Origin: Candidatus Heimdallarchaeota archaeon
GTDB lineage: Archaea; Asgardarchaeota; Heimdallarchaeia; JABLTI01
DNA: 64,000 nt
Assembly (NCBI GenBank): GCA_018238155.1
Contig: JABCTZ010000009.1
Coordinates: forward strand, 68,669-132,668
Direction of reading: 5' to 3'
In this document: positions 1 to 64,000 of the stretch, piece by piece
Position numbering within the stretch: position 1 is the first letter of the stretch
Layout of the letters: each line of letters opens with the position of its first letter
Made by a program: the position numbers and the translations under genes
The notes under the pieces: model-generated
What the model saw: the letters and a program-made list of their open reading frames with translations, nothing else
Database searches by the model: none
Told to the model about the DNA's origin: nothing

Positions 1-927
1 TATAAAACTCAATTAAAACGAATAAATCCAATTCGTGATTTATCTCAAAATTCGGTAATGGTTCAAATCTATAAAACAGATGGTTTAGTAGATGGTCGAA
101 TAACTGGTGGTTGTTATCCAAATAGAAAATATTTAAATTTAGAGTATGATGGTCCTGTTGCGAGCTATATGGGATTTGGAGGTGAATTTCTAAGACATCC
201 TAAAGTGTATAGAAAATTCCACAAATCAATTATTGATGTAATAAAAATAGATTCATTTCCCTTGTTGGTTTCAAATTCAATTATCAATAATATTTGCCGC
301 TGTTTAAATTATAAGCAGAAGGATATCTATAATCACTGGAGAGAGTTCTTTGGTAATCACTATAAAGAATCAAAAATGGCAGATAAAATTGCTCATTTCT
401 ATTTTGATTATTATAGAATATTCGTTGGTCAAGGTGAAGATCGTGCTAGAATACATGTTTGGACTGTAAATCCAATGATGTCAAATGATTGGTTACTTTT
501 TTCTAATACAATAATACCAAGACAATTCTGTGATTACGACTTTTTTGAACAATTATTGGTGGAAATTGATGAGAAAGTTTCTGTTGCAAATATACCTATT
601 TGGCAGTTAGGTTTTAAGCGGTCTAATCTTTACAAGTATATTGTAACACACAAGTTTACTATTAATCTTGGCAAATTCATTACTAAAATTATCTGGATGA
701 TTAAATCCAGAAGAACCTCGGAAAGAAAGAATTTGATTGAAGCAACATATGAGTTGTATAACTCATCAACGACTATTCAAAATCTCTTTAATATAAAGGA
801 CATCCGAAGATTCCACAGAAATGAATTTGGTCCTAACAACTGGTTCATTTGGCAATTATACTCTACATTCCTATATATGAAAATTATTGAGGAAAGATTT
901 CCAACAAAAGTTTTGAATCAAAAGTAA
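1..927 (+). CDS. Asparagine synthase-related (adenine-nucleotide alpha-hydrolase-like) protein, 5'-truncated by the window edge
   Basis: The frame is open from base 1 (YKTQLKRINP...) into the 289-aa ORF. MGFGGEFLRHP resembles the AsnB G-x-GG-[DE] motif. Glycan-locus context. Confidence 0.45.
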   Translation, partial: YKTQLKRINPIRDLSQNSVMVQIYKTDGLVDGRITGGCYPNRKYLNLEYDGPVASYMGFGGEFLRHPKVYRKFHKSIIDVIKIDSFPLLVSNSIINNICRCLNYKQKDIYNHWREFFGNHYKESKMADKIAHFYFDYYRIFVGQGEDRARIHVWTVNPMMSNDWLLFSNTIIPRQFCDYDFFEQLLVEIDEKVSVANIPIWQLGFKRSNLYKYIVTHKFTINLGKFITKIIWMIKSRRTSERKNLIEATYELYNSSTTIQNLFNIKDIRRFHRNEFGPNNWFIWQLYSTFLYMKIIEERFPTKVLNQK

Positions 928-1109
928 GATTTTTACTTACTATTTTGCTTTATTTATTCTCATTTTTCTAAAAGTTGGTTTTTTTAGTTTTTATTGGTAC
1001 GCTGGTAAAAATTAATAAAATGTAATTTATTAGATATAATAAATAAACAACGCGCCGAATTTATAAAAAAGAAAAAAAGTGGAAAATTTGTAAGTAATGA
1101 GGTAATTTT

Positions 1110-2096
1110 ATGACCAATGCTAATAATTTCTGGATTCAAAAGAATGTACTAATTACAGGTGCTTCAGGTTTTTTGGGTAGTTATTTGACTGAAAAATTAT
1201 CAAATTTGGGTGCAAATATTGTTGCAATTGTTAGAGATCAAATACCAAAATCGCGATTATTTTATGAACACATTAATCAATCTATATCAATAGTTAACGG
1301 AGATATCAATGAATATTCCTTAATCGAAAGGACGATAAATGAATATGAAACTGAAATAGTATTTCATCTTGCAGCACAAACCATAGTTCAAATAGCAAAT
1401 CGATCTCCACTATCTACGTTTGAATCAAATATTAAAGGTAGTTGGAATATATTTGAAGCATGTAGGAATTCTGAAACTGTTGAAAGATTGCTTGTCGCAT
1501 CAAGTGATAAGGCATATGGTCAAAAGAAAAAATTACCCTATTTTGAAACTGATACTTTAGATGCAAAACACCCATATGATATTTCAAAAGCAATAACAGA
1601 TATGTTAGCTCAAGGGTATCATCATACATATGGATTGCCTGTTGGAATAACACGATGTGGCAATTTATATGGCGGTGGAGATCTCAATTTCAATAGAGTA
1701 GTTCCACAAACCATTCGTTCAACATTATTTAATCAAAACCCTGAAATTAGAAGTGATGGCACTTTCTTAAGAGATTATTTTTACGTAGAAGATGCTGCAG
1801 ATTCATATATAATTTTAGCAGAGAATCTCATTGAGAAAGGACTACAAGGAAATGTTTTCAATTTTGGCACTGGAAATCCTATAAGTGTTTTAGATATAGT
1901 AAACAAAATAATTTCAATTTCAGGTAATAGCTCTTTAAAACCGATTATTAAAAACACTGCAAAAGGTGAGATTAAAGATCAATACCTTTCCTGTGAGAAA
2001 GCAGCTAAAACTTTTAACTGGAAACCAGCACACTCTTTAGAAGAAGGTTTAAAGAAATCCTTTAAATGGTATAAGAAATGGTTCGAAACGAAATAG
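1110..2096 (+). CDS. NDP-sugar 4,6-dehydratase, CDP-glucose 4,6-dehydratase (RfbG)-like extended SDR
   Basis: GASGFLG Rossmann motif, HLAAQ, ASSDKAYG, YDISK (YxxxK), RCGNLYGGGD. Upstream GAGG ribosome-binding site (RBS). Confidence 0.8.
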   Translation: MTNANNFWIQKNVLITGASGFLGSYLTEKLSNLGANIVAIVRDQIPKSRLFYEHINQSISIVNGDINEYSLIERTINEYETEIVFHLAAQTIVQIANRSPLSTFESNIKGSWNIFEACRNSETVERLLVASSDKAYGQKKKLPYFETDTLDAKHPYDISKAITDMLAQGYHHTYGLPVGITRCGNLYGGGDLNFNRVVPQTIRSTLFNQNPEIRSDGTFLRDYFYVEDAADSYIILAENLIEKGLQGNVFNFGTGNPISVLDIVNKIISISGNSSLKPIIKNTAKGEIKDQYLSCEKAAKTFNWKPAHSLEEGLKKSFKWYKKWFETK

Positions 2097-2113
2097 AGTA
2101 TTATTTGGTTTTG

Positions 2114-3094
2114 ATGGAAATGGATAGCATAAATTGGAAATCGTTGAATGAAAAAAAGTTTCTAATTACAGGTGGTTTAGGGTTCGTAGGTATAAATCTT
2201 GTTTCGAAACTATTAGAGAATGGAATAAAACCAATAGTTTTTGATTTCCATAATGACTTGTCAAAACTTGATTTTGATTATATTCCATTTCAATTGGATC
2301 AGATCGAATATTATAATGTCAATGTTGGAAATCAATCAGAATTATTTGAACAAATTAGAAAATTAGATTTTGATATAGTTGTTCATTTAGCATCTATGAC
2401 TAATTTAACTAAAGATTTTGTCTTTGCAAGAAAATCTATTCAAATTAATATTATTGGTACGATAAATCTTCTTGAAGTGGTCTCAGATAAACAATTAATG
2501 AGTTTTATTTACGTAAGTACGAGTGATGTATATGGAGAATTAGACCCTCCATTTAAGGAGTCTCAAAAGATTCAACCTGCATCCCCATATTCTGTTTCTA
2601 AAGCTGCAGCAGAAATGTACGCCTTATTATTTCAAAAAACTGTGAAAATACCTGTAACTATTCTTAGAAGTTTTAATTTGTTTGGAAAATATCAAAGACC
2701 TATTAGAATAACACCGATTATTATTGATAAGTTACTCAAGCAAGAAATTGTTGAATTGACACTAGGAGAACAAAAAAGAGAGTTAAATTTCGTTGAGAAT
2801 TTATTGGATGCGATTTATCTTTCAATTATCAAAAAGGAAAGTGTCGGTAAAATAATTAATATTGGTAACGGGAAATCACATAGTATAAGAAACATTGCAG
2901 AATTAATTGCAAATAAATTACAAAGAAAAGATTTACTTAAATTTGGTGCAATTCCATATCGTCCAAATGAGATTTGGGATATGTACTGTGATAATAGTTT
3001 ATCAAAAGAAATCCTTGACTGGACACCAAAAACCAGTTTAGAAGATGGTCTTGATATAACGATTGAGTGGTTTAAGTCTAAATCTCAAAAATAA
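2114..3094 (+). CDS. NAD-dependent epimerase/dehydratase (extended SDR)
   Basis: GGLGFVG, STSDVYG, SPYSVSK, RSFNLFG. Start moved to ATG 2114 to avoid overlap with the upstream gene (ORF track starts at 2078). Confidence 0.85.
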   Translation: MEMDSINWKSLNEKKFLITGGLGFVGINLVSKLLENGIKPIVFDFHNDLSKLDFDYIPFQLDQIEYYNVNVGNQSELFEQIRKLDFDIVVHLASMTNLTKDFVFARKSIQINIIGTINLLEVVSDKQLMSFIYVSTSDVYGELDPPFKESQKIQPASPYSVSKAAAEMYALLFQKTVKIPVTILRSFNLFGKYQRPIRITPIIIDKLLKQEIVELTLGEQKRELNFVENLLDAIYLSIIKKESVGKIINIGNGKSHSIRNIAELIANKLQRKDLLKFGAIPYRPNEIWDMYCDNSLSKEILDWTPKTSLEDGLDITIEWFKSKSQK

Positions 3095-3244
3095 AAAAAG
3101 TTTTTTGAATGAGTTTTCTTTCTCATTATGATTATTTTATCAAAATTATTTATATTTACAGAAATTATTAAATTGGTCTCTATTTTTATAAAGCAAAGCT
3201 AGAAACTTGTTATTGAAATGAATGCTAATTGATGAGGACTAAAA

Positions 3245-4441
3245 ATGCCAAATTTCAAATTAACTCATAATCTTCTTGCCATTACAAATGCTTATCCAAA
3301 TTCAAATACAAATTTTATGCAAGGTATTTTTATTAAAAATCAAATTGATTCCATTAGAAAAAATTTTTTAAATGTTTATGTAATTTCACCTGTTTTACGT
3401 GATTTTGGTTTAATGGAAAAAGGCAGAAAATGTAAAAACTATTCTTATGATAATGTTTCAGTACAATATCCTAAGTCAATTTTCGTTCCACAAAACTATA
3501 CTAGAAAAATAGATATTGATTTCCGGTTGAAACATATTAAGAAAATAATTGATAATCTATCATCTGAACGGAATCTACTTCATGCTCATTTTGGTATAAT
3601 GGGTAAAACTATTGTACCTCTAGCAAAAAATAGTAAATTGCCATTCATAACATCATTTTACGGTTATGATATTTATCAGACGATATACGATAAAGAATAC
3701 TATTCAACCTTATTTTCAGTTGCTGATTTCTTAATTGTATTAAGTGATCATATGAAAAATAGATTGATAGAATTAGGTTCTTCAAAAGAAAAAATAAAGA
3801 AAATCCACATTGGTATTGATACAGAAAAATTCAAACCCCTCGAATCACCAAAAATTGGGAGCAAAGAATTTTTAATTGTAGCTAATTTTGTTGAGAAGAA
3901 AGGAATTCTAGATGGGATAAAAGCATTTAGTTTAGTTGTTGCAGAAAATAGTGAAACTAAATTGAACATCTTAGGACGAGGACCTTTGAAAGAAAAAATA
4001 ATCTCTTTAATAAAAAAACTCCAAATTGAAAAAAATGTCAATATTATTGATAATTACGCTACTGAGAATCCTCGCAAGACCGTTCAAGATTATATGCAGA
4101 AATGCGACTACTTTTTACTGCCTAGTAAACGTGATTCAGCAGGAGATTGTGAAGGTACTCCAGTTGTATTAATGGAAGCATCTGCTTGTGGGAAACCTTG
4201 TATCACCACTAATCACTCAGGCAATCCTGAAATAATTATTAATGAAGAAACTGGGTTTGTTGCTCCCGAAGGTAATGTTCAGAAATTAGCAGAATATATG
4301 TTAATTCTATTAGAGGATGAAACTCTCGCGAAGAATTTTGGTAGAAATGGTCGTTTTCATATTATTGAAGAGTTTAATGAAAACAAGCAATCTGAAAAGC
4401 TCCTTCAAGTTTACAAGGCAGCATGTGATTTGAAAAAATGA
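3245..4441 (+). CDS. Glycosyltransferase family 4 (WcaL/AmsK-like)
   Basis: HAHFG, FYGYD, FVEKKG, GDCEGTPVVLMEA (Ex7E), HSGNPE. Confidence 0.9.
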   Translation: MPNFKLTHNLLAITNAYPNSNTNFMQGIFIKNQIDSIRKNFLNVYVISPVLRDFGLMEKGRKCKNYSYDNVSVQYPKSIFVPQNYTRKIDIDFRLKHIKKIIDNLSSERNLLHAHFGIMGKTIVPLAKNSKLPFITSFYGYDIYQTIYDKEYYSTLFSVADFLIVLSDHMKNRLIELGSSKEKIKKIHIGIDTEKFKPLESPKIGSKEFLIVANFVEKKGILDGIKAFSLVVAENSETKLNILGRGPLKEKIISLIKKLQIEKNVNIIDNYATENPRKTVQDYMQKCDYFLLPSKRDSAGDCEGTPVVLMEASACGKPCITTNHSGNPEIIINEETGFVAPEGNVQKLAEYMLILLEDETLAKNFGRNGRFHIIEEFNENKQSEKLLQVYKAACDLKK

Positions 4442-4545
4442 AATCTCATTTCAAAAATTATTTACAATGAGATAAAGATAGTTTTATAATGCACACTTTT
4501 CCAAGCATTATACGAGCAAAAAATTTTTTAGCAGAGATTTTTGAG

Positions 4546-7266
4546 ATGATATCAGAAACAGCGAAAAAGAAATCCATTGGTAACAATTTTCTTTACTCGA
4601 TGTTTATAACTGTAATAATAGGAATAGTGAATGTTGTTTATCCTTTATTCGTTGGTTTGTTATATGGTCCAAAAACCATGGGTAGTTTTTCTGTTATATT
4701 TTATTGGGCTATTCTAATTACTATTCCAATTTCAAATGGTATTGCTCCTTCTATCTCGAGATTCATTGCTGCAAGCTCAAAAAAAGATAAAGAAACGATT
4801 GAAAATATTGGTTCAAAATTCACTCTATACTATCTTATAGGCGTTTTGTTAATTTATCCTTTTGTCGGATTATTTGGTTTCAAGCAAAATTTTGTTGAAG
4901 TAATTATCGTACTTTGTCTATTAGTTGGATTAGCAACTCATTATTTATATAGAAATTCTTTGCAAGGTCAAGAGGAATTTAAGAGCCTCTTCTTTTATGA
5001 ATTGATTTCAATTGCAATATTTATACCCTTCATGCTTTGTTTTAGTGCTTTGCCTGTGATTCTGAGTTGGAATTTTGTGCTTGACAATATCAATTTATTA
5101 TTTATACCAATGTTAGCATTTCATTTGACTTTTGGTGTCATCATTTTTATTAAACGATATAAGCAAATAAACATCAAATCTACCTTTTCATTGCCAAAAT
5201 TGTCATCTAAAATATTTCTTTATGGGTTATTTATTGGAATAGGTGGTCTCTTTGCCTTTGGAACATCCAAGGTTCAAGTTATTATTTCTGATTTATATCT
5301 TATTGATTTTGAATTGGGAGTGTTGAGTTTTTGGGATTCTGCTATCGCTGCTATTACTATTTTTACTGTGGCTTTAGGTGGTATTCTAGTCCCACGAATA
5401 ACAAATTTATCTAAATCGAATGAAGACAATGAACTTGCAAAGAGTTTTGTAAATTCGATAAATTGGTCAATATCGTTTGTTGTTGCTTCTTTAGCTGGTT
5501 TTCTTTTCCTTTTATTTGAATGCTATCCTGTTATTCTGGATTTTCTTACTTTGAACAAATATAATATGGTTAATTATTGGCTAGTTGTTGTACTATTGTG
5601 CTTTAAGGAAGTGAATTTTCTTTTACTAACCCCATCTCTTTCGTATGTTTTGTCTTCAGAAAAATATGTCAAGTTTAATCCTCTTTCCTCTTTTGTATAT
5701 TCAATAGGAGTAATAATTTCATGGATTGTTTTAGTACCAAATTTTGGTATCATTGGTTTTGCTGCAGGAATTGCTATTGGAAGTTTCGCTCATAGTTTGA
5801 CAATAATAATCTTTGTTTTGTATATAACCAAGTTGAAAGTAGGTCTCCATTTTCTATTCCTAATACCCACCTACTTGTTGAATATTACATTCATTGTTTT
5901 AATCCAAAAAACAACTACGGCACCATTTTTAATTACTTGGGGGATAGCAACAATAGCTTCTTTAGGATATGGAATATATAATCTACTGAAAATATTGAAG
6001 AAGAAAGAATACTCACAAATAGGTACAATTCATACGAAGGAAGATAACATGCAGAATATAGATCCTAAAGCGAAAAATGAAAAATCAAAAATATCAACCA
6101 TTTTTATGGCTTTAGCATGTCCATTTATCATTGATCCAAGGGTTAAACAAGAAGTAAACACATTGAGCAAAAAAGGTTATTTTGTTGATGTATTATCATG
6201 GGATAGAGAAGGTAAATACGAAGATATCAAAGAAGATAATTTTCAAATAAAATATGTTAAACTTCTGACATCAAGACAATTCAGTAAATTACTATATATG
6301 ATGTCAGCAGCGCTTTTTCAAGTTGTGATATTTATAAGAGGTATGAATTTACTCCGTAAACATGGTTGTATTATTGTTCATGCAAATGATTTTAATACTA
6401 TATTTGGAGTATTTCTGCTAAAACTAATTTTTCCAAATAAAATTAAAACCGTCTATGATTCACATGAACTAACACCTGCGGTGTATTCTGAATGGTATGG
6501 TGAGCATTTAGGTTCCTTGATTGGAAAAATCGAATGCCGATTAATATCCTATTTCGATGAAATTATTACTGTGAGCCCTCCAATAGTGAAGCATTTAAAG
6601 CAAATTTCAGGAAATGATGTTAGTCTAATTTGGAATTACCCTACTAATTCCATCTTGCCTAAAATTACTAAAGCTCAAGCGAGAAAAATATTAGGTTTTG
6701 ATAAAGAAACATTTCTTATTGCTTATGTGGGAACTTTAAGACACGATATTGCATTAGTGAATCTAATTGAGGCAATTTCAAAACTGAAGAAAAAAAATAA
6801 TGGAACTAGTAATCTATCAAAACTAAAAGTTGCCATTGTTGGAGATGGACCACTTTATGTTGAATTAGAAGAACAGATTAAATATCTGCGATTAGAAAAT
6901 CTTGTTGAAATAGTTGGTCGAGTTGATCGCCAGAAATCATTAACCTATTTACGTGCCGCAGATTTATCATTTATATTATTTACAATTAAAGGAATGAATA
7001 CTACAATTGGAATGCCTTGGAAATTATTTGAAAGCCTTGTTTCAAGTACACCTGTGATGGTCGTTGATAATACATATGCGGCAAATCTAGTTAGGAAATA
7101 TGATGCCGGATACATTGTAAATGATATTGATTCTGAAGAGATTAGTTCTACCTTGAGCGAAATTTTAGCAAGAGATAAACCTTTGAAATTTGATTTGTCA
7201 AACTTATTTTTATGGGAAAATCAAGAAGAAGAATACATAAAAATATATGAGTCTCTCTCAATATGA
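4546..7266 (+). CDS. Fusion of a Wzx/MOP-type oligosaccharide flippase and a GT4 glycosyltransferase
   Basis: About 500 aa of multi-TM flippase-like sequence is followed in frame by a GT4 (DPRVKQE, WDRE, HAND, YDSHE, VGDGP, PWKLFE). Likely start ATG 4546 (ORF track 4489). Internal ATG at 6049. Confidence 0.8.
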   Translation: MISETAKKKSIGNNFLYSMFITVIIGIVNVVYPLFVGLLYGPKTMGSFSVIFYWAILITIPISNGIAPSISRFIAASSKKDKETIENIGSKFTLYYLIGVLLIYPFVGLFGFKQNFVEVIIVLCLLVGLATHYLYRNSLQGQEEFKSLFFYELISIAIFIPFMLCFSALPVILSWNFVLDNINLLFIPMLAFHLTFGVIIFIKRYKQINIKSTFSLPKLSSKIFLYGLFIGIGGLFAFGTSKVQVIISDLYLIDFELGVLSFWDSAIAAITIFTVALGGILVPRITNLSKSNEDNELAKSFVNSINWSISFVVASLAGFLFLLFECYPVILDFLTLNKYNMVNYWLVVVLLCFKEVNFLLLTPSLSYVLSSEKYVKFNPLSSFVYSIGVIISWIVLVPNFGIIGFAAGIAIGSFAHSLTIIIFVLYITKLKVGLHFLFLIPTYLLNITFIVLIQKTTTAPFLITWGIATIASLGYGIYNLLKILKKKEYSQIGTIHTKEDNMQNIDPKAKNEKSKISTIFMALACPFIIDPRVKQEVNTLSKKGYFVDVLSWDREGKYEDIKEDNFQIKYVKLLTSRQFSKLLYMMSAALFQVVIFIRGMNLLRKHGCIIVHANDFNTIFGVFLLKLIFPNKIKTVYDSHELTPAVYSEWYGEHLGSLIGKIECRLISYFDEIITVSPPIVKHLKQISGNDVSLIWNYPTNSILPKITKAQARKILGFDKETFLIAYVGTLRHDIALVNLIEAISKLKKKNNGTSNLSKLKVAIVGDGPLYVELEEQIKYLRLENLVEIVGRVDRQKSLTYLRAADLSFILFTIKGMNTTIGMPWKLFESLVSSTPVMVVDNTYAANLVRKYDAGYIVNDIDSEEISSTLSEILARDKPLKFDLSNLFLWENQEEEYIKIYESLSI

Positions 7267-7335
7267 GAACATATCCCAAGAGTAGTTTTTTAAACTAAGG
7301 TTTTATTTAAACTAAAAGACAAATGAGGCAATTCT

Positions 7336-8235
7336 ATGTATAAAGGGAAAAAAATCGGCATTGTAGTTCCTGCATACAATGAGGAAGATCTTATTGACAT
7401 CACTTTGGACGATATGCCTGTTTATGCAGATATGATTTACGTTACAGATGATTGCTCAAAAGATAAGACTGTTGAAATCATTAAAACTTTAGCTTTAAAA
7501 GATAAACGTATAAAACTCATTCAGCACAACAAAAATCAGGGTGTTGGTGGTGCAATTGTTTCTGGATTCAAAGATGCCATTTTAGAAGAAATGGATATTG
7601 TAGCTGTTATGGCTGGAGATAATCAAATGAATGCCAAGTATCTCCCTGCATTACTTGATCCGATTATTGAAAATAAAGCAGACTTCACAAAAGGTAATCG
7701 ATTAAAACACGGCTACTGGAAAGGGATGAGTCCATTTAGATTAACTGGCAATATTATTTTAACATTACTAAATCAGCTTGTTACTGGTTACTGGAACATA
7801 AAGGATCCACAAAATGGCTATGTTGCGATTTCAATCGAAGCCTTAAAAAAAATTGATCTTGATTCTCTCTATAAAGGCTATGCATTTGAAAATGATTTAA
7901 TGCTAAAATCAAATATTGATAATCTTCGTATGAAGAATATTCTAATTCCGGCTGTTTATGGTGAGGAGAGATCCAAAATAAAGTATGGTCGATTTGTCAT
8001 TAATACTTTACTGTACTTTGTTAAGGGATATAATTGGAGAATATGGCACAAGCATTTCAAAAGACTTAATCTAATTGGTATTTCTATAATACTTGGCTTT
8101 CTAAGTTTAGTTGCGGGAATAATTGTTGGAATAGTACTTAGCTTTCAGTTGATATGGCCAATATTTATTATAAGTGCTTCATTGTTTCTAATTTCATTTC
8201 TTGCAGACGGTCTTTCATCAATATTTAGAAAATAA
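7336..8235 (+). CDS. Glycosyltransferase family 2 with C-terminal TM helices
   Basis: VVPAYNEE, DDCSKD, NQGVGGAI, MAGDNQM, DPQNGY, two C-terminal TM helices. Confidence 0.9.
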   Translation: MYKGKKIGIVVPAYNEEDLIDITLDDMPVYADMIYVTDDCSKDKTVEIIKTLALKDKRIKLIQHNKNQGVGGAIVSGFKDAILEEMDIVAVMAGDNQMNAKYLPALLDPIIENKADFTKGNRLKHGYWKGMSPFRLTGNIILTLLNQLVTGYWNIKDPQNGYVAISIEALKKIDLDSLYKGYAFENDLMLKSNIDNLRMKNILIPAVYGEERSKIKYGRFVINTLLYFVKGYNWRIWHKHFKRLNLIGISIILGFLSLVAGIIVGIVLSFQLIWPIFIISASLFLISFLADGLSSIFRK

Positions 8236-8238
8236 TTT

Positions 8239-10119
8239 CTAAAAAGGTAATAGGACAATAGCGAAAACCGAATCATAAATCCGATTAATATTCGGATTTA
8301 AAGGTACATAAGATGAAATATCTGGAAATTTTAGAACCCAATTGTCATTATCTTCACCATAGATTGCCCAGCCTTTAATAAAACCATCTTGTATCGATAC
8401 TTCGGTTATGACAATGTAGTCAATTCTTTGGTTAGCAAATTTTGGAGATAAATTTGTTGCGTAATTAATTCGCGTTGATTCATTAGCAAATAGGATCAAT
8501 CTTAACCAACTTTGTCCACTATTGTCAAATACTGAATCCATACCTGATAATCCTTCTAAAATAGCAGCATATCTGAAATCGCAATCAATTTTTGGTTCCC
8601 AATTATTCGACCAGAGTGTTTCATTTGGTGAGTCGGCATATAAAATGAAGAAATCTATAGATGAAAATTCTGCGTCCCAAAACACCTCTTGAGTTCCCCA
8701 ATTGTTTTCTGCAGAAGGATAAGAATATGACATAGATGTAGCCATAAATATTGATAATCCAATTAGAGCTACTGCTTTTAGACTGCGTTTATTGATTTTC
8801 TTGTAGAATTTAATTACTGCAATTGCTACAAGTATTAATGCTACTCCAACTACATATAATGCTAATCTAGAAAGCAAACTTGACATTATAGGAAAAATCG
8901 CTGTCACACTAATTACTAAAATTACTGAAAACAACCAACCTCTAATAATTCTACTTCTAGTTTTTGAATTGTTAGGGAGAGCAATAACACCAATTGCTGC
9001 TAATGGAATTAACGTTAAAGCTTGCGTGGATAACACTAAACCTGTTGATACGTTTGTATCTGGGCTAGACGCACCGAAAAACAAAGCTATAATGAACATA
9101 ATTATACCACCAATAATTCCTGATGCTACAATTGCTATATTGACTTTTTTCCGGTTAAAATTGTAAAAGAAAATTGAGAAAACAACCGCATTGAGAATAA
9201 ACACCGCAATTATCATTAACATTACAGTTAGTGATGATTCTCCTTCAGGAAAGAGAGACTTAAATGAAGATTCAATAAAATTCAGGGGAAATCCTTTCAA
9301 AACAATTTGCCAAAAAAGAAAAACAAAAGCATCAAGAGTAATGATAATTCCTATATCTAGAATTAAATCTTTTTTTACGAATTTACCATTATTACCAAAT
9401 CTCCTGTAAATGATATTATATGGAAATAAAATATGCCATAAAGCTAAAACGATAAGAGTAGTTAGATGATGAACGAAGGTAATTCCCACAGTAATCAACA
9501 AAGCCAAAATCAAATATCTTAAATCCTTTGTTTCAAAATAACGTAAAATGTAGAAAACAACAAAGGGAACCAACCCTAATACTATTGTTTCTGGGGCAAT
9601 ATTTTGATTTCTATATACCATCAATCCAAAACAGCTAACAAAAAGCATTGAAAGAAGACCAATCATTCTTGATTTCATTAATCTTCTAGCTAAGACATAA
9701 TAAATTATTAATTGAATTCCGCTTATAATTTGAGGGAAAATATAGATAGCTCCCATAAGTGGTTTTCCTGCTAAACCTAATAGGAATTCTGTCATTATAA
9801 TGATAAAAGAAAAACCGGGTGGATCTCTGGTAAGTTCACTTAAATTAATCCAACCATTAAAGAAATCGTTTTTTAATACTCTTAAATAAAAGAAACCATC
9901 AAATGCTAATGGCATGCCTTCCCTGAGAATTCTCCAGGTTCGTAATAATAATCCTAAAATAGTGATTAATACTGTTAAGATAATAACAATGTACTCTTTT
10001 CTAGTATAGCTATTCAATGATTTTGTTCTTGACTTCGTTAAATATTCAGTTTTATTTTTAATATTATTTGAATTATAACTAGCCAAATTACGAAGCTCCT
10101 TGATATTTTTATTTTTCAA
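8239..10119 (-). CDS. Multi-pass membrane protein, putative GT-C-fold glycosyltransferase
   Basis: About 13 hydrophobic helices. LR at the end of TM1 is followed by an acidic loop motif (AFDGFFY). Also PPG, HHLT and a C-terminal soluble domain ending NRIYDS. Confidence 0.6.
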   Translation of the reverse strand: MKNKNIKELRNLASYNSNNIKNKTEYLTKSRTKSLNSYTRKEYIVIILTVLITILGLLLRTWRILREGMPLAFDGFFYLRVLKNDFFNGWINLSELTRDPPGFSFIIIMTEFLLGLAGKPLMGAIYIFPQIISGIQLIIYYVLARRLMKSRMIGLLSMLFVSCFGLMVYRNQNIAPETIVLGLVPFVVFYILRYFETKDLRYLILALLITVGITFVHHLTTLIVLALWHILFPYNIIYRRFGNNGKFVKKDLILDIGIIITLDAFVFLFWQIVLKGFPLNFIESSFKSLFPEGESSLTVMLMIIAVFILNAVVFSIFFYNFNRKKVNIAIVASGIIGGIIMFIIALFFGASSPDTNVSTGLVLSTQALTLIPLAAIGVIALPNNSKTRSRIIRGWLFSVILVISVTAIFPIMSSLLSRLALYVVGVALILVAIAVIKFYKKINKRSLKAVALIGLSIFMATSMSYSYPSAENNWGTQEVFWDAEFSSIDFFILYADSPNETLWSNNWEPKIDCDFRYAAILEGLSGMDSVFDNSGQSWLRLILFANESTRINYATNLSPKFANQRIDYIVITEVSIQDGFIKGWAIYGEDNDNWVLKFPDISSYVPLNPNINRIYDSVFAIVLLPF

Positions 10120-10331
10120 TTCTTCCTTTAATTTAGTTGAAGTAAATGTTCTGTTCTCGATAAAATCTCAATGTATCAATATTGGCACTAAATATATGTT
10201 TTATCATTATCAAATATCCAATATTTTACAAGAGTTAGGCATTTCTTTTTTTGGTTATTATTAAGAGTATCTCTATTAATTTTAGACCATAAAATCATTG
10301 ACAGATTTAATTCTTTCTTATGAAAAACACT

Positions 10332-11336
10332 TCAATAATCTTCATTAGTAATTATAGAATAATCTCCTACTTTTAATGAACTCGACTTTATTCCTATTAC
10401 GCGACTTTTCGAACCAATAACTGAATTAGTAATGTGTGTATGATCAATAGTAGAGTGCTCGAGAATAACAGAATCTCTCACTTCACTACTTTCAATAGTT
10501 ACTCCTTTCTCAATCATAACATATGGACCAACTGTAGATGAATTAATTTTACAATTTTTTGAAATATAGACAGGGGGAATGATTGTTGAGTTGGTTACCT
10601 CTCCAAGAACTTGATGGGTATCGTCATTAAGGTATTTTCTGTTAATTGAAAGAAGGTCCTCCGGATAACCAATGTCAATACGCCACCCATCAATTTTCGC
10701 TGCTTTAACTAAATAATCATTTGTAACTAAATTTTGAATTGCATCCGTAATTTCATATTCCCCTCTTACAGATGGTGTCAAACCGGCAATCATTCTAAAG
10801 ATTACTGGAGCAAAAACATAGAATCCTGTAATTACAAGGTTACTTTTAGGTTTTTGAGGTTTCTCTTCAAGAGAGATTACCCTGTCACCATCAACTTCCA
10901 CAACACCATATCTTTGAGGGTTCTCATTTTCCTCAATATGAATTGTTGCTGAAGCATTTGATGAAAAGTGTAAATCAATGCATTTACTAAGGTCTGCTGA
11001 AAAAAGATTATCTCCAAGAAGCATTACAAAATCGCTGGAAATTTGACTCTGAGCTAAATTCACTGCTGCAGCTAATCCGTGTGCTTGCGAAGTATGTTGA
11101 ATAACATAAGAGATATTCATTCCAAGATCCTGACCATTTCTAAAATAATCCATAATGTATTTTCTTTGATGACCAACAACAATAATAACTTCTTCAATAT
11201 CTAATATATCTCTCAAATATTCTAGAGAATGATGTAAAATTGGTTTACCTGCGACTGGCAAAAGATGTTTAGGGCGAAAGCTAGTAAACGGTAATAATCT
11301 ATTGCCATGACCTGCAGCTAATACTACTCCTTTCAT
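10332..11336 (-). CDS. Sugar-phosphate nucleotidyltransferase (long-form glucose-1-phosphate thymidylyltransferase type)
   Basis: LAAGHGNRLLPFT..PKHLLPV, LGDN, EEKP, RGEYEITD, C-terminal left-handed beta-helix repeats. Confidence 0.9.
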   Translation of the reverse strand: MKGVVLAAGHGNRLLPFTSFRPKHLLPVAGKPILHHSLEYLRDILDIEEVIIVVGHQRKYIMDYFRNGQDLGMNISYVIQHTSQAHGLAAAVNLAQSQISSDFVMLLGDNLFSADLSKCIDLHFSSNASATIHIEENENPQRYGVVEVDGDRVISLEEKPQKPKSNLVITGFYVFAPVIFRMIAGLTPSVRGEYEITDAIQNLVTNDYLVKAAKIDGWRIDIGYPEDLLSINRKYLNDDTHQVLGEVTNSTIIPPVYISKNCKINSSTVGPYVMIEKGVTIESSEVRDSVILEHSTIDHTHITNSVIGSKSRVIGIKSSSLKVGDYSIITNEDY

Positions 11337-11525
11337 CTAAAACACCTTATTGAGCTTCATTGCCTTTTTTCATTGGTTCACGTTCTTTTTAATGTTGCCC
11401 AAATTTCTATACTTACCGAACAGAAAAAGTCATTAAACAACGTTGATTATTGCAAATAGCATAATTTTATTAAAGTAATTTATATAGCAACAAACTAGAA
11501 TCAAATATCTGTAAGGAAAATTAAA

Positions 11526-12398
11526 ATGATAATCGGAAAAAGCAATATTAAGAGTACACCTTCTGTAATTTACGTTGCTGATATATCATTATTTTGTGAA
11601 GCTATTATCAGTGATAATAATTTTCTTAAATATCCAAGCAAAGAAATCAACCAAAGAAATGACGACATTCCAGAACCTCATGAAACCATAAACGAAAATT
11701 CACACAAAGTAATAATAACAATTCCTGCATTTAATGAAGAAGAAACAGTTGGAAATGTTATTGAAAAAGTACATAAAGCTATGAAGAATTCAAATTACAG
11801 TTATAATTATTTGATTTTAGTTGTAAATGATGGGAGCTCAGATAAGACCATTAATGTTGCTGAAAATACAGGTGCTCATGTTTTTTCCCATTGTAAAAAT
11901 AATGGCTTAGCTGAAACATTTAGAACCGAAATGAAGATCTGCTTAAAGTTAGGTGCAGATATTATCGTACATACTGACGCAGATGGTCAATATAACGCTG
12001 AAGAAATTCCGAATCTCATAGAGCATGTTGAAAAGGGTTATGATCTAGTATTGGGCAGCAGATTTAAGGGAGCTATTGAAAGAATGACTATAATGAAAAG
12101 ATTCGGAAATAGAGCATTCTCTTTACTAATCTCATTAATAGCCAAAAGAAGGATTTCTGATGGGCAAACCGGATTCAGAGCTTTCACAAGAAAAGTTGCT
12201 GAAGAAATAACTATAGAATCATCTTATACTTATACACAAGAACAAATCATCAAAGCTTGTAAAATGGATTACAAAATTATTGAGATTCCTACATCTTTCG
12301 CAAAAAGGGATGATAATACAAGTAGACTTATGAAGAATCCACTGGATTATGCAATAAGAGCATGGAAGGATATAATTAAACTCTATTTTTTTAAATAG
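11526..12398 (+). CDS. Glycosyltransferase family 2 (DPM1/polyprenol-phosphate GT-like)
   Basis: IPAFNEE, VNDGSSD, DADGQY, GSRF, DGQTGFRAF. The true start may lie downstream of 11526. Confidence 0.88.
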   Translation: MIIGKSNIKSTPSVIYVADISLFCEAIISDNNFLKYPSKEINQRNDDIPEPHETINENSHKVIITIPAFNEEETVGNVIEKVHKAMKNSNYSYNYLILVVNDGSSDKTINVAENTGAHVFSHCKNNGLAETFRTEMKICLKLGADIIVHTDADGQYNAEEIPNLIEHVEKGYDLVLGSRFKGAIERMTIMKRFGNRAFSLLISLIAKRRISDGQTGFRAFTRKVAEEITIESSYTYTQEQIIKACKMDYKIIEIPTSFAKRDDNTSRLMKNPLDYAIRAWKDIIKLYFFK

Positions 12399-12401
12399 TT
12401 A

Positions 12402-12908
12402 TTATTTGATAGCTAAAATATTAATATTGTATGGAAATCGCTTAAGCCCATTTGTTTCTATTTTGACACTGTTGTAATCTACAAGTAGTTTTTTCAATGT
12501 TGAAGGTGTATAACGCCAATAGTCGTTAGGCAACATATGCAATGGATAAAATAATGGCACACTTAGAAATAGATAACCGCCTTTCTTTAAACCGTGATAA
12601 ATATTATCTAAAGCATTTTGATATTCAAAAATATGTTCTAATACATTTAAACAGATAATGATATCATAAATTGGTTCAAGCTTTTCATTAGTTATATCTA
12701 ATTTTGTTACATTTCCGCATGCCACTAAATCCGTTTTGATATATTCATTTGAAACATGAAAAAATCTCTCGACTTTATAGCCTTCACCAGCACCTATTTC
12801 TAAAATTTTCATTTCAGTTATGTGTTTGGCATTTCTTCGGAGGAATCTATATTGTTTTCTTTTCACAGGGAAGATTACATGAGTAATTTTTCTTAGAATT
12901 GCTAACAT
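12402..12908 (-). CDS. Class I SAM-dependent methyltransferase (glycan-modifying type)
   Basis: LEIGAG motif I, NVLEHI, LKKGG, P-F-YPLH..P.DYWRYT. Confidence 0.85.
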   Translation of the reverse strand: MLAILRKITHVIFPVKRKQYRFLRRNAKHITEMKILEIGAGEGYKVERFFHVSNEYIKTDLVACGNVTKLDITNEKLEPIYDIIICLNVLEHIFEYQNALDNIYHGLKKGGYLFLSVPLFYPLHMLPNDYWRYTPSTLKKLLVDYNSVKIETNGLKRFPYNINILAIK

Positions 12909-13024
12909 TTACCATCACATTACTATAGTATTCTGTACAACATCTAACAGTTGTTATTTAGTACACATTAAGTATTTTTATATTACCAATATCCAAAAAT
13001 AAATTAAAGTATAGAGATAAGTGT

Positions 13025-14143
13025 GTGACTAGAATGAGGATTTTAATTGTACTCCATAAAGTAAAGAAAAAAGGTGGAATGGTACTACAACATTTGAAAA
13101 TGTCACAGGAGTTCAAAAAACTCGGTCATGAAGTTTCTATTTTCTCATTTGATACCTTTTTAACAACCAAAAATATCTTCGCTGATCACGTTAAAATATT
13201 TAGAGAATTAAAAACGCATATTAACAAATTTGAGCCTTCTATAATTCTAACATCTGATCCTTACTTCACAACTCTCTTTTCAATACTAGCTAAAAATAAG
13301 TATAGTATAATATGCTTAAGAGCTGGAGCAAGATATCACCCGTTTTATACGGGAAGAATAATAGATAAATTAACACCAGGTAGAATGTTTAGTTCACTAT
13401 ATTTCTTCATTAACCTAATTCTAAAGCAATTGGATAAATTGATTCTAAGAAAGACTGATTTAGTGATTTTCAATTCCAAATATCTTAAACAATACTATGG
13501 CAAATATACAAACAATTCAAAGGTAATCTATAATGGTGTAAGTAAAATTACTGACACTACTTTGAAGATTTATAGCCCACTAAAATTAATTTTTGTAGGT
13601 AGAATTGAACCTAGAAAAAGCATTGAATTAATTCTACAAGCATTAGGTATTTTGGTAAAAATGAAGGTTGATTTTAACTTTTCAATAGTAGGAAAACATA
13701 ATCAATTTCCGGATTATTGGTTGAAATTGGAAAAAATGATTCAAAGATATAATATTCAAGACAAGATAACTATGCTAAATGAAATTCCCAATAGAGAACT
13801 ACCAGATGTTTTGATTAAACATGATATTCTTCTTTTTTCTTCAGATGAAAGAAATTTCCCAATGACAGAAGGATTACCTAATGTTATACTTGAAGGAATG
13901 GCAAATGGATTAGCAATTATAGCTACTCCCGTTGCAGGTGTTCCAGAAATTGTTTCAGAAGAAAATGGTTATTTGGTAGAACCAAAACCAACAGAATTTG
14001 CCAGAAAAATAGTTCTAATAAATAAAAATAATCAAAGGTTATTGGAAATCAAAAACAAAAATGTTTCAAAAATAAAAAATAATTTTAGAATGTCAAAAAC
14101 AGCAAAAGAATACATTAAGGAATTTGAAAAACACTTACCTTGA
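13025..14143 (+). CDS. Glycosyltransferase family 4
   Basis: GGM, IYNGV, FVGRIEPRK, EGLPNVILEGMA. Confidence 0.9.
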   Translation: MTRMRILIVLHKVKKKGGMVLQHLKMSQEFKKLGHEVSIFSFDTFLTTKNIFADHVKIFRELKTHINKFEPSIILTSDPYFTTLFSILAKNKYSIICLRAGARYHPFYTGRIIDKLTPGRMFSSLYFFINLILKQLDKLILRKTDLVIFNSKYLKQYYGKYTNNSKVIYNGVSKITDTTLKIYSPLKLIFVGRIEPRKSIELILQALGILVKMKVDFNFSIVGKHNQFPDYWLKLEKMIQRYNIQDKITMLNEIPNRELPDVLIKHDILLFSSDERNFPMTEGLPNVILEGMANGLAIIATPVAGVPEIVSEENGYLVEPKPTEFARKIVLINKNNQRLLEIKNKNVSKIKNNFRMSKTAKEYIKEFEKHLP

Positions 14144-14220
14144 AAATAGTGATTGCTGTTTTGCTAAATTGTCTTGCTAGGTTTTTGAGTGTGTAGAATA
14201 GAAATACATTAGTAAATTTA

Positions 14221-15183
14221 TCATTGTGTGAAAGTCGAACGATTTTTCAAATAATCATCAATAAATGCTCTTATCGCAATTAACAAAGATTTCTGTGGTT
14301 TATATTTTAAAATTTGTTCCGCTTTAGTGATGTTGGCAAGAGTATCTTTTACATCAGCTTTGTCGAAATCAACATATTTTATCTTTAATTCTGTTTTTGT
14401 TTCATCAGAGATCAATTTCAAAACATCATTCACTGATGTTCTTATTCCTGAGCCAATATTGAAATCTTCATTTCTTGCATTTGGCATAGTTCCCATTAGA
14501 TAAGTGGCCTCAACAATATTATCAACATGAGTCCAATCTCTAGTTTGAGTTCCATCTCCAAAAATGTTTATGGTTTTTCCTTGGAGAGCACTAGAGAGAA
14601 ATGTATTGATTGCCATATCAGGTCTTTGTCTTGCTCCAATAACTGTGAACGGTCTAATTATGGAGATATCTATTTCAGGATAAAGGCGTCTAGTAATTTC
14701 AACAATCTTCTCAACAGTTAATTTACTTACACCATAATAGCTAATAGGATTTTTAGGATGAAGTTCATCAATTGGTAAATATTCTTGTAAACCAAATACA
14801 GAAGAACTACTAGCTACTACAACTTTCTTTATTTTCTTTTTATTACAAATAGTTAATACTTGAGAAGTTCCTTCAATGTTTATTCTTAAACTCTTTTCTG
14901 GATTTGCTGTTGAATATCTTACACCAGGTTGAGCAGCAAAATGAAAAACAATTTCAATTTCATTAGATAGTGCCTTATTTACGCTCTCCGGGTCTAAAAT
15001 TGACCCATGAATAATTTTAGTGCCTGCTTCCTCTAGCTCTTGAGCATTTAGTTGTTTCATTTTAACAGAATAATAATCAGAAAAATTATCTAATACTGTT
15101 ACATTGAAACCTTTCCTCAGTAAAAGATTGCTCAAGTGATAACCGATAAAGCCTGCTCCACCAGTTACTAAAACATTAGTCAA
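14221..15183 (-). CDS. UDP-glucuronate/UDP-glucose 4-epimerase-like extended SDR
   Basis: GGAGFIG, DNFSDYY, AAQPGVRYS, ASSSSVFG, YGVSK, RQRPDMAI, GDGTQTRD. TTG start with GGTG RBS. Confidence 0.85.
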   Translation of the reverse strand: MTNVLVTGGAGFIGYHLSNLLLRKGFNVTVLDNFSDYYSVKMKQLNAQELEEAGTKIIHGSILDPESVNKALSNEIEIVFHFAAQPGVRYSTANPEKSLRINIEGTSQVLTICNKKKIKKVVVASSSSVFGLQEYLPIDELHPKNPISYYGVSKLTVEKIVEITRRLYPEIDISIIRPFTVIGARQRPDMAINTFLSSALQGKTINIFGDGTQTRDWTHVDNIVEATYLMGTMPNARNEDFNIGSGIRTSVNDVLKLISDETKTELKIKYVDFDKADVKDTLANITKAEQILKYKPQKSLLIAIRAFIDDYLKNRSTFTQ

Positions 15184-15324
15184 TTTAAAACACCAAAGAT
15201 ATCTATTATTTTTCTGAGGTTTATTTTTTTAAATAATATTGATTATAAACTATTTGCTTGCTTTTGAAACATTAAATAGTTTGTTCAAGAATCAATTAGT
15301 GGTTGGAAAATCCTAGAGACAGCT

Positions 15325-16851
15325 TTAATCAATAACAGTTTCTTCTGTAGGTGATTTTTTACGAAATGGTGCCACAATTTCCTTTATATCCGAAACTATT
15401 GACTTTAGATTAATAGTTCTACTAAAGACTAAATACAAAATGAAAATAATTAGATTTGCTATTAATGCAAGAAGAATAAAAATCCAGTTTTCAAGATAAT
15501 GTACTACTATCAAGGAAATAATTACATTACTTAACATGAAAGCAATCCACATAATAAAAGTCACAATGTCCCTTTTTTCTAGCTTAGAATTTAGCTTTAT
15601 CGAATAAAAGAAGTAAAATGCCAAGAGAGAAAGTGTAGAAATTAAATATGCTAATGGTACGGCTGTTTGAATATTTTCTCCATTAAATGTGGATAAAAAT
15701 ATCACTTCTGGAATAACAAAAGCAACTAAGGATAGCAATTTTCCTATTGTAAATATTTTCTCATGATTAGTATTTCTTATGTAAATAGAATAGAGGTAAT
15801 TAAAGGAATCAATAACAACTACCAATAGAAATCCATAAAAAATTATTCTAGCCCCCGCAATGTATTCATCTCCATATAGTATCTCAATGAAATATTCCCC
15901 GAAATATGAAAACACCAGCAAAATAATTCCTTGCATAATATATAGAATTGACAGGGAAATGCGGAACGATTTATGTAATTCATCCAGCTTGTTTTCATGG
16001 AAGTCTTTTGAAATTCTAGGACCAACTGCAACGGCAATCATTTGAGCAGGTATAATTAACAAAGCTGTCAATGAAAAAGCAATATTAACATAACCTGCAA
16101 AAGAGTTACTAATAATTATTTGTGGCAGTTTTAAAAGAAAATAAAATATTACACTGTTTGTAATATCAACTAGAAATAAATTAAACCTTTTTTTGGAAAA
16201 ATCAAAAATATTTATTTTCGTTGAAAAAATTGTCCGAACTGATTTAGCTTTAAAAATCAAGTAGAATATTGATATTAGTATAGATACACCAACACTACCA
16301 AATGTACAGTATATCATTTTATCAATCGTCAACGTATTTCGTAAAATGATTATTAAAATAAGCATAGAAACGCTTTGAACTACCATCTGTATAAAATATC
16401 CGCGAAAATCTTTTAACCCAATAAAAATAAACTGGAAGAATAAAAAACAAATATAGAATGCTGAAATTAGAAATGAATATTTGTAGGTGCTTGTATTATT
16501 TACAACAAAAAGTATAATTGAAATTATTAACGAAATTGATCCAATAATTGTAGCATATATTACTGCAGAATAAACTGATTCTCTTTTCTTTTGACTGTTC
16601 TCTCTTGGCAGATTTATTGTGAGCTGTTGACCTAATCCCAATAAAGCAATAGTTGAAATCAGTGTCATTTCATTCCAAATTACACTAAACAATCCATAGA
16701 TATCTGGAGAAGAAAATCTAGCTATTATTATTCTTGACCCCATGCGAGCTAATAGTGAAATAGCATGTGACAACAACAGGAAAATCAAGCTTGCTGAGAA
16801 ATATTTGTAATTATCTAGTTTATCAGTCAATTTTCCGCCTCTATTGTACAA
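15325..16851 (-). CDS. Wzx/MOP-type oligosaccharide flippase
   Basis: About 14 TM helices, IIIARF.P..YG, P.IS motif, LYG..Y. Confidence 0.82.
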   Translation of the reverse strand: MYNRGGKLTDKLDNYKYFSASLIFLLLSHAISLLARMGSRIIIARFSSPDIYGLFSVIWNEMTLISTIALLGLGQQLTINLPRENSQKKRESVYSAVIYATIIGSISLIISIILFVVNNTSTYKYSFLISAFYICFLFFQFIFIGLKDFRGYFIQMVVQSVSMLILIIILRNTLTIDKMIYCTFGSVGVSILISIFYLIFKAKSVRTIFSTKINIFDFSKKRFNLFLVDITNSVIFYFLLKLPQIIISNSFAGYVNIAFSLTALLIIPAQMIAVAVGPRISKDFHENKLDELHKSFRISLSILYIMQGIILLVFSYFGEYFIEILYGDEYIAGARIIFYGFLLVVVIDSFNYLYSIYIRNTNHEKIFTIGKLLSLVAFVIPEVIFLSTFNGENIQTAVPLAYLISTLSLLAFYFFYSIKLNSKLEKRDIVTFIMWIAFMLSNVIISLIVVHYLENWIFILLALIANLIIFILYLVFSRTINLKSIVSDIKEIVAPFRKKSPTEETVID

Positions 16852-16998
16852 TCTCTGAGTTATTAATTATGAAAATGGAATGTGAAACTTATTCAGACAT
16901 TCATTAAGATACCTTGAAAATTACATTAATATTTTAGGTTAAAAAACTATTTAAGGCAGCTTGTTTGCGTTAGCTTATAATCTACTATTTGTGATAAA

Positions 16999-18174
16999 AT
17001 GCATGTATGTTATGTAATCTGGAAATTTAAATCACCAAAAAATTTCCAACAGATGGGTGGGGCAGAAAGACAATTACTAAAGATTGTTGAAAACCTAAAA
17101 AATAAGAGAGATATAAAAGTAACAATTATTTCAAAGAAATTGCCAGATGATTCAATTAAGGAATCTGTTTCACCTAATATTTCAATACAAAGGTTGAAAT
17201 CATCAAATATACCATTAATTTCAGTTTTCATCTTTAGTATAGTCTTGTTTTTCCATCTAATTTTTTTGAATAAAAAGAAGAAAATAGATTTAATTCATTT
17301 ACCATTACCTGATCTGTTTATACTTCCAGTCCTTATTTTAAGGAGAATATTGCATTTCCCGGTTATCGCACGAATTGCAGCAGATGAGTTATTTCCATTT
17401 AGATCACATGGATTTTGGTTTTTGGAAAGAATAATTGTAAGAAAAATGATTCTTATGTGTGATGCTATTCAAACATTGAACGGTCAAGCTTTTGCTTATT
17501 CTAAATCCATAGGAGTAAATCAGAAGCGATTATTCTTAATACCAAATGGAATTGAAGATCTTCACCAACCTAAAAACTATACTAACCTAACAAAAAAAAT
17601 CGTTTATATTGGAGCTATGAGATTTTTTCCAAAAAAACATAAAATTGAACAGAAAAATTTGCTATTTCTAATTCATGCATTTTTTGAATTGTTGAAACAC
17701 AAAAAGGATTTGAAATTAGTTATGGTAGGTGATGGTAACTATCGTTGTTATTTAGAAAAATTAGTTAGAGAGCTAGGTATAGAAGATAATGTAATATTTA
17801 CTGGCTACAAATTAAACATTCATGATTATCTAATAAAAGCAGATATTTTCGTAAATCCTTCGCATTATGAAGGTATGCCAAATGCTGTTCTTGAAGCGAT
17901 GTCAAGAGGAATCTTGACATTATGCAGTAATATACCTGAACATAAATTTATCATTAAAGATAAAACCAACGGACTCTTGTTTGATCATACCAACATAGAA
18001 AGTTTTGTTTCAAGCATAATGGATTTTTATAAAAATCCTGAACCTCATTTTAAGATAGCTAAAAATGGCTATAATTATGTTATAAATAATCATTCCTTAG
18101 AACTTGTCATTAAATTAATTCTTGATATGTATAAAAAAGTAACAAAAACATACCAGTTAAAAATTGCTGATTAA
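16999..18174 (+). CDS. Glycosyltransferase family 4
   Basis: GGAERQ, IPNGI, VGDG, PSHYEGMPNAVLEAM. Confidence 0.9.
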   Translation: MHVCYVIWKFKSPKNFQQMGGAERQLLKIVENLKNKRDIKVTIISKKLPDDSIKESVSPNISIQRLKSSNIPLISVFIFSIVLFFHLIFLNKKKKIDLIHLPLPDLFILPVLILRRILHFPVIARIAADELFPFRSHGFWFLERIIVRKMILMCDAIQTLNGQAFAYSKSIGVNQKRLFLIPNGIEDLHQPKNYTNLTKKIVYIGAMRFFPKKHKIEQKNLLFLIHAFFELLKHKKDLKLVMVGDGNYRCYLEKLVRELGIEDNVIFTGYKLNIHDYLIKADIFVNPSHYEGMPNAVLEAMSRGILTLCSNIPEHKFIIKDKTNGLLFDHTNIESFVSSIMDFYKNPEPHFKIAKNGYNYVINNHSLELVIKLILDMYKKVTKTYQLKIAD

Positions 18175-18183
18175 CTGACATAA

Positions 18184-19413
18184 TTAACGTTTGTTTGTTG
18201 CAATTATTTCAATAATATGTTTGTCAGTAATTATAGTCCAGTCGAATTGTTTTGAATGCCCTTTACAATTATTACTTATATTCTCTAACAATTCATCATT
18301 AGATTTTAGATTGTTAATTGCATTAACTATTTGCTCAACACTTTTTTGTTCAATTAAAAAACCAGTATATTGATGTATCACTCCATCACTAATTCCACCT
18401 ACATTCGTTGCAATAATGGGCAATCCTGCACTTAACGCTTCAAGTATTACAACTGGAAAACCTTCTTTATCTCCTTCTGGTGTTTCTATTGAGGGTACAA
18501 GTAAAAGATCCACTGAATTTAGAAATTTGATTTTGTCCTTCTCAGAAATTCGACCATAGAAGATAACACTTTTTGTCAAATTATTTTCTCTTACAAAATT
18601 CTTTAATGTACCTCTTAAAGGTCCATCACCACAAATGTGGAAATAAATATCTTTACTGTTTATTTTCTTAATAGCTTCTATTGCATAAATTAATCCCTTT
18701 TTCTCAACTATTCTGCCTAAGAAAAGAATATTGAAAGAATTCTTTGGAAATATTTTCTTTCCAACTTTTTGTGTCAATGATTTTGTATATGTACCCATTG
18801 GCACAACTTTCACTTTTTTGTTATATTGATCAATATTTGGTTCTGAAAGTAATTTGTAGAATTTCTGTTTACCAAAATTGCTAACAATGAAAAATCGAGT
18901 TGAGTTTCTATAGATGAACTTTGCTAATTTGTTACCTAATGGCAATTTTTCCAATAAATAGAGACCTGCTGCGTGCACAATAACATAATTTTTTCTTCTC
19001 AGAAATCTTTGCATAATTGCTCCAATTAATCCTGAAGGTACTAACCAATGTGAGCTTATTATATCAATTTTGTATTTCTTAATCATATGTATTGTATTTA
19101 CAAATTGAAAGATGATCAAAAATGGAATTAATAACAAATTTTGTTTACTTTTTTTTATACTTGGTAAAATTCCATCCCCAGTTGTTAACATTTGATTTTT
19201 CTTAAGAAAATACTTGAAGCGAAATATGCTAAGACTTTTTGAAATAATTTCAACCTTCTCTTTACAATCTGGCCTATCCGGAGTTAATACAATAGTTCTG
19301 ATATTCCTCTCCGAAAGATTTTCGGATAAATCAAAAACGAATCGCGGTGTACCGTAATCATTTTTAGATTTTGGAAAGGTAGTTGTAAGGACAAGCATTT
19401 TCAAGTTAAGCAC
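18184..19413 (-). CDS. Glycosyltransferase family 4
   Basis: TTTFP, HWLVPSG, GRIVEKKG, GDKEGFPVVILEAL. Confidence 0.9.
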   Translation of the reverse strand: MLNLKMLVLTTTFPKSKNDYGTPRFVFDLSENLSERNIRTIVLTPDRPDCKEKVEIISKSLSIFRFKYFLKKNQMLTTGDGILPSIKKSKQNLLLIPFLIIFQFVNTIHMIKKYKIDIISSHWLVPSGLIGAIMQRFLRRKNYVIVHAAGLYLLEKLPLGNKLAKFIYRNSTRFFIVSNFGKQKFYKLLSEPNIDQYNKKVKVVPMGTYTKSLTQKVGKKIFPKNSFNILFLGRIVEKKGLIYAIEAIKKINSKDIYFHICGDGPLRGTLKNFVRENNLTKSVIFYGRISEKDKIKFLNSVDLLLVPSIETPEGDKEGFPVVILEALSAGLPIIATNVGGISDGVIHQYTGFLIEQKSVEQIVNAINNLKSNDELLENISNNCKGHSKQFDWTIITDKHIIEIIATNKR

Positions 19414-19685
19414 TTCTCTAAAACCATTGTCTAGTCATTTAGCATAACAGTATTCCATTTATGGTCATTTTTTTAATTAATGTTTAACATTTCGTATTAA
19501 ATAAATCAAAACAGATAATATATTTCGATTTTTTCTGAATGACAAGAAGGAGGTTTAAATTTAATATAAATACTTTGTATTAATCTAAAGTCTTAACTTT
19601 AGCTGTGCTTAAACAAATATAATAAGAAACATTTTATTTTACTTGATTATATTTTCATTCAGTAAATAATAAGGTTAGATTAAAT

Positions 19686-21530
19686 TTGTGTGGAATTGCT
19701 GGATTTAACTGGAATAATACATCTTTAGCTGATAAAATGATAAGCGTATTATTACACAGGGGTCCTGACAATAAAAGCATCTATTCTAATGATTTGCTAA
19801 CCTTTGCTCATAGTCGTCTATCAATTATAGATTTAAGTACAAAAGGCAACCAACCTATGACTTATCAAACCAAAGATCGATCTGCAGTCATTGTTTTTAA
19901 TGGAGAAATATATAATTTCAAAGAGCTAAGGGCTATACTTTCTGAGAAAGGTTATAGTTTTAATTCTGCTTCAGATACAGAAGTTGTTTTAGCAATGTAT
20001 TTGGAATTTGGTTATGAATGTGTGAACCATTTTAATGGAATGTGGTCCTTTTCAATATATGATTTAGATAAAGGAATTCTCTTCTGTTCACGAGATAGAT
20101 TTGGGCAAAAACCATTTTATTACTATAATGAAAATAACAAATTTATTTTTGCATCTGAAATTAAAGCAATTATACAATATTCTGAATTGGAGATAAATAA
20201 AATAGAAAAAATTGACACTAAAGCTATAGACTTCTATATTGATGCCGGATTTATTCCTGCACCTTATACAATTTATCACAAAATACGAAAATTGAAATCT
20301 GGTGAAAATCTTGTTTTTAATTTAAAGACAAATCAAATTGATAGAAAATGGACCTATTACGAAATTGGTGATTATAAACCTCTATATAACAAATCATATC
20401 TAAAAGAAGAAATGTTGGAATCAATAAGAGATTCTGTAAGATTACGAATGATAGCTGATGTGCCTGTTGGGGCATTTCTAAGTGGTGGATTGGATTCAAG
20501 TCTTATTGTAGGCATAATGAAAGATTTTACAAAGATAACTGATTTACATACTTTTTCGATAGGCTTTGAGGGGGAGAAATATGATGAATCCAAATATATC
20601 GATATTGCAAAAGATTTCTATGGTACACAGCACCACCATTATCAATTTAGAGAAAAAGATTTTCGTGAGTTATTATACAAGTATTCATATCATTATGATG
20701 AACCGTTTGGTGATTTAGCAGGCTTTCCAACATTTGTACTTTCAAACTTAGCAAGGAAATGGGTTACTGTTGCTTTAAGTGGTGATGGTGGAGATGAAGT
20801 ATTTGGTGGATATACTTATCTAGATAAAGCTAGGAAATTAGACGTTGTTCGAAAAGCGCCAACATTTATTAGAAAATCCCTATTATCAGTAACTTCAAAC
20901 AAATGTTTACGTAAGAACACTTCAATTTCTTTCATCAGAGATGGTCTAAGAGCATCTTTACGGGACAAATATGAATATCCATTAGATGATTTTGAATTCT
21001 CCAAAAATAAATCAGAAACATATAAACATTGGTTAAAAAATAACATGGAGCAATGCTTGAGAAAGAGTGATGATGTTTTATTAGAAGCACTCCGGATTAA
21101 TGACATTCTTTATTCAACATTTGGAGATCATTTCCTTACAAAAGTTGATCGTGCTTCTATGGCAAATTCCATTGAAGTTAGAAGCCCATTAATGGATTAT
21201 CGCATATTGAATTTATCAATGAAGATTCCCTATAAATGGAAGCATGGTTTAGTTAGAAATAAATTATTAATGCGAAAATTAGCTAAACAAATATTGCCTG
21301 CCAAGATATTAAATCGAGACAAACAAGGATTTACACCACCAATCCAAGAATGGATAAAAGATAGTTTTTATTCAACTTTACTGTATGATTCATTGGACAA
21401 TTTAAAATTATTAAATAATAATAAACTAAATTTCTACTTGAACAAGTTTACTAATGGTACTATTAGTAATCAAATGAAAATTAGATTGTTCTTGCTTTCT
21501 CAATGGTTTGATTGTTGGATGTTAAATTAA
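19686..21530 (+). CDS. asnB: Asparagine synthase (glutamine-hydrolysing)-family amidotransferase, glycan-locus type
   Basis: N-terminal (M)CGIAG from a TTG start, HRGPD, RLSIIDL, NGEIYN, SDTEV, LSGGLDSS, SGDGGDE, KVDRASMA. Confidence 0.92.
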   Translation: MCGIAGFNWNNTSLADKMISVLLHRGPDNKSIYSNDLLTFAHSRLSIIDLSTKGNQPMTYQTKDRSAVIVFNGEIYNFKELRAILSEKGYSFNSASDTEVVLAMYLEFGYECVNHFNGMWSFSIYDLDKGILFCSRDRFGQKPFYYYNENNKFIFASEIKAIIQYSELEINKIEKIDTKAIDFYIDAGFIPAPYTIYHKIRKLKSGENLVFNLKTNQIDRKWTYYEIGDYKPLYNKSYLKEEMLESIRDSVRLRMIADVPVGAFLSGGLDSSLIVGIMKDFTKITDLHTFSIGFEGEKYDESKYIDIAKDFYGTQHHHYQFREKDFRELLYKYSYHYDEPFGDLAGFPTFVLSNLARKWVTVALSGDGGDEVFGGYTYLDKARKLDVVRKAPTFIRKSLLSVTSNKCLRKNTSISFIRDGLRASLRDKYEYPLDDFEFSKNKSETYKHWLKNNMEQCLRKSDDVLLEALRINDILYSTFGDHFLTKVDRASMANSIEVRSPLMDYRILNLSMKIPYKWKHGLVRNKLLMRKLAKQILPAKILNRDKQGFTPPIQEWIKDSFYSTLLYDSLDNLKLLNNNKLNFYLNKFTNGTISNQMKIRLFLLSQWFDCWMLN

Positions 21531-21582
21531 ATTTAAAAATATCTTTTCATAATAAATCATTTTTCTTAAGCACAATAATTAT

Positions 21583-23514
21583 CTAAGAATATAATTTTGA
21601 TGTATTCCAAACGAAGTAGTTTTCAGTTGTCATAGCTACCGGAACATAATCATATAATGATTCAATAAAACGTGAATTTATTGTATATTGCCAAGCAAAA
21701 GACGTATTTGAATGTCTTGATGAAATGAAATATTTAATATTAAATCTTTTCAAGATATTTAAGGCATAAAACGTATAACATTCTGTTCTAAACAATTCAT
21801 TATATAGGATTTGTCTGCCATATGTGTGATTGCAATTAAATAATTCCATATTTGGCCAATTGATAAAAAGCGTGAAATTGCAACCTATTTCATTTGTTGT
21901 TCTATTTTCTATAAGAAAAACACCAATATTATGTTGGTCTTGAATAAAATACCAACCGCTTAAAGCAGCAATGTGTGTACTGAATGTATAATCAAATGTT
22001 TCAAAAGTTCCAAAACCATTATCCTTCAGAAATTCTCCTATTGCTTTTTCTTCTAGTGTTAGGTGTTCGTATATTGAATTTTCTCTCTGTGTAAACAAAA
22101 TTGATCTATCAACAATAAACATACTATTGATTACTGTAATAACAAAGAAGAATATCGCAAAAGTTTTTGTTTTGTTATAAAAACTTCGAAACTTCATGGA
22201 CAAATGAATTTTCAATTTGTTAATTGATAATATTATTATTGTTATCAATGATAAACTCATTATGAAAATAGCTAAAATAAAGTATGGTAAAACCTTAGTT
22301 TCGGTTAGAAAATGATAGAGTATAATGAATGTACTAATCATTAAACCACTAATTGGACCTAAATAGTGTCGAATCCTTTTATTTTCTAAAGATTCAATTA
22401 AATTTGCGCTAATTATAGCTATTACATAACTCAAAATATATAGTGAATAAATCAATTGATACACAGGAATGAAGAAAAGGGCAAAGAAAATAAGATAGAG
22501 ATTTGCTTTACTAACGTTTATTTTATCTAAAACGTCCTGCGATTTTGGTATCAACATTATAATTATACCTATCAGTAATAGTAAAAATGATGTACCATAA
22601 TGGAACCATTGGTCAACAATTGGTTGCGTTAGTAGATACATAGTTTCACTGTTAAAAATAGCCATAATATAGCAATAAATATTAAATTTAGACCTAAAGA
22701 AAACATTGCTAAAATTTAAACCTAAAATAAGAAATCCCACTAAAACTAACCCAAGAAGACTAAATATCCAAAATCTTTGTTTAAAGTAATTATAGAACTT
22801 AATACCCCCAATTTTCCTCTTTCTTTTCCTTTCATCTAAACTCTCAATTTCATCTTCTTTGATACTAATTTTCTCTGTATGAAAATTAACCAGAAAATCC
22901 TTTTTACTCCATTTTTCAATTAAAAAGAATAATATTGACAGAGCAATTATGCCAAATAGAATCACTGCCATACGATGTATGAAATTTAGCGTTATACTTA
23001 AACCAATTGCAATTATGAGTGGGGTTGCTTTTCTTCTTTTATTGAACCTTAGCAATAGCATTAAAACTAAAGGTAATATTGCGAAAAAGGGAAATCTAGA
23101 GGATGTCTGATAATAGCTAAATGATAAAATATTTGGTATTGTAGTTAAAAATAAAATGAAATATAGTTTTGTCGATTGTTTAAAATCCAATTCTTCTGCC
23201 AAATAGTAAGAGCTAATTACAAAAATTACCAGGAACACTAAATCAAATAATAATGTTGCTGCAATGATATTATTTCCTCCTATCAACAAAAAGAAGCATA
23301 AAATAAATAGTATTCCAATAGGATATCCTGAATAAGGAACTAGTCCCAATAAAGTCCAAATATTAAAACCATTTGAGAAATATTCACCTCTAAGTATCAA
23401 TTGAGCTTCCCAAATAGCTGTAAATCCATCTGAACCTTGAGGAAGTAGCATTCTAGGAATCCGTATCAGAATATTAACAATAAATGTTATGAGAATTATA
23501 TGCTTACCCTTCAT
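21583..23514 (-). CDS. Multi-pass membrane protein, putative GT-C-fold glycosyltransferase
   Basis: IR at the end of TM1, GSDGF acidic loop, PYSGYP, about 13-14 TM helices, HR motif, C-terminal soluble domain. Overlaps the upstream gene by ATGA. Confidence 0.6.
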   Translation of the reverse strand: MKGKHIILITFIVNILIRIPRMLLPQGSDGFTAIWEAQLILRGEYFSNGFNIWTLLGLVPYSGYPIGILFILCFFLLIGGNNIIAATLLFDLVFLVIFVISSYYLAEELDFKQSTKLYFILFLTTIPNILSFSYYQTSSRFPFFAILPLVLMLLLRFNKRRKATPLIIAIGLSITLNFIHRMAVILFGIIALSILFFLIEKWSKKDFLVNFHTEKISIKEDEIESLDERKRKRKIGGIKFYNYFKQRFWIFSLLGLVLVGFLILGLNFSNVFFRSKFNIYCYIMAIFNSETMYLLTQPIVDQWFHYGTSFLLLLIGIIIMLIPKSQDVLDKINVSKANLYLIFFALFFIPVYQLIYSLYILSYVIAIISANLIESLENKRIRHYLGPISGLMISTFIILYHFLTETKVLPYFILAIFIMSLSLITIIILSINKLKIHLSMKFRSFYNKTKTFAIFFFVITVINSMFIVDRSILFTQRENSIYEHLTLEEKAIGEFLKDNGFGTFETFDYTFSTHIAALSGWYFIQDQHNIGVFLIENRTTNEIGCNFTLFINWPNMELFNCNHTYGRQILYNELFRTECYTFYALNILKRFNIKYFISSRHSNTSFAWQYTINSRFIESLYDYVPVAMTTENYFVWNTSKLYS

Positions 23515-26024
23515 CTTTTAACCCTTCTCAATTTGTTAAATGACACCAAGAACATAATGACACAAATTACTATTCCTAAATATAGTCCAAAATTCAAACC
23601 TACAGAACAACTAGTGTTTATGAACCAATCATTGTCTGGATAGTCATTTATATCCAAAGGATCTGTTCCAAAAAACAGCTCGTTTCCATCTCCATAATTA
23701 TCTCCATCTGTATCATAATTATTAGGGTCTGTTAAAGAACTAAATATCTCTATACTGTCTAATAAACCATCGAAGTCAGTATCTGGTTCTAAAGGATTGG
23801 TGTAATAAACTAATACTTCTAGATCATCGTTTAAATTGTCAAAATCAGTATCAAATAAATTCGGATCTGTGAAATAGATGAAAATCTCCTCATAATCATT
23901 TAAATTATCTGTGTCCGTATCATCTGATAATGGATTTGTATTAAAAATGAATTCTTGTAAATTTGTAAGAGTATCTAAATCATTATCTAAATTTGCGTCA
24001 GAATTGTTTAGTGGGTCTAATAAATAAGTAATTTCAAATCCATCATTCATTCCATCTTCGTCAGAATCTGGGTTTAGTGGATCAGTAAAAGTCGAAAATA
24101 TTTCCTCTCCATCTAATAGTGAGTCATTATCTGTGTCCGGGTTAGTAGGTGAGGTTGGATATATAGAAAGTTCATCTGGATCAGTCAAACCATCGCTATC
24201 GGTATCCTCTTTTGTTGGGTTTGTACCATAAACTTTTGCTTCAGAATAATCATCAAGAGTATCATTATCCGTATCGATATCAAATGGATTAGTATTAAAA
24301 ATTGATTCTTCACTGTTTAATAATAAATCACTATCATTATCAAAAGCACCATCTATATCATTTAATGGATCAAATCCATATACTAACTCATATCCATCAT
24401 TCATCCCATCTATATCCGTATCAAAAGCTGTTGGATCTGTATTGTGAATATAAATTTCATCATAATCCTTTACACCATCCGAATCTGAGTCATCTTTTCT
24501 GGGATCAGTTCCAAAATACAACTCCATTGAATTATTAAGTCCATCGAGATCATAATCGAAACTACTGTCATCTATATTCGGATCTAATCCGACAGATACT
24601 TCATATCCATCTTTCATCCCATCTATATCTGTATCCGGATTTGTTGCATTTGTTTTATATAGAAAAATCTCCTCACCATCTATAATATCATCGTTGTCTG
24701 TATCGCGCAATAAGTGATTTGTTTTATAATATATCTCACTAAAATCATCTAAACCATCTAGATCTGTATCTCCTACTCCATTGTTAAAGATTGAGCCTTG
24801 TAATGAATTCCAAGCAGGAATGTGGTACAATGAATCTTTAAGATCAAGACATAAGAATGACTTAATCGTAGTCCCAATAAATAATTCTATTATACCATCT
24901 GAATCAATATCCTCTATGAACGGTGTAGAGAAAAACCTGTTTAATTTATTGTAACTTCCAATTTGTATGCCTTCAGAATTTAATACGTAAACGTCATTTG
25001 AACAAATTATTATTTCCCATTCTTCAGAACTATCTATATTGCAAATTACTGGTGAAGATTGAATAAATACACCTTCTATTGCATCCGCTTTGAATTTCCA
25101 TTTAAGATTCCCACTATTTGATAAGCATAAAAGTGAATTATCCCACATACCGATTATTATCTCTAAATTGCCATCTCTATTAATATCCCCAATTGCTGGT
25201 GATGCACTAATTATTTTACCACTATTATATTCCCAAATTTTATCTCCCGCTGAATTTAAACAATATATTACTCCATTGCTCGAACAAGCGATAATTTCTT
25301 TTCTACTATCCTCACTTAAATCACATATAATTGGGGAAGAATAGAACGCACTATATGAATTGAATTGCCAAATTTCATTTCCATTTTGATCTAAGCAATA
25401 TACTCTACCATCACCCGAAGTAATTATTAGCTCATTCATTCCGTCTTCATTGATGTCATAAACAGCTACTGTTGATCTGATCCAATTCTGTGCTTTAAAT
25501 TGCCACATTTTTTCTCCATTACTATTTAGACAGTAGACATAATTGTCCCAAGATCCAATAATAACTTCAAGCAAATTATCTTCATTAATATCTACAACCA
25601 CAGGTGAGGATACAACAATCCCGTTTGTTTGGAATGACCAAATTAATGTACCATTGCTATCTAAACAATAAATAAAACCATCATTAGACCCAAATACTAC
25701 TTCGAATAGATTATCTCGATTAAAATCACCAATCGCTGGTGATGATTGAATGGGTCCTTTAGTTTCAAAAGACCATTTTAGTGTACCATTATTATCTAAA
25801 CAATAGAATTTCTTATCATTGGAGCCAAATAACACTTCTTTTTTACCATCTAATTCCAAATCAAATAATAAAGGAGAAGAATCAATTGAATCATTTGTTA
25901 TAAATGACCACTTTTCCTCAAAGGTTGAGTTTTCAATATATGAATTTGATTCAATTGGTATTTTGAAAAATATACAAGTACCTAATAAACATAAAAATAA
26001 TAAATTGACTAAGTATCTTTTCAA
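23511..26024 (-). CDS. Secreted, membrane-anchored surface protein: 8-bladed FG-GAP/PQQ-like beta-propeller, about 16 thrombospondin type 3-like Ca-binding repeats, C-terminal TM
   Basis: N-terminal signal-like segment. Eight S[ST]P..xD.xxD...E.I.GS...YCL blades. Sixteen DxDxDxxxDxxE repeats (about 23650-24770). TM helix followed by a KLRRVKR tail. Confidence 0.85.
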   Translation of the reverse strand: MKRYLVNLLFLCLLGTCIFFKIPIESNSYIENSTFEEKWSFITNDSIDSSPLLFDLELDGKKEVLFGSNDKKFYCLDNNGTLKWSFETKGPIQSSPAIGDFNRDNLFEVVFGSNDGFIYCLDSNGTLIWSFQTNGIVVSSPVVVDINEDNLLEVIIGSWDNYVYCLNSNGEKMWQFKAQNWIRSTVAVYDINEDGMNELIITSGDGRVYCLDQNGNEIWQFNSYSAFYSSPIICDLSEDSRKEIIACSSNGVIYCLNSAGDKIWEYNSGKIISASPAIGDINRDGNLEIIIGMWDNSLLCLSNSGNLKWKFKADAIEGVFIQSSPVICNIDSSEEWEIIICSNDVYVLNSEGIQIGSYNKLNRFFSTPFIEDIDSDGIIELFIGTTIKSFLCLDLKDSLYHIPAWNSLQGSIFNNGVGDTDLDGLDDFSEIYYKTNHLLRDTDNDDIIDGEEIFLYKTNATNPDTDIDGMKDGYEVSVGLDPNIDDSSFDYDLDGLNNSMELYFGTDPRKDDSDSDGVKDYDEIYIHNTDPTAFDTDIDGMNDGYELVYGFDPLNDIDGAFDNDSDLLLNSEESIFNTNPFDIDTDNDTLDDYSEAKVYGTNPTKEDTDSDGLTDPDELSIYPTSPTNPDTDNDSLLDGEEIFSTFTDPLNPDSDEDGMNDGFEITYLLDPLNNSDANLDNDLDTLTNLQEFIFNTNPLSDDTDTDNLNDYEEIFIYFTDPNLFDTDFDNLNDDLEVLVYYTNPLEPDTDFDGLLDSIEIFSSLTDPNNYDTDGDNYGDGNELFFGTDPLDINDYPDNDWFINTSCSVGLNFGLYLGIVICVIMFLVSFNKLRRVKR

Positions 26025-26194
26025 ATAATTTCACCTTTAAATTAAATACCTATGACTGATATGGAATTTGATACATTCCGATAAAATAACCATTTTGGTT
26101 TATTAATAAATTTTATCAAAAAAATCTATTTGATATAGGAGTAAGTTTTATAGTTAGTAAAGTTTTTAAATGAAAATTAGCGATTTCTATTGCA

Positions 26195-27528
26195 ATGAAT
26201 TTGAATAGATATAGTGGTAAACTTGTTGATTTCATTCGACAAAAATGGACTATTATTTGTATATTTATTCTTTTCATAATTGGCTTTGTGTTAAGATTGT
26301 TGGTAATATTATTATACCACGTGAGCCTATCGATGCCCTAGCATATATGGAAATTGCTGAGTATTTTATTGGGGTTGAAGGAGCGACTTACATATTATCA
26401 AGAGAGCCTTTTTTCTCTCTTCTTCTAGGATTTGTATATCTAATATTTCCTAATACATATCTAACAGCTAGGCTTTTTACAACTTTTTTAGGTTCTTTAA
26501 ATATTATACTTATATATTTCGTTACTAAAAAATATGCTCAGAGTTTTGGTGCCAATGATAATAGTGAGAAATTTGGTTTTGTTGCCGCCTTATTTGTATG
26601 TTTTAATGATAGATTCATTTTATATGATGGTTGGGGGTTAAGGGAGTCATTATATGCACTTCTATTTATGATACTTTTATATTCAATTCTAATAGAAAAA
26701 AAAGTCTTAAAAAGAACTATTTATTGTATCTGTTCTTTTCTATTAATTCTAACTAAAGAAGAGTCTCTAATACTACTTTTGTTTACAACTATATTACTTT
26801 TCTTTAAAGATAATTTTTCAGTGAAAACCAATATCAAAAACAGCAACAATAAAAATGAAACAAGAATAACAGATGAAGGAAAAACTGTCAATAATAAAGG
26901 AAAAAGTAAATTTGGGAGATTTTTCTTAAAATTAAACTATAATTTTCTATTCATATTTCTAGGTTTAATAGTAGGTTATTGTTTATGGAAGCTCTTATCT
27001 TATATTTTATTTTCAGATCCTTTTGCAACCAGTAATGATATGGCAAAACTATATTTTGAGAATGAATTCGGTACTATTCCACCTGAATCTTTAACTACAT
27101 TTGATTATTTGTTTAAATTTCACAAATTCAAAGATTTAATATTAGCATTTCTACAAGGTGTTCCAGGTATTATGAATTTATATTTGGGCATTTTTAACTT
27201 GATTTCTTTTGCTTTTTTCATCATAGCTTTAGTCAAATTTGTAATCAAAAGAGATTTTATATTCTTGTTTTGGATAATTTATCCAGTATTATTTTTAGGA
27301 ATTTTTGCTGTTTTATGGCGATTAAATCCCTATGATAGAATTCTAATTCCATATTCACTAATAGGTTTTATTTCAATTCCAATTGTTATTTATGATGTAG
27401 TAGAAGATTTTGATTTAAAAGTAACTTCATCTGTTAATATCAGGATGACAAAGATTAGATATTTCTATATTATTTCTTCATTAATTGTACTATATTCTAT
27501 TGGTCAACTATTTACTTCATTTTTTTAA
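26195..27528 (+). pseudogene. GT-C (PMT/ArnT-like) glycosyltransferase paralogue 1, frameshifted near 26315
   Basis: ATG 26195 gives MNLNRYSGKLVDFIRQKWTIICIFILFIIGFVLRLLVILL, which matches the N-termini of paralogues 2 and 3. One base is missing before CCA 26317 (PREPIDA...), after which the 427-aa ORF frame continues. Confidence 0.8.
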
Positions 27529-27638
27529 AACGCATATTTTTTTAGCTCATAGTACTATCATTTATTTATTTGTTAGCAATTGTTAGTATTTAATTTACGG
27601 CAAAAATTTTAAGAGTAGATGAATTAGCTAATTCAATT

Positions 27639-29012
27639 ATGAGTATGGAATCAAAAGCTAAACTTGTCAATTTTATTCAGAAGAATTATTCTATAATCTT
27701 TTTGTGCCTTATATATGTTGTAGGCCTTCTGTTACGATTACTATTTGTTTGGAAGAATCCTATGGAACCTTATGATGCAGTTGGCTATATTGAAATAGCT
27801 GAATTCATGATTGGAGTTGAAGGAACATCATATAGTTTTCCGAGAGAACCATTGTTTTCATTTATGTTGGGATTAGTTTTTTTGATTTTTCCTAGTACAT
27901 TCTTAACAACAAGACTTTTCACAGCAATTTTAGGTTCTGTTAATATTGTTTTGGTATATTTAGTAGCAAAGAAATATTTAAAGAAATTTTTTAAAAATAT
28001 CTCCACAGAAAAATTCGCATTAGTTAGTTCTCTTTTAATTAGTCTAAATTATCAATTTATTTTAAAAGATGGTTATGGATACAGAGAACCATTATATACT
28101 ATACTTTTTCTAATCCTCCTCTACTCTATTTTGATGGAGAAGAAGGTGATAAAGAGAGTATTATTTTGTACAACCTCTTTTTTAATGATTTTAACCAAAT
28201 CTGAATCATTAATATTGTTAATTGGCATTTCGATATTTCTATTCCAGAAAGAAAATTTTCTGACAAAATCCAATAATAATTTAAAACAGATTGACTCAGA
28301 TATCTCTGTTATAGATTCCAGTGAGAACGAACAACCTGATACGGGAATTAAAAGTGTAGAAGACTTACCTAGTCAAAAAAACAAGAAAAATTTCAGGAAT
28401 TTTGTTTCCAATGTAAACTATAATTTTGCTTTTATACTATTAGGATTGGTAGTTGGATATTGTCTTTGGATGATTCTTTCTTCACTTTTATTTGGAGATC
28501 CCTTTGCAACAAGCAATGAGATGGCAAAACTATATTATAGGCAAGAATTTGGTATTATTGCTCCTGAGGATTTAACCACTTTCTCGTATATTTTTACATA
28601 TCATGGAATTCTAGAACTTTTTCAAGCATTTTATTCAGGTTTTTTTGTTCTCTTTTCTGATTATGAAATAATTTACGGAATTTACTTATTTGCATTTTTT
28701 ATTTTGTCTCTTATTAGTTTATTAATAAAAGGCGATTACATCTCTCTTTTTAGCATATTTTATCCACCTTTATTTATTGGTTTATTAGCCTATTTTTGGG
28801 ATCCTGCTGGTTATGCTAGAATATTATTACCATATTCTACTATTGGCCTTGTAGTAATTCCAATTTTTACATATAATATCCTCGAAAAATTAGAATTAAT
28901 GATTACAAATAAAGTGAAAATTAGAATAAAAAGAAATTTATTTTTCTATCTAATTATTGGCTTTATTTGCTTAAAATCTATATTACGTTTGCTTGATATG
29001 TTTATATTGTAA
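27639..29012 (+). CDS. GT-C (PMT/ArnT-like) glycosyltransferase paralogue 2
   Basis: LRLL..PMEPYDAVGY, REPLFS, RLFT, GYREPLY, LTKSE, GDPFA, RILLPY; multi-TM. Confidence 0.8.
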   Translation: MSMESKAKLVNFIQKNYSIIFLCLIYVVGLLLRLLFVWKNPMEPYDAVGYIEIAEFMIGVEGTSYSFPREPLFSFMLGLVFLIFPSTFLTTRLFTAILGSVNIVLVYLVAKKYLKKFFKNISTEKFALVSSLLISLNYQFILKDGYGYREPLYTILFLILLYSILMEKKVIKRVLFCTTSFLMILTKSESLILLIGISIFLFQKENFLTKSNNNLKQIDSDISVIDSSENEQPDTGIKSVEDLPSQKNKKNFRNFVSNVNYNFAFILLGLVVGYCLWMILSSLLFGDPFATSNEMAKLYYRQEFGIIAPEDLTTFSYIFTYHGILELFQAFYSGFFVLFSDYEIIYGIYLFAFFILSLISLLIKGDYISLFSIFYPPLFIGLLAYFWDPAGYARILLPYSTIGLVVIPIFTYNILEKLELMITNKVKIRIKRNLFFYLIIGFICLKSILRLLDMFIL

Positions 29013-29172
29013 GAGTATTTTTAATGATTTCTTTTCTTGAATCGAAAACTCCAATAACAAATTGCTAAATATTATTTACTCTGTCTATCTAAAGTTGGTT
29101 AATTCTCAATTTTAGAAAAACATAAGACTTTCTCGAAATTCTTTTTAAACAAGTTTTTTTATTAAGATAGAT

Positions 29173-30528
29173 ATGACCTTAGAAAAGAATTCAAATAGTT
29201 TTGTTAAATTTCTTCAAAATTATTGGTCAATAATATTTGTATTTTTTCTTTTCATTATAGGTTTTCTTCTAAGATTATTTTTTCTTCTAAAAACCCCCTA
29301 TGAAAATCCTGATGTAGATCAATATATTGAAATTGCTCAGTTTATTTTCGGTAAAGAAAGCACGTCATACATTGTTCCAAGAGAACCATTCTATCCTTTC
29401 GTATTGGGATTAGTATTCCTCATTTTTCCTGAAACATTCTTAACCGCGAGAATTTACACTGCATTTCTTGGATCAATAAATATAGTTTTAGCATTTTATG
29501 TCACAAAGAAATATATTCAGAATTTCAAAAAGGAAATAAAATATGAGAAATTTGCCATTATCTCATCATTGTTGATTTGTCTTAATTATGACTTCATCAA
29601 ATATGATGGGTGGGGTGTTAGAGAACCATTATACACATTGCTATTTTTCATACTATTATGTTCTATATTAATAAAAAGAAAACCAATTAAAAAAGTAACA
29701 TTTAGTATTTGTTCATTTCTACTGATTCTTACGAAGGCTGAATCTTTAATATTTCTTATAGGAATTGCTATTCTTGTTTTTCAAAAAGAGAATTTTCTGA
29801 ATGCAATTAATAATAATACCGAAGTTACGAAGAACGATGACACTGATATTGAAAATGAAGGTGTTGTATTGGAGAATAGGGTAGAAATCTCTGAAAAAAG
29901 TAACAAATTAAAATCCTTCTTATCTGAAATTAATTTTAGTTTTTGTTTTATATTTTTAGGATTGTTACTTGGTTTGCTTTTATGGAAACTAATTTCATAC
30001 TTCTTATTTGGAGATCCTTTTGCTTCTGGAAATTGGATGGCAGGTATTTACTTTGGGCATGAATTTAAAACACCTCCTCCAGAAAATCTTAGTACTTTCA
30101 GGTACCTATTTGATTATCATAGTTTCAAAGAACTAATTTCTGCTTTTTATAATGGATTCTTTCAAATGATATCTGTTAGTTATTATTCTATATTTGATAG
30201 ATATCTATTTGCTTTTTTCATCATAACGTTCATTATACTTCTAATTAAAAAAGACTATATTTCATTATTTTGGATTCTTTATCCACCAATAGTTTTAGGT
30301 ATCTTTGCTTATTTTTGGGATTTACATGGATATATTAGAATTCTCCTTCCCTATTCGATAATAGTATTCATTTCAGCTCCATATCATACATACAAGATTT
30401 TTGAGGACTTTAAAATAATGATATCAGAAAAGCTCAGTTTAAAGGTAAAGAAACATGCATTTTATTATGCTGTATTTGGTTTTATTTGTATAAAATATTT
30501 GATACGTATAATTGCATACCTAGTATAA
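29173..30528 (+). CDS. GT-C (PMT/ArnT-like) glycosyltransferase paralogue 3
   Basis: LRLF..PYENPDVDQY, REPFYP, GVREPLY, LTKAE, GDPFA, RILLPY; collinear with paralogues 1 and 2. Confidence 0.8.
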   Translation: MTLEKNSNSFVKFLQNYWSIIFVFFLFIIGFLLRLFFLLKTPYENPDVDQYIEIAQFIFGKESTSYIVPREPFYPFVLGLVFLIFPETFLTARIYTAFLGSINIVLAFYVTKKYIQNFKKEIKYEKFAIISSLLICLNYDFIKYDGWGVREPLYTLLFFILLCSILIKRKPIKKVTFSICSFLLILTKAESLIFLIGIAILVFQKENFLNAINNNTEVTKNDDTDIENEGVVLENRVEISEKSNKLKSFLSEINFSFCFIFLGLLLGLLLWKLISYFLFGDPFASGNWMAGIYFGHEFKTPPPENLSTFRYLFDYHSFKELISAFYNGFFQMISVSYYSIFDRYLFAFFIITFIILLIKKDYISLFWILYPPIVLGIFAYFWDLHGYIRILLPYSIIVFISAPYHTYKIFEDFKIMISEKLSLKVKKHAFYYAVFGFICIKYLIRIIAYLV

Positions 30529-30574
30529 ATTTACAATTCAACTAATTGTTGCAATTAAAATCTTTTTTTAGAAC

Positions 30575-31687
30575 TTATTCACTTTTGATAATCTTAGGAT
30601 TATAAGCATCTGTAATTATTCTATTCCTTCTTCTATTGATTAGAATAATAACATAAATAGGTAAACCAACAATGATGTAAATTGCTGTTCTTAGTAAATG
30701 TTCTGTAAAGCTAGCTGTAAGAGTTAATTCTTTAACATAATCAAAAAAGACTAATGTTAAAACCATACTACCTTCATAGGTTCCTAAACCACCTGGTAAT
30801 AATGGGAAAATTACTGATAGAAAACCAACTGAACCGGCTAAAATTCCCAAGTGAATTGGAAGATCCACTAATACTGCTGATAATATCAAATAGATTAAGA
30901 TGGTGTCAACCAGCACAATGATTAATGAAAGAAATACATTTAAGATAATTTTTTTTGGTTTTCTAATCAAACTCTTTGTATAATTACTAACTTGTTCTGA
31001 AAGATTGATTTCTTGTTTTAGCTCACCCCTAAATTTTGAAATAAACCATTCAATAATTCTATCAAAAAATCGGTGATATTTTACGATTAAAATAACTGTG
31101 ATTGCAATTACAATGATTAGCGAAAAAGCAACTACGATAATGGGCCAAACATCTTCAAACAAATAGATTGAAGTAACAAAAATAATCGTTGCTGTAATGA
31201 TCAATAAAGAGAATAAATCGAATAACTTCTCAAAAACCATAGAACCAATATATTCTCCCGGAGTTGCTTCCATCATTTTTTCTTCTTCATTTGTTCCGTT
31301 ATTTTTCACTTCATTTTTTGAGCTCAAGTAGACAATTCTTGATATATCGCCAAATCTTGCAGGTATTAGCGAATTAAGGAAAAAACCAAGGGAAATACCC
31401 ATTATTGATTTTTTAAATGATAATTTACCAATTTGTAATTGACAATATCTGAAAGCTTTGACTAACATCAAAAGTAAAAATATTACAATATAAACAGGCA
31501 ATTTCCAGCTTTGAAAAATGTCTAGAAAACTTGAGATATTTTGATTTAAAATCCACCAAACAACTAAAACTACTATTACTATATTTAGAGTCCATAAAAG
31601 TAAATTTTTAATTAATCTGCCTCTGCTTATTTTCTTTTTTTCTTTATTAACGTTATTTTCATTATTCTCTCTTTTATCCACAAGCAA
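30575..31687 (-). CDS. Lysylphosphatidylglycerol synthase TM-domain (UPF0104, flippase-like) protein
   Basis: KAFRY, N.LIPARFGD..R, EKLFD, PGGLGTYE. Confidence 0.85.
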   Translation of the reverse strand: MLVDKRENNENNVNKEKKKISRGRLIKNLLLWTLNIVIVVLVVWWILNQNISSFLDIFQSWKLPVYIVIFLLLMLVKAFRYCQLQIGKLSFKKSIMGISLGFFLNSLIPARFGDISRIVYLSSKNEVKNNGTNEEEKMMEATPGEYIGSMVFEKLFDLFSLLIITATIIFVTSIYLFEDVWPIIVVAFSLIIVIAITVILIVKYHRFFDRIIEWFISKFRGELKQEINLSEQVSNYTKSLIRKPKKIILNVFLSLIIVLVDTILIYLILSAVLVDLPIHLGILAGSVGFLSVIFPLLPGGLGTYEGSMVLTLVFFDYVKELTLTASFTEHLLRTAIYIIVGLPIYVIILINRRRNRIITDAYNPKIIKSE

Positions 31688-31872
31688 ATCTTTCTTTTCA
31701 CTAATTTCTTGATCTACTTTTAACCGCTCCTAAATTTTACTTTCAAATAATTAATACAATGTTTATTACAGTTATGCTTTCAATTTTAATTCTATTGTTT
31801 GGGGGCAGATATTTTTACATTTGAATACTTGAAGTCAGAATAATTAAATACAATTAACCTAGTTTTATAATT

Positions 31873-33006
31873 ATGAATTCTGAAACGGAGTTATTTAAAG
31901 AAATCTATGCTTTGCACAAGGATTTGCTAATTGATCCTGAAAATCTCGCCCCATATCTAAAACATTTCAAAAAAGAAAAAAAAGAATTATGCGATATTAA
32001 GAGATTTGTTGGAAAACGTGTTTTAATTACTGGAATCAGTGGGTTTGTTGGGAGTCATCTTGCTGAAAAACTAGTTAATTATGGAGAAGGGATAGAGATT
32101 TTTGGAATAGTTAGAAGACAATCTGTGCCTATTAAACCAAATCTTCGAAAAATAATCAGTAAAATTGGTATTAAGGAAGCGAATTTAATTGATTACCCTT
32201 CCATTGAAAATGCCATATCTGAAATTGAACCTCACTACATATTTCATCTTGCTGCCCAATCTTTCGTACCAACTTCTTTTAATGCTCCGATTGAAGCCGT
32301 TCAAACAAATATTGGTGGAACAACTAATCTCTTAGAAGTCATTAGAAAGAAAAATCTGGATATAGAAGGCATTCAGGTGGCTTGTAGCAGTGAGGAATAT
32401 GGTTTAGTCCACCCGAATGAAGTTCCGATTAAGGAAAGCAATCCCTTTAGACCTCAGTCGCCTTATGCCATCAGCAAAGTTGCTACAGAGCATTTATCAC
32501 GTTTATATTTCAAAGCTTACGGGTTACCAACTATCATTACAAGAGGTTTTAATCATACTGGGCCAAGAAGAGGCTTACAATTTGTTGCTTCTGTTATTGC
32601 AAGTCAGGTTGCTCGAATAATCAAAGGTGGTAATAAAACCATTACTTTAGGAAATCCAAAACCAATTAGGGATTTTACCGATATCAGAGATATACTTGAA
32701 GGGTATTTGCTTGCTGTAACAAAAGGTGAAAAAGGAGAAGCTTACAATCTTGGGCACGGTTTTGGTATATCAATTGAAAATTTGTTAAAACTAACTGCAG
32801 ATAAATTTGAGATTGAATATGAGCTCAAAATTGATCAAACTAGATTCCGCCCCGCAGAAGTTAATGTACTGATATGTGATTATTCTAAAGCTGAAAAAGA
32901 GTTGGGATATAAACCACAATATCCTTTGACTGATACTATGGAAAGTCTTGTCAATTATTATCTTTCTGATGAAATCTTTGCTAACTATTTAACTGAGGAC
33001 TATTAA
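31873..33006 (+). CDS. GDP-mannose 4,6-dehydratase / GDP-4-keto-6-deoxymannose reductase (Gmd/Rmd family)
   Basis: GISGFVG, HLAAQSFV, SSEEYG, SPYAISK, FNHTGPRRG, RDFTD, RFRPAEV. Confidence 0.85.
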   Translation: MNSETELFKEIYALHKDLLIDPENLAPYLKHFKKEKKELCDIKRFVGKRVLITGISGFVGSHLAEKLVNYGEGIEIFGIVRRQSVPIKPNLRKIISKIGIKEANLIDYPSIENAISEIEPHYIFHLAAQSFVPTSFNAPIEAVQTNIGGTTNLLEVIRKKNLDIEGIQVACSSEEYGLVHPNEVPIKESNPFRPQSPYAISKVATEHLSRLYFKAYGLPTIITRGFNHTGPRRGLQFVASVIASQVARIIKGGNKTITLGNPKPIRDFTDIRDILEGYLLAVTKGEKGEAYNLGHGFGISIENLLKLTADKFEIEYELKIDQTRFRPAEVNVLICDYSKAEKELGYKPQYPLTDTMESLVNYYLSDEIFANYLTEDY

Positions 33007-34271
33007 TGAAAATTAAGGATGCATTGGATAGTATTGAAGCAATCGTTGAGGAATATCTTAAAGATAATCCTTATTCGACCAATTCTGAAAAGATTAGCTT
33101 AACCACTCCAAGTTTTGGCAAAGAGGAAATTATGGAGGCAATAGATTCTCTTCTCTCAACTTATGTAACGATGGGAAAGAAAGTTTACAAATTCGAGGAA
33201 ATGTTTGCTAAATATATCGGAATGAATTTTGGTACAATGGTGAACTCCGGCTCGAGTTCAAATCTCATTTCACTTGAAATTTTAGCCAATCCCTTAATCG
33301 AAAATTGCTTGAAACCTGGTGATGAAATTATAACCCCTGCTTTAACCTGGTCTACAACAGTATTTCCAATTCTCGATGTTAATGCAGTTCCTGTTTTTGT
33401 TGATTCTGATCCTAATAGTTTGACAATTGATGTTAATCAACTTGAAGCTAGTTTATCTGAGAAAACGAGAGCTATTATGCCTGTACATCTTTTAGGTTAT
33501 CCTTGCGATATGGATTATATTATGGATTTTGCAGAAGATAATAATTTATTTGTTATCGAGGACTGTTGTGAAGCGCACGGTGCTTTATGGAAAGGCAAAA
33601 AGGTTGGTAGTTTTGGTGATTTGTCATCTTTTAGCTTTTTCTTTTCACATCATATCACCACAATCGAAGGCGGTATTGTTTTAACAAACAATGAAGATTT
33701 CAATAATTTAGCTAAAAGTCTACGAGCTCATGGTTGGGTTAGAGAACGATCAGATAAAGAGGAATTAATAGAAAAACACTCTGAGTTAGACTCTAGATTT
33801 CTTTTTGTTAGCAAGGGATATAATTTACGCCCAACTGAAATTCAAGGAGCTTTTGGCATTCATCAAATTGGTAAACTAGAATCGTTTATAAAAATAAGAG
33901 AGGTCAATGCTGATTACTGGAAATCTGCTTTGGAGGATGTTGAGCGAAACATTGCTCTTCCTGTAGTAGAAAAGAATGTGCGACATGCTTGGTTTGGTTT
34001 TCCATTAATTGTTAAAGAAACTGCTCCTTATCAACGAAAGGATATTATTGCTTACCTTGAAAGTAACGGTATTGAAACCCGACCAATTATGGCAGGTAAT
34101 ATGACTAAACAGCCTGGAATTGAATTTTTCAATTGGAGAAAAGTAGGTAATTTAGATATTGCTACAAAAGTTATGAAAAACGGCTTTTTCTTTGGAAATC
34201 ATCCTGGAATTGGTAAAAAGGAACGAGAATATATTGTAGAAAAAATATTGGAATTCGATTCGAAATTCTAG
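33006..34271 (+). CDS. colD: ColD-type GDP-4-keto-6-deoxy-D-mannose 3-dehydratase (DegT/DnrJ/EryC1/StrS superfamily)
   Basis: MVNSGSSSNL, WSTT, EDCCE, FFFSHHITTIEGG (His where aminotransferases have the PLP Lys), AHGW.R, GYNLRP. No E1-type Fe-S Cys cluster. Confidence 0.75.
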   Translation: MKIKDALDSIEAIVEEYLKDNPYSTNSEKISLTTPSFGKEEIMEAIDSLLSTYVTMGKKVYKFEEMFAKYIGMNFGTMVNSGSSSNLISLEILANPLIENCLKPGDEIITPALTWSTTVFPILDVNAVPVFVDSDPNSLTIDVNQLEASLSEKTRAIMPVHLLGYPCDMDYIMDFAEDNNLFVIEDCCEAHGALWKGKKVGSFGDLSSFSFFFSHHITTIEGGIVLTNNEDFNNLAKSLRAHGWVRERSDKEELIEKHSELDSRFLFVSKGYNLRPTEIQGAFGIHQIGKLESFIKIREVNADYWKSALEDVERNIALPVVEKNVRHAWFGFPLIVKETAPYQRKDIIAYLESNGIETRPIMAGNMTKQPGIEFFNWRKVGNLDIATKVMKNGFFFGNHPGIGKKEREYIVEKILEFDSKF

Positions 34272-34291
34272 TCTTCTCTGAAATTGTCTTT

Positions 34292-35416
34292 TTAAAACAA
34301 TTTTTCTATTTCGTTTACGATTTCCTCTTTCCCATTTAGATTTAAATTATTTTTATATTCGTTTATGCTTTTTTTATCGACATTCTTCAACCACAACATA
34401 CTCTCAAATTCTGTGGAGTTTATTGAAGCGGTCCCACCAATTTCCTTCGCATATTCAACAAGTTTATTCGATTCAATATTTGAAACAATGGGTACCAATA
34501 ACATTTTTACGTTATTCATAATGCATTCCGTCATAGTCCCCCAACCTGGTTTTCCTATAAATAAATCGCAATTGCCTATCCAATTTTGACTTTCTGTTAC
34601 GCTCTTAGGTATTTGAAAAGTCCCTTTTATTTTTTGATTAATGCTTGACATAATAATATTATATTTTTGATTCTGCGATTTATTCGCTAAAATTTCTCTC
34701 TTTTCCAAATTTAGTTTTAGCGTTTTGCCAAATGATAGAAAGATAGTGAATTTGTTCCCCATTTTGTATTTTTCAAGAAATTCAATACGATTCATTGTTT
34801 TTTCTCTTGAAAAGAAACCAACATCTTTAATCTCTTTATTATCATTTGTGAAAAAACAATCTTCATCAGATAAAGGTAATTTTAAAATTAGGTTATTTTT
34901 ACTATATGATTCTTCTAGGCTCTTACAAATTGATGATTTCTTGTTTTCCAGTGAATTACTTACACAATTCAGATTTTTAAAAACACTTGACCAATCAAAA
35001 TTAGACACCAGTATTGATTTCATGTTGTATTCTTTAGCAATGTCAAAAGCTAAAGGTGAAGCATCTGAATAGACTAGCCCAGGATTATCAACGCTCATTT
35101 GTTTTTTAATTTCATCTAATACTTTATTTTTTTTTGTTATATAGAATTCATATGCATTGCTTATTGATTTAGCAATATTAGGTGATAATTCTCCTTCTTC
35201 ATAATATAATCCCATATCAGTAACAATTGGATAAGATTGAATTCTATTCTGGTATTCCTTATCGATACTTTTTATAAAAAATTCACAATGGTTTTTTGGA
35301 GCGAATAAATGAATAAAATAGTCACTTTTTTTTCTCAATAATTCTCTAATAATTGCAATTGTTCTGGTGAGATGGCCAAAACCAAAGGATGAAACAAAAA
35401 AGTAAATATTTTTCAT
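34292..35416 (-). CDS. GT-B fold protein resembling the N-terminal domain of L-arabinokinase (GT28-like)
   Basis: SSFGFGHLTR, D.G, SNFDW, KPGWGTMTE, E near the C-terminus. Confidence 0.65.
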   Translation of the reverse strand: MKNIYFFVSSFGFGHLTRTIAIIRELLRKKSDYFIHLFAPKNHCEFFIKSIDKEYQNRIQSYPIVTDMGLYYEEGELSPNIAKSISNAYEFYITKKNKVLDEIKKQMSVDNPGLVYSDASPLAFDIAKEYNMKSILVSNFDWSSVFKNLNCVSNSLENKKSSICKSLEESYSKNNLILKLPLSDEDCFFTNDNKEIKDVGFFSREKTMNRIEFLEKYKMGNKFTIFLSFGKTLKLNLEKREILANKSQNQKYNIIMSSINQKIKGTFQIPKSVTESQNWIGNCDLFIGKPGWGTMTECIMNNVKMLLVPIVSNIESNKLVEYAKEIGGTASINSTEFESMLWLKNVDKKSINEYKNNLNLNGKEEIVNEIEKLF

Positions 35417-35571
35417 AATTAGTATTCAATGATAGATTAATTAAAATATGTTTATATCAAGAGATATTTTAAAGTCACATTCAATTAATTTATTTATAGA
35501 ACATTAATTCTGTTTTGTATGGCTCTTTCTATGAAAAAATTAAAAGAATACCTTCAATTCTATTATTACTT

Positions 35572-36273
35572 ATGACAAAGAAAACATTGTTACTGTTAAC
35601 ATTCAATGAAATTAATGGTTCTGAAGCATTATATGATAAAATACCATTCAATCTTTTTGATGAAATTTATGTAATTGATGGAAATAGCTCTGATGGAACA
35701 ATTGATTTTTGGAAAGAGAAGGGTCATAACGTTATAATTCAAAAAATACCTGGACGTGGTGCTGCTTTCGTGGAAGGCGTTGAAATTACTACCGGTGAGC
35801 ACATACTCTTCTTTAGTCCAGATGGTAATGAAGATCCTGAAGACATTCCCAAATTATTAGATACTTTAGAGGGCGATTGTGATTTGGTTATTGCTTCTAG
35901 ATTTATGAAGGGATCCAAGAGTGATGATGCAACTTGTTTTAGGCGATTCGGTAATAACATGTTTACTTTCTTAGTCAATCTCTTTTTCAGGGCAAAAGTT
36001 CGTGATGCTGTAAATGGATTTAGAGCAATAAAGAGGGATAAATTCGACAAGCTAAACCTTCCTCCTTCTAAATTTGAAATTGAATTTCAAATGACAGCAA
36101 GAGCTGGTAAATTGAAATATACTATTATTGAGATACCCACACATGAAAAGGATAGAATAGGTGGTTATTCTAAAGCTGGTTCTTTCTCAGTAGGCTTTAG
36201 TTACATTAAGGTTCTATTTAGAGAAATATTCATTGGGAAGAGATTCTTGAAGGGAGATAACAAAGATGAGTGA
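35572..36273 (+). CDS. Glycosyltransferase family 2 (DPM1-like)
   Basis: TFNE, DGNSSDGT, SPDGNEDP, ASRF, DAVNGFRA. Start at ATG 35572 (ORF track 35515). Confidence 0.88.
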   Translation: MTKKTLLLLTFNEINGSEALYDKIPFNLFDEIYVIDGNSSDGTIDFWKEKGHNVIIQKIPGRGAAFVEGVEITTGEHILFFSPDGNEDPEDIPKLLDTLEGDCDLVIASRFMKGSKSDDATCFRRFGNNMFTFLVNLFFRAKVRDAVNGFRAIKRDKFDKLNLPPSKFEIEFQMTARAGKLKYTIIEIPTHEKDRIGGYSKAGSFSVGFSYIKVLFREIFIGKRFLKGDNKDE

Positions 36274-37198
36274 TTCTATTTCGTTGAAAGATAAACGAGT
36301 AGTTCTAACTGGTGGTAGTGGATTCTTTGGCAGTCATATAAAGATTGAATTGGAAAAAGAATCTGTTTCGGAGATTATTCTACCTAGATCCAGTGAATAT
36401 GATTTACGCGATTCCTTGATGGTTAAATCTGTACTTGAGGGTGCTGATATTGTAATTCATGCAGCCGGAACAGTATCCGGAATTGGTGGCATTCAAAAAC
36501 AACCTGCAACTTCTCTATTTGATAATGCGATTATGGCTTTACACTTAATGGAAGAATCAAGCAAAGCTGGTGTTCAGAAGCTAGTAAATATTGGATCCGC
36601 TTGCTCATATCCTAAATTTGCCCCCATTCCTCTAAAAGAGGAGGATATTTGGAATGGTTATCCTGAGGAAACAAATGCTCCATATGGTATAGCAAAACGG
36701 TTGCAGATTGCTGGTGCTGATGCCTATAAAAAACAATACAACTTGAATATAATCCCATTAATTGTATTCAACTTATATGGTCCAAGAGATAACTTTGATT
36801 TAGAAACATCCCATGTAATCCCTGCTTTAATACGAAAATGTTTGGAAAATGATAAATTGATTGTTTGGGGAGATGGAAGCCCAACTCGGAGTTTCTTATT
36901 CGTAGAAGATGCAGCAAGAGCAGTAGTTTTAGCAACTAAAAATTATAATAAAAGTTATCCAGTAAATATTAGCTCAGCAGAAGAAACTAGCATTAAAGAT
37001 TTAGTTGATATAATAATTGAATTAACAGGTTTTGAGGGTAATATTGAGTTTGATACTACCAAACCTAATGGTCAACCTCGACGATGTGCTGATGTTCACC
37101 TTGCTAAAAAGGAATTTAATTTCACCGCACAATATACAATTAGAGAAGGCCTCAAGAAAACAATTAACTGGTATAAACTGAATAAAGAATTACTTTAA
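36266..37198 (+). CDS. fcl: GDP-L-fucose synthase / ColC-type GDP-4-keto-deoxysugar epimerase-reductase
   Basis: GGSGFFG, V.GIG, GSACSYP, PEETNAPYGIAK, NLYGP.DNF, SHVIPALIRK, WGDGSPTR, KPNGQPRR. Confidence 0.85.
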   Translation: MSDSISLKDKRVVLTGGSGFFGSHIKIELEKESVSEIILPRSSEYDLRDSLMVKSVLEGADIVIHAAGTVSGIGGIQKQPATSLFDNAIMALHLMEESSKAGVQKLVNIGSACSYPKFAPIPLKEEDIWNGYPEETNAPYGIAKRLQIAGADAYKKQYNLNIIPLIVFNLYGPRDNFDLETSHVIPALIRKCLENDKLIVWGDGSPTRSFLFVEDAARAVVLATKNYNKSYPVNISSAEETSIKDLVDIIIELTGFEGNIEFDTTKPNGQPRRCADVHLAKKEFNFTAQYTIREGLKKTINWYKLNKELL

Positions 37199-37217
37199 AA
37201 TAACAGTTATAACAAAG

Positions 37218-37244
37218 AAAAAAAAAGGATAATAAATTATCCTT
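37218..37244 (-). terminator. Hairpin plus U-tract, probable terminator between convergent genes
   Basis: aaggataat-aa-attatcctt (37225-37244) next to an A-run, which is a U-run on the minus strand. Confidence 0.45.
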
Positions 37245-37251
37245 AATTATT

Positions 37252-38739
37252 TTAGAATATTGAAATATTAGTCAGCTCACCAATCAAAAGAAGGAAACTA
37301 AATGATTGAGCCATGATTATCATTATTCCTTCGAAGATAGTTATCCGATGATCATCAGAGATTGATCTTTTAACAAACCAGATGATTAATGCTAAAGCTA
37401 TGAGCTGGAATAACATGAAATCATCGATTGGAGCAGGAACCAATGCCGCGAATGCACCAAAGACTAGTAGTGTCATTTGCAATATTCCTCCGAGAATATT
37501 GCCCAAAGCAATGTCTGTTTTTCCTTTCGCTGCTGCAACAACTGCTATCCCATGTTCTGGTATAGCTCCTGAGAAACCAACAATGAGCGCAACAATGCCG
37601 ATATCCAGGGTGATCTTTGGTGAGTGCAGCATTGTTTCTACTGCATGACTGAGTAAAAATCCTCCTCCGGCAATACCTGTGATACCTATTATAACTAATA
37701 CAATAGATACTTTCATGCTTAAATGATGGCCCTCCATTGCTGGAGCTGTTGCATAAGGGTTAATTGGTCTTTTATCGTCTCCTTGATAGGTTGCTCGCGT
37801 ATCATCACAATCAGGATCTACGATGTTCATCTCTCCAGAAGCGTTAATTATTTTTCTTTGTGCTCCTTCATGAACTTCTTGTACATTTGTTGCAGAAATA
37901 TCAGGCATTTTTCCATCTAATTTTCCTCTAGTTGGTTTCGTTGCTTTAACTAGTTCTTTGCCAAATTTCTCTTCTGCTTTTGCTTGTTTACTTTTAACGA
38001 TGAGAAAGACAAGATATATGAGATAACTTACTACAAGGGATATTCCTGCTAATTGCGGCAATTCTCCTGATATTCCTTCTGAATCTGCGAAAAATGTTTG
38101 TTGTTTTACCTCGATAAAGATATTGTCTAGTATTTCTACTACTGCTACACCAAATGTTAGAAATGTAGCCACAAATCCCCATCTTAGTAGTACTCCCTCT
38201 GCCATGACCGTTTCTTTCTTAATTTGAATATAGCCTTTCTTTTTCGAGCCTACTAGAACTACTATTCCTAATAATATTGCATTAAATCCTGCTGCTGCGA
38301 GGGTTGTATAAAATGCCGTTGTTACTAGGTCAGGTTTGTTGTTTACAGTTCCTTTTACTAACAATATTCCCGCAGCAACTACTTCTGGTAGATTGCTTGC
38401 TAGACTTGAAATCACTCCGGCAACGTAAGCCGTTAATCCTACAAATCGCATGATATTACCTAACCCATCTACTGCCCACTCGCTTGGTCTGAATGCCAAC
38501 CAGAGTCCGAGCAATCCTGCTGTAACTACTACTCCTATTAAAATACCAAAATCATCTGGAATGTAATTATGTAGTACAAACATTGCCACTACTGCTCCGA
38601 CTAGCATTGCAACGATTATATACTCATACCAAGGTAGTTTAATAACGCTCCAAAGGCTTTTAGTTGCCTCTTCTTCTCCTAATTCAATTTTAATTCCATT
38701 TCCTGATATTTCATTCTCTTTCTCATGTGTATTCATCAT
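37252..38739 (-). CDS. Ca2+/cation antiporter (CaCA superfamily)
   Basis: Alpha-repeats ASNLPE and GAIPEH...GNILG, two TM bundles joined by a long hydrophilic loop. Start at MMNTHE, 38739 (ORF track 38844). Confidence 0.85.
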   Translation of the reverse strand: MMNTHEKENEISGNGIKIELGEEEATKSLWSVIKLPWYEYIIVAMLVGAVVAMFVLHNYIPDDFGILIGVVVTAGLLGLWLAFRPSEWAVDGLGNIMRFVGLTAYVAGVISSLASNLPEVVAAGILLVKGTVNNKPDLVTTAFYTTLAAAGFNAILLGIVVLVGSKKKGYIQIKKETVMAEGVLLRWGFVATFLTFGVAVVEILDNIFIEVKQQTFFADSEGISGELPQLAGISLVVSYLIYLVFLIVKSKQAKAEEKFGKELVKATKPTRGKLDGKMPDISATNVQEVHEGAQRKIINASGEMNIVDPDCDDTRATYQGDDKRPINPYATAPAMEGHHLSMKVSIVLVIIGITGIAGGGFLLSHAVETMLHSPKITLDIGIVALIVGFSGAIPEHGIAVVAAAKGKTDIALGNILGGILQMTLLVFGAFAALVPAPIDDFMLFQLIALALIIWFVKRSISDDHRITIFEGIMIIMAQSFSFLLLIGELTNISIF

Positions 38740-38941
38740 TATCAACCGTTTGAAATTAGCAGTGGAATAAGATACTAACAGAATTCTACTGTTTTCATTT
38801 TTATAAATTATTCTAAATTCACCCTTTTCTCTTTTAAGGGGCAAAAATGATTTTCGTACTCGAGTTCTCTAGTAAAAATATGTATAAAGGCGAAGATTAA
38901 ATACCTTTATTGCATTAATTATTATTGAGAGGTAGAGTTAA

Positions 38942-39682
38942 ATGGAAATTGCTGAAGATCTTGGAATGGCGACATTTCCTATTACAACGTGTCACATTTC
39001 TTCTATTATTTTGAAGCTGTTGCGTATCGACCGGCCATATTATCTTCCATCCATTGATGATCTTGACTTGCCAACTGATTCAATTGATCAAGTTATCCTG
39101 TTTATCATTGATAATTTTAGTTTGTTTGAAATAATTACCTACCAACCTGAATGGATGATTAAAAATCTTGATAATCTATTACTTATTGAGACCGAGACAA
39201 AGTCACAGTCACTTGCTGGACCTATGCTTTCATCCGCCTTTTCCTGTAAAGATAGCCTTACTTTCAATTTGGTTACTACACTCAATTTTAATGACAAGGG
39301 CGTAAAAGTCATCGCTCGTGAGGAAGATATACCAAAAATTACTCCTGATCCTTCTTTAGCTATTGCTGAAAAATCTGATGTGAATATCTATGTTAAAGGA
39401 TTGAAAGCTGTCAACCGCAACGATCTGTTAGTTCTTCATTTTGCTGATTTTGATGAAATGTATACTCGTTATTCCATGAATCCTCCTGAAGACGTTGCTT
39501 CAAAGATTATGCGCAGAACAGACAAATGGATTAGTCTCTATGCGAAACAATCGATTGCAGGGACGGCAATTATGGTTATAGGCAATGATGGGAAAAAACC
39601 CATCGAAATGAATTTGAAAGGTCGCGCAGCTGAATGGAAGCGAGCAAATCTTCCAATAGGTTTTATCGTATTACCCAAGTAA
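38942..39682 (+). CDS. Degenerate alkaline-phosphatase/PglZ-superfamily-like protein
   Basis: VILFIIDNF (vs. ILIDG), LHFADFDE, MVIGNDG (vs. TADHG). GAGGT RBS. Confidence 0.45.
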   Translation: MEIAEDLGMATFPITTCHISSIILKLLRIDRPYYLPSIDDLDLPTDSIDQVILFIIDNFSLFEIITYQPEWMIKNLDNLLLIETETKSQSLAGPMLSSAFSCKDSLTFNLVTTLNFNDKGVKVIAREEDIPKITPDPSLAIAEKSDVNIYVKGLKAVNRNDLLVLHFADFDEMYTRYSMNPPEDVASKIMRRTDKWISLYAKQSIAGTAIMVIGNDGKKPIEMNLKGRAAEWKRANLPIGFIVLPK

Positions 39683-39707
39683 TCATTTCATTTAGTTCTT
39701 TTACCAT

Positions 39708-40670
39708 TTACACGCTACCTGTTGTGAGTGCGAGAATCATTATAATTATTGTAATAACTAATGCAAGTGCTCCTATGCCAATACAGAACCAACCAAAATT
39801 AACTTTTCTTGCAACCCACAGGAAGAAGTCAATTGTGAGATAGCCTACAACTCCTGAGATAAGCAAAGCGAGAATCATACCATACCAGGGTATTCCCGCA
39901 AGTGAGAATTCTCCTTGGATAGCATCAACTATTATTGTTAAAAGATTTCCACCTAGTACTGCTGGAACACTCAATAGAAAGCTTGCTCGTAGAGCATCTT
40001 CTTCTTCGACACCTTCGATGAGCAGTGCTCCAACTGTAGTTCCTGATCGAGATACTCCTGGAATTAATGCTACTCCTTGCACCGCACCCACAACCAACAT
40101 TTCCCATGTTTTCATTTCAAAAAGTGATTTACTTGCGGTTTTTCTTCTCGAGATAAGAATGAATATTCCTGTACCTATCAAGAACAAACCAATAACCATC
40201 GTTATTATATCTCCACTCGAGATTGCTCCATTAGCAAATGTCAGAGAATCTCCATCTGCTAGAACGAATTTCAATAGTAAATAGATTGGTATTCCAATAA
40301 CTGCTGTTGCTGCCGTTGCTAAGAGAATGAATTTCCAAAGAATTCGTTGTTCTTTGCCTTGAGTTAGTATGTCCTTTCCTTCGGAGTCATTTTTTTCTTC
40401 AGAAACCACTTCGGAACTTTCTTCTTCGTTTTTCTTTTGTTTGTATTTTTTCCAAACATTGAGATTGAACAGTAAAAAGAAATCTTTACGGAAGCGAATA
40501 ATAACTGCAATCATAGTCCCTAAGTGCATAAATAAAGCAATTGCTAATGCATTTTCTGACTCGCCTGCCCAGGTTAGGATCATAAATATCCATCCTTCAC
40601 TTGAAACTGGCAACCATTCCAATATTCCCTGAACAATCGCTATTACAATAATTAACCACAAAGCAACCAT
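39708..40670 (-). CDS. uppP: Undecaprenyl/polyprenyl-diphosphate phosphatase (BacA family)
   Basis: QGILEWLPVSSEG, HLGT, QGVALIPGVSRSGTT, SFLLSVPA. Confidence 0.9.
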   Translation of the reverse strand: MVALWLIIVIAIVQGILEWLPVSSEGWIFMILTWAGESENALAIALFMHLGTMIAVIIRFRKDFFLLFNLNVWKKYKQKKNEEESSEVVSEEKNDSEGKDILTQGKEQRILWKFILLATAATAVIGIPIYLLLKFVLADGDSLTFANGAISSGDIITMVIGLFLIGTGIFILISRRKTASKSLFEMKTWEMLVVGAVQGVALIPGVSRSGTTVGALLIEGVEEEDALRASFLLSVPAVLGGNLLTIIVDAIQGEFSLAGIPWYGMILALLISGVVGYLTIDFFLWVARKVNFGWFCIGIGALALVITIIIMILALTTGSV

Positions 40671-40803
40671 TGTATACACCAATAACTCAGTAAAATAATT
40701 AATTCATACAAAAAAGTTTTGTAGCATTCAACTTTTAAAAGTGGTATCTAGACTTTTAACTGTAGTTCCAATGCAATACTTGAAACCATTTGGAGATAGT
40801 TCA

Positions 40804-41667
40804 TTGACTACTGTTAAAATCATCACCGACTCAACTTGTGATTTACCACCTGCAATTCGTAAGCAATATAATATTGGAACAATACCAGTAAATGTTATTC
40901 TTGATGACAATCTTTATTCTCAATATGATATCACCAATGATGATTTCTATTCTCGAATGGCTGCCGGAGAACTAGCCTCAACTGGCGTTCCTTCTCCTAA
41001 CGTTTTCAAGATTGCTTTTGATGATGCACTAGAAGAGTTTGATGATGTTATTGTGTTCACTCTTTCATCCAAATTAAGTGGTGTATTTCAAACTGCCACA
41101 ATGGTTGCAAAACAATTCTTTGATGATCGAATAATCATTATTGATTCTGCTGCATTAACATTGCAGCTAGGTTTAGCTGTTTATGAGGCAGCCAAATTTG
41201 CTCGTGAAGGGAAAACGAGAGAAGAAATAATTACCTTGGCAAATAATGTTTTAATTCCTAAAAATAATATTCTAGGAGTAATTGCTACTCTCAAGAATCT
41301 AAAACGAAGTGGACGAATTGGAGCAATTTCATGGTTATTAGGATCACTTCTCTCTGTGAAACCACTTCTACAGCTTGAGGACGGATTGATTGTTTCTCCA
41401 GGGAAAGTTCGTAATTTGGATCACGGTATGACTCTTCTTAAAAAAACTGGTCGATTTGCATCAGAGCATCGTGAAGTAGATACTATTTTCTGTGCCCATG
41501 CTCGCAATCCCGAACGCGGGAAAGAGCTTGTAGATTTCTTCAAGGATTTACCAAACCCTGCATCTGAAATCTTTTGTGGAGAAATTGGTCCTTCAATGGG
41601 TACACACATCGGTCCTGGTGCTTTTGGTTTTGCTTGGTTGGGTAGATTTGAAAAAGAATGGTTGTAG
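40804..41667 (+). CDS. DegV family fatty-acid-binding protein
   Basis: IITDSTCDL, LSSKLSG, IDS, L..SGRI, S.KP, THIGPGA. TTG start at 40804 after GGAG. Confidence 0.92.
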   Translation: MTTVKIITDSTCDLPPAIRKQYNIGTIPVNVILDDNLYSQYDITNDDFYSRMAAGELASTGVPSPNVFKIAFDDALEEFDDVIVFTLSSKLSGVFQTATMVAKQFFDDRIIIIDSAALTLQLGLAVYEAAKFAREGKTREEIITLANNVLIPKNNILGVIATLKNLKRSGRIGAISWLLGSLLSVKPLLQLEDGLIVSPGKVRNLDHGMTLLKKTGRFASEHREVDTIFCAHARNPERGKELVDFFKDLPNPASEIFCGEIGPSMGTHIGPGAFGFAWLGRFEKEWL

Positions 41668-41787
41668 TACTAAGCTGAACTCTCTTCATACGAGTCTTCT
41701 TTTCCCTTCATCCTTCTTCTTTTTATTGAAAACAGCATTTACTTTCTTTCACTATTGTTAAATATTAAAAGAAAACAACAAAATGAT

Positions 41788-42058
41788 ATGAGCTTAAAAT
41801 CTAATTGGTTTGAAATAAAGAATCATCTATCCGTGTTCAGAGAACGACTTGATCTTGTTGATCCCCGCTTTTTAACCAAATATACTAATATTTTTTTGCT
41901 TCTCGGTTCAAAAAAGCCATTCTTATTGATACTGGTGCGGGTCTTATCCAATTAGCCCTCTTGTTGAGATGATTATATCAAATATCTTGAATCAATCACT
42001 CCCTTCCTAAGAGGATTGGGAATTGTTAATAAAAAACGCATTTTTAAATCGAAATAAA
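41788..42058 (+). pseudogene. Metallo-beta-lactamase-fold hydrolase remnant
   Basis: MSLKSNWFEIK...RE...TNIFLLLGSK shifts frame in the A-run at 41910-41915 to AILIDTGAG, the MBL beta-strand/IDTG motif. Stop at 41970. The HxHxDH core is absent. Confidence 0.65.
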
Positions 42059-42080
42059 CAAAGATAAATAAAAGTAAAAT

Positions 42081-42108
42081 GAAGGGAAAAGGCTTTTCCT
42101 TTTCCTTC
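42081..42108 (-). terminator. Hairpin downstream of the DENN-Arf-7TM operon
   Basis: Imperfect inverted repeat gaagggaaaagg...ccttttccttc, just past the stop at 42116. Confidence 0.4.
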
Positions 42109-42115
42109 GTAGTAG

Positions 42116-43000
42116 TTACTTTTCAGAAACTTCTACGAATTGTTCACTCTTGTTTGATGAGGCTATTGGTACAATTTGAGGTGTTATCTCTTTGCTAAAT
42201 TGACTTGCAATCCAAGATTTCCCTCGAATTCTTCGCTTAAGCCAATCGGGCATAATCCAACCAAGATAACCCAGAACTACCCCTGATATGCTAAAGAAAA
42301 TTCGAAAATTCTGCAAGACTAATATTGCTATAATACTATCTTTAACAAATGGAAGTGCATTCAAGCTTATAACAAGTGTAGCTGAAGCTAATGATATTAC
42401 TGAAAGTAAGATGAAAGTAAATCCAAATTTAGTGAGTTTCTTTTCAAGTCCTCTTCTGATTCTAATTATTGCAATGATTATTCTAACATGAATCAAACTA
42501 AAAATAGCAATGATTATTCCAAAAGATAAAAGTGGTGTAGGTATGACAGCTGATAATTCTAGTATTTCATCATAATTTGCTACATGAAAGATAGGATTTT
42601 CTATTTGATGAACTATCTCTGAAGTGATAGCTCCAACAACAATGCTAATTAAAATAGATAAGGAAATAACTGTAAGTGATTTTACCAAATCACTGTCTTG
42701 AAGAATGTGCCTATTTGCAAAATAGTATAAGAATAACAGACCTACAATACCGAGTAACAAATATGCTTGTTGAAAGATTCCGGTAATAATTTTCTCATCA
42801 GAATGATTTATCATAATTAGCTTAGCTACTAATTGGAATATTCCAGCTAAATTGATTAAAAAATAACAAATTGCTAAAAGTATTGTTCCTATTGTTCTCT
42901 TTTTAAAGAATTGCCTGAATAATATGATTACAAAAATGAATGAAACAAAGATACTTATGCTCATATTAATAAGATAGTAGATAGTGTATCCATTTGCCAT
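42116..43000 (-). CDS. Seven-transmembrane protein (294 aa) with C-terminal GW.MPDWLKRR amphipathic helix
   Basis: ATG 43000 (MANGYTIYY) lies 4 nt after the Arf stop, with a GGAGG RBS inside the Arf 3' end. Seven hydrophobic segments; basic loops after TM1 and TM5. Confidence 0.75.
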   Translation of the reverse strand: MANGYTIYYLINMSISIFVSFIFVIILFRQFFKKRTIGTILLAICYFLINLAGIFQLVAKLIMINHSDEKIITGIFQQAYLLLGIVGLLFLYYFANRHILQDSDLVKSLTVISLSILISIVVGAITSEIVHQIENPIFHVANYDEILELSAVIPTPLLSFGIIIAIFSLIHVRIIIAIIRIRRGLEKKLTKFGFTFILLSVISLASATLVISLNALPFVKDSIIAILVLQNFRIFFSISGVVLGYLGWIMPDWLKRRIRGKSWIASQFSKEITPQIVPIASSNKSEQFVEVSEK

Positions 43001-43004
43001 TTTT

Positions 43005-43541
43005 CTAGACCTCCTGAATAACTTTGATATACCAATGGAATGCATCATATATGCCGATTCCTTCTTTAGCTGATGTTTCAAAGCAAGCCCATTTCATAGA
43101 GAGGTTTGGATTCGCTAAATCGAATTGCTTAATAAATTCCTCTCGAGCAAGTCTCCCCGGTAAATCTACTTTATTTAGTAAAAGAAGAACAGGAACATCT
43201 TCTCGAATTTGTGTTTTAAGAATTTTATAAAAGATTGTTTTTGCTTCTTCCATTCTAAAAGTGTCTGTGCTATCTACAACGAAAATTAATGCATCGGATT
43301 GCTCATTAATGCTTCCCCACATTGATCGAAAATCTTGTTGCCCTCCGAGGTCGAAAACACTCAATTGCAGTTTAGGGAGATCGATTGTTTCTCGATTTAT
43401 ACCCATTGTTGGTATTGTCTCTTGAAATTCACCATTGATGAGATAATGGATGATAGCTGTTTTTCCAGCACCATCTAATCCGCAAATTGAAAGGTTAACT
43501 CTTTTGGTGCGATTTTTAAAGAGTTTTATGAGAAATGACAT
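43005..43541 (-). CDS. Arf-family (Arf/Sar/Arl-related) small GTPase, 178 aa
   Basis: Amphipathic N-terminus MSFLIKLF, G1 GLDGAGKT, G2 TIPTMG, G3 FDLGGQ, FRSMW, FVVDSTD..R..EA, G4 NKVD, G5 TSAK. ATG 43541 follows AAGGAG. Confidence 0.95.
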   Translation of the reverse strand: MSFLIKLFKNRTKRVNLSICGLDGAGKTAIIHYLINGEFQETIPTMGINRETIDLPKLQLSVFDLGGQQDFRSMWGSINEQSDALIFVVDSTDTFRMEEAKTIFYKILKTQIREDVPVLLLLNKVDLPGRLAREEFIKQFDLANPNLSMKWACFETSAKEGIGIYDAFHWYIKVIQEV

Positions 43542-43554
43542 TTTGTTTACTCCT

Positions 43555-44055
43555 TCATTTCCACATTTCATCTGCAAGAGATTTAGCTGCTTTTTTCTTG
43601 CTATCCTCTTCTTTCTCTTCAGCAATATTCATTTCAATAGTCACTACAGAACTTATTTTGATTTTAATGTGCCCTTTATCTATTCCACTATAGAGATAAG
43701 GAAGAATCTTTTCAATTGTCTCTACAGAGATTGAGTTATTCTTCTTAAGTTCTTCAATTGTTGCTGTGAAAACTTTTCGAACAATGCTTGCATTGTAATC
43801 TGTTTGATCAAATACTGCTACTAAAGAGGCAATGTTGTCTCGTTCGGATTTTCTAGGTATCTTAAATACATACCCTGAGAGCGCACTGTTGCTACTTAGA
43901 GTGGTAGAAATAAAATCTCCTTCTTTTGCTCCGAGAGGCATACTCTTTATTGGAATTTCAAGAAGCATTTCCGGTGGTAAAACTTCGGGATAGGCTTTAA
44001 CCATTTCCAACCCTTTTTTTCCCATTGTTACTAAACAAAGGCTAATCGGTCTCAT
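43555..44055 (-). CDS. Stand-alone uDENN/longin-like domain protein (putative GTPase regulator)
   Basis: CLVTM.K.G.E....YP, KSMPLG...DFI, GYVF, ER...SLVAV match the pattern of uDENN/longin modules (DENND6/DENND11/AVL9 type) as I recall them. Confidence 0.6.
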   Translation of the reverse strand: MRPISLCLVTMGKKGLEMVKAYPEVLPPEMLLEIPIKSMPLGAKEGDFISTTLSSNSALSGYVFKIPRKSERDNIASLVAVFDQTDYNASIVRKVFTATIEELKKNNSISVETIEKILPYLYSGIDKGHIKIKISSVVTIEMNIAEEKEEDSKKKAAKSLADEMWK

Positions 44056-44262
44056 TTTTAATCTTTCTCCATCTATTTACAATAGTCTATTTTAAATTAA
44101 TATGTACTTAATTTTCTGCTTTAAAGCTAATGTTTTCGGCAAAAAAATGTTAAAATTCTCTTTATAAACGAAAATCGATTTATTGATTTGAAACTCATAG
44201 ATTTCTTGTATTAAAATATCTATTTATTCAATTCTAAAATGGTGGAGAATGGATGCAGAGCT

Positions 44263-45033
44263 TTAAGCTACCGGCACTTGGAATGTTTCTTCTGTAACCT
44301 CTGGTGTTGGTCCTACGATGAATCCCGTAAGCATTAAGCTTATACCGATTGCTGCCATTATAAATTCTAATCCATTGAGGCTTTGCGCATTTTTCCAATG
44401 TTCTGCAAGTACATTAGAAAGGATATTAGGTATCAGTGAGCCAATATGAATGCATAAACCCCAGATGAAAAGTTTTAGTGATTTTCTAGTAGTTTTATCT
44501 TCTGTTTGTTTGAATGCTCGTATGAAGAAGGAAATTGTAGATATGACAACAATAAGGCATATTGGATAAAATATTATCGTGAAGAGTGTTGATGTTTGAG
44601 TATCTGCTCCTCCTGTAGGCGCCTGCCTGATTGAGTACCATGGCTCTTCTGAACCCGTTAACCCAAATAAGAATCCCGCAACAATCCCAAGAATAATCAG
44701 ACCAGTAGTAACAATTGGCCATCTTAAAATAAATTGTATTCCATAATTAAATGCTAGCGAGCTTAAGGCTAGAAATACTACTCCCAAAAACAATGTAAAA
44801 GCATAAATTTTAGTTAGGAAGACCATTAGGTTGGGATTTGTTTCGTCAAAAATAAATGCACCAATAGGTAGGAAGAAATAGGCAATTGCAATGAAGAGGA
44901 AACTCATCGAGAATAACCAATTCAGCTTTTCCTTCGGATTTCTTTTTAATACTATGCAAGTAATTATCGTTGAAGAAATAACTGCTAAACCACCTACAAC
45001 CATACTTAGATAATTTACCCAACCAAGAGCCAT
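44263..45033 (-). CDS. Stand-alone seven-transmembrane sensor-like protein (HisKA_7TM-like)
   Basis: Seven hydrophobic helices. VLKRNP...N..F after TM1 and a basic TM5-TM6 loop. No kinase or output domain. Confidence 0.65.
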   Translation of the reverse strand: MALGWVNYLSMVVGGLAVISSTIITCIVLKRNPKEKLNWLFSMSFLFIAIAYFFLPIGAFIFDETNPNLMVFLTKIYAFTLFLGVVFLALSSLAFNYGIQFILRWPIVTTGLIILGIVAGFLFGLTGSEEPWYSIRQAPTGGADTQTSTLFTIIFYPICLIVVISTISFFIRAFKQTEDKTTRKSLKLFIWGLCIHIGSLIPNILSNVLAEHWKNAQSLNGLEFIMAAIGISLMLTGFIVGPTPEVTEETFQVPVA

Positions 45034-45114
45034 TTTGATTCCACCTAAAATAACAGTCTTGTATGGGTTTAAAGAATTTCTGCATAAAAATTCTTTAAAA
45101 TGTTTAATATTTGA

Positions 45115-45510
45115 CTATTTTTCGTCTGGGAGCTCAACTTGGATATTATTAATATAAATATCTCTTCCGCCACTAATTTTCGTCTTACTAGAGTGGCATT
45201 TTGGGCATTCAAAAATATTGGTCATATCAACAACAAAATGATCAACATCCTTTGATTGCTTTTCAATATCTCCACTATATTTGCACTCTTGACATTCAAT
45301 TTGCCCTTTCTGCTCTGAAATTACTACTTCTGCACCATGAGCAAGTGTTCCTTCGCTGGCAATTTCAAAAGCGAAAATTAGTTGCTCTGCATTGAGCATA
45401 GTAAACTCTCCTACAACAAGTTCAATTTTGTTAATTTTGATGGCATGGTGTTTTTTTGCAACATCGGTTACGGTGTCTACTACTCCTACAGCTGTGGAAA
45501 ATTCGTGCAA
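45115..45510 (-). CDS. hypA: Hydrogenase maturation nickel metallochaperone HypA
   Basis: MHE N-terminus (TTG start), VGE, F.FE, CQEC...CPKC, GGRD. Confidence 0.95.
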   Translation of the reverse strand: MHEFSTAVGVVDTVTDVAKKHHAIKINKIELVVGEFTMLNAEQLIFAFEIASEGTLAHGAEVVISEQKGQIECQECKYSGDIEKQSKDVDHFVVDMTNIFECPKCHSSKTKISGGRDIYINNIQVELPDEK

Positions 45511-45743
45511 TTGTTCTGTTCACCTTGTTCAGAATTTACTTTCAATTAAGTCATACAACCTTTGTTCCTTTCAAAAAGATGTCGATTTAGATGTTATAAT
45601 AGTAGATGAAAAAATCATTAGAAATCTTTTATTGCTAGAACGATTTCTTCTATTGTAGAGGTAGTTTTAAATAGAATAAATAAAAAGAATTGAATAATTT
45701 TAAATTTAAGAACTACTTTAAGAGTTTGTAGAGGGAAAGATCA

Positions 45744-46136
45744 TTGTCCAAAAGCACTAAATCCAAAAAAAGGCAATCACAAAGAAAAGATCTTAGAGTA
45801 GTTTATCCTGAATATTTCGATAAAAATCTAACAATGAGATTAGGTAGAAGAGTTCCCTTAAAATTAGCTTTTGATGAACCTGAAGCTAAACGAGTCGCTC
45901 TTGCAGCTCAAAAAGCAGGATATGAAGTATTCTTAGATTCTAACAAACATTATTCACGTACCTGGTACAATGGACGAGGGAGAGTCTTAATTGCCAAAAT
46001 GGGTTCAAAGGAAGAACAACTTAGAGAGATAGCTAGAAATCTACCAAAAGTTAATCTACCAAGACCTGCCAAAAAGAAAACTCCTAAGAAAAAGAAGCCA
46101 AAGAAAGGCTCAGTATATAGACAAAAAACAAAATAA
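45744..46136 (+). CDS. srp19: Signal recognition particle 19 kDa protein
   Basis: VYPEYFD...T...GRRVP..LA...P, K.YSR.W...GRV, Lys-rich tail. Confidence 0.92.
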   Translation: MSKSTKSKKRQSQRKDLRVVYPEYFDKNLTMRLGRRVPLKLAFDEPEAKRVALAAQKAGYEVFLDSNKHYSRTWYNGRGRVLIAKMGSKEEQLREIARNLPKVNLPRPAKKKTPKKKKPKKGSVYRQKTK

Positions 46137-46187
46137 TTACTAAACGAAGAAAGAACAATATTTTCTTTACATTTGGTTGGAACTGAA

Positions 46188-46511
46188 ATGAAAAAACTTG
46201 GAAAAGTTTCTGTAATTGCAAGAAATGGTAATCTTCTTGTCAAAACGAGTAAACCCTACAGAATTGGTACACCTGTTGTTGACCAACAGATTAAGAGGTT
46301 AGGAAAAATTGTTGATGTTATAGGTCCTGTCAGAGCTCCTTTTATTGTTGTGAATACAAAGGGAATAGGTAAACAGCTTAAAATTGGTGATGTTCTCTAC
46401 TTAATGGATAAACAACCACAAAGGTCAACCAGTAGTAAGAGATCAAAGAGACCTCCTCCTAAAAAATATCACAAAACATCTAGTAATCGGAAAAAACCTA
46501 CTAAGAGATAG
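46188..46511 (+). CDS. gar1: H/ACA RNP protein Gar1/Naf1 family
   Basis: MKKLG.V, P.IG..VVD, GKIVDVIGPV..PFI.V, GDVLY. Directly follows srp19. Confidence 0.88.
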   Translation: MKKLGKVSVIARNGNLLVKTSKPYRIGTPVVDQQIKRLGKIVDVIGPVRAPFIVVNTKGIGKQLKIGDVLYLMDKQPQRSTSSKRSKRPPPKKYHKTSSNRKKPTKR

Positions 46512-46560
46512 ACAGCAAAAGTCTTAGTAAAGAAAATCTTTTCTTATTTTTCTTTGTCAA

Positions 46561-46627
46561 GTCACATTTTGTGACCTCCAATTGAGTCTTCTTTTTGAGT
46601 TCCTATTAAGTGAATCCGTTTTAAATA
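46561..46627 (+). promoter_or_regulatory. Palindromic operator-like site plus TATA box upstream of the small peptide genes
   Basis: gtcaca-ttt-tgtgac (46561-46575); ttttaaata (46619-46627) about 50 nt before ATG 46675. Confidence 0.4.
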
Positions 46628-46674
46628 TCATACTCGGTGAATGTTAATTACGAATAAAACTTGGAGAACAAAAA

Positions 46675-46764
46675 ATGAACTTTAAAAAACAAAAAATCCA
46701 AAAACAAGTCAAAAAGGAAATTGAACAAATCAGAATACGAGTATGTCTTTTATCTGGTTGTTAA
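46675..46764 (+). CDS. Small basic peptide 1 (29 aa, MNFKKQKIQKQVKKEIEQIRIRVCLLSGC)
   Basis: TTGGAG RBS at 46661-46666; paralogous to the next ORF. Confidence 0.65.
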   Translation: MNFKKQKIQKQVKKEIEQIRIRVCLLSGC

Positions 46765-46801
46765 AATAATCTAATAAGAATAAACTGGAGGAAAAGAAAA
46801 A

Positions 46802-46888
46802 ATGATTAAAAAAACACAATTACAAAAACAAATTAACAAAGAAAAACAAAAAGCAAGAATGCAAATGGCATTAATAAATGGGCGATAG
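46802..46888 (+). CDS. Small basic peptide 2 (28 aa, MIKKTQLQKQINKEKQKARMQMALINGR)
   Basis: GGAGG RBS at 46787-46791; shares upstream gaataaa(a)ct(t)ggag and KK..[IL]QKQ[VI].KE....R....L..G with peptide 1. Confidence 0.65.
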   Translation: MIKKTQLQKQINKEKQKARMQMALINGR

Positions 46889-46965
46889 TCCTCTCTGCAA
46901 ACAAGAAATAAGTACTGTATCATGGATTGCGCTTAGAAAATTATTGCCACCTGTTCTTGCTTTTT
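46848..46965 (-). ncRNA. Long fold-back stem-loop (about 25 bp stem, 64-nt loop); candidate structured antisense or 3'UTR RNA
   Basis: Arms at 46848-46875 and 46940-46965. Two of the mismatches become G:U pairs only on the minus strand, where a U-rich tract follows. Confidence 0.4.
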
Positions 46966-47006
46966 TTATGCCGATTTTTTTCTACCTCTCTATTGAGAGA
47001 ATGTTA

Positions 47007-47975
47007 TTATTTCGCTTCTTCTGAAGCTGTTGTGCTTCCTTGCTTTGGCTTGAAATAAATTTCAACTAGCTGTTGAAAAATCATACTAAAAAGTATAAGC
47101 GCACAACCAATCCACTGGCGGACAAGGAGATTTTCCCCTGCAAAAATAAAAGCAAAGAATGCTCCAAAAACAGGTTCTGTAGCAAAAATTACTGCAACAT
47201 GTGTAGGTGAAGTTTTCTTTTGAGCAAATGTTTGGAGTCCAAGTATTAATGCTGTAGCAATAATTCCTGTGAAAAGGATAGCAAAAATCACTTGATTATT
47301 TGTTACTATTGGAAAAACTGGTACATTGAATATTGAGGGGGCGAATCCCATGAAAGCACATGTGATTCATGCAAGAATTGCTGTGACTCCTGTTTGGAAA
47401 ACCACAAGAGTAGTAAAGTGTGTTTTCTTTACAAATTTGTCAATAAAAATAATATGAAATGCATAAGCGAAAGTAGAAAAAATAATAAGCAAATCACCAA
47501 TAATAGCACTTAATTGGAATGTTGCCAAGTTTACTAAAGAAAGCAAACCGATACCTACTATTGCGACTAATATAGCTATCCAAGATAAGAAGTGCGGTTT
47601 TTTCTTCAACATTAAAGATGCAAATATCGGAATGAGGACGACATATAATCCTGTAATAAAGGCCGTTTTTCCGGGACCTGTACCAAGATCCATGCCAAAG
47701 GTTTGGAATGTATAACCTACAAATAGGAACGTACCAATGATTATTCCCCGAACAATATCTTCCCAATGGATGCGAAGAGTAAGTAATCGATAACCAAAAA
47801 CAAATAAAAGTACAACAAAAGCGATTGAAAATCGATAAGCGATGAATACCAGTACATTCATTGTTTTAACAGCTTGATCGACCATGAAGAAGGTCGAACC
47901 CCAAATTGCACTTATAATCAACAGAGCAAAATCTGCGAACAATCGATGATGTAAAGGAGTTTTCTCTTCAAACAT
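47007..47975 (-). pseudogene. EamA/DMT family transporter interrupted by an in-frame TGA (47367-47369)
   Basis: IWGSTF, RF, QTFG, AFITGL in the 5' part; Q..AQK.T, EPVFGA in the 3' part. Both ORFs share one frame: TAILA*ITCAFMGFA. Confidence 0.85.
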
Positions 47976-48393
47976 AACTGCACAGTTTAGAGTATTAACA
48001 TCCTTTTTTCAATTTTCCTTTAATAGATGTAAATTGAGTGGGTTGGAAAACTAAGTTGCACCTCTTGAAATGTAGAATAAAATTTCAAAAGAATCATTTC
48101 TTTGTACAATTCAAATATCCATCTATATTTGCCAAGGATGATTGCATCTTCTGAAGTGGAGATTAAGTCTTTCTACATCAAATAATGAACTACCTCTTTT
48201 GCTTGGGGATGTTTTTATATAATTTACTATTTTACTCTGTTTCAATCATTAATAGAAAATCATTCATTAAAATAAATGACAAAAAATAGACTTTCCATAG
48301 GAAAGAATAATCTTAAAAATAAGCACTAAGAAATTTGTATTATCACTAAACTTGATTTATAATTTATTCAATATTCATTATTGGAGTTAAAAC

Positions 48394-48717
48394 ATGTCCG
48401 AGGAAAAAGATTATTTCAAAGAATATATGGCTACTGTTGAAGGCACTGCTGAACCTGTTGTAAAGGGTGTACTACTATTTTTCTTAAGTAAGTTTGGAGA
48501 AAAACAGGTTGACGAAATGACAACTGTAATAGCACAACAAAAAATTTGCACTATTGAAGAAACAGAGAAATTACTAAAAACTAATTATTCAGTTGATGAT
48601 GAAACAACACGTCAAATCCTTCAGCTGATGCAAAGAAAATTCAAAGAAGCTATCTCTGCAAAAGAAAGTACAAGTGAAAAATTAGCTTTCATTCGTTCTA
48701 TTAAAAAGAAACACTAA
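48394..48717 (+). CDS. Hypothetical 107-aa helical protein
   Basis: ATG with TTGGAG RBS, protein-like composition, T-run after the stop. Confidence 0.7.
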   Translation: MSEEKDYFKEYMATVEGTAEPVVKGVLLFFLSKFGEKQVDEMTTVIAQQKICTIEETEKLLKTNYSVDDETTRQILQLMQRKFKEAISAKESTSEKLAFIRSIKKKH

Positions 48718-48848
48718 TTTTTTCATATATTTCGAGAAAGAATACATCAACAATTAATTGAGAATGTTCTTTTAAAACGAAAAAAATGAATAAACAAAGA
48801 GATGGGAATTTCTTCCCAATTCTATTTCTATAAACTATTTCCAATTTC

Positions 48849-49955
48849 TTATTCTTGTAGGTCTGTTTCTGGGAAAAGGTTGTTTTCTTTCAAATCTTTT
48901 CTCAGAGAAAATTCTGACCAAAAGATGTATTTGTATGAACGTATTGGTATTTCTTTCCCATTTAATCCGCTATCTATAAGAAAAAGCGTTTTCCATCCCT
49001 CTAAATCCTCTGGATTTTTAAAATTCATTTCATATTTTTTTTGTGCGAAATGTTTCACTATGCTCCAAATGATTAGACGTGCAGCAAAATCAGCATCTTT
49101 GTGTCTTGCAATTTCTATTATTGCTTGATGGCAATCTTTTCGTGATGCATAGCCCAAAATATGTTTCTTTGCTAAAGAGAGAATATCCATGAACTCGCTA
49201 TTTTCTATTATTTTTGGTTCATCTTTTAATTTGTTGAATTGATTCATAGTATTTAAGAAAAATGTTTTCAAATTACTTTGAGTTGTGTTTGCTTTTTTCG
49301 CTAAAAGTTTCCAACTGATGAGCTCATTTTCTGCCTGAAAGACTTCAAATAATTTCATCATTCTTTTGTAACCAAATCGTAGATTTATTTCAAGCATAAG
49401 TTCTTCTGTAATTGCTCTACCATTTTTTCTACAAATTGATCTGAATACTGCTAAGACAAATGCTCTTCTTTTTCTTGGCGTAATTCTTTTTGCTCTTTCT
49501 TTCACTATATTTTTCTCTACTTTTGGCATCATTCTCAAACAATAATCTTCAACTTCTAATACCAAAGCAGCCGGGAAGAAATCTCTCAATAAATCAAAAT
49601 CTTTGCTCAATTCGGTAGTATTTTTATCTTTTTTTCTAATATTTTCTAAAACACAGTAAAGACTTCTGCTGCTTCTCTCTTTCTTTAGTATTTTTTGTAA
49701 ATGATCTTTGGTAATATAGCTTCCAAGTTGGATTTTACTTTTGTATGGTCTTATTGTCTTGTCTACTCTTTCAAAGCTAACTAATTTTGCCTTTATTTCT
49801 CGATTGAAATTATTATTGTTATTATTTGAGGGGTGATTGATAATATCTCTTTTTGAAAAATCTATTCCAACTGATAATTTTCCTTGAGAGAAAGTTTCTG
49901 GTAGGTAATTAACTTTATTTTTAGCCATTTTTTTCACCTTTTTGTTTTCATCCAC
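48849..49955 (-). CDS. Hypothetical basic protein, possibly a divergent TFB/cyclin-fold protein
   Basis: LGSYI..., RKRRAFVLAVFRSICRKNGRAIT resembles the TFB first cyclin repeat (A..Y.ACR..G.PRT). No zinc ribbon. Confidence 0.4.
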   Translation of the reverse strand: MDENKKVKKMAKNKVNYLPETFSQGKLSVGIDFSKRDIINHPSNNNNNNFNREIKAKLVSFERVDKTIRPYKSKIQLGSYITKDHLQKILKKERSSRSLYCVLENIRKKDKNTTELSKDFDLLRDFFPAALVLEVEDYCLRMMPKVEKNIVKERAKRITPRKRRAFVLAVFRSICRKNGRAITEELMLEINLRFGYKRMMKLFEVFQAENELISWKLLAKKANTTQSNLKTFFLNTMNQFNKLKDEPKIIENSEFMDILSLAKKHILGYASRKDCHQAIIEIARHKDADFAARLIIWSIVKHFAQKKYEMNFKNPEDLEGWKTLFLIDSGLNGKEIPIRSYKYIFWSEFSLRKDLKENNLFPETDLQE

Positions 49956-50273
49956 ACTCTAAATCGAATTTATTCTCAAGTTTACTATTCTCCACTATAA
50001 ATCTAAAAGCTATCCGCGAACGAAAAAAAACCCTTTATGTCGCCTTCTTTTTAAATTCTCGTCATTTTCCCGACTCTGTAACTATACAAGAAAAAACAAA
50101 CAGTGATTCATGAAAAAATAAACGTTGACCTCATGCTTAAAAACATTGCATTTTTTCTTTAGATACTTTTCAAGTGCTAACAAAACGATTGTTCAATATG
50201 TGTATTGTAAAAAATGTATTTAAATATATAATTAACAGTAAAATAACTCATATATTATTGAGGTTACATAGTA

Positions 50274-51230
50274 ATGATTCTAAAAGAAAATCTAACGTTA
50301 AAGTACTTTCGATTGATATATTTTCCAATTCATTTTCTGCTCGAGATTACTCTTACAGTTCTTTTTCTTATTATGCCATTTTCTATTCAAAAAGGATCTT
50401 TTTCTACTGCCGGATATACCTGTGTTTTTGGGATTATTTTAGCTTGCACTTCATTCATTCTTGCAGTTGGTATTTCTTATCTGTTCATCAGTGTTTTTCA
50501 GTTTAGGAAAGAAGAACGAGCACAATTTTTCAATAAAGAAAAAAATCAAAAAATATTTATCATTAGTATTGTTTTTCTATTGCTAGTACGAATTGGTATT
50601 CTTGCTTGTGCACTCGTGTTTCAAATTCCATTTACTGCTGAATTTGATCGAACTGCTGCAATATTGGTTCTGATTGGAATTAGCACAATACCTCCATTTT
50701 TGTTGCATTTCCTATCCAATTTTGAAATTTCCCCAACTAGAGTTTTCTCATTATCTAAAGAAGCTCCTCTTACCATTAAAATTGCTACGATTTGGTTAGT
50801 ATTTTTAACAGGTGCTATGCAAGTATTTTCAACAGAACCAGTAATATTGATTATTAGTCTCATCATTTTGATTTGTTCATACTTCTTTTTTATTCTTAAT
50901 AGATTAGCAGTTTCCTTTTCAGCAATAGTCCTCTTTATTCATGCTGCTTATAGTTTTCTCGTCACTGGAATTATTTTTGCAAATATGGAAGAACAAGTAG
51001 CTAAGTTCAATGAGCAAGGATTTGATTACACTCAAACAGATGCATTACTCGTCAATATTTTCTTCTTTCTTATTCCAGGTGTTATTTCATTGGTTCTCGC
51101 TGTAAATTTCTATCGAAAATCGGTAACTAGTTGGGTTAGGTCGCTGTATCCTGATTCTGAGAGTGAAATGGAAATTACCAATTATTACGCTGATGAGGAC
51201 GAAGATGATTCACCCGATGATTTTGACTAA
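50274..51230 (+). CDS. Hypothetical multi-pass membrane protein with acidic C-terminal tail
   Basis: About 8-9 hydrophobic segments, DEDEDDSPDDFD tail, GAGGT RBS. Confidence 0.7.
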   Translation: MILKENLTLKYFRLIYFPIHFLLEITLTVLFLIMPFSIQKGSFSTAGYTCVFGIILACTSFILAVGISYLFISVFQFRKEERAQFFNKEKNQKIFIISIVFLLLVRIGILACALVFQIPFTAEFDRTAAILVLIGISTIPPFLLHFLSNFEISPTRVFSLSKEAPLTIKIATIWLVFLTGAMQVFSTEPVILIISLIILICSYFFFILNRLAVSFSAIVLFIHAAYSFLVTGIIFANMEEQVAKFNEQGFDYTQTDALLVNIFFFLIPGVISLVLAVNFYRKSVTSWVRSLYPDSESEMEITNYYADEDEDDSPDDFD

Positions 51231-51357
51231 ATGATGCGTTGATTTTTTCTGCTGAAATTATGTATGTGTATATGTATGAAATCATCTCTAATCTCTCTTA
51301 GAACTTGAACAACAAACTTCTAAAAGTTCAATGTCCATCTTTTTGTGAAGTGTTAAG

Positions 51358-52257
51358 ATGACTGATTACTTAATCGTTCTAAATAAGGATGAAAATACTG
51401 TTAATTTTATTGATGAACCAACAAGAAAAATAGTCAAAACTGTTTCTGTAGGAAAGAATCCTCATGAAGTTTCTGTTACTCCTAATGGAAAGAAAGCTTA
51501 CATTTCTTGCGCAGGTGAAAATACTATTGAAGTATTTGATATGGAAAAACTTGAGCTGCTAATAATCATTAAACATCCCGAGTTCCGTTTTCCTCATGAA
51601 TCTGCAATTCTTCCTGATGGTTCAAAAGTTGTTTTGGCAAGCACATATGCGAACAAGGTATTTATTATTGACGTTGCTACTGATGCAGTCGAAAAAATCA
51701 TTGATGGTAGAAGAATGACTCACATGGTTTCCATTCAACCTGATGGTTCCAAAGCTTATATTAGTAACATTGGTGATAATTCGGTCTCTGTTTTAGATAT
51801 TGCAACAATGAAATGGTTAACACACATCCCAGTTGGTCGAAGTCCTGAGGGCATCAATATAAGTCCAGATGGTAAATGGTTGTATTGTGCGAATCAAGAT
51901 GATGATCAAGTCTTCGTAATTGATACTAGTAATAATGCTTTGCATGCTAGAATATCCACTGGAAGAGTTCCCATTCGTGTTACTTTCAGTAGGGATGGAA
52001 CTTTAGCTTTTATTCCAAATCGTGAAGGGAATTGTGTTTCAGTAGTTAAGGTAGAAACACATCGAGAAATTAAACGAATTCCAGTTGGAATCTGGGCTGG
52101 TGGTACAGTGGTTAATGCTAAAGGAGACAAACTTTATGTTGCTAATAACAAAACCAATGATATTTCTGTTATTGACGTTAAAACACTCAAAGTTGTTGAT
52201 ACAATAGACGTAGGTCTCCACCCTGATGGTATAGCTTTCTGCCATGTTGGTGAATAA
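51358..52257 (+). CDS. YVTN/YncE-family beta-propeller repeat protein (no signal peptide)
   Basis: Repeated VG..P......PDG...YV.N....VSVID units. Confidence 0.88.
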   Translation: MTDYLIVLNKDENTVNFIDEPTRKIVKTVSVGKNPHEVSVTPNGKKAYISCAGENTIEVFDMEKLELLIIIKHPEFRFPHESAILPDGSKVVLASTYANKVFIIDVATDAVEKIIDGRRMTHMVSIQPDGSKAYISNIGDNSVSVLDIATMKWLTHIPVGRSPEGINISPDGKWLYCANQDDDQVFVIDTSNNALHARISTGRVPIRVTFSRDGTLAFIPNREGNCVSVVKVETHREIKRIPVGIWAGGTVVNAKGDKLYVANNKTNDISVIDVKTLKVVDTIDVGLHPDGIAFCHVGE

Positions 52258-52335
52258 AAGGGGAGAGATTATTTTTTACCACCACAATATTTAATTCATT
52301 TGATAAATTACACGATTCAATAATTGGTGTTTTGA

Positions 52336-53217
52336 ATGGAATATCTAGTTAAAGTCAATTCTGAACTTTGTATTGGTTGTAAAGCGTGTATTGATGTTTG
52401 CCCTCGTGATTGTTTCGTTCTAAATGCTGAAGGTAAATCTGAAATGGGTTCTCATTTATGCCATTCTTGTGGTCATTGTATTTCCATTTGTTCTGAAAAC
52501 GCAATCAAGCATCGGGATATTAATGAACATGAGTATCTAATGATTAGCGATATTTTAGAATCTAAAATGAAAGATGGTGGGCAATTATTCTATTTACTTA
52601 AATCTATTAGAAGTACTCGGAAATATAAGAGTAAATCAATTTCTAAGGAAATATTAACTCAAATAGTAGAAACGGGACGATTTTCACCTACCGGTCATCA
52701 TGCTCAAAATGTTGAAATGGTAATTGTTGAATCTCCCAAAACAATTCAACAACTAAAAGATGAAACAGCAGTAGCCTTCAAAGGATTTTTGAAAAAAATT
52801 GACAATCCTTTCATTCGCTTTCTGGGTTTTTTGCTTGGGAAAGGAGACTCTATTCGAAAAGCTCGTGGTTCTCGTGCAAGGTTTGTGCGGATGCTTTCGG
52901 GATTTGCAGAAGGATCAGATTATCTCTTTCATGATGCTCCAGTTGTCATTGTTTTTCATGCAAAGACGAGGGGAGTTGTTCCTTTGGAAAATTGTACTAT
53001 TGCTTCTACCCATATGCGAATTGTCAGTGAAGGTTTTGGATTAGGATCATGTTATATCGGCTATTTGGTATATTCCTCAAAGTATAATCATAAAATTCGT
53101 GAAATATTAAATATACCAAAAGAAAATACTATTTTTCAAGTAATGATCGTTGGTTATCCCAAGCATAAATATAGGACATTTGTTGCTAGAAATCCAGCTA
53201 AAGTACAGTGGAAATAA
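52336..53217 (+). CDS. Nitroreductase family protein with N-terminal 2[4Fe-4S] ferredoxin domain
   Basis: CIGCKACIDVCP, CHSCGHCISIC, RSTRKY, SPTGHHAQ, GLGSCYIG, GYP. Confidence 0.9.
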   Translation: MEYLVKVNSELCIGCKACIDVCPRDCFVLNAEGKSEMGSHLCHSCGHCISICSENAIKHRDINEHEYLMISDILESKMKDGGQLFYLLKSIRSTRKYKSKSISKEILTQIVETGRFSPTGHHAQNVEMVIVESPKTIQQLKDETAVAFKGFLKKIDNPFIRFLGFLLGKGDSIRKARGSRARFVRMLSGFAEGSDYLFHDAPVVIVFHAKTRGVVPLENCTIASTHMRIVSEGFGLGSCYIGYLVYSSKYNHKIREILNIPKENTIFQVMIVGYPKHKYRTFVARNPAKVQWK

Positions 53218-53239
53218 TCGTTATCATAGGTGAGAAAAA

Positions 53240-53815
53240 ATGACTGATTTAAACACTTTCCTCAAAAATAATAAAAAATCTATTCATGAATTGCTTAATC
53301 ATATGTGGCAAACAATTGAACGTATAGCTTTACAATTTGAGACAGCTTTACCTGATGTCGATTTAGAAAATTCCCATGGAAATTACATTAGAATTGACAA
53401 AGGTTGGTCTGAAGCCATTTATGCTAACCCAAGTATTATTTTTCCTTTTGGAGAATTTGGCTATTCTTTAGATGGACTTTTTTGTGTATTTTCAATCAAC
53501 CCTAAAACATTCAATGAGGAGATCTTAGGTAAGATTGTAGCAATCTCTCGAGAGAACCCTGCAATAGCCTTTGAAATTTATGGCGGTGATGATTGCTTCC
53601 AAACGTTCTTTCATTCCAAAGATGAAAGAGATTTTGATACTATTATGGCAGAAATACAGAGTGCTCCTGAAGAAACCATTCAACTGGAATTAACTGTTGA
53701 AGCTGTTACAGAAGAAGCAATAAAAGAAGCACTTGTTACAACCACCTTAAAAATTCATCATCTATTGAAAGAAAAACAATGTTTAATGGTTTTACCTCGT
53801 TATTCTTCTGAATAA
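53240..53815 (+). CDS. Hypothetical protein, DUF3201-like
   Basis: IHELLN.MW, GNYI.ID..W...Y.NP, GE.G, EIYG; recalled similarity to an archaeal DUF3201 family. Confidence 0.5.
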   Translation: MTDLNTFLKNNKKSIHELLNHMWQTIERIALQFETALPDVDLENSHGNYIRIDKGWSEAIYANPSIIFPFGEFGYSLDGLFCVFSINPKTFNEEILGKIVAISRENPAIAFEIYGGDDCFQTFFHSKDERDFDTIMAEIQSAPEETIQLELTVEAVTEEAIKEALVTTTLKIHHLLKEKQCLMVLPRYSSE

Positions 53816-53862
53816 ATCAGAAGCTTAACTTGCTTCCACTCTTTCCAAGATTACTGCATTGT

Positions 53863-54762
53863 TTATCCTTTCATTTGCTCTGATTTTTCTCGTTGTTTTA
53901 GTATCTCATCTTTGAATGTTGCATTTTGTAGAACTTCGTAATCATTGTTGAGATATAAGAGAGTTAATGAACAATCAAACAACGGATAGAGTATTGCTCT
54001 GATAAAAATCATTATTATCCCCATCCAATCTCCAGTCATTTCAATTAAGGTATTTGTCAAAATCCAAGGGAGAATAATACTGACAAAGGCATAAATTCCA
54101 ACAATCATTGAGGTTTTAAGCCAATTACTACTTCTTGTTAAATCCCAGGAACGTTGAAATGCTCCTCCTACAGACAACTCATCTTTATTAATGGCAACAA
54201 CAAACAAGCTAATCTTGCTTCCCAGTATAAGTGGTATGCTAATTGAAAATGCAAACATTGTCCAACTAACGAATGGTACGCGTGCATTGAAAAGAATCGC
54301 GAAAAGAAAGAGTAAAGCTGGAACAGCAAGAAATCCAATTAATATTAAAGAAGCAACAAATATTTCTACAAATCTTTTAAAGGTCATTTCAATAGCCCAA
54401 AAAACATTTGCTTTTGCTTTTTCAACTGTTTTCCAACAAATGTTTGTTATTATCGAACTTCTTAAGATGCTTAATAGTACTGTAATAATTATCAAAGGAA
54501 TCAGATACGGTGTTACATACTCATTTCTAAAATCGAGTGAAAAAATAAATTGCCTTGAAATAAAATCATATTTAAGAGTAATTAAAACTAAGTAAAATAT
54601 ACCAAAGATTAGCATTTCAGGTATTAATGAAATAGTAAACATTTGAGCGAATTGCTTGAAATAAATTCTGAAAGGAGCAATTAGTAATTTAAAAAATCCA
54701 TATTCACTAATTTTTTGGTTACTAGCTTGTTTCTTTTCAACTTTATCTTCCTGTTCACTCAT
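53863..54762 (-). CDS. Membrane protein (GDPD membrane-anchor-like, about 6 TM)
   Basis: Six TM helices, AFQRSWDLTR..W.K, TLLY. Confidence 0.6.
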   Translation of the reverse strand: MSEQEDKVEKKQASNQKISEYGFFKLLIAPFRIYFKQFAQMFTISLIPEMLIFGIFYLVLITLKYDFISRQFIFSLDFRNEYVTPYLIPLIIITVLLSILRSSIITNICWKTVEKAKANVFWAIEMTFKRFVEIFVASLILIGFLAVPALLFLFAILFNARVPFVSWTMFAFSISIPLILGSKISLFVVAINKDELSVGGAFQRSWDLTRSSNWLKTSMIVGIYAFVSIILPWILTNTLIEMTGDWMGIIMIFIRAILYPLFDCSLTLLYLNNDYEVLQNATFKDEILKQREKSEQMKG

Positions 54763-54922
54763 GATTTATCATTTTTGGTGTCATTCATAATTATTTCTAC
54801 TCCTCTAATTTTCTCTATATTTTCTTCCTCTTTTTGAGAAAAGCTCTCTTTTTTAGAGCATAAATTTTCTACATTTTGAATTGATAGAATAGACCATGTG
54901 AAAAAAAGAAAAGGAGTATAGG

Positions 54923-56521
54923 TTAACCCGCGAGTAATGTATTTAAGTATACTACTATTTGATTTATCGGCAATGGTGTACATATAATTGCCAAAAAATA
55001 TCCAAATACAAGGTAGATATATTTTGACTTATGAACCTTAGTTACATCATCCGTAGGACCTGGATGTTTTTGGAACATCCCCATGAATAGTACTAGAAAA
55101 CCAAAGATCATTGTGAATTTATTTAGTGCTAACAATAGACCGATAACTATAGTGATTATTCGGTGAGGAGCATCACCAAAGACTGCTCGGGCAGTGTGTC
55201 CTCCATCCAATTGGCTTGCTGGCATCAAGTTAATACCTGTTAGGATAAAACCAACCCATCCTGCAAAAGCGACTGGATGTTGTGCTAGAGCTTGTGTTGT
55301 GGGGTCATAATATGGTATTATTCCAGCAAAAAAACTAAACCTCTCTAGCCAATTGCTTAGAAAAACGGTTGGTATTAACGTTATATCAATTGTCTCTCCT
55401 GTGGGAGCAGGGATATCAATTACATAAGTAAGTTTTAACCCAACAATAAATATTGGTACTGCTACTGCGAACCCCGCTATTGGACCTGAAAAACCGATAT
55501 CAAATAAATCATCTCGAGTGGCAATTTGTTCTTTTTGTTGAATCATTGCACCAAATGTTCCAAGAGTTGGAAATGCCGGAAATGATGGAATTGGAATGAA
55601 AAATGGCAACGAAGCATCTATCTTCTTATTTCTCGTTACAAAGTAGTGACCAAATTCGTGTACCGTCAAAATACCCATTAAACAAATAGTATAAAGAAAA
55701 ATATCGAGAGCCATATTTCCTGCAATATTGTAGGTTTCAAATGTTCTTGAAATATATGACCAACCTGCTAATGAGACAGTAACGATTGTAGCTACAAATA
55801 GTCCAATGTTCAAGGCAATCTTCTTAAATTGAAATTGTTGGTGGGCTGTTTCTTTCTCCCAATAATAAAATCGAATGACAATTTGCTTATTACCCGGAGC
55901 AATAGCTTCAGTACGAATGAGTATTTTTAAATTATTTTCAGTGAAAATAGATTCATTTCTCAAGGCAGAAAACTTTGTTCTCCCCGCCTCTTGCTCGGGT
56001 CTCTGAACGACGATTTTTGGTCCAATACTTTCAATAATTTGACTATCAATAATTTGTAAATGCCTAGCTATTACTTCATTTATTTCATCTAATGTTAAAT
56101 CTATTTCTTTTAAAGTCTTTATTTTTGGTGCTACGACACTTATTTTATTCTTGATTTCAATTCGTGCTGTATCAACTTCTGCTTTCAAATATGATAAACC
56201 ATTTCTTGTGAGCGGTGCACCACAAATACCACAAGTATCTCCTGATGTTGTGCCATTACAATCCCAACATTTTATTCCACTTGGTGTTTCTGATCTCGCA
56301 ATAATTTTTTCTTTGATATCTGGTTTGAGTGGTGCTCTACATTTGAAACATTTTATAACATCAGGGTCAGGTGTTGCTGCACCACAATTCCAGCAAAAAC
56401 TTTTATCTTCTTCTGTTAAATAGTTATTATTATTTTCTTTTGTTGAAATAATATCTGTTTCGGCTATTTTTGTTGTAGATTCATTGTTTTTATCAAAATG
56501 ATTTGTTTTTTCTGATGTCAA
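54923..56521 (-). CDS. Site-2 protease (peptidase M50, EGY-like) with N-terminal double zinc ribbon
   Basis: CWNC/CFKC/CWDC/CGIC, HEFGH, LPFFIP, GT.GA, FDIG.SGP.AG, NLMPASQLDGGH. Confidence 0.9.
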   Translation of the reverse strand: MTSEKTNHFDKNNESTTKIAETDIISTKENNNNYLTEEDKSFCWNCGAATPDPDVIKCFKCRAPLKPDIKEKIIARSETPSGIKCWDCNGTTSGDTCGICGAPLTRNGLSYLKAEVDTARIEIKNKISVVAPKIKTLKEIDLTLDEINEVIARHLQIIDSQIIESIGPKIVVQRPEQEAGRTKFSALRNESIFTENNLKILIRTEAIAPGNKQIVIRFYYWEKETAHQQFQFKKIALNIGLFVATIVTVSLAGWSYISRTFETYNIAGNMALDIFLYTICLMGILTVHEFGHYFVTRNKKIDASLPFFIPIPSFPAFPTLGTFGAMIQQKEQIATRDDLFDIGFSGPIAGFAVAVPIFIVGLKLTYVIDIPAPTGETIDITLIPTVFLSNWLERFSFFAGIIPYYDPTTQALAQHPVAFAGWVGFILTGINLMPASQLDGGHTARAVFGDAPHRIITIVIGLLLALNKFTMIFGFLVLFMGMFQKHPGPTDDVTKVHKSKYIYLVFGYFLAIICTPLPINQIVVYLNTLLAG

Positions 56522-56622
56522 AAAAGAGACCTCAATATCCAGCTTCTACGTTATATCTCATCATTCAATTTAATAAAGACTACTTATATTTCGAAATACA
56601 TATTGAGCTGAAAAAATATTTT

Positions 56623-58260
56623 CTACAGCGTAAAAAGAAATGATGGTAAGGGAAAACATATCACTGCAATTGTAATTGCGAATCCCCCAAGAATATATCT
56701 TGACCAATGAGGTTGTAATGCTTCATTTGTTATTGGTGTTTGATACAGACTTCTCGGAACGAACATTGTTAATACTCCTAGCCCCCATGTAGTAAAATTA
56801 AACATGAGGAATAGTGATGTCACATAGGAAAAGATTCGAGCGAGTCGTTCTCCAAATAAACTTCGAAACATGAAACCACCATCAAGAATAGATCCGGGTA
56901 AATAATTCAGTCCATTTAAAATCAACCCTACAATTGCTGCATATGTAAGCGGGTGAATAAATGATACTTGAGTTTCCGGATTAATGATAGGTGCTAAATT
57001 GGTAACTGTACCAAACCAATTGAAGAACATCATGATAAGCATTACTGGGTCAAATTGCTGAATTTCAGCGATTCTATCAAGAGACGTTTGGGATAATTCA
57101 GAAATTTCAGCTATATATGGTGAAGAAAGTCCGATTAGTAGGAGAGCTATTGATGTTACCACTCCTGCAAGTGGTCCATAAAAATAAAGATCAAATAAAT
57201 CATTCCGTTTATGCACTGGATTCACCACTCGAATAAATCCTCCTGCTGCACCAAGCAGAAAGTAGCTCATAAATCCGGGAATAGGTGGAATAGGAAGGAA
57301 GTATGGCAAAGACAGGGTAATTTTTTTCACTCGCTGAACAATGTAGTGTGCTAGTTCATGCATTACCGAAATTCCAAGCAAAGCACAAGTAAAAATGGTG
57401 ATGTCAATAGCCATGCTTCTTTCAATTGAAAAGAGATCAAAAACCTCTCGAGTGTAGAACCACCCTGCTAAGATAATTGTCGTAATTGTTAAAGCTAGAG
57501 CTAGGAGCTTCCAACGAATATTTTTGAATTCAAATCTATTGACTTCTTCAAGAGGTTTCCAGTAGAAGAAGCGTATTATTATTAGATCAGCTTCATTAGA
57601 TGGAATCCTTATTCCTTTGAAGAGTACTCTGAGATTATTTTCCACAAGTAATTTTTCGTGCTCAAATTTATCATAAAACCTGCTTTCAACCGGTCGCTCA
57701 ACAATCATCTCTGGTCCATAATTTGTAAGAGTAGAGTGTTTTATTGTGAAATGTTTTGCAATAGCTGATTCTAAATCAGTGAATTTCAGTGCAATTTTAA
57801 TCAACTGTCGATCCTTCGGTGACAAAATAAAAAGAAATTCCTGTTCTTCTACTAATTTCATTTCAGCACTATGCTTAATATCTGCTGTTAGTGATTCCAT
57901 TCCCTCTGCTGTTAGAGGACTACCACACACTCCACAAATATTTCCTGAAGTTGTCCCTCTACATCTCCAGCATTTAATAGTTTCTGCACTAATGTGACGG
58001 TTTAATACTTCTTGTTTAATACTCTCTTTTATTGGTGCTCTGCATACACTACACCAATCACTTTCCTTCAAATTTGAATTACAATTCCAACATTTAGTCT
58101 GAACCTTGGTTGTTTTTGATAAATCAGCCATTTCAAATAGAACTTCATCCCATGATTTTCCGGCATCTTTTTTTGAGGTTTCAACATTGTTTTTTAGCTC
58201 TTTCTCAATATCCACATTCTGTTCTTCATTTTTCTTACTGTTCTTGTTTTCCTCATTCAA
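56623..58260 (-). CDS. Site-2 protease (peptidase M50) paralogue with N-terminal double zinc ribbon
   Basis: CWNC/CSVC/CWRC/CGVC, HELAH, LPYFLP, GPLAG, NYLPGSILDGGF. Confidence 0.88.
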   Translation of the reverse strand: MNEENKNSKKNEEQNVDIEKELKNNVETSKKDAGKSWDEVLFEMADLSKTTKVQTKCWNCNSNLKESDWCSVCRAPIKESIKQEVLNRHISAETIKCWRCRGTTSGNICGVCGSPLTAEGMESLTADIKHSAEMKLVEEQEFLFILSPKDRQLIKIALKFTDLESAIAKHFTIKHSTLTNYGPEMIVERPVESRFYDKFEHEKLLVENNLRVLFKGIRIPSNEADLIIIRFFYWKPLEEVNRFEFKNIRWKLLALALTITTIILAGWFYTREVFDLFSIERSMAIDITIFTCALLGISVMHELAHYIVQRVKKITLSLPYFLPIPPIPGFMSYFLLGAAGGFIRVVNPVHKRNDLFDLYFYGPLAGVVTSIALLLIGLSSPYIAEISELSQTSLDRIAEIQQFDPVMLIMMFFNWFGTVTNLAPIINPETQVSFIHPLTYAAIVGLILNGLNYLPGSILDGGFMFRSLFGERLARIFSYVTSLFLMFNFTTWGLGVLTMFVPRSLYQTPITNEALQPHWSRYILGGFAITIAVICFPLPSFLFTL

Positions 58261-58462
58261 AAGAATGCACCATCTTTTTCTCTATACAGAATATCAATGA
58301 ATTGATTATTTAAGTTTCTATTTAAAGCCCAAAAATTTAATTTATAATACAAGAAAAGCATTTTGCTACACTTAGAAAAACCTAAAAATGAAAAGAATAA
58401 TTCCCCGAACATACAACAAAAACCGATTTTCCAAAGCATGCAGAAAAAAGGGATGAATTAGT

Positions 58463-58945
58463 GTGGTAAAATATAGAATACGAAGATTTAATCAAGAAAC
58501 AGATATTGACGAGGTTCAACAAGTAAACAGTGTCTGTCTTCCCGAAAACTATCCAAAATTTTTCTTTCTTGAGATTGCAGATAAATTTCCAGAAGGATTC
58601 AATGTAGCTGAAATAGACGAAGATCTAGGTGAAATAATCGGATATGAAATGACTCGTATTGAAAGAGGTTTATCGAATTTTGGTTTTGGAATTTGTAAGA
58701 AAGGACATATTATCTCAATTGCTGTATTGGACAAATATCGTAGATTACAAATAGCTAAGAAATTAATGGCTGCAGCTCATGACGCATTGCGCCTACGTGC
58801 TGTACGAGAAGTATATTTGGAAGTACGAGAATCAAATCAAGCAGCAGTTAATCTCTACCAAAAGCTTGGTTATCACCAGCATAAAATTTCCAGGCACTAT
58901 TATACCGATGGTGAATCTGCAATTATTATGGTTAGCAAAATATAA
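58463..58945 (+). CDS. ard1: N-terminal acetyltransferase, archaeal Ard1/RimI (NAA10-like)
   Basis: N..CLPENY, GHIISIAV, YRR..IA, LEVRESN..A..LY..LGY, YY.DGE.A..M. Confidence 0.88.
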   Translation: MVKYRIRRFNQETDIDEVQQVNSVCLPENYPKFFFLEIADKFPEGFNVAEIDEDLGEIIGYEMTRIERGLSNFGFGICKKGHIISIAVLDKYRRLQIAKKLMAAAHDALRLRAVREVYLEVRESNQAAVNLYQKLGYHQHKISRHYYTDGESAIIMVSKI

Positions 58946-58995
58946 CAAAAAAAATGCTAATCTCAAAATAACTCTTTTCTATTAAGATTTTCTAT

Positions 58996-59039
58996 AAAAA
59001 AAAATAAGAGGGGAAGTTCTAAGAGATTATCTCTTAGAA
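58996..59039 (-). terminator. Hairpin plus U-tract after the thermosome gene
   Basis: ttctaagaga-tta-tctcttagaa (59017-59039) and an A9 run at 58996-59004. Confidence 0.5.
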
Positions 59040-60680
59040 GCCGTCCATACCAGGAGGCATTCCGCCAGGCATACCACCTGGAGCACCACCTGGTGAAGAT
59101 TTAGCTGCAATGATATCATCAATTCTGAGAATCATTTGAGCTGCTTCACTAGCGGAAGTAATAGCTTGTCGTGTAACACTAACAGGTTCGAAAATTTTAG
59201 CTTTAACCATATCAAGAGGTTTACCAGTTTGAAGATCAACGCCTGCTGTATGACCACCTTTATCGTGTTCAGCTCGTAAAGCAGCAAGAACATCGATAGG
59301 ATCTAATCCGGCATTTTCAGCTAAGGTTCTTGGAATAATTTCAAGAGCTTCAGCAAATTTCTCAACTGCTAGCTGTTCTCTACCTGCGAGAGAATTAGCG
59401 TATTCTTTCAATTTTCGTGATAGATGAATTTGAGGAGCTCCTCCACCTGGAACAACAACACCATCTTGGATAATGTTTCGAACTACACAGAGAGCATCAT
59501 GGATTGAACGATCTGCTTCATCAACGATCATGTCGCTTCCACCACGAATCATAATACTAACGCTCTTTGGATTTGCACAACCTTCAATGAAAACGAAATC
59601 ATCATCGGCAATTTTGCGTTCTTCAACAGTTTTAGAAGCACCAAGATCACTTGTTTCAATACCGTCAATTCTGGTTACAATGCTTGCACCTGTGGCCATT
59701 GCAAGTTTTTCCATATCGGACTTCTTGATTCGTCTAACTGCAAGGATTCCTTTCTTGGAGAGGAAGTGTTGAGCTAAGTCATCAATTCCTTTTTGTGAGA
59801 GAACTACTGTAGCACCGGAAGCAATAATCTTATCAACCATATCTTTGATCATTGATTGTTCTTGATCAAGAAATGATTTCATTTGATCAGGACTGGTAAT
59901 ATTGATTTTAGCATCAAATTCAGTTTTAGAAATTTCAACTGCAGCATCAATCAAGAGTATTTTAGCATCTTCGATTTTCTTAGGCATGCCAGAATGAACA
60001 ATGCTCTTGTCGAGGATAATTCCCTTAATCAATTCTGTTTCCTTAATGGATTCACCTTTTTTCTTCTCAATTTTGATATTATCTATGTCGCAGGTTTTCT
60101 TTCCATTATCTTCAACTGTAACTGCTAAAGCAGCTTCAATAACTAATTCAGAAAGATAATCGCTGTGACCAGCAATAACTTTGCTACCCATAGAAGTCTT
60201 TACTCCTTCTTTGAGCATTGCTTTATCACCAATATCAACATTGATAGCCATCGTTTCTAAGTGTTTCAAAGCTTTGATAGTTGCTTTTCTATACCCATCA
60301 ACAATAATGCTTGCGTGAACATCTTGAGATAAAAGATCTTCAGCTTGCTTCAATAATTCACCTGCAATAACGACTACAGAAGTTGTTCCATCACCCACTT
60401 CGTCATCTTGAACTTTTGCTAGCTCTACAATAAATTTAGCTGCTGGGTGTTGAATTTCCATTTCTTTTAGGATGGTTGCACCATCATTAGTAATGACAAC
60501 ATCTCCAAAGGAGTCGACTAACATCTTATCTAGACCTTTTGGACCAAGAGCAGATCTAATTGCTTCCGCAACAACTTTTGCAGCGGCAATGTTGTTTTGT
60601 TGAGCATTTTTACCTGTTGTCCTTTCGGTACCTTCTCTGAGGAGCAGCACCTGTTGGCCGCCGAGATTTACGAGACTCAT
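59034..60680 (-). CDS. ths: Thermosome (group II chaperonin) subunit
   Basis: [45 protein letters not shown] tail. Confidence 0.97.
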
Positions 60681-60774
60681 TTCTTAAAATCACCTTATAT
60701 TTTTTAGATTTGTAAAATTTCTTTATTTTGCGGTTTATTTCCCGCTAGATATGCTTTTTTGTGATTTATAGTGA

Positions 60775-60789
60775 TATTTAAAGCTTTCC
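60775..60789 (-). promoter_or_regulatory. BRE/TATA promoter of the thermosome gene
   Basis: Minus strand ggaaagc-tttaaata about 95 nt upstream of the ATG; GGTGA RBS near 60689-60693. Confidence 0.45.
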
Positions 60790-61113
60790 TACACTACTCG
60801 TAAAAAAATATGTTATGATAAAAGAACCAATAACCAAACTATAGCTAGCTAATATAACCATTTTTTAAAAACATTGTAAAGAATAAGCTGCTCAAAAATA
60901 ATTTTACGTTTCTCTTTGGTTATTAGAGAAGAATGAAATTTAGTTGCTTTTTTATGAATCTTCCTAATAAACAAATAAAGAAATCCAAGATTATCCATTT
61001 GTTCAATAGTAGATATTTTTACTTCTGCTGATTTAACCATTCGATTCTATGTTTATCGAAATTCATCCCTCAATGCTTTTTATATATATGCTGTTTTTAT
61101 TACTTGATGAAGT

Positions 61114-61572
61114 ATGACTGATCTCTTGTATAAAATCAAACTCAATATTAGTGTACCAATTTAGATATGCCTAAATTTGATTATAGCTTTCTATGTAGTT
61201 ATTAATGGTGGTGGTGGTGGGTATATTGCTTTAAATCCAGTTCCAATAGGTGGTTCTAATCTAATGTTTTTGTTTTGGATTCTGGAGTTAGTTACTTCTG
61301 GATTGTTATTTATTTATTTGGTTATGATATTCTTACCAAAACACCGAATTAGTTCTTTGATATTTGACAGTCTTTTAGTAGTTATACAATTAGCTATTTT
61401 AATCGAAGTAATTATTTTCTTTGGTTTTCCCTTCCTAAATCATGTAACCTTTCTTGTTTGTTCATTAGCATTGCTAACGCTCATTGATAGAATATTTGAT
61501 ATGATAGTTTTAAGTATGGCTTCAAGTGAGAAAAAGCAAATAGCAATTATAGAATTACCTGGCTCTGATTAA
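61114..61572 (+). pseudogene. Small 4-TM membrane protein with an in-frame TAG (61162-61164)
   Basis: ATG 61114 lies about 30 nt after a TATA-like tttatatata. MTDLLYKIKLNISVPI*ICLNLIIAFYVV reads as one hydrophobic helix across the stop. Confidence 0.5.
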
Positions 61573-61573
61573 A

Positions 61574-62218
61574 ATGTCTAATAAAAGAAAACTTTTTTTT
61601 TGGCTTCTCTTTCTTCTCTTGACAGTTATTTCTATTATTTCTGTAAGTATTAGCTACACACAAGTTTCTTCTTTTGGTCAAACCGACCAAAAAATGTTTC
61701 TTGTGATAACCTTGGTTATCCTGCTTCTTTTTTTAGTATTAGGTAGTATATCTGCTATTGGTTCTTCTTTAACTCGAGAAACTATTTTGGATAATTATCA
61801 ACGTGCAAGAATTTTTGCTACAATAGAACAACAACCTGGCATTCATTTTAATGAATTAACTAGAAACTTATGTTTAAGTAATGGTCAAGCTAGTTGGCAT
61901 ATTACTTGTTTGAAGAATTTTGAAATGATTAGAATTGTTAAAGCGAGAAATTATACCGCTTTTTTTCCTAATTGTAACTGTTTTTTTGATGAGATTAATT
62001 CTACACAATTAGTAACACTGAAAAATGAAACGAGAAATAAAATCTACCAGACAATTTGTAATAATCCAAAAATAGATCAGAAACGGCTTATACATTTGAT
62101 AAAAGTCAGTCAAAGCACAATTGCTTATCATTTGATTATTCTAGAACAAGAAAATCTTATAGCTATAGAGAAGAAAGGGCGCAATAGATATTATTATTCA
62201 GTGAAGGAATCAAAATAA
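61574..62218 (+). CDS. Membrane-anchored double winged-helix transcriptional regulator
   Basis: Two N-terminal TM helices, then LDN.QR..I...I..QPGIHFNEL.R.L and R.KI...I..NP.I.Q..L.....SQSTI.YHL..L...GR..YY. Confidence 0.8.
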   Translation: MSNKRKLFFWLLFLLLTVISIISVSISYTQVSSFGQTDQKMFLVITLVILLLFLVLGSISAIGSSLTRETILDNYQRARIFATIEQQPGIHFNELTRNLCLSNGQASWHITCLKNFEMIRIVKARNYTAFFPNCNCFFDEINSTQLVTLKNETRNKIYQTICNNPKIDQKRLIHLIKVSQSTIAYHLIILEQENLIAIEKKGRNRYYYSVKESK

Positions 62219-62302
62219 TTAAGTTATAAATTCAAAGAAATTCTCATCTCTTTTCGATCTAGAAGTTCGGTCTGGGGACATAATTGCTTGTTTTTTTAAA
62301 AC

Positions 62303-63334
62303 TCAAGGTGTTTTAAGTATTGATTGAACAATATTACTAATATCTGTTAGTCCTTGAGATTCATTCAAGTTAGCGAACTCTTTGAATATATACTGTATAT
62401 GTTGTTCAATAAGATGATATTGAGATGGGTGGTTTTTTTGAACAAAAATAGGCAAGCTTGGTAGTTTTGATGATTGAACAAGCTCATAGTACAGACGGTT
62501 GACAATTGTTCGGTAGCTTAGGAATAAAGAGTACTGATTAAGGGGAATGAACTTCTCATTAGTTGTAACTCTTTCACCTGATGGTAATAAGACACTATAA
62601 ATAGCTTTCTTGCCATGTTTCTCCATCTCGAAAATAGAACGATGAACAATTTCATTACAGAAGTTTCTAATTTTGATATCCAGAGATTCACATAAAGAAA
62701 GAATATCTCTTCTCTGCTTATCACTTTGTATAGTTGTAAACCTCTCAAGTAGAACCACCATTTCAAAATAGCTTTTAATTGGAAACAAATAATGTAAATC
62801 ATCATTGTATTGTTTTTTCATTTCTTTGTAGAGATGTTCTTTCGCCGGAATCATTTTATCTGTTTGAGCAACTGAATAATTGATATTGCCATCTAGTTGA
62901 CAAACACATGTTTCTACTTTTCCAAATTTGAGTTTTGTCGGGTCTGTAGGTTTGCTCATTGATGTTAAAGCCAAGCCAACGCCTGCTAATCCTACAATTG
63001 AACCTGCAAAAACAATTCTTGCTGCTAATGCTATAGCTTCTTTATCATTATTGCCAGTAAAATATTCTCGTAATACTCGTTCATCTAATGCTTGTTGAAT
63101 TAGTTTCTCAATATTCTTTTCAATTTGAATCTCTTTCTTACCTTCATTTGTCTCGGAATGTGACATAATCTGATCCTTGTCAATTGTTAAACCAATCATA
63201 GGAGCTACACTTATGATTTGCTCTTCTGAGAGCTGAGTAATGGTTTTAACCCAACTGATTTTAGCTTTTTTTTGTTTTTTAACTAACTCTAACAATTCTT
63301 TTTTCTTCTCTTCAGATATTTCCATTATTTCCAA
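62303..63334 (-). CDS. Hypothetical protein with one central Gly-rich hydrophobic segment
   Basis: 343-aa ORF; hydrophobic stretch IALAARIVFAGSIVGLAGVGLAL. Start probably at ATG 63325. Confidence 0.65.
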   Translation of the reverse strand: MEIMEISEEKKKELLELVKKQKKAKISWVKTITQLSEEQIISVAPMIGLTIDKDQIMSHSETNEGKKEIQIEKNIEKLIQQALDERVLREYFTGNNDKEAIALAARIVFAGSIVGLAGVGLALTSMSKPTDPTKLKFGKVETCVCQLDGNINYSVAQTDKMIPAKEHLYKEMKKQYNDDLHYLFPIKSYFEMVVLLERFTTIQSDKQRRDILSLCESLDIKIRNFCNEIVHRSIFEMEKHGKKAIYSVLLPSGERVTTNEKFIPLNQYSLFLSYRTIVNRLYYELVQSSKLPSLPIFVQKNHPSQYHLIEQHIQYIFKEFANLNESQGLTDISNIVQSILKTP

Positions 63335-63393
63335 TCCTCTAAAAAAACGCTGAAATTATATTAAACTGTTTATGTATCATTACTAATCTTATT

Positions 63394-63628
63394 TGTAAAG
63401 TTAACCTAATTGCGTGACAATATCTCTAATGAACTTAACGTGTTTTTTTCTTTTAAAATCTTTTCTTGAAAAGTATCGCTCAGCGGGAATTTTCCCAACA
63501 AGAGCAGAATGACCCTTTTCGTAATTGAAGTACTGAATGTAATTTCTTGGTGAAGGGAAAAACCAGGCATTCTCTTGAAACGTGCAGTTGAATCACTCGA
63601 ATTTTCCAAGTGTTTATGGATGATGGTG
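63394..63628 (-). mobile_element. Degraded IS481-family (rve integrase core) transposase 3' remnant with probable element end
   Basis: A single minus-strand frame reads HHHP*TLGKFE*FNCTFQE...YIQYFNYEKGHSALVGKIPAERY, matching HPQTxGKxERF...Y..YN..R.H.SL.G.TP.E.Y. Stop at 63401; TGT end at 63394. Confidence 0.75.
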
Positions 63629-63913
63629 CAGATTCTATTTTGACTCTGATATTCGCTTTCAAATTATCATGTTCCTTTTAGATATTTAATACCTTTCTCT
63701 TTTTCAATTTTTGATTTCATTTTGATGAATGTTTTCTCATAATCAGAAAATAGTTTGCAAGAAAGATTATTGGAAAAAATTTTTGATTTACATGATTGTA
63801 ATCGCAAACGATAAAATTTCACAAAACTTAAATATCTCTATGAGAATACTGTCAATAATACTTGTGTGAAAGGAAGTATTAGAGAATGAGAGAGTGTATT
63901 GTAAGAAAGGTTG

Positions 63914-64000
63914 TTAGTCTTTACTAATCTTTTCTTTACTAATCTTTTCTTTACTAATCTTTTCTTTACTAATCTTTTCTTTACTAATCTTTTCTTCGCA
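63914..64000 (-). CDS. Probable C-terminus of a gene running off the window, ending in (EKISK)5-D-stop
   Basis: The minus frame from 64000 reads CE-EKISK x5-D-TAA (63914-63916). Confidence 0.45.
   Translation of the reverse strand, partial: CEEKISKEKISKEKISKEKISKEKISKD
63918..63996. repeat. Perfect 15-bp tandem repeat (ttactaatcttttct) x5
   Basis: Units start at 63921, 63936, 63951, 63966 and 63981. Confidence 0.95.

Follow-up and report, generated by a model that had tools for sequence, protein, structure and literature searches.

Arf GTPases start membrane budding in eukaryotes. Archaeal ArfR/AArf proteins were characterised only in 2024-2025. One Asgard Arf protein measured in vitro has a very low intrinsic GTPase activity (PMC11914678), implying that a GAP is needed. 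Zhu et al. described the native regulators of archaeal ArfR/AArf as unknown; with eukaryotic Arf GEFs and GAPs as queries their structure searches detected no counterpart, and Foldseek gave no credible Asgard counterpart of C9orf72-SMCR8 (PMC11914678). Gene neighbours are not mentioned in the ArfR/AArf papers that we searched.

Longin domains more commonly serve in GEF or adaptor roles than as GAPs, and the longin GAPs known so far are heterodimers of larger longin-DENN or NPRL proteins. NPRL2 is the arginine-finger GAP subunit of GATOR1 (NPRL2-NPRL3-DEPDC5), acting on RagA; in yeast, Npr2 belongs to SEACIT. The MglA-MglB operons of bacteria and archaea place a small GTPase beside a small GAP of the Roadblock/longin superfamily. 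MglB forms a Roadblock dimer that is not known to supply an arginine finger, and its GTPase MglA falls outside the Arf-like group. In C9orf72-SMCR8-WDR41, a longin-DENN GAP for Arf1, it is established that the longin domain of SMCR8 provides the arginine finger acting on Arf1 (PMC8213707). Asgard archaea encode GP-motif longins (Traffic 2025, PMC12290439) and NPRL2-like longins assigned to asCOGs (Liu et al., bioRxiv 2020). The 2025 survey links a GP motif at the β1-β2 loop to GAP-type longins and poses, without deciding it, the question of whether the arginine-bearing Asgard longins work with ArfR or with Rag GTPases (PMC12290439).

Here we describe a locus of Candidatus Heimdallarchaeota archaeon that encodes a small longin protein (P0001, 166 aa), an Arf-related GTPase (P0004, 178 aa) and a seven-transmembrane (7TM) protein (P0002, 294 aa). 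It lies in a 64,000-nucleotide stretch of contig JABCTZ010000009.1, referred to as the window. ArfRs and NPRL2-like longins are described in the literature that we searched; the longin-ArfR-7TM cassette is not. As the first-pass annotation had read it from the letters, the three genes are packed head to tail on the minus strand. The gaps are 13 and 4 nt. The features of the locus are:

44056..44262, minus strand: AT-rich intergenic region of 207 nt, 5' of the longin gene, presumed promoter region of the unit
43555..44055, minus strand: longin gene P0001, coding 44055..43558 with the stop TGA at 43557-43555 included (open reading frame and translation)
43550..43555, minus strand: AAGGAG ribosome-binding site of the GTPase gene (read from the sequence)
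43005..43541, minus strand: GTPase gene P0004, ATG at 43541, coding to 43008 with the stop TAG at 43007-43005 included
43010..43014, minus strand: GGAGG ribosome-binding site of the 7TM gene, within the last GTPase codons (read from the sequence)
42116..43000, minus strand: 7TM gene P0002, ATG at 43000, coding 43000..42119 with the stop TAA at 42118-42116 included (translation)
42085..42105, minus strand: terminator-like hairpin with an 8-bp stem, a 5-nt loop and a T-rich tail, 10 nt past the 7TM stop

The first A of AAGGAG is common to the TGA of the longin gene, and an 8-nt spacer leads from this site to the ATG at 43541. Likewise the GTPase TAG and the ATG of the 7TM gene at 43000 have only 4 nt between them. 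Both ribosome-binding sites are found where the first-pass annotation had placed them, as is the hairpin said to close the unit (42105..42085). The hairpin is the sole terminator-like site within 41700-45200; shuffled sequence gives a mean of 1.6, and as a single site does not exceed this level, the position of the hairpin is the sole argument for it. Termination in archaea depends mainly on T tracts. Upstream, no archaeal promoter was identified in 44056..44262 and its promoter role is a presumption, since the promoter scan took in sigma-70-type sites only, which are uninformative for an archaeon.

The arrangement is not confined to this locus. There are six complete triads in the window's genome, together with one longin plus 7TM pair, and all seven of that genome's 7TM-family genes adjoin a longin of the P0001 family. 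The 17 related genomes contain 27 longin loci, of which 20 read longin, ArfR, 7TM on one strand and six read longin, 7TM, the remaining one being cut by a contig end. The 22 triads analysed have the same gene order, with gaps of 11-33 nt and -4 to 18 nt; because order and spacing recur in this way, the packing is not due to chance. Every paralogous cassette has orthologues across the genus, and some longin plus 7TM pairs persist where the GTPase has been lost or has decayed. The more distant GP-motif longins of other Asgard families also adjoin Arf-family GTPases and polytopic membrane proteins; such neighbourhoods include clusters in which two membrane proteins accompany an Arf-like GTPase of about 300 aa. 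MFS transporter genes adjoin one triad (L061).

The three proteins also diverge as a unit. Their pairwise distance matrices correlate with r of 0.84-0.91, a level reached by none of 2000 permutations, and within the window's genome the nearest paralogue pairs are identical for all three proteins. That the adjacency is fortuitous, or a mere co-transcription of unrelated genes, is hardly credible; it is contradicted by the order kept in six paralogous copies of one genome and in 20 of the 27 loci elsewhere, by the co-divergence and by the longin neighbour of every 7TM-family gene in the window's genome (7/7). Taken together, these observations support the longin, ArfR and 7TM genes as a conserved functional unit, in line with the module proposed at first pass. 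Other membrane proteins were also considered. A 256-aa membrane protein encoded upstream (44263-45033) was rejected as a fourth member; it reaches a probability of only 43% against the 7TM family in hhalign and its homologues are not found near other triads. For two membrane proteins of about 215 aa from the distant clusters, hhalign against the 7TM family (57% and 0.5%) does not establish homology.

P0004 matches the Pfam family Arf (PF00025) with an E-value of 1.2e-41 and 142.6 bits against a cut-off of 22.3. Its nearest solved relative is the Asgard protein GerdArfR1 (8oun_A, E 1.1e-35), with eukaryotic Arl1 behind (3.9e-31). The motifs are complete, comprising GLDGAGKT (21-28), PTMG (44-47), DLGGQ (64-68) with the catalytic Gln68, FRSMW (71-75), NKVD (123-126) and SAK (157-159), and A25-T28, T45, D64, G67 and Q68 are invariant among the 22 triad GTPases. 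On this sequence evidence P0004 classifies as an Arf-related (ArfR) GTPase, as first annotated, and carries the Arf hallmarks of the Asgard ArfR/AArf proteins (GerdArfR1, HodArfR1), including a predicted N-terminal amphipathic helix. The N terminus reads MSFLIKLF and lacks Gly2, which also agrees with the initial reading. This segment follows a pattern MSFLxxLF then basic residues, in which M1, F3, L7 and F8 are invariant among the 22 triad GTPases; the hydrophobic moment of the helix is moderate (0.27).

The AF2 model of P0001 (pLDDT 86.6) is a single domain with the topology ββαβββαα followed by two strands, the elements being strands 5-12, 15-22, 48-52, 58-66 and 74-82 and helices 28-38, 89-105 and 111-127. 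The ββαβββαα order with a five-stranded sheet is that of longin domains. NPRL2 provides the top structural match through its longin domain, with a VIA Z-score of 16.5 and an rmsd of 2.7 over 151 residues, and a Foldseek E-value of 3e-8. Further VIA matches are the Lokiarchaeal longin 8yqg (Z 12.7), FLCN (Z 12.2), Ykt6 (Z 10.7) and SMCR8 and C9orf72 (Z 9.6-9.8), while generic longins reach Z 9-12. Consistent with an NPRL2-like fold, 19% of the proteins in a neighbouring ESM Atlas cluster are annotated with Pfam NPR2. We therefore assign P0001, on its model, to the longin fold with closest likeness to NPRL2. The conserved C-terminal tail ends in W165.

By sequence the family stands apart. PDB profile searches with the longin family gave no match to NPRL2, FLCN, SMCR8 or DENN, and P0001 has no Pfam uDENN or DENN match with an E-value of 1 or below. 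Among 1.84 billion representatives, a profile search returned only 110 proteins, all short, with no recognisably eukaryotic protein among them. Longin cassettes contain no second longin gene and no longer relatives of P0001 were found; a search of longer proteins for longin fusions ('Rosetta stone' forms) also found none, which is weak evidence.

These matches bear on two other roles for the longin protein. The first-pass annotation had taken the 166-aa protein for a uDENN/longin domain acting as GEF or adaptor, and the 7TM protein for a GPCR-like receptor that recruits or activates ArfR, prefiguring GPCR/G-protein or Arf/DENN coupling. The longin part of that assignment is supported (NPRL2, Z 16.5) and the uDENN part is not (DENND1B, Z 10.2). 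DENN, Mon1-Ccz1 and TRAPP are longin-based GEFs, DENND1A/B are found among the matches of P0001 (Z 10.0-10.2, Foldseek E 1.6e-3) and Pfam gives a faint uDENN signal (E 0.12) along with a C9orf72-like one (E 0.029) in two of 36 longin relatives. However, P0001 is one 166-aa domain with no cDENN or dDENN part in its model, the NPRL2 match is far better than that of DENN, and a conserved loop arginine, present in P0001 (see below), marks GAP-type longins and not GEFs (PMC12290439). We consider a uDENN-like GEF or adaptor acting with a GPCR-like receptor to be rather unlikely.

Alternatively, the longin protein could be an effector or adaptor of ArfR-GTP, comparable to the way SR-alpha engages the Arf-like SR-beta through its SRX longin domain, or to the sigma/mu longin subunits of adaptor complexes, with the 7TM protein as the cargo or receptor to be placed, sorted or clustered in the membrane. 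This would fit the AP sigma/mu, Sec22 and Ykt6 longins that match at Z 9-11, the recruitment of longin-containing coats by Arf family members, which is established, and the Pfam SRPRB match of P0004 (E 6e-10). Loci that keep longin and 7TM without the GTPase would likewise fit a stable longin-7TM pair. These structural matches are, however, clearly weaker than that of NPRL2, genes for coat or SRP components are absent from the neighbourhood, and an adaptor role does not account for an exposed loop arginine that never varies among the close relatives. Such a role is in our view improbable.

The arginine in question, R72, is located in the β4-β5 loop of the P0001 model, before the fifth strand, as is the conserved arginine of NPRL2. 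It does not vary among 34 close homologues or the 22 triad longins, and 97 of 113 superfamily members retain it. Residues 1-155 of the model align to NPRL2 chain residues 5-168, and the linear offset of R72 fits Arg78. From the loop position, this offset and the NPRL2 sequence, we provisionally take R72 to correspond to NPRL2 Arg78. At the β1-β2 loop, P0001 and its close family have G15-L16 where GAP-type longins carry the GP motif; in the distant longin relatives this site is G/N-P in 43 of 63, and these G/N-P relatives carry the same arginine. NPRL2 as top match, a single domain without cDENN/dDENN and the conserved R72 together make a GAP role likelier than a GEF role. P0001 is thus probably an arginine-finger GAP, not the GEF or adaptor first proposed. 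Evidence pointing away from a GAP is that P0001 is a lone domain, with G-L for G-P and no sequence link to NPRL2, FLCN or SMCR8.

The AF2 model of P0002 (pLDDT 84) comprises seven TM helices, of which TM4 and TM5 are separated by a beta hairpin, and a further helix at 252-269 that begins at PDWLKRRI and is read as helix 8. Its N terminus faces outward and its C terminus inward, with 20 K+R in the inner loops versus 3 in the outer ones. The seven helices, the helix-8-like segment after TM7 and the basic cytoplasmic loops had all been predicted at first pass. P0002 is the fastest-diverging protein of the triad, and conservation is confined to its cytoplasmic side: of 24 positions with at least 80% conservation, 19 map to cytoplasmic loops and 5 to the inner halves of TM helices, and none to the bundle core or the outer half. 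In the alignments the conserved cytoplasmic motifs are KKRTxGT, YxFANRHILxD and GWIMPDWLKRRIRGK, and the conserved charges R173 (TM5) and R233 (TM7) each lie in the inner half of their helix.

P0002 belongs to no sequence family in Pfam or NCBIfam, and across 21 members no Pfam 7TM family, GPCRs and PF16927 included, matched with an E-value of 1 or below. Structurally, the model matches GPCRs with VIA Z-scores of 13-16.1 and microbial rhodopsin with Z 13.2, a range common for helical bundles; the best Foldseek match has an E-value of only about 3e-3 with TM 0.4-0.5. The best ESM Atlas matches carry the bacterial sensor module HisKA_7TM (PF16927), with a query-normalised TM of 0.64-0.68 and a target-normalised TM reaching 0.76, and PF16927 is found on 10% of the members of a neighbour cluster in feature space. 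The GPCR-like Z-scores and helix 8 would agree with the receptor of the uDENN-GEF proposal. Against this, no member matches a GPCR family by sequence (0/21), and HisKA_7TM modules give a TM of 0.66-0.68 compared to 0.60 for GPCRs. Alignment of the 7TM family shows NRH at the end of TM3 and neither a DRY nor an NPxxY motif. Judged from the models, the likeness of P0002 to HisKA_7TM modules and GPCRs is one of fold only and generic for helical bundles.

The 7TM protein might also be a transporter or channel that is regulated by the GTPase cycle or reports substrate load to the GTPase. A eukaryotic parallel is nutrient sensing at the lysosome, where longin GAP complexes are recruited by membrane transporters, as C9orf72-SMCR8-WDR41 is by the 7TM transporter PQLC2. 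Nutrient sensing at the lysosomal membrane is the setting in which all longin GAPs of eukaryotes work (PMC12290439). The charged R173 and R233 and the MFS genes next to triad L061 are compatible with transport. However, P0002 matches no transporter family by sequence and no transporter fold is found among its best structural matches, and nothing is conserved in the bundle core or outer half. A transporter or channel is thus an outside possibility; it overlaps the explanation that we prefer and differs from it only in the role of the 7TM protein.

We favour, by a modest balance of the evidence, a membrane-associated GTPase switch module with an ArfR switch, a longin GAP regulator and a 7TM membrane partner. 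ArfR would act as the switch, its GTP form binding the membrane via the N-terminal amphipathic helix. The longin protein would be the cognate regulator, most likely a GAP that inserts Arg72 into the active site beside Gln68 of the GTPase, as NPRL2 does on RagA and SMCR8 on Arf1. The 7TM protein would be the membrane-embedded partner, whose variable outer half may recognise a signal or ligand that differs from one paralogue to the next, and whose conserved cytoplasmic face may dock the longin protein, the GTPase or both and so place or gate the GTPase cycle at the membrane. That the three proteins bind one another, that the longin protein acts as a GAP and which way the signal runs are all inferred. 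In complex prediction the longin protein with GTPase, GTP and 7TM protein scores 0.54; replacement of the 7TM protein gives 0.00 and replacement of the GTPase by an unrelated protein gives 0.60, so that the prediction speaks neither for nor against binding. Cassettes that keep longin and 7TM without a cis-encoded GTPase stand as counter-evidence to the switch module.

A stronger version sees in the cassette a full receptor-GTPase-GAP cycle of an archaeon. Each 7TM paralogue would sense a ligand or membrane state of its own and, by way of the conserved cytoplasmic face, bring about GEF-like loading or recruitment of the cognate ArfR; the longin arginine finger would turn the ArfR off, and six such cassettes would run as parallel private channels within one cell. 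We regard this as possible although unlikely. If true, it would constitute a native regulatory circuit of Asgard Arf GTPases, and an analogue, possibly a relative, of the lysosomal pairing of sensor, longin GAP and Arf or Rag, or of GPCR/G-alpha/RGS.

With respect to the described systems, the switch module resembles GATOR1 and SEACIT in the longin domain of its putative regulator, in the arginine before the fifth strand and in a small GTPase at the membrane, on which GATOR1 acts and beside which P0001 is encoded. It differs in that P0001 lacks sequence similarity, the NPRL2-specific C-terminal domain and an NPRL3 or DEPDC5 partner, has G-L for GP, and neighbours an Arf-related GTPase, not a Rag. 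C9orf72-SMCR8-WDR41 is the sole established precedent for the proposed longin-Arf pairing (PMC8213707), but is a heterodimer of large longin-DENN proteins with a WD40 subunit, whereas P0001 is a lone small domain. The GP-motif longins and NPRL2-like asCOGs form the superfamily of P0001; they were described alone, whereas here a partner is indicated by conserved adjacency, and the P0001 subfamily has lost the proline. MglA-MglB, in contrast, has no 7TM partner. GPCRs and HisKA_7TM proteins share with P0002 the seven helices, the N-out/C-in topology and helix 8, along with strong conservation on the cytoplasmic face and variability on the outer side. HisKA_7TM also couples a 7TM module to a cytoplasmic output, which in the cassette is encoded separately, but P0002 lacks sequence family membership, DRY, NPxxY and a fused kinase or cyclase. 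Unlike G-alpha, the cassette GTPase is a small Arf without a helical domain. That GPCR/G-alpha coupling descended from such a module is conjectural; the fold similarity appears generic, and HisKA_7TM fits at least as well.

The cassette points to a native regulator and a membrane partner of the archaeal Arf GTPases. It also offers a concrete, testable answer to the ArfR-or-Rag question, with a longin clade encoded beside Arf-family GTPases and a 7TM protein in the unit; the six diverged copies per genome provide natural specificity controls for comparisons of binding and activity. If the 7TM protein gates the cycle, it would be, as far as a non-exhaustive literature search can tell, the first prokaryotic 7TM receptor wired to a small GTPase. 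If the longin protein is the GAP of ArfR, the mechanism by which GATOR1, folliculin and C9orf72-SMCR8 act as longin GAPs would be older than the eukaryotes.

The three-gene arrangement on the minus strand is real and strongly conserved. The first-pass annotation had claimed here an operon of a uDENN/longin protein, an Arf-like GTPase and a seven-transmembrane (7TM) protein, and the sequence bears out the gene arrangement, both ribosome-binding signals, the 4-nt gap and the hairpin. The elements are as follows:

44055..43558, minus strand: gene of the 166-aa longin protein P0001 (open reading frame and translation), stop TGA at 43557-43555
43555-43550, minus strand: AAGGAG, sharing one base with the TGA of the P0001 gene
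43541..43008, minus strand: gene of the 178-aa GTPase P0004 (open reading frame and translation), stop TAG at 43007-43005
43014-43010, minus strand: GGAGG, inside the final codons of the GTPase gene
43000..42119, minus strand: gene of the 294-aa membrane protein P0002 (open reading frame and translation), starting 4 nt beyond the TAG of the GTPase gene
42105..42085, minus strand: terminator-like hairpin with T-rich tail (computed terminator scan)

One such hairpin is no more than shuffled sequence would yield, so that its position alone argues for a terminator-like element. A 256-aa multi-TM protein, P0003 (44263-45033, minus strand), is encoded 207 nt upstream of the P0001 gene. It shows a weak likeness to the 7TM family (hhalign 43%) and sub-threshold matches to the SHR3_chaperone and MAB_1171c families in Pfam and NCBIfam. 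We place it outside the conserved cassette because its homologues do not lie near other triads.

P0004 matches the Pfam Arf family with an E-value of 1.2e-41 and carries every GTPase motif listed in the first-pass annotation. Its closest solved relative is 8oun_A (E 1.1e-35), the GerdArfR1 of Vargova et al.; P0004 is therefore an Arf-related (ArfR) GTPase. Invariant throughout 22 cassette GTPases are an N-terminal MSFLxxLF, the P-loop, the switch I Thr and the DxxGQ motif that holds the catalytic Gln.

The longin-ArfR-7TM cassette occurs six times in complete form in the genome of the window (4.08 Mb, 90.7% complete), alongside a single longin-7TM pair, and all seven 7TM-family genes of this genome adjoin a longin of the P0001 family. 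A search of 83 genomes from the same class gave strong longin matches in two families, with 9 of 11 genomes positive in one and 8 of 31 in the other. Of the 27 loci fetched, 20 are triads with all three genes in the same order and orientation, the GTPase frame being broken in one; six more are longin-7TM pairs, and one locus is cut by a contig end. Intergenic gaps in the triads span 11-33 nt and -4 to 18 nt. An intact triad is found in a public Heimdallarchaeota assembly (L061). For 22 triads the distance matrices of the three proteins correlate with r of 0.84-0.91, a level reached by none of 2000 permutations, and the nearest paralogue pairs within the window's genome are identical for longin, ArfR and 7TM protein. 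The longin tree contains, for every paralogue, orthologues from further genomes of the genus, and in it the longins of GTPase-less pairs group together. Thus, the cassette has duplicated and diverged as a unit.

P0001 belongs to no family in Pfam or NCBIfam. An AF2 model built from 34 homologues reaches pLDDT 86.6 and shows ββαβββαα, the longin topology, followed by two more strands. Foldseek ranks NPRL2/Npr2 of GATOR1/SEAC first (E 3e-8, TM 0.71), and VIA-align matches model residues 1-155 to NPRL2 chain residues 5-168 with Z 16.5 (rmsd 2.7, 151 residues), ahead of a Lokiarchaeal longin (12.7), FLCN (12.2), DENND1B (10.2) and C9orf72/SMCR8 entries (9.6-9.8). The longin fold had therefore been predicted correctly, but among known forms the GAP subunit NPRL2, and not uDENN, comes closest. 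The β4-β5 loop carries Arg72, which all 34 close homologues share and 97 of 113 superfamily members retain. The spacing of G15, P23 and R72 is nearly that of what we take to be the corresponding residues of human NPRL2, Gly20-Pro21, Pro28 and Arg78. NPRL2, FLCN, SMCR8 and one class of Asgard longins are described as sharing a GP motif together with an arginine finger (PMC12290439).

What the data show directly is the cassette, the folds, and which residues are conserved and where they lie. We infer that P0001 acts as the GAP of the adjoining ArfR through R72, because the cassette ArfR keeps its catalytic Gln, one Asgard Arf showed very low intrinsic hydrolysis in vitro (PMC11914678), and SMCR8 is an established case of a longin that acts on Arf1 with an arginine finger (PMC8213707). 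Several points count against a GAP: G/N-P occupies the β1-β2 loop in 43 of 63 distant members, and the window's subfamily has G-L there and so lacks the GP motif; a search for a sequence-level link from the P0001 family to known longin GAPs found none; and P0001 consists of one small domain, in contrast to the known longin GAPs, which are large heterodimers. Alternatively, the longin may be a GEF or adaptor, as first proposed, or could act as an effector by analogy with SRX on SR-beta. The earlier outline of a membrane GTPase module is right, while the role it gave to the small protein is probably wrong.

P0002 matches no sequence family in Pfam or NCBIfam. In its model (pLDDT 84) seven TM helices are followed by a helix 8 at residues 252-269, and a beta hairpin lies on the outer side between TM4 and TM5; loops assigned inside hold 20 basic residues and outer loops 3. 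Comparison with solved structures gives Z 13-16.1 for GPCRs and 13.2 for a microbial rhodopsin, a range common for helical bundles. Among ESM Atlas models the closest are HisKA_7TM sensor modules from bacteria and archaea (TM 0.64-0.68), which belong to kinases, cyclases and HD proteins; a GPCR cluster scores lower (TM 0.60). Two alignments show 24 positions with conservation of 80% or more, of which 19 lie in cytoplasmic loops and the other 5 in inner helix halves; the motifs are KKRTxGT after TM1, YxFANRHILxD after TM3, R173 and GWIMPDWLKRRIRGK at TM7/helix 8. The conserved cytoplasmic face on an otherwise fast-diverging protein suggests to us a membrane partner that would dock or gate the soluble longin-ArfR pair; alternatively, the 7TM protein might be a transporter. 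P0001 (148-166) and P0002 (273-294) each end in a low-confidence linker and a short conserved tail: ..DDxWK in P0001, where W165 is near-invariant, and ..PIASS..xEVSE in P0002. The two tails might serve as short docking motifs.

At L058:4502-5062 (Gerdarchaeota GCA_019056785.1) intact longin and 7TM genes flank an ArfR gene split over three frames with degenerate motifs (P-loop KAVKT, DLGGE, SKIN). This cassette, found also in L059 and L060, is in the process of losing its GTPase. Longin and 7TM genes are adjacent without an intervening GTPase gene in L029, L031, L038 and L039 of related genomes and, in the window's genome, L007 (G000 C21:5514-6928), where the ends of the two matches are 129 nt apart. 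The persistence of such pairs once the GTPase is gone points to longin and 7TM protein as the core pair. Three ArfR paralogues of the window's genome are unlinked to cassettes and could serve the GTPase-less pairs in trans. In L030:2026-2844 of a related genome (G084) the 7TM gene behind the longin is broken up into three open frames in succession, and is therefore probably a pseudogene or an assembly error.

Distant GP-motif longins were followed in two other Asgard families (14 loci, including L044-L055). In nine of these the longin gene precedes the genes of a pair of paralogous membrane proteins, each of ~215 aa and with 5-8 hydrophobic segments, and in seven of the nine a ~300-aa GTPase gene lies just past them, for example:

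L044:3962-6909: cluster of longin, two ~215-aa membrane proteins and ~300-aa GTPase

Three of these GTPases were scanned; all three match Pfam Arf (E 1e-32 to 1e-36) and carry a C-terminal extension of ~125 aa without family assignment; three other loci have a GTPase gene of the same type directly followed by the longin gene. By hhalign the ~215-aa proteins have no demonstrable homology to the 7TM family. This gene order ties the longin superfamily to Arf-family GTPases and polytopic membrane proteins far outside the lineage of the window.

Text searches of the ArfR/AArf papers returned no mention of gene neighbours, operons or transmembrane partners, and full-text literature searches no description of the longin-ArfR-7TM cassette. 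Liu et al. noted NPRL2-like longin families in Asgard archaea and a different operon of a LAMTOR1-like protein, a Rab-like GTPase and a DENN protein; the partner of Asgard GP-motif longins was left open (PMC12290439). Like known prokaryotic cassettes, the present one joins a small GTPase to a longin/Roadblock regulator, and within that kind it is distinguished by an Arf-type GTPase, an NPRL2-like longin and an additional 7TM partner. The native regulators of Asgard Arf GTPases are stated to be unknown (PMC11914678). The interest of the cassette is high because it makes native Asgard Arf regulation a directly testable question.
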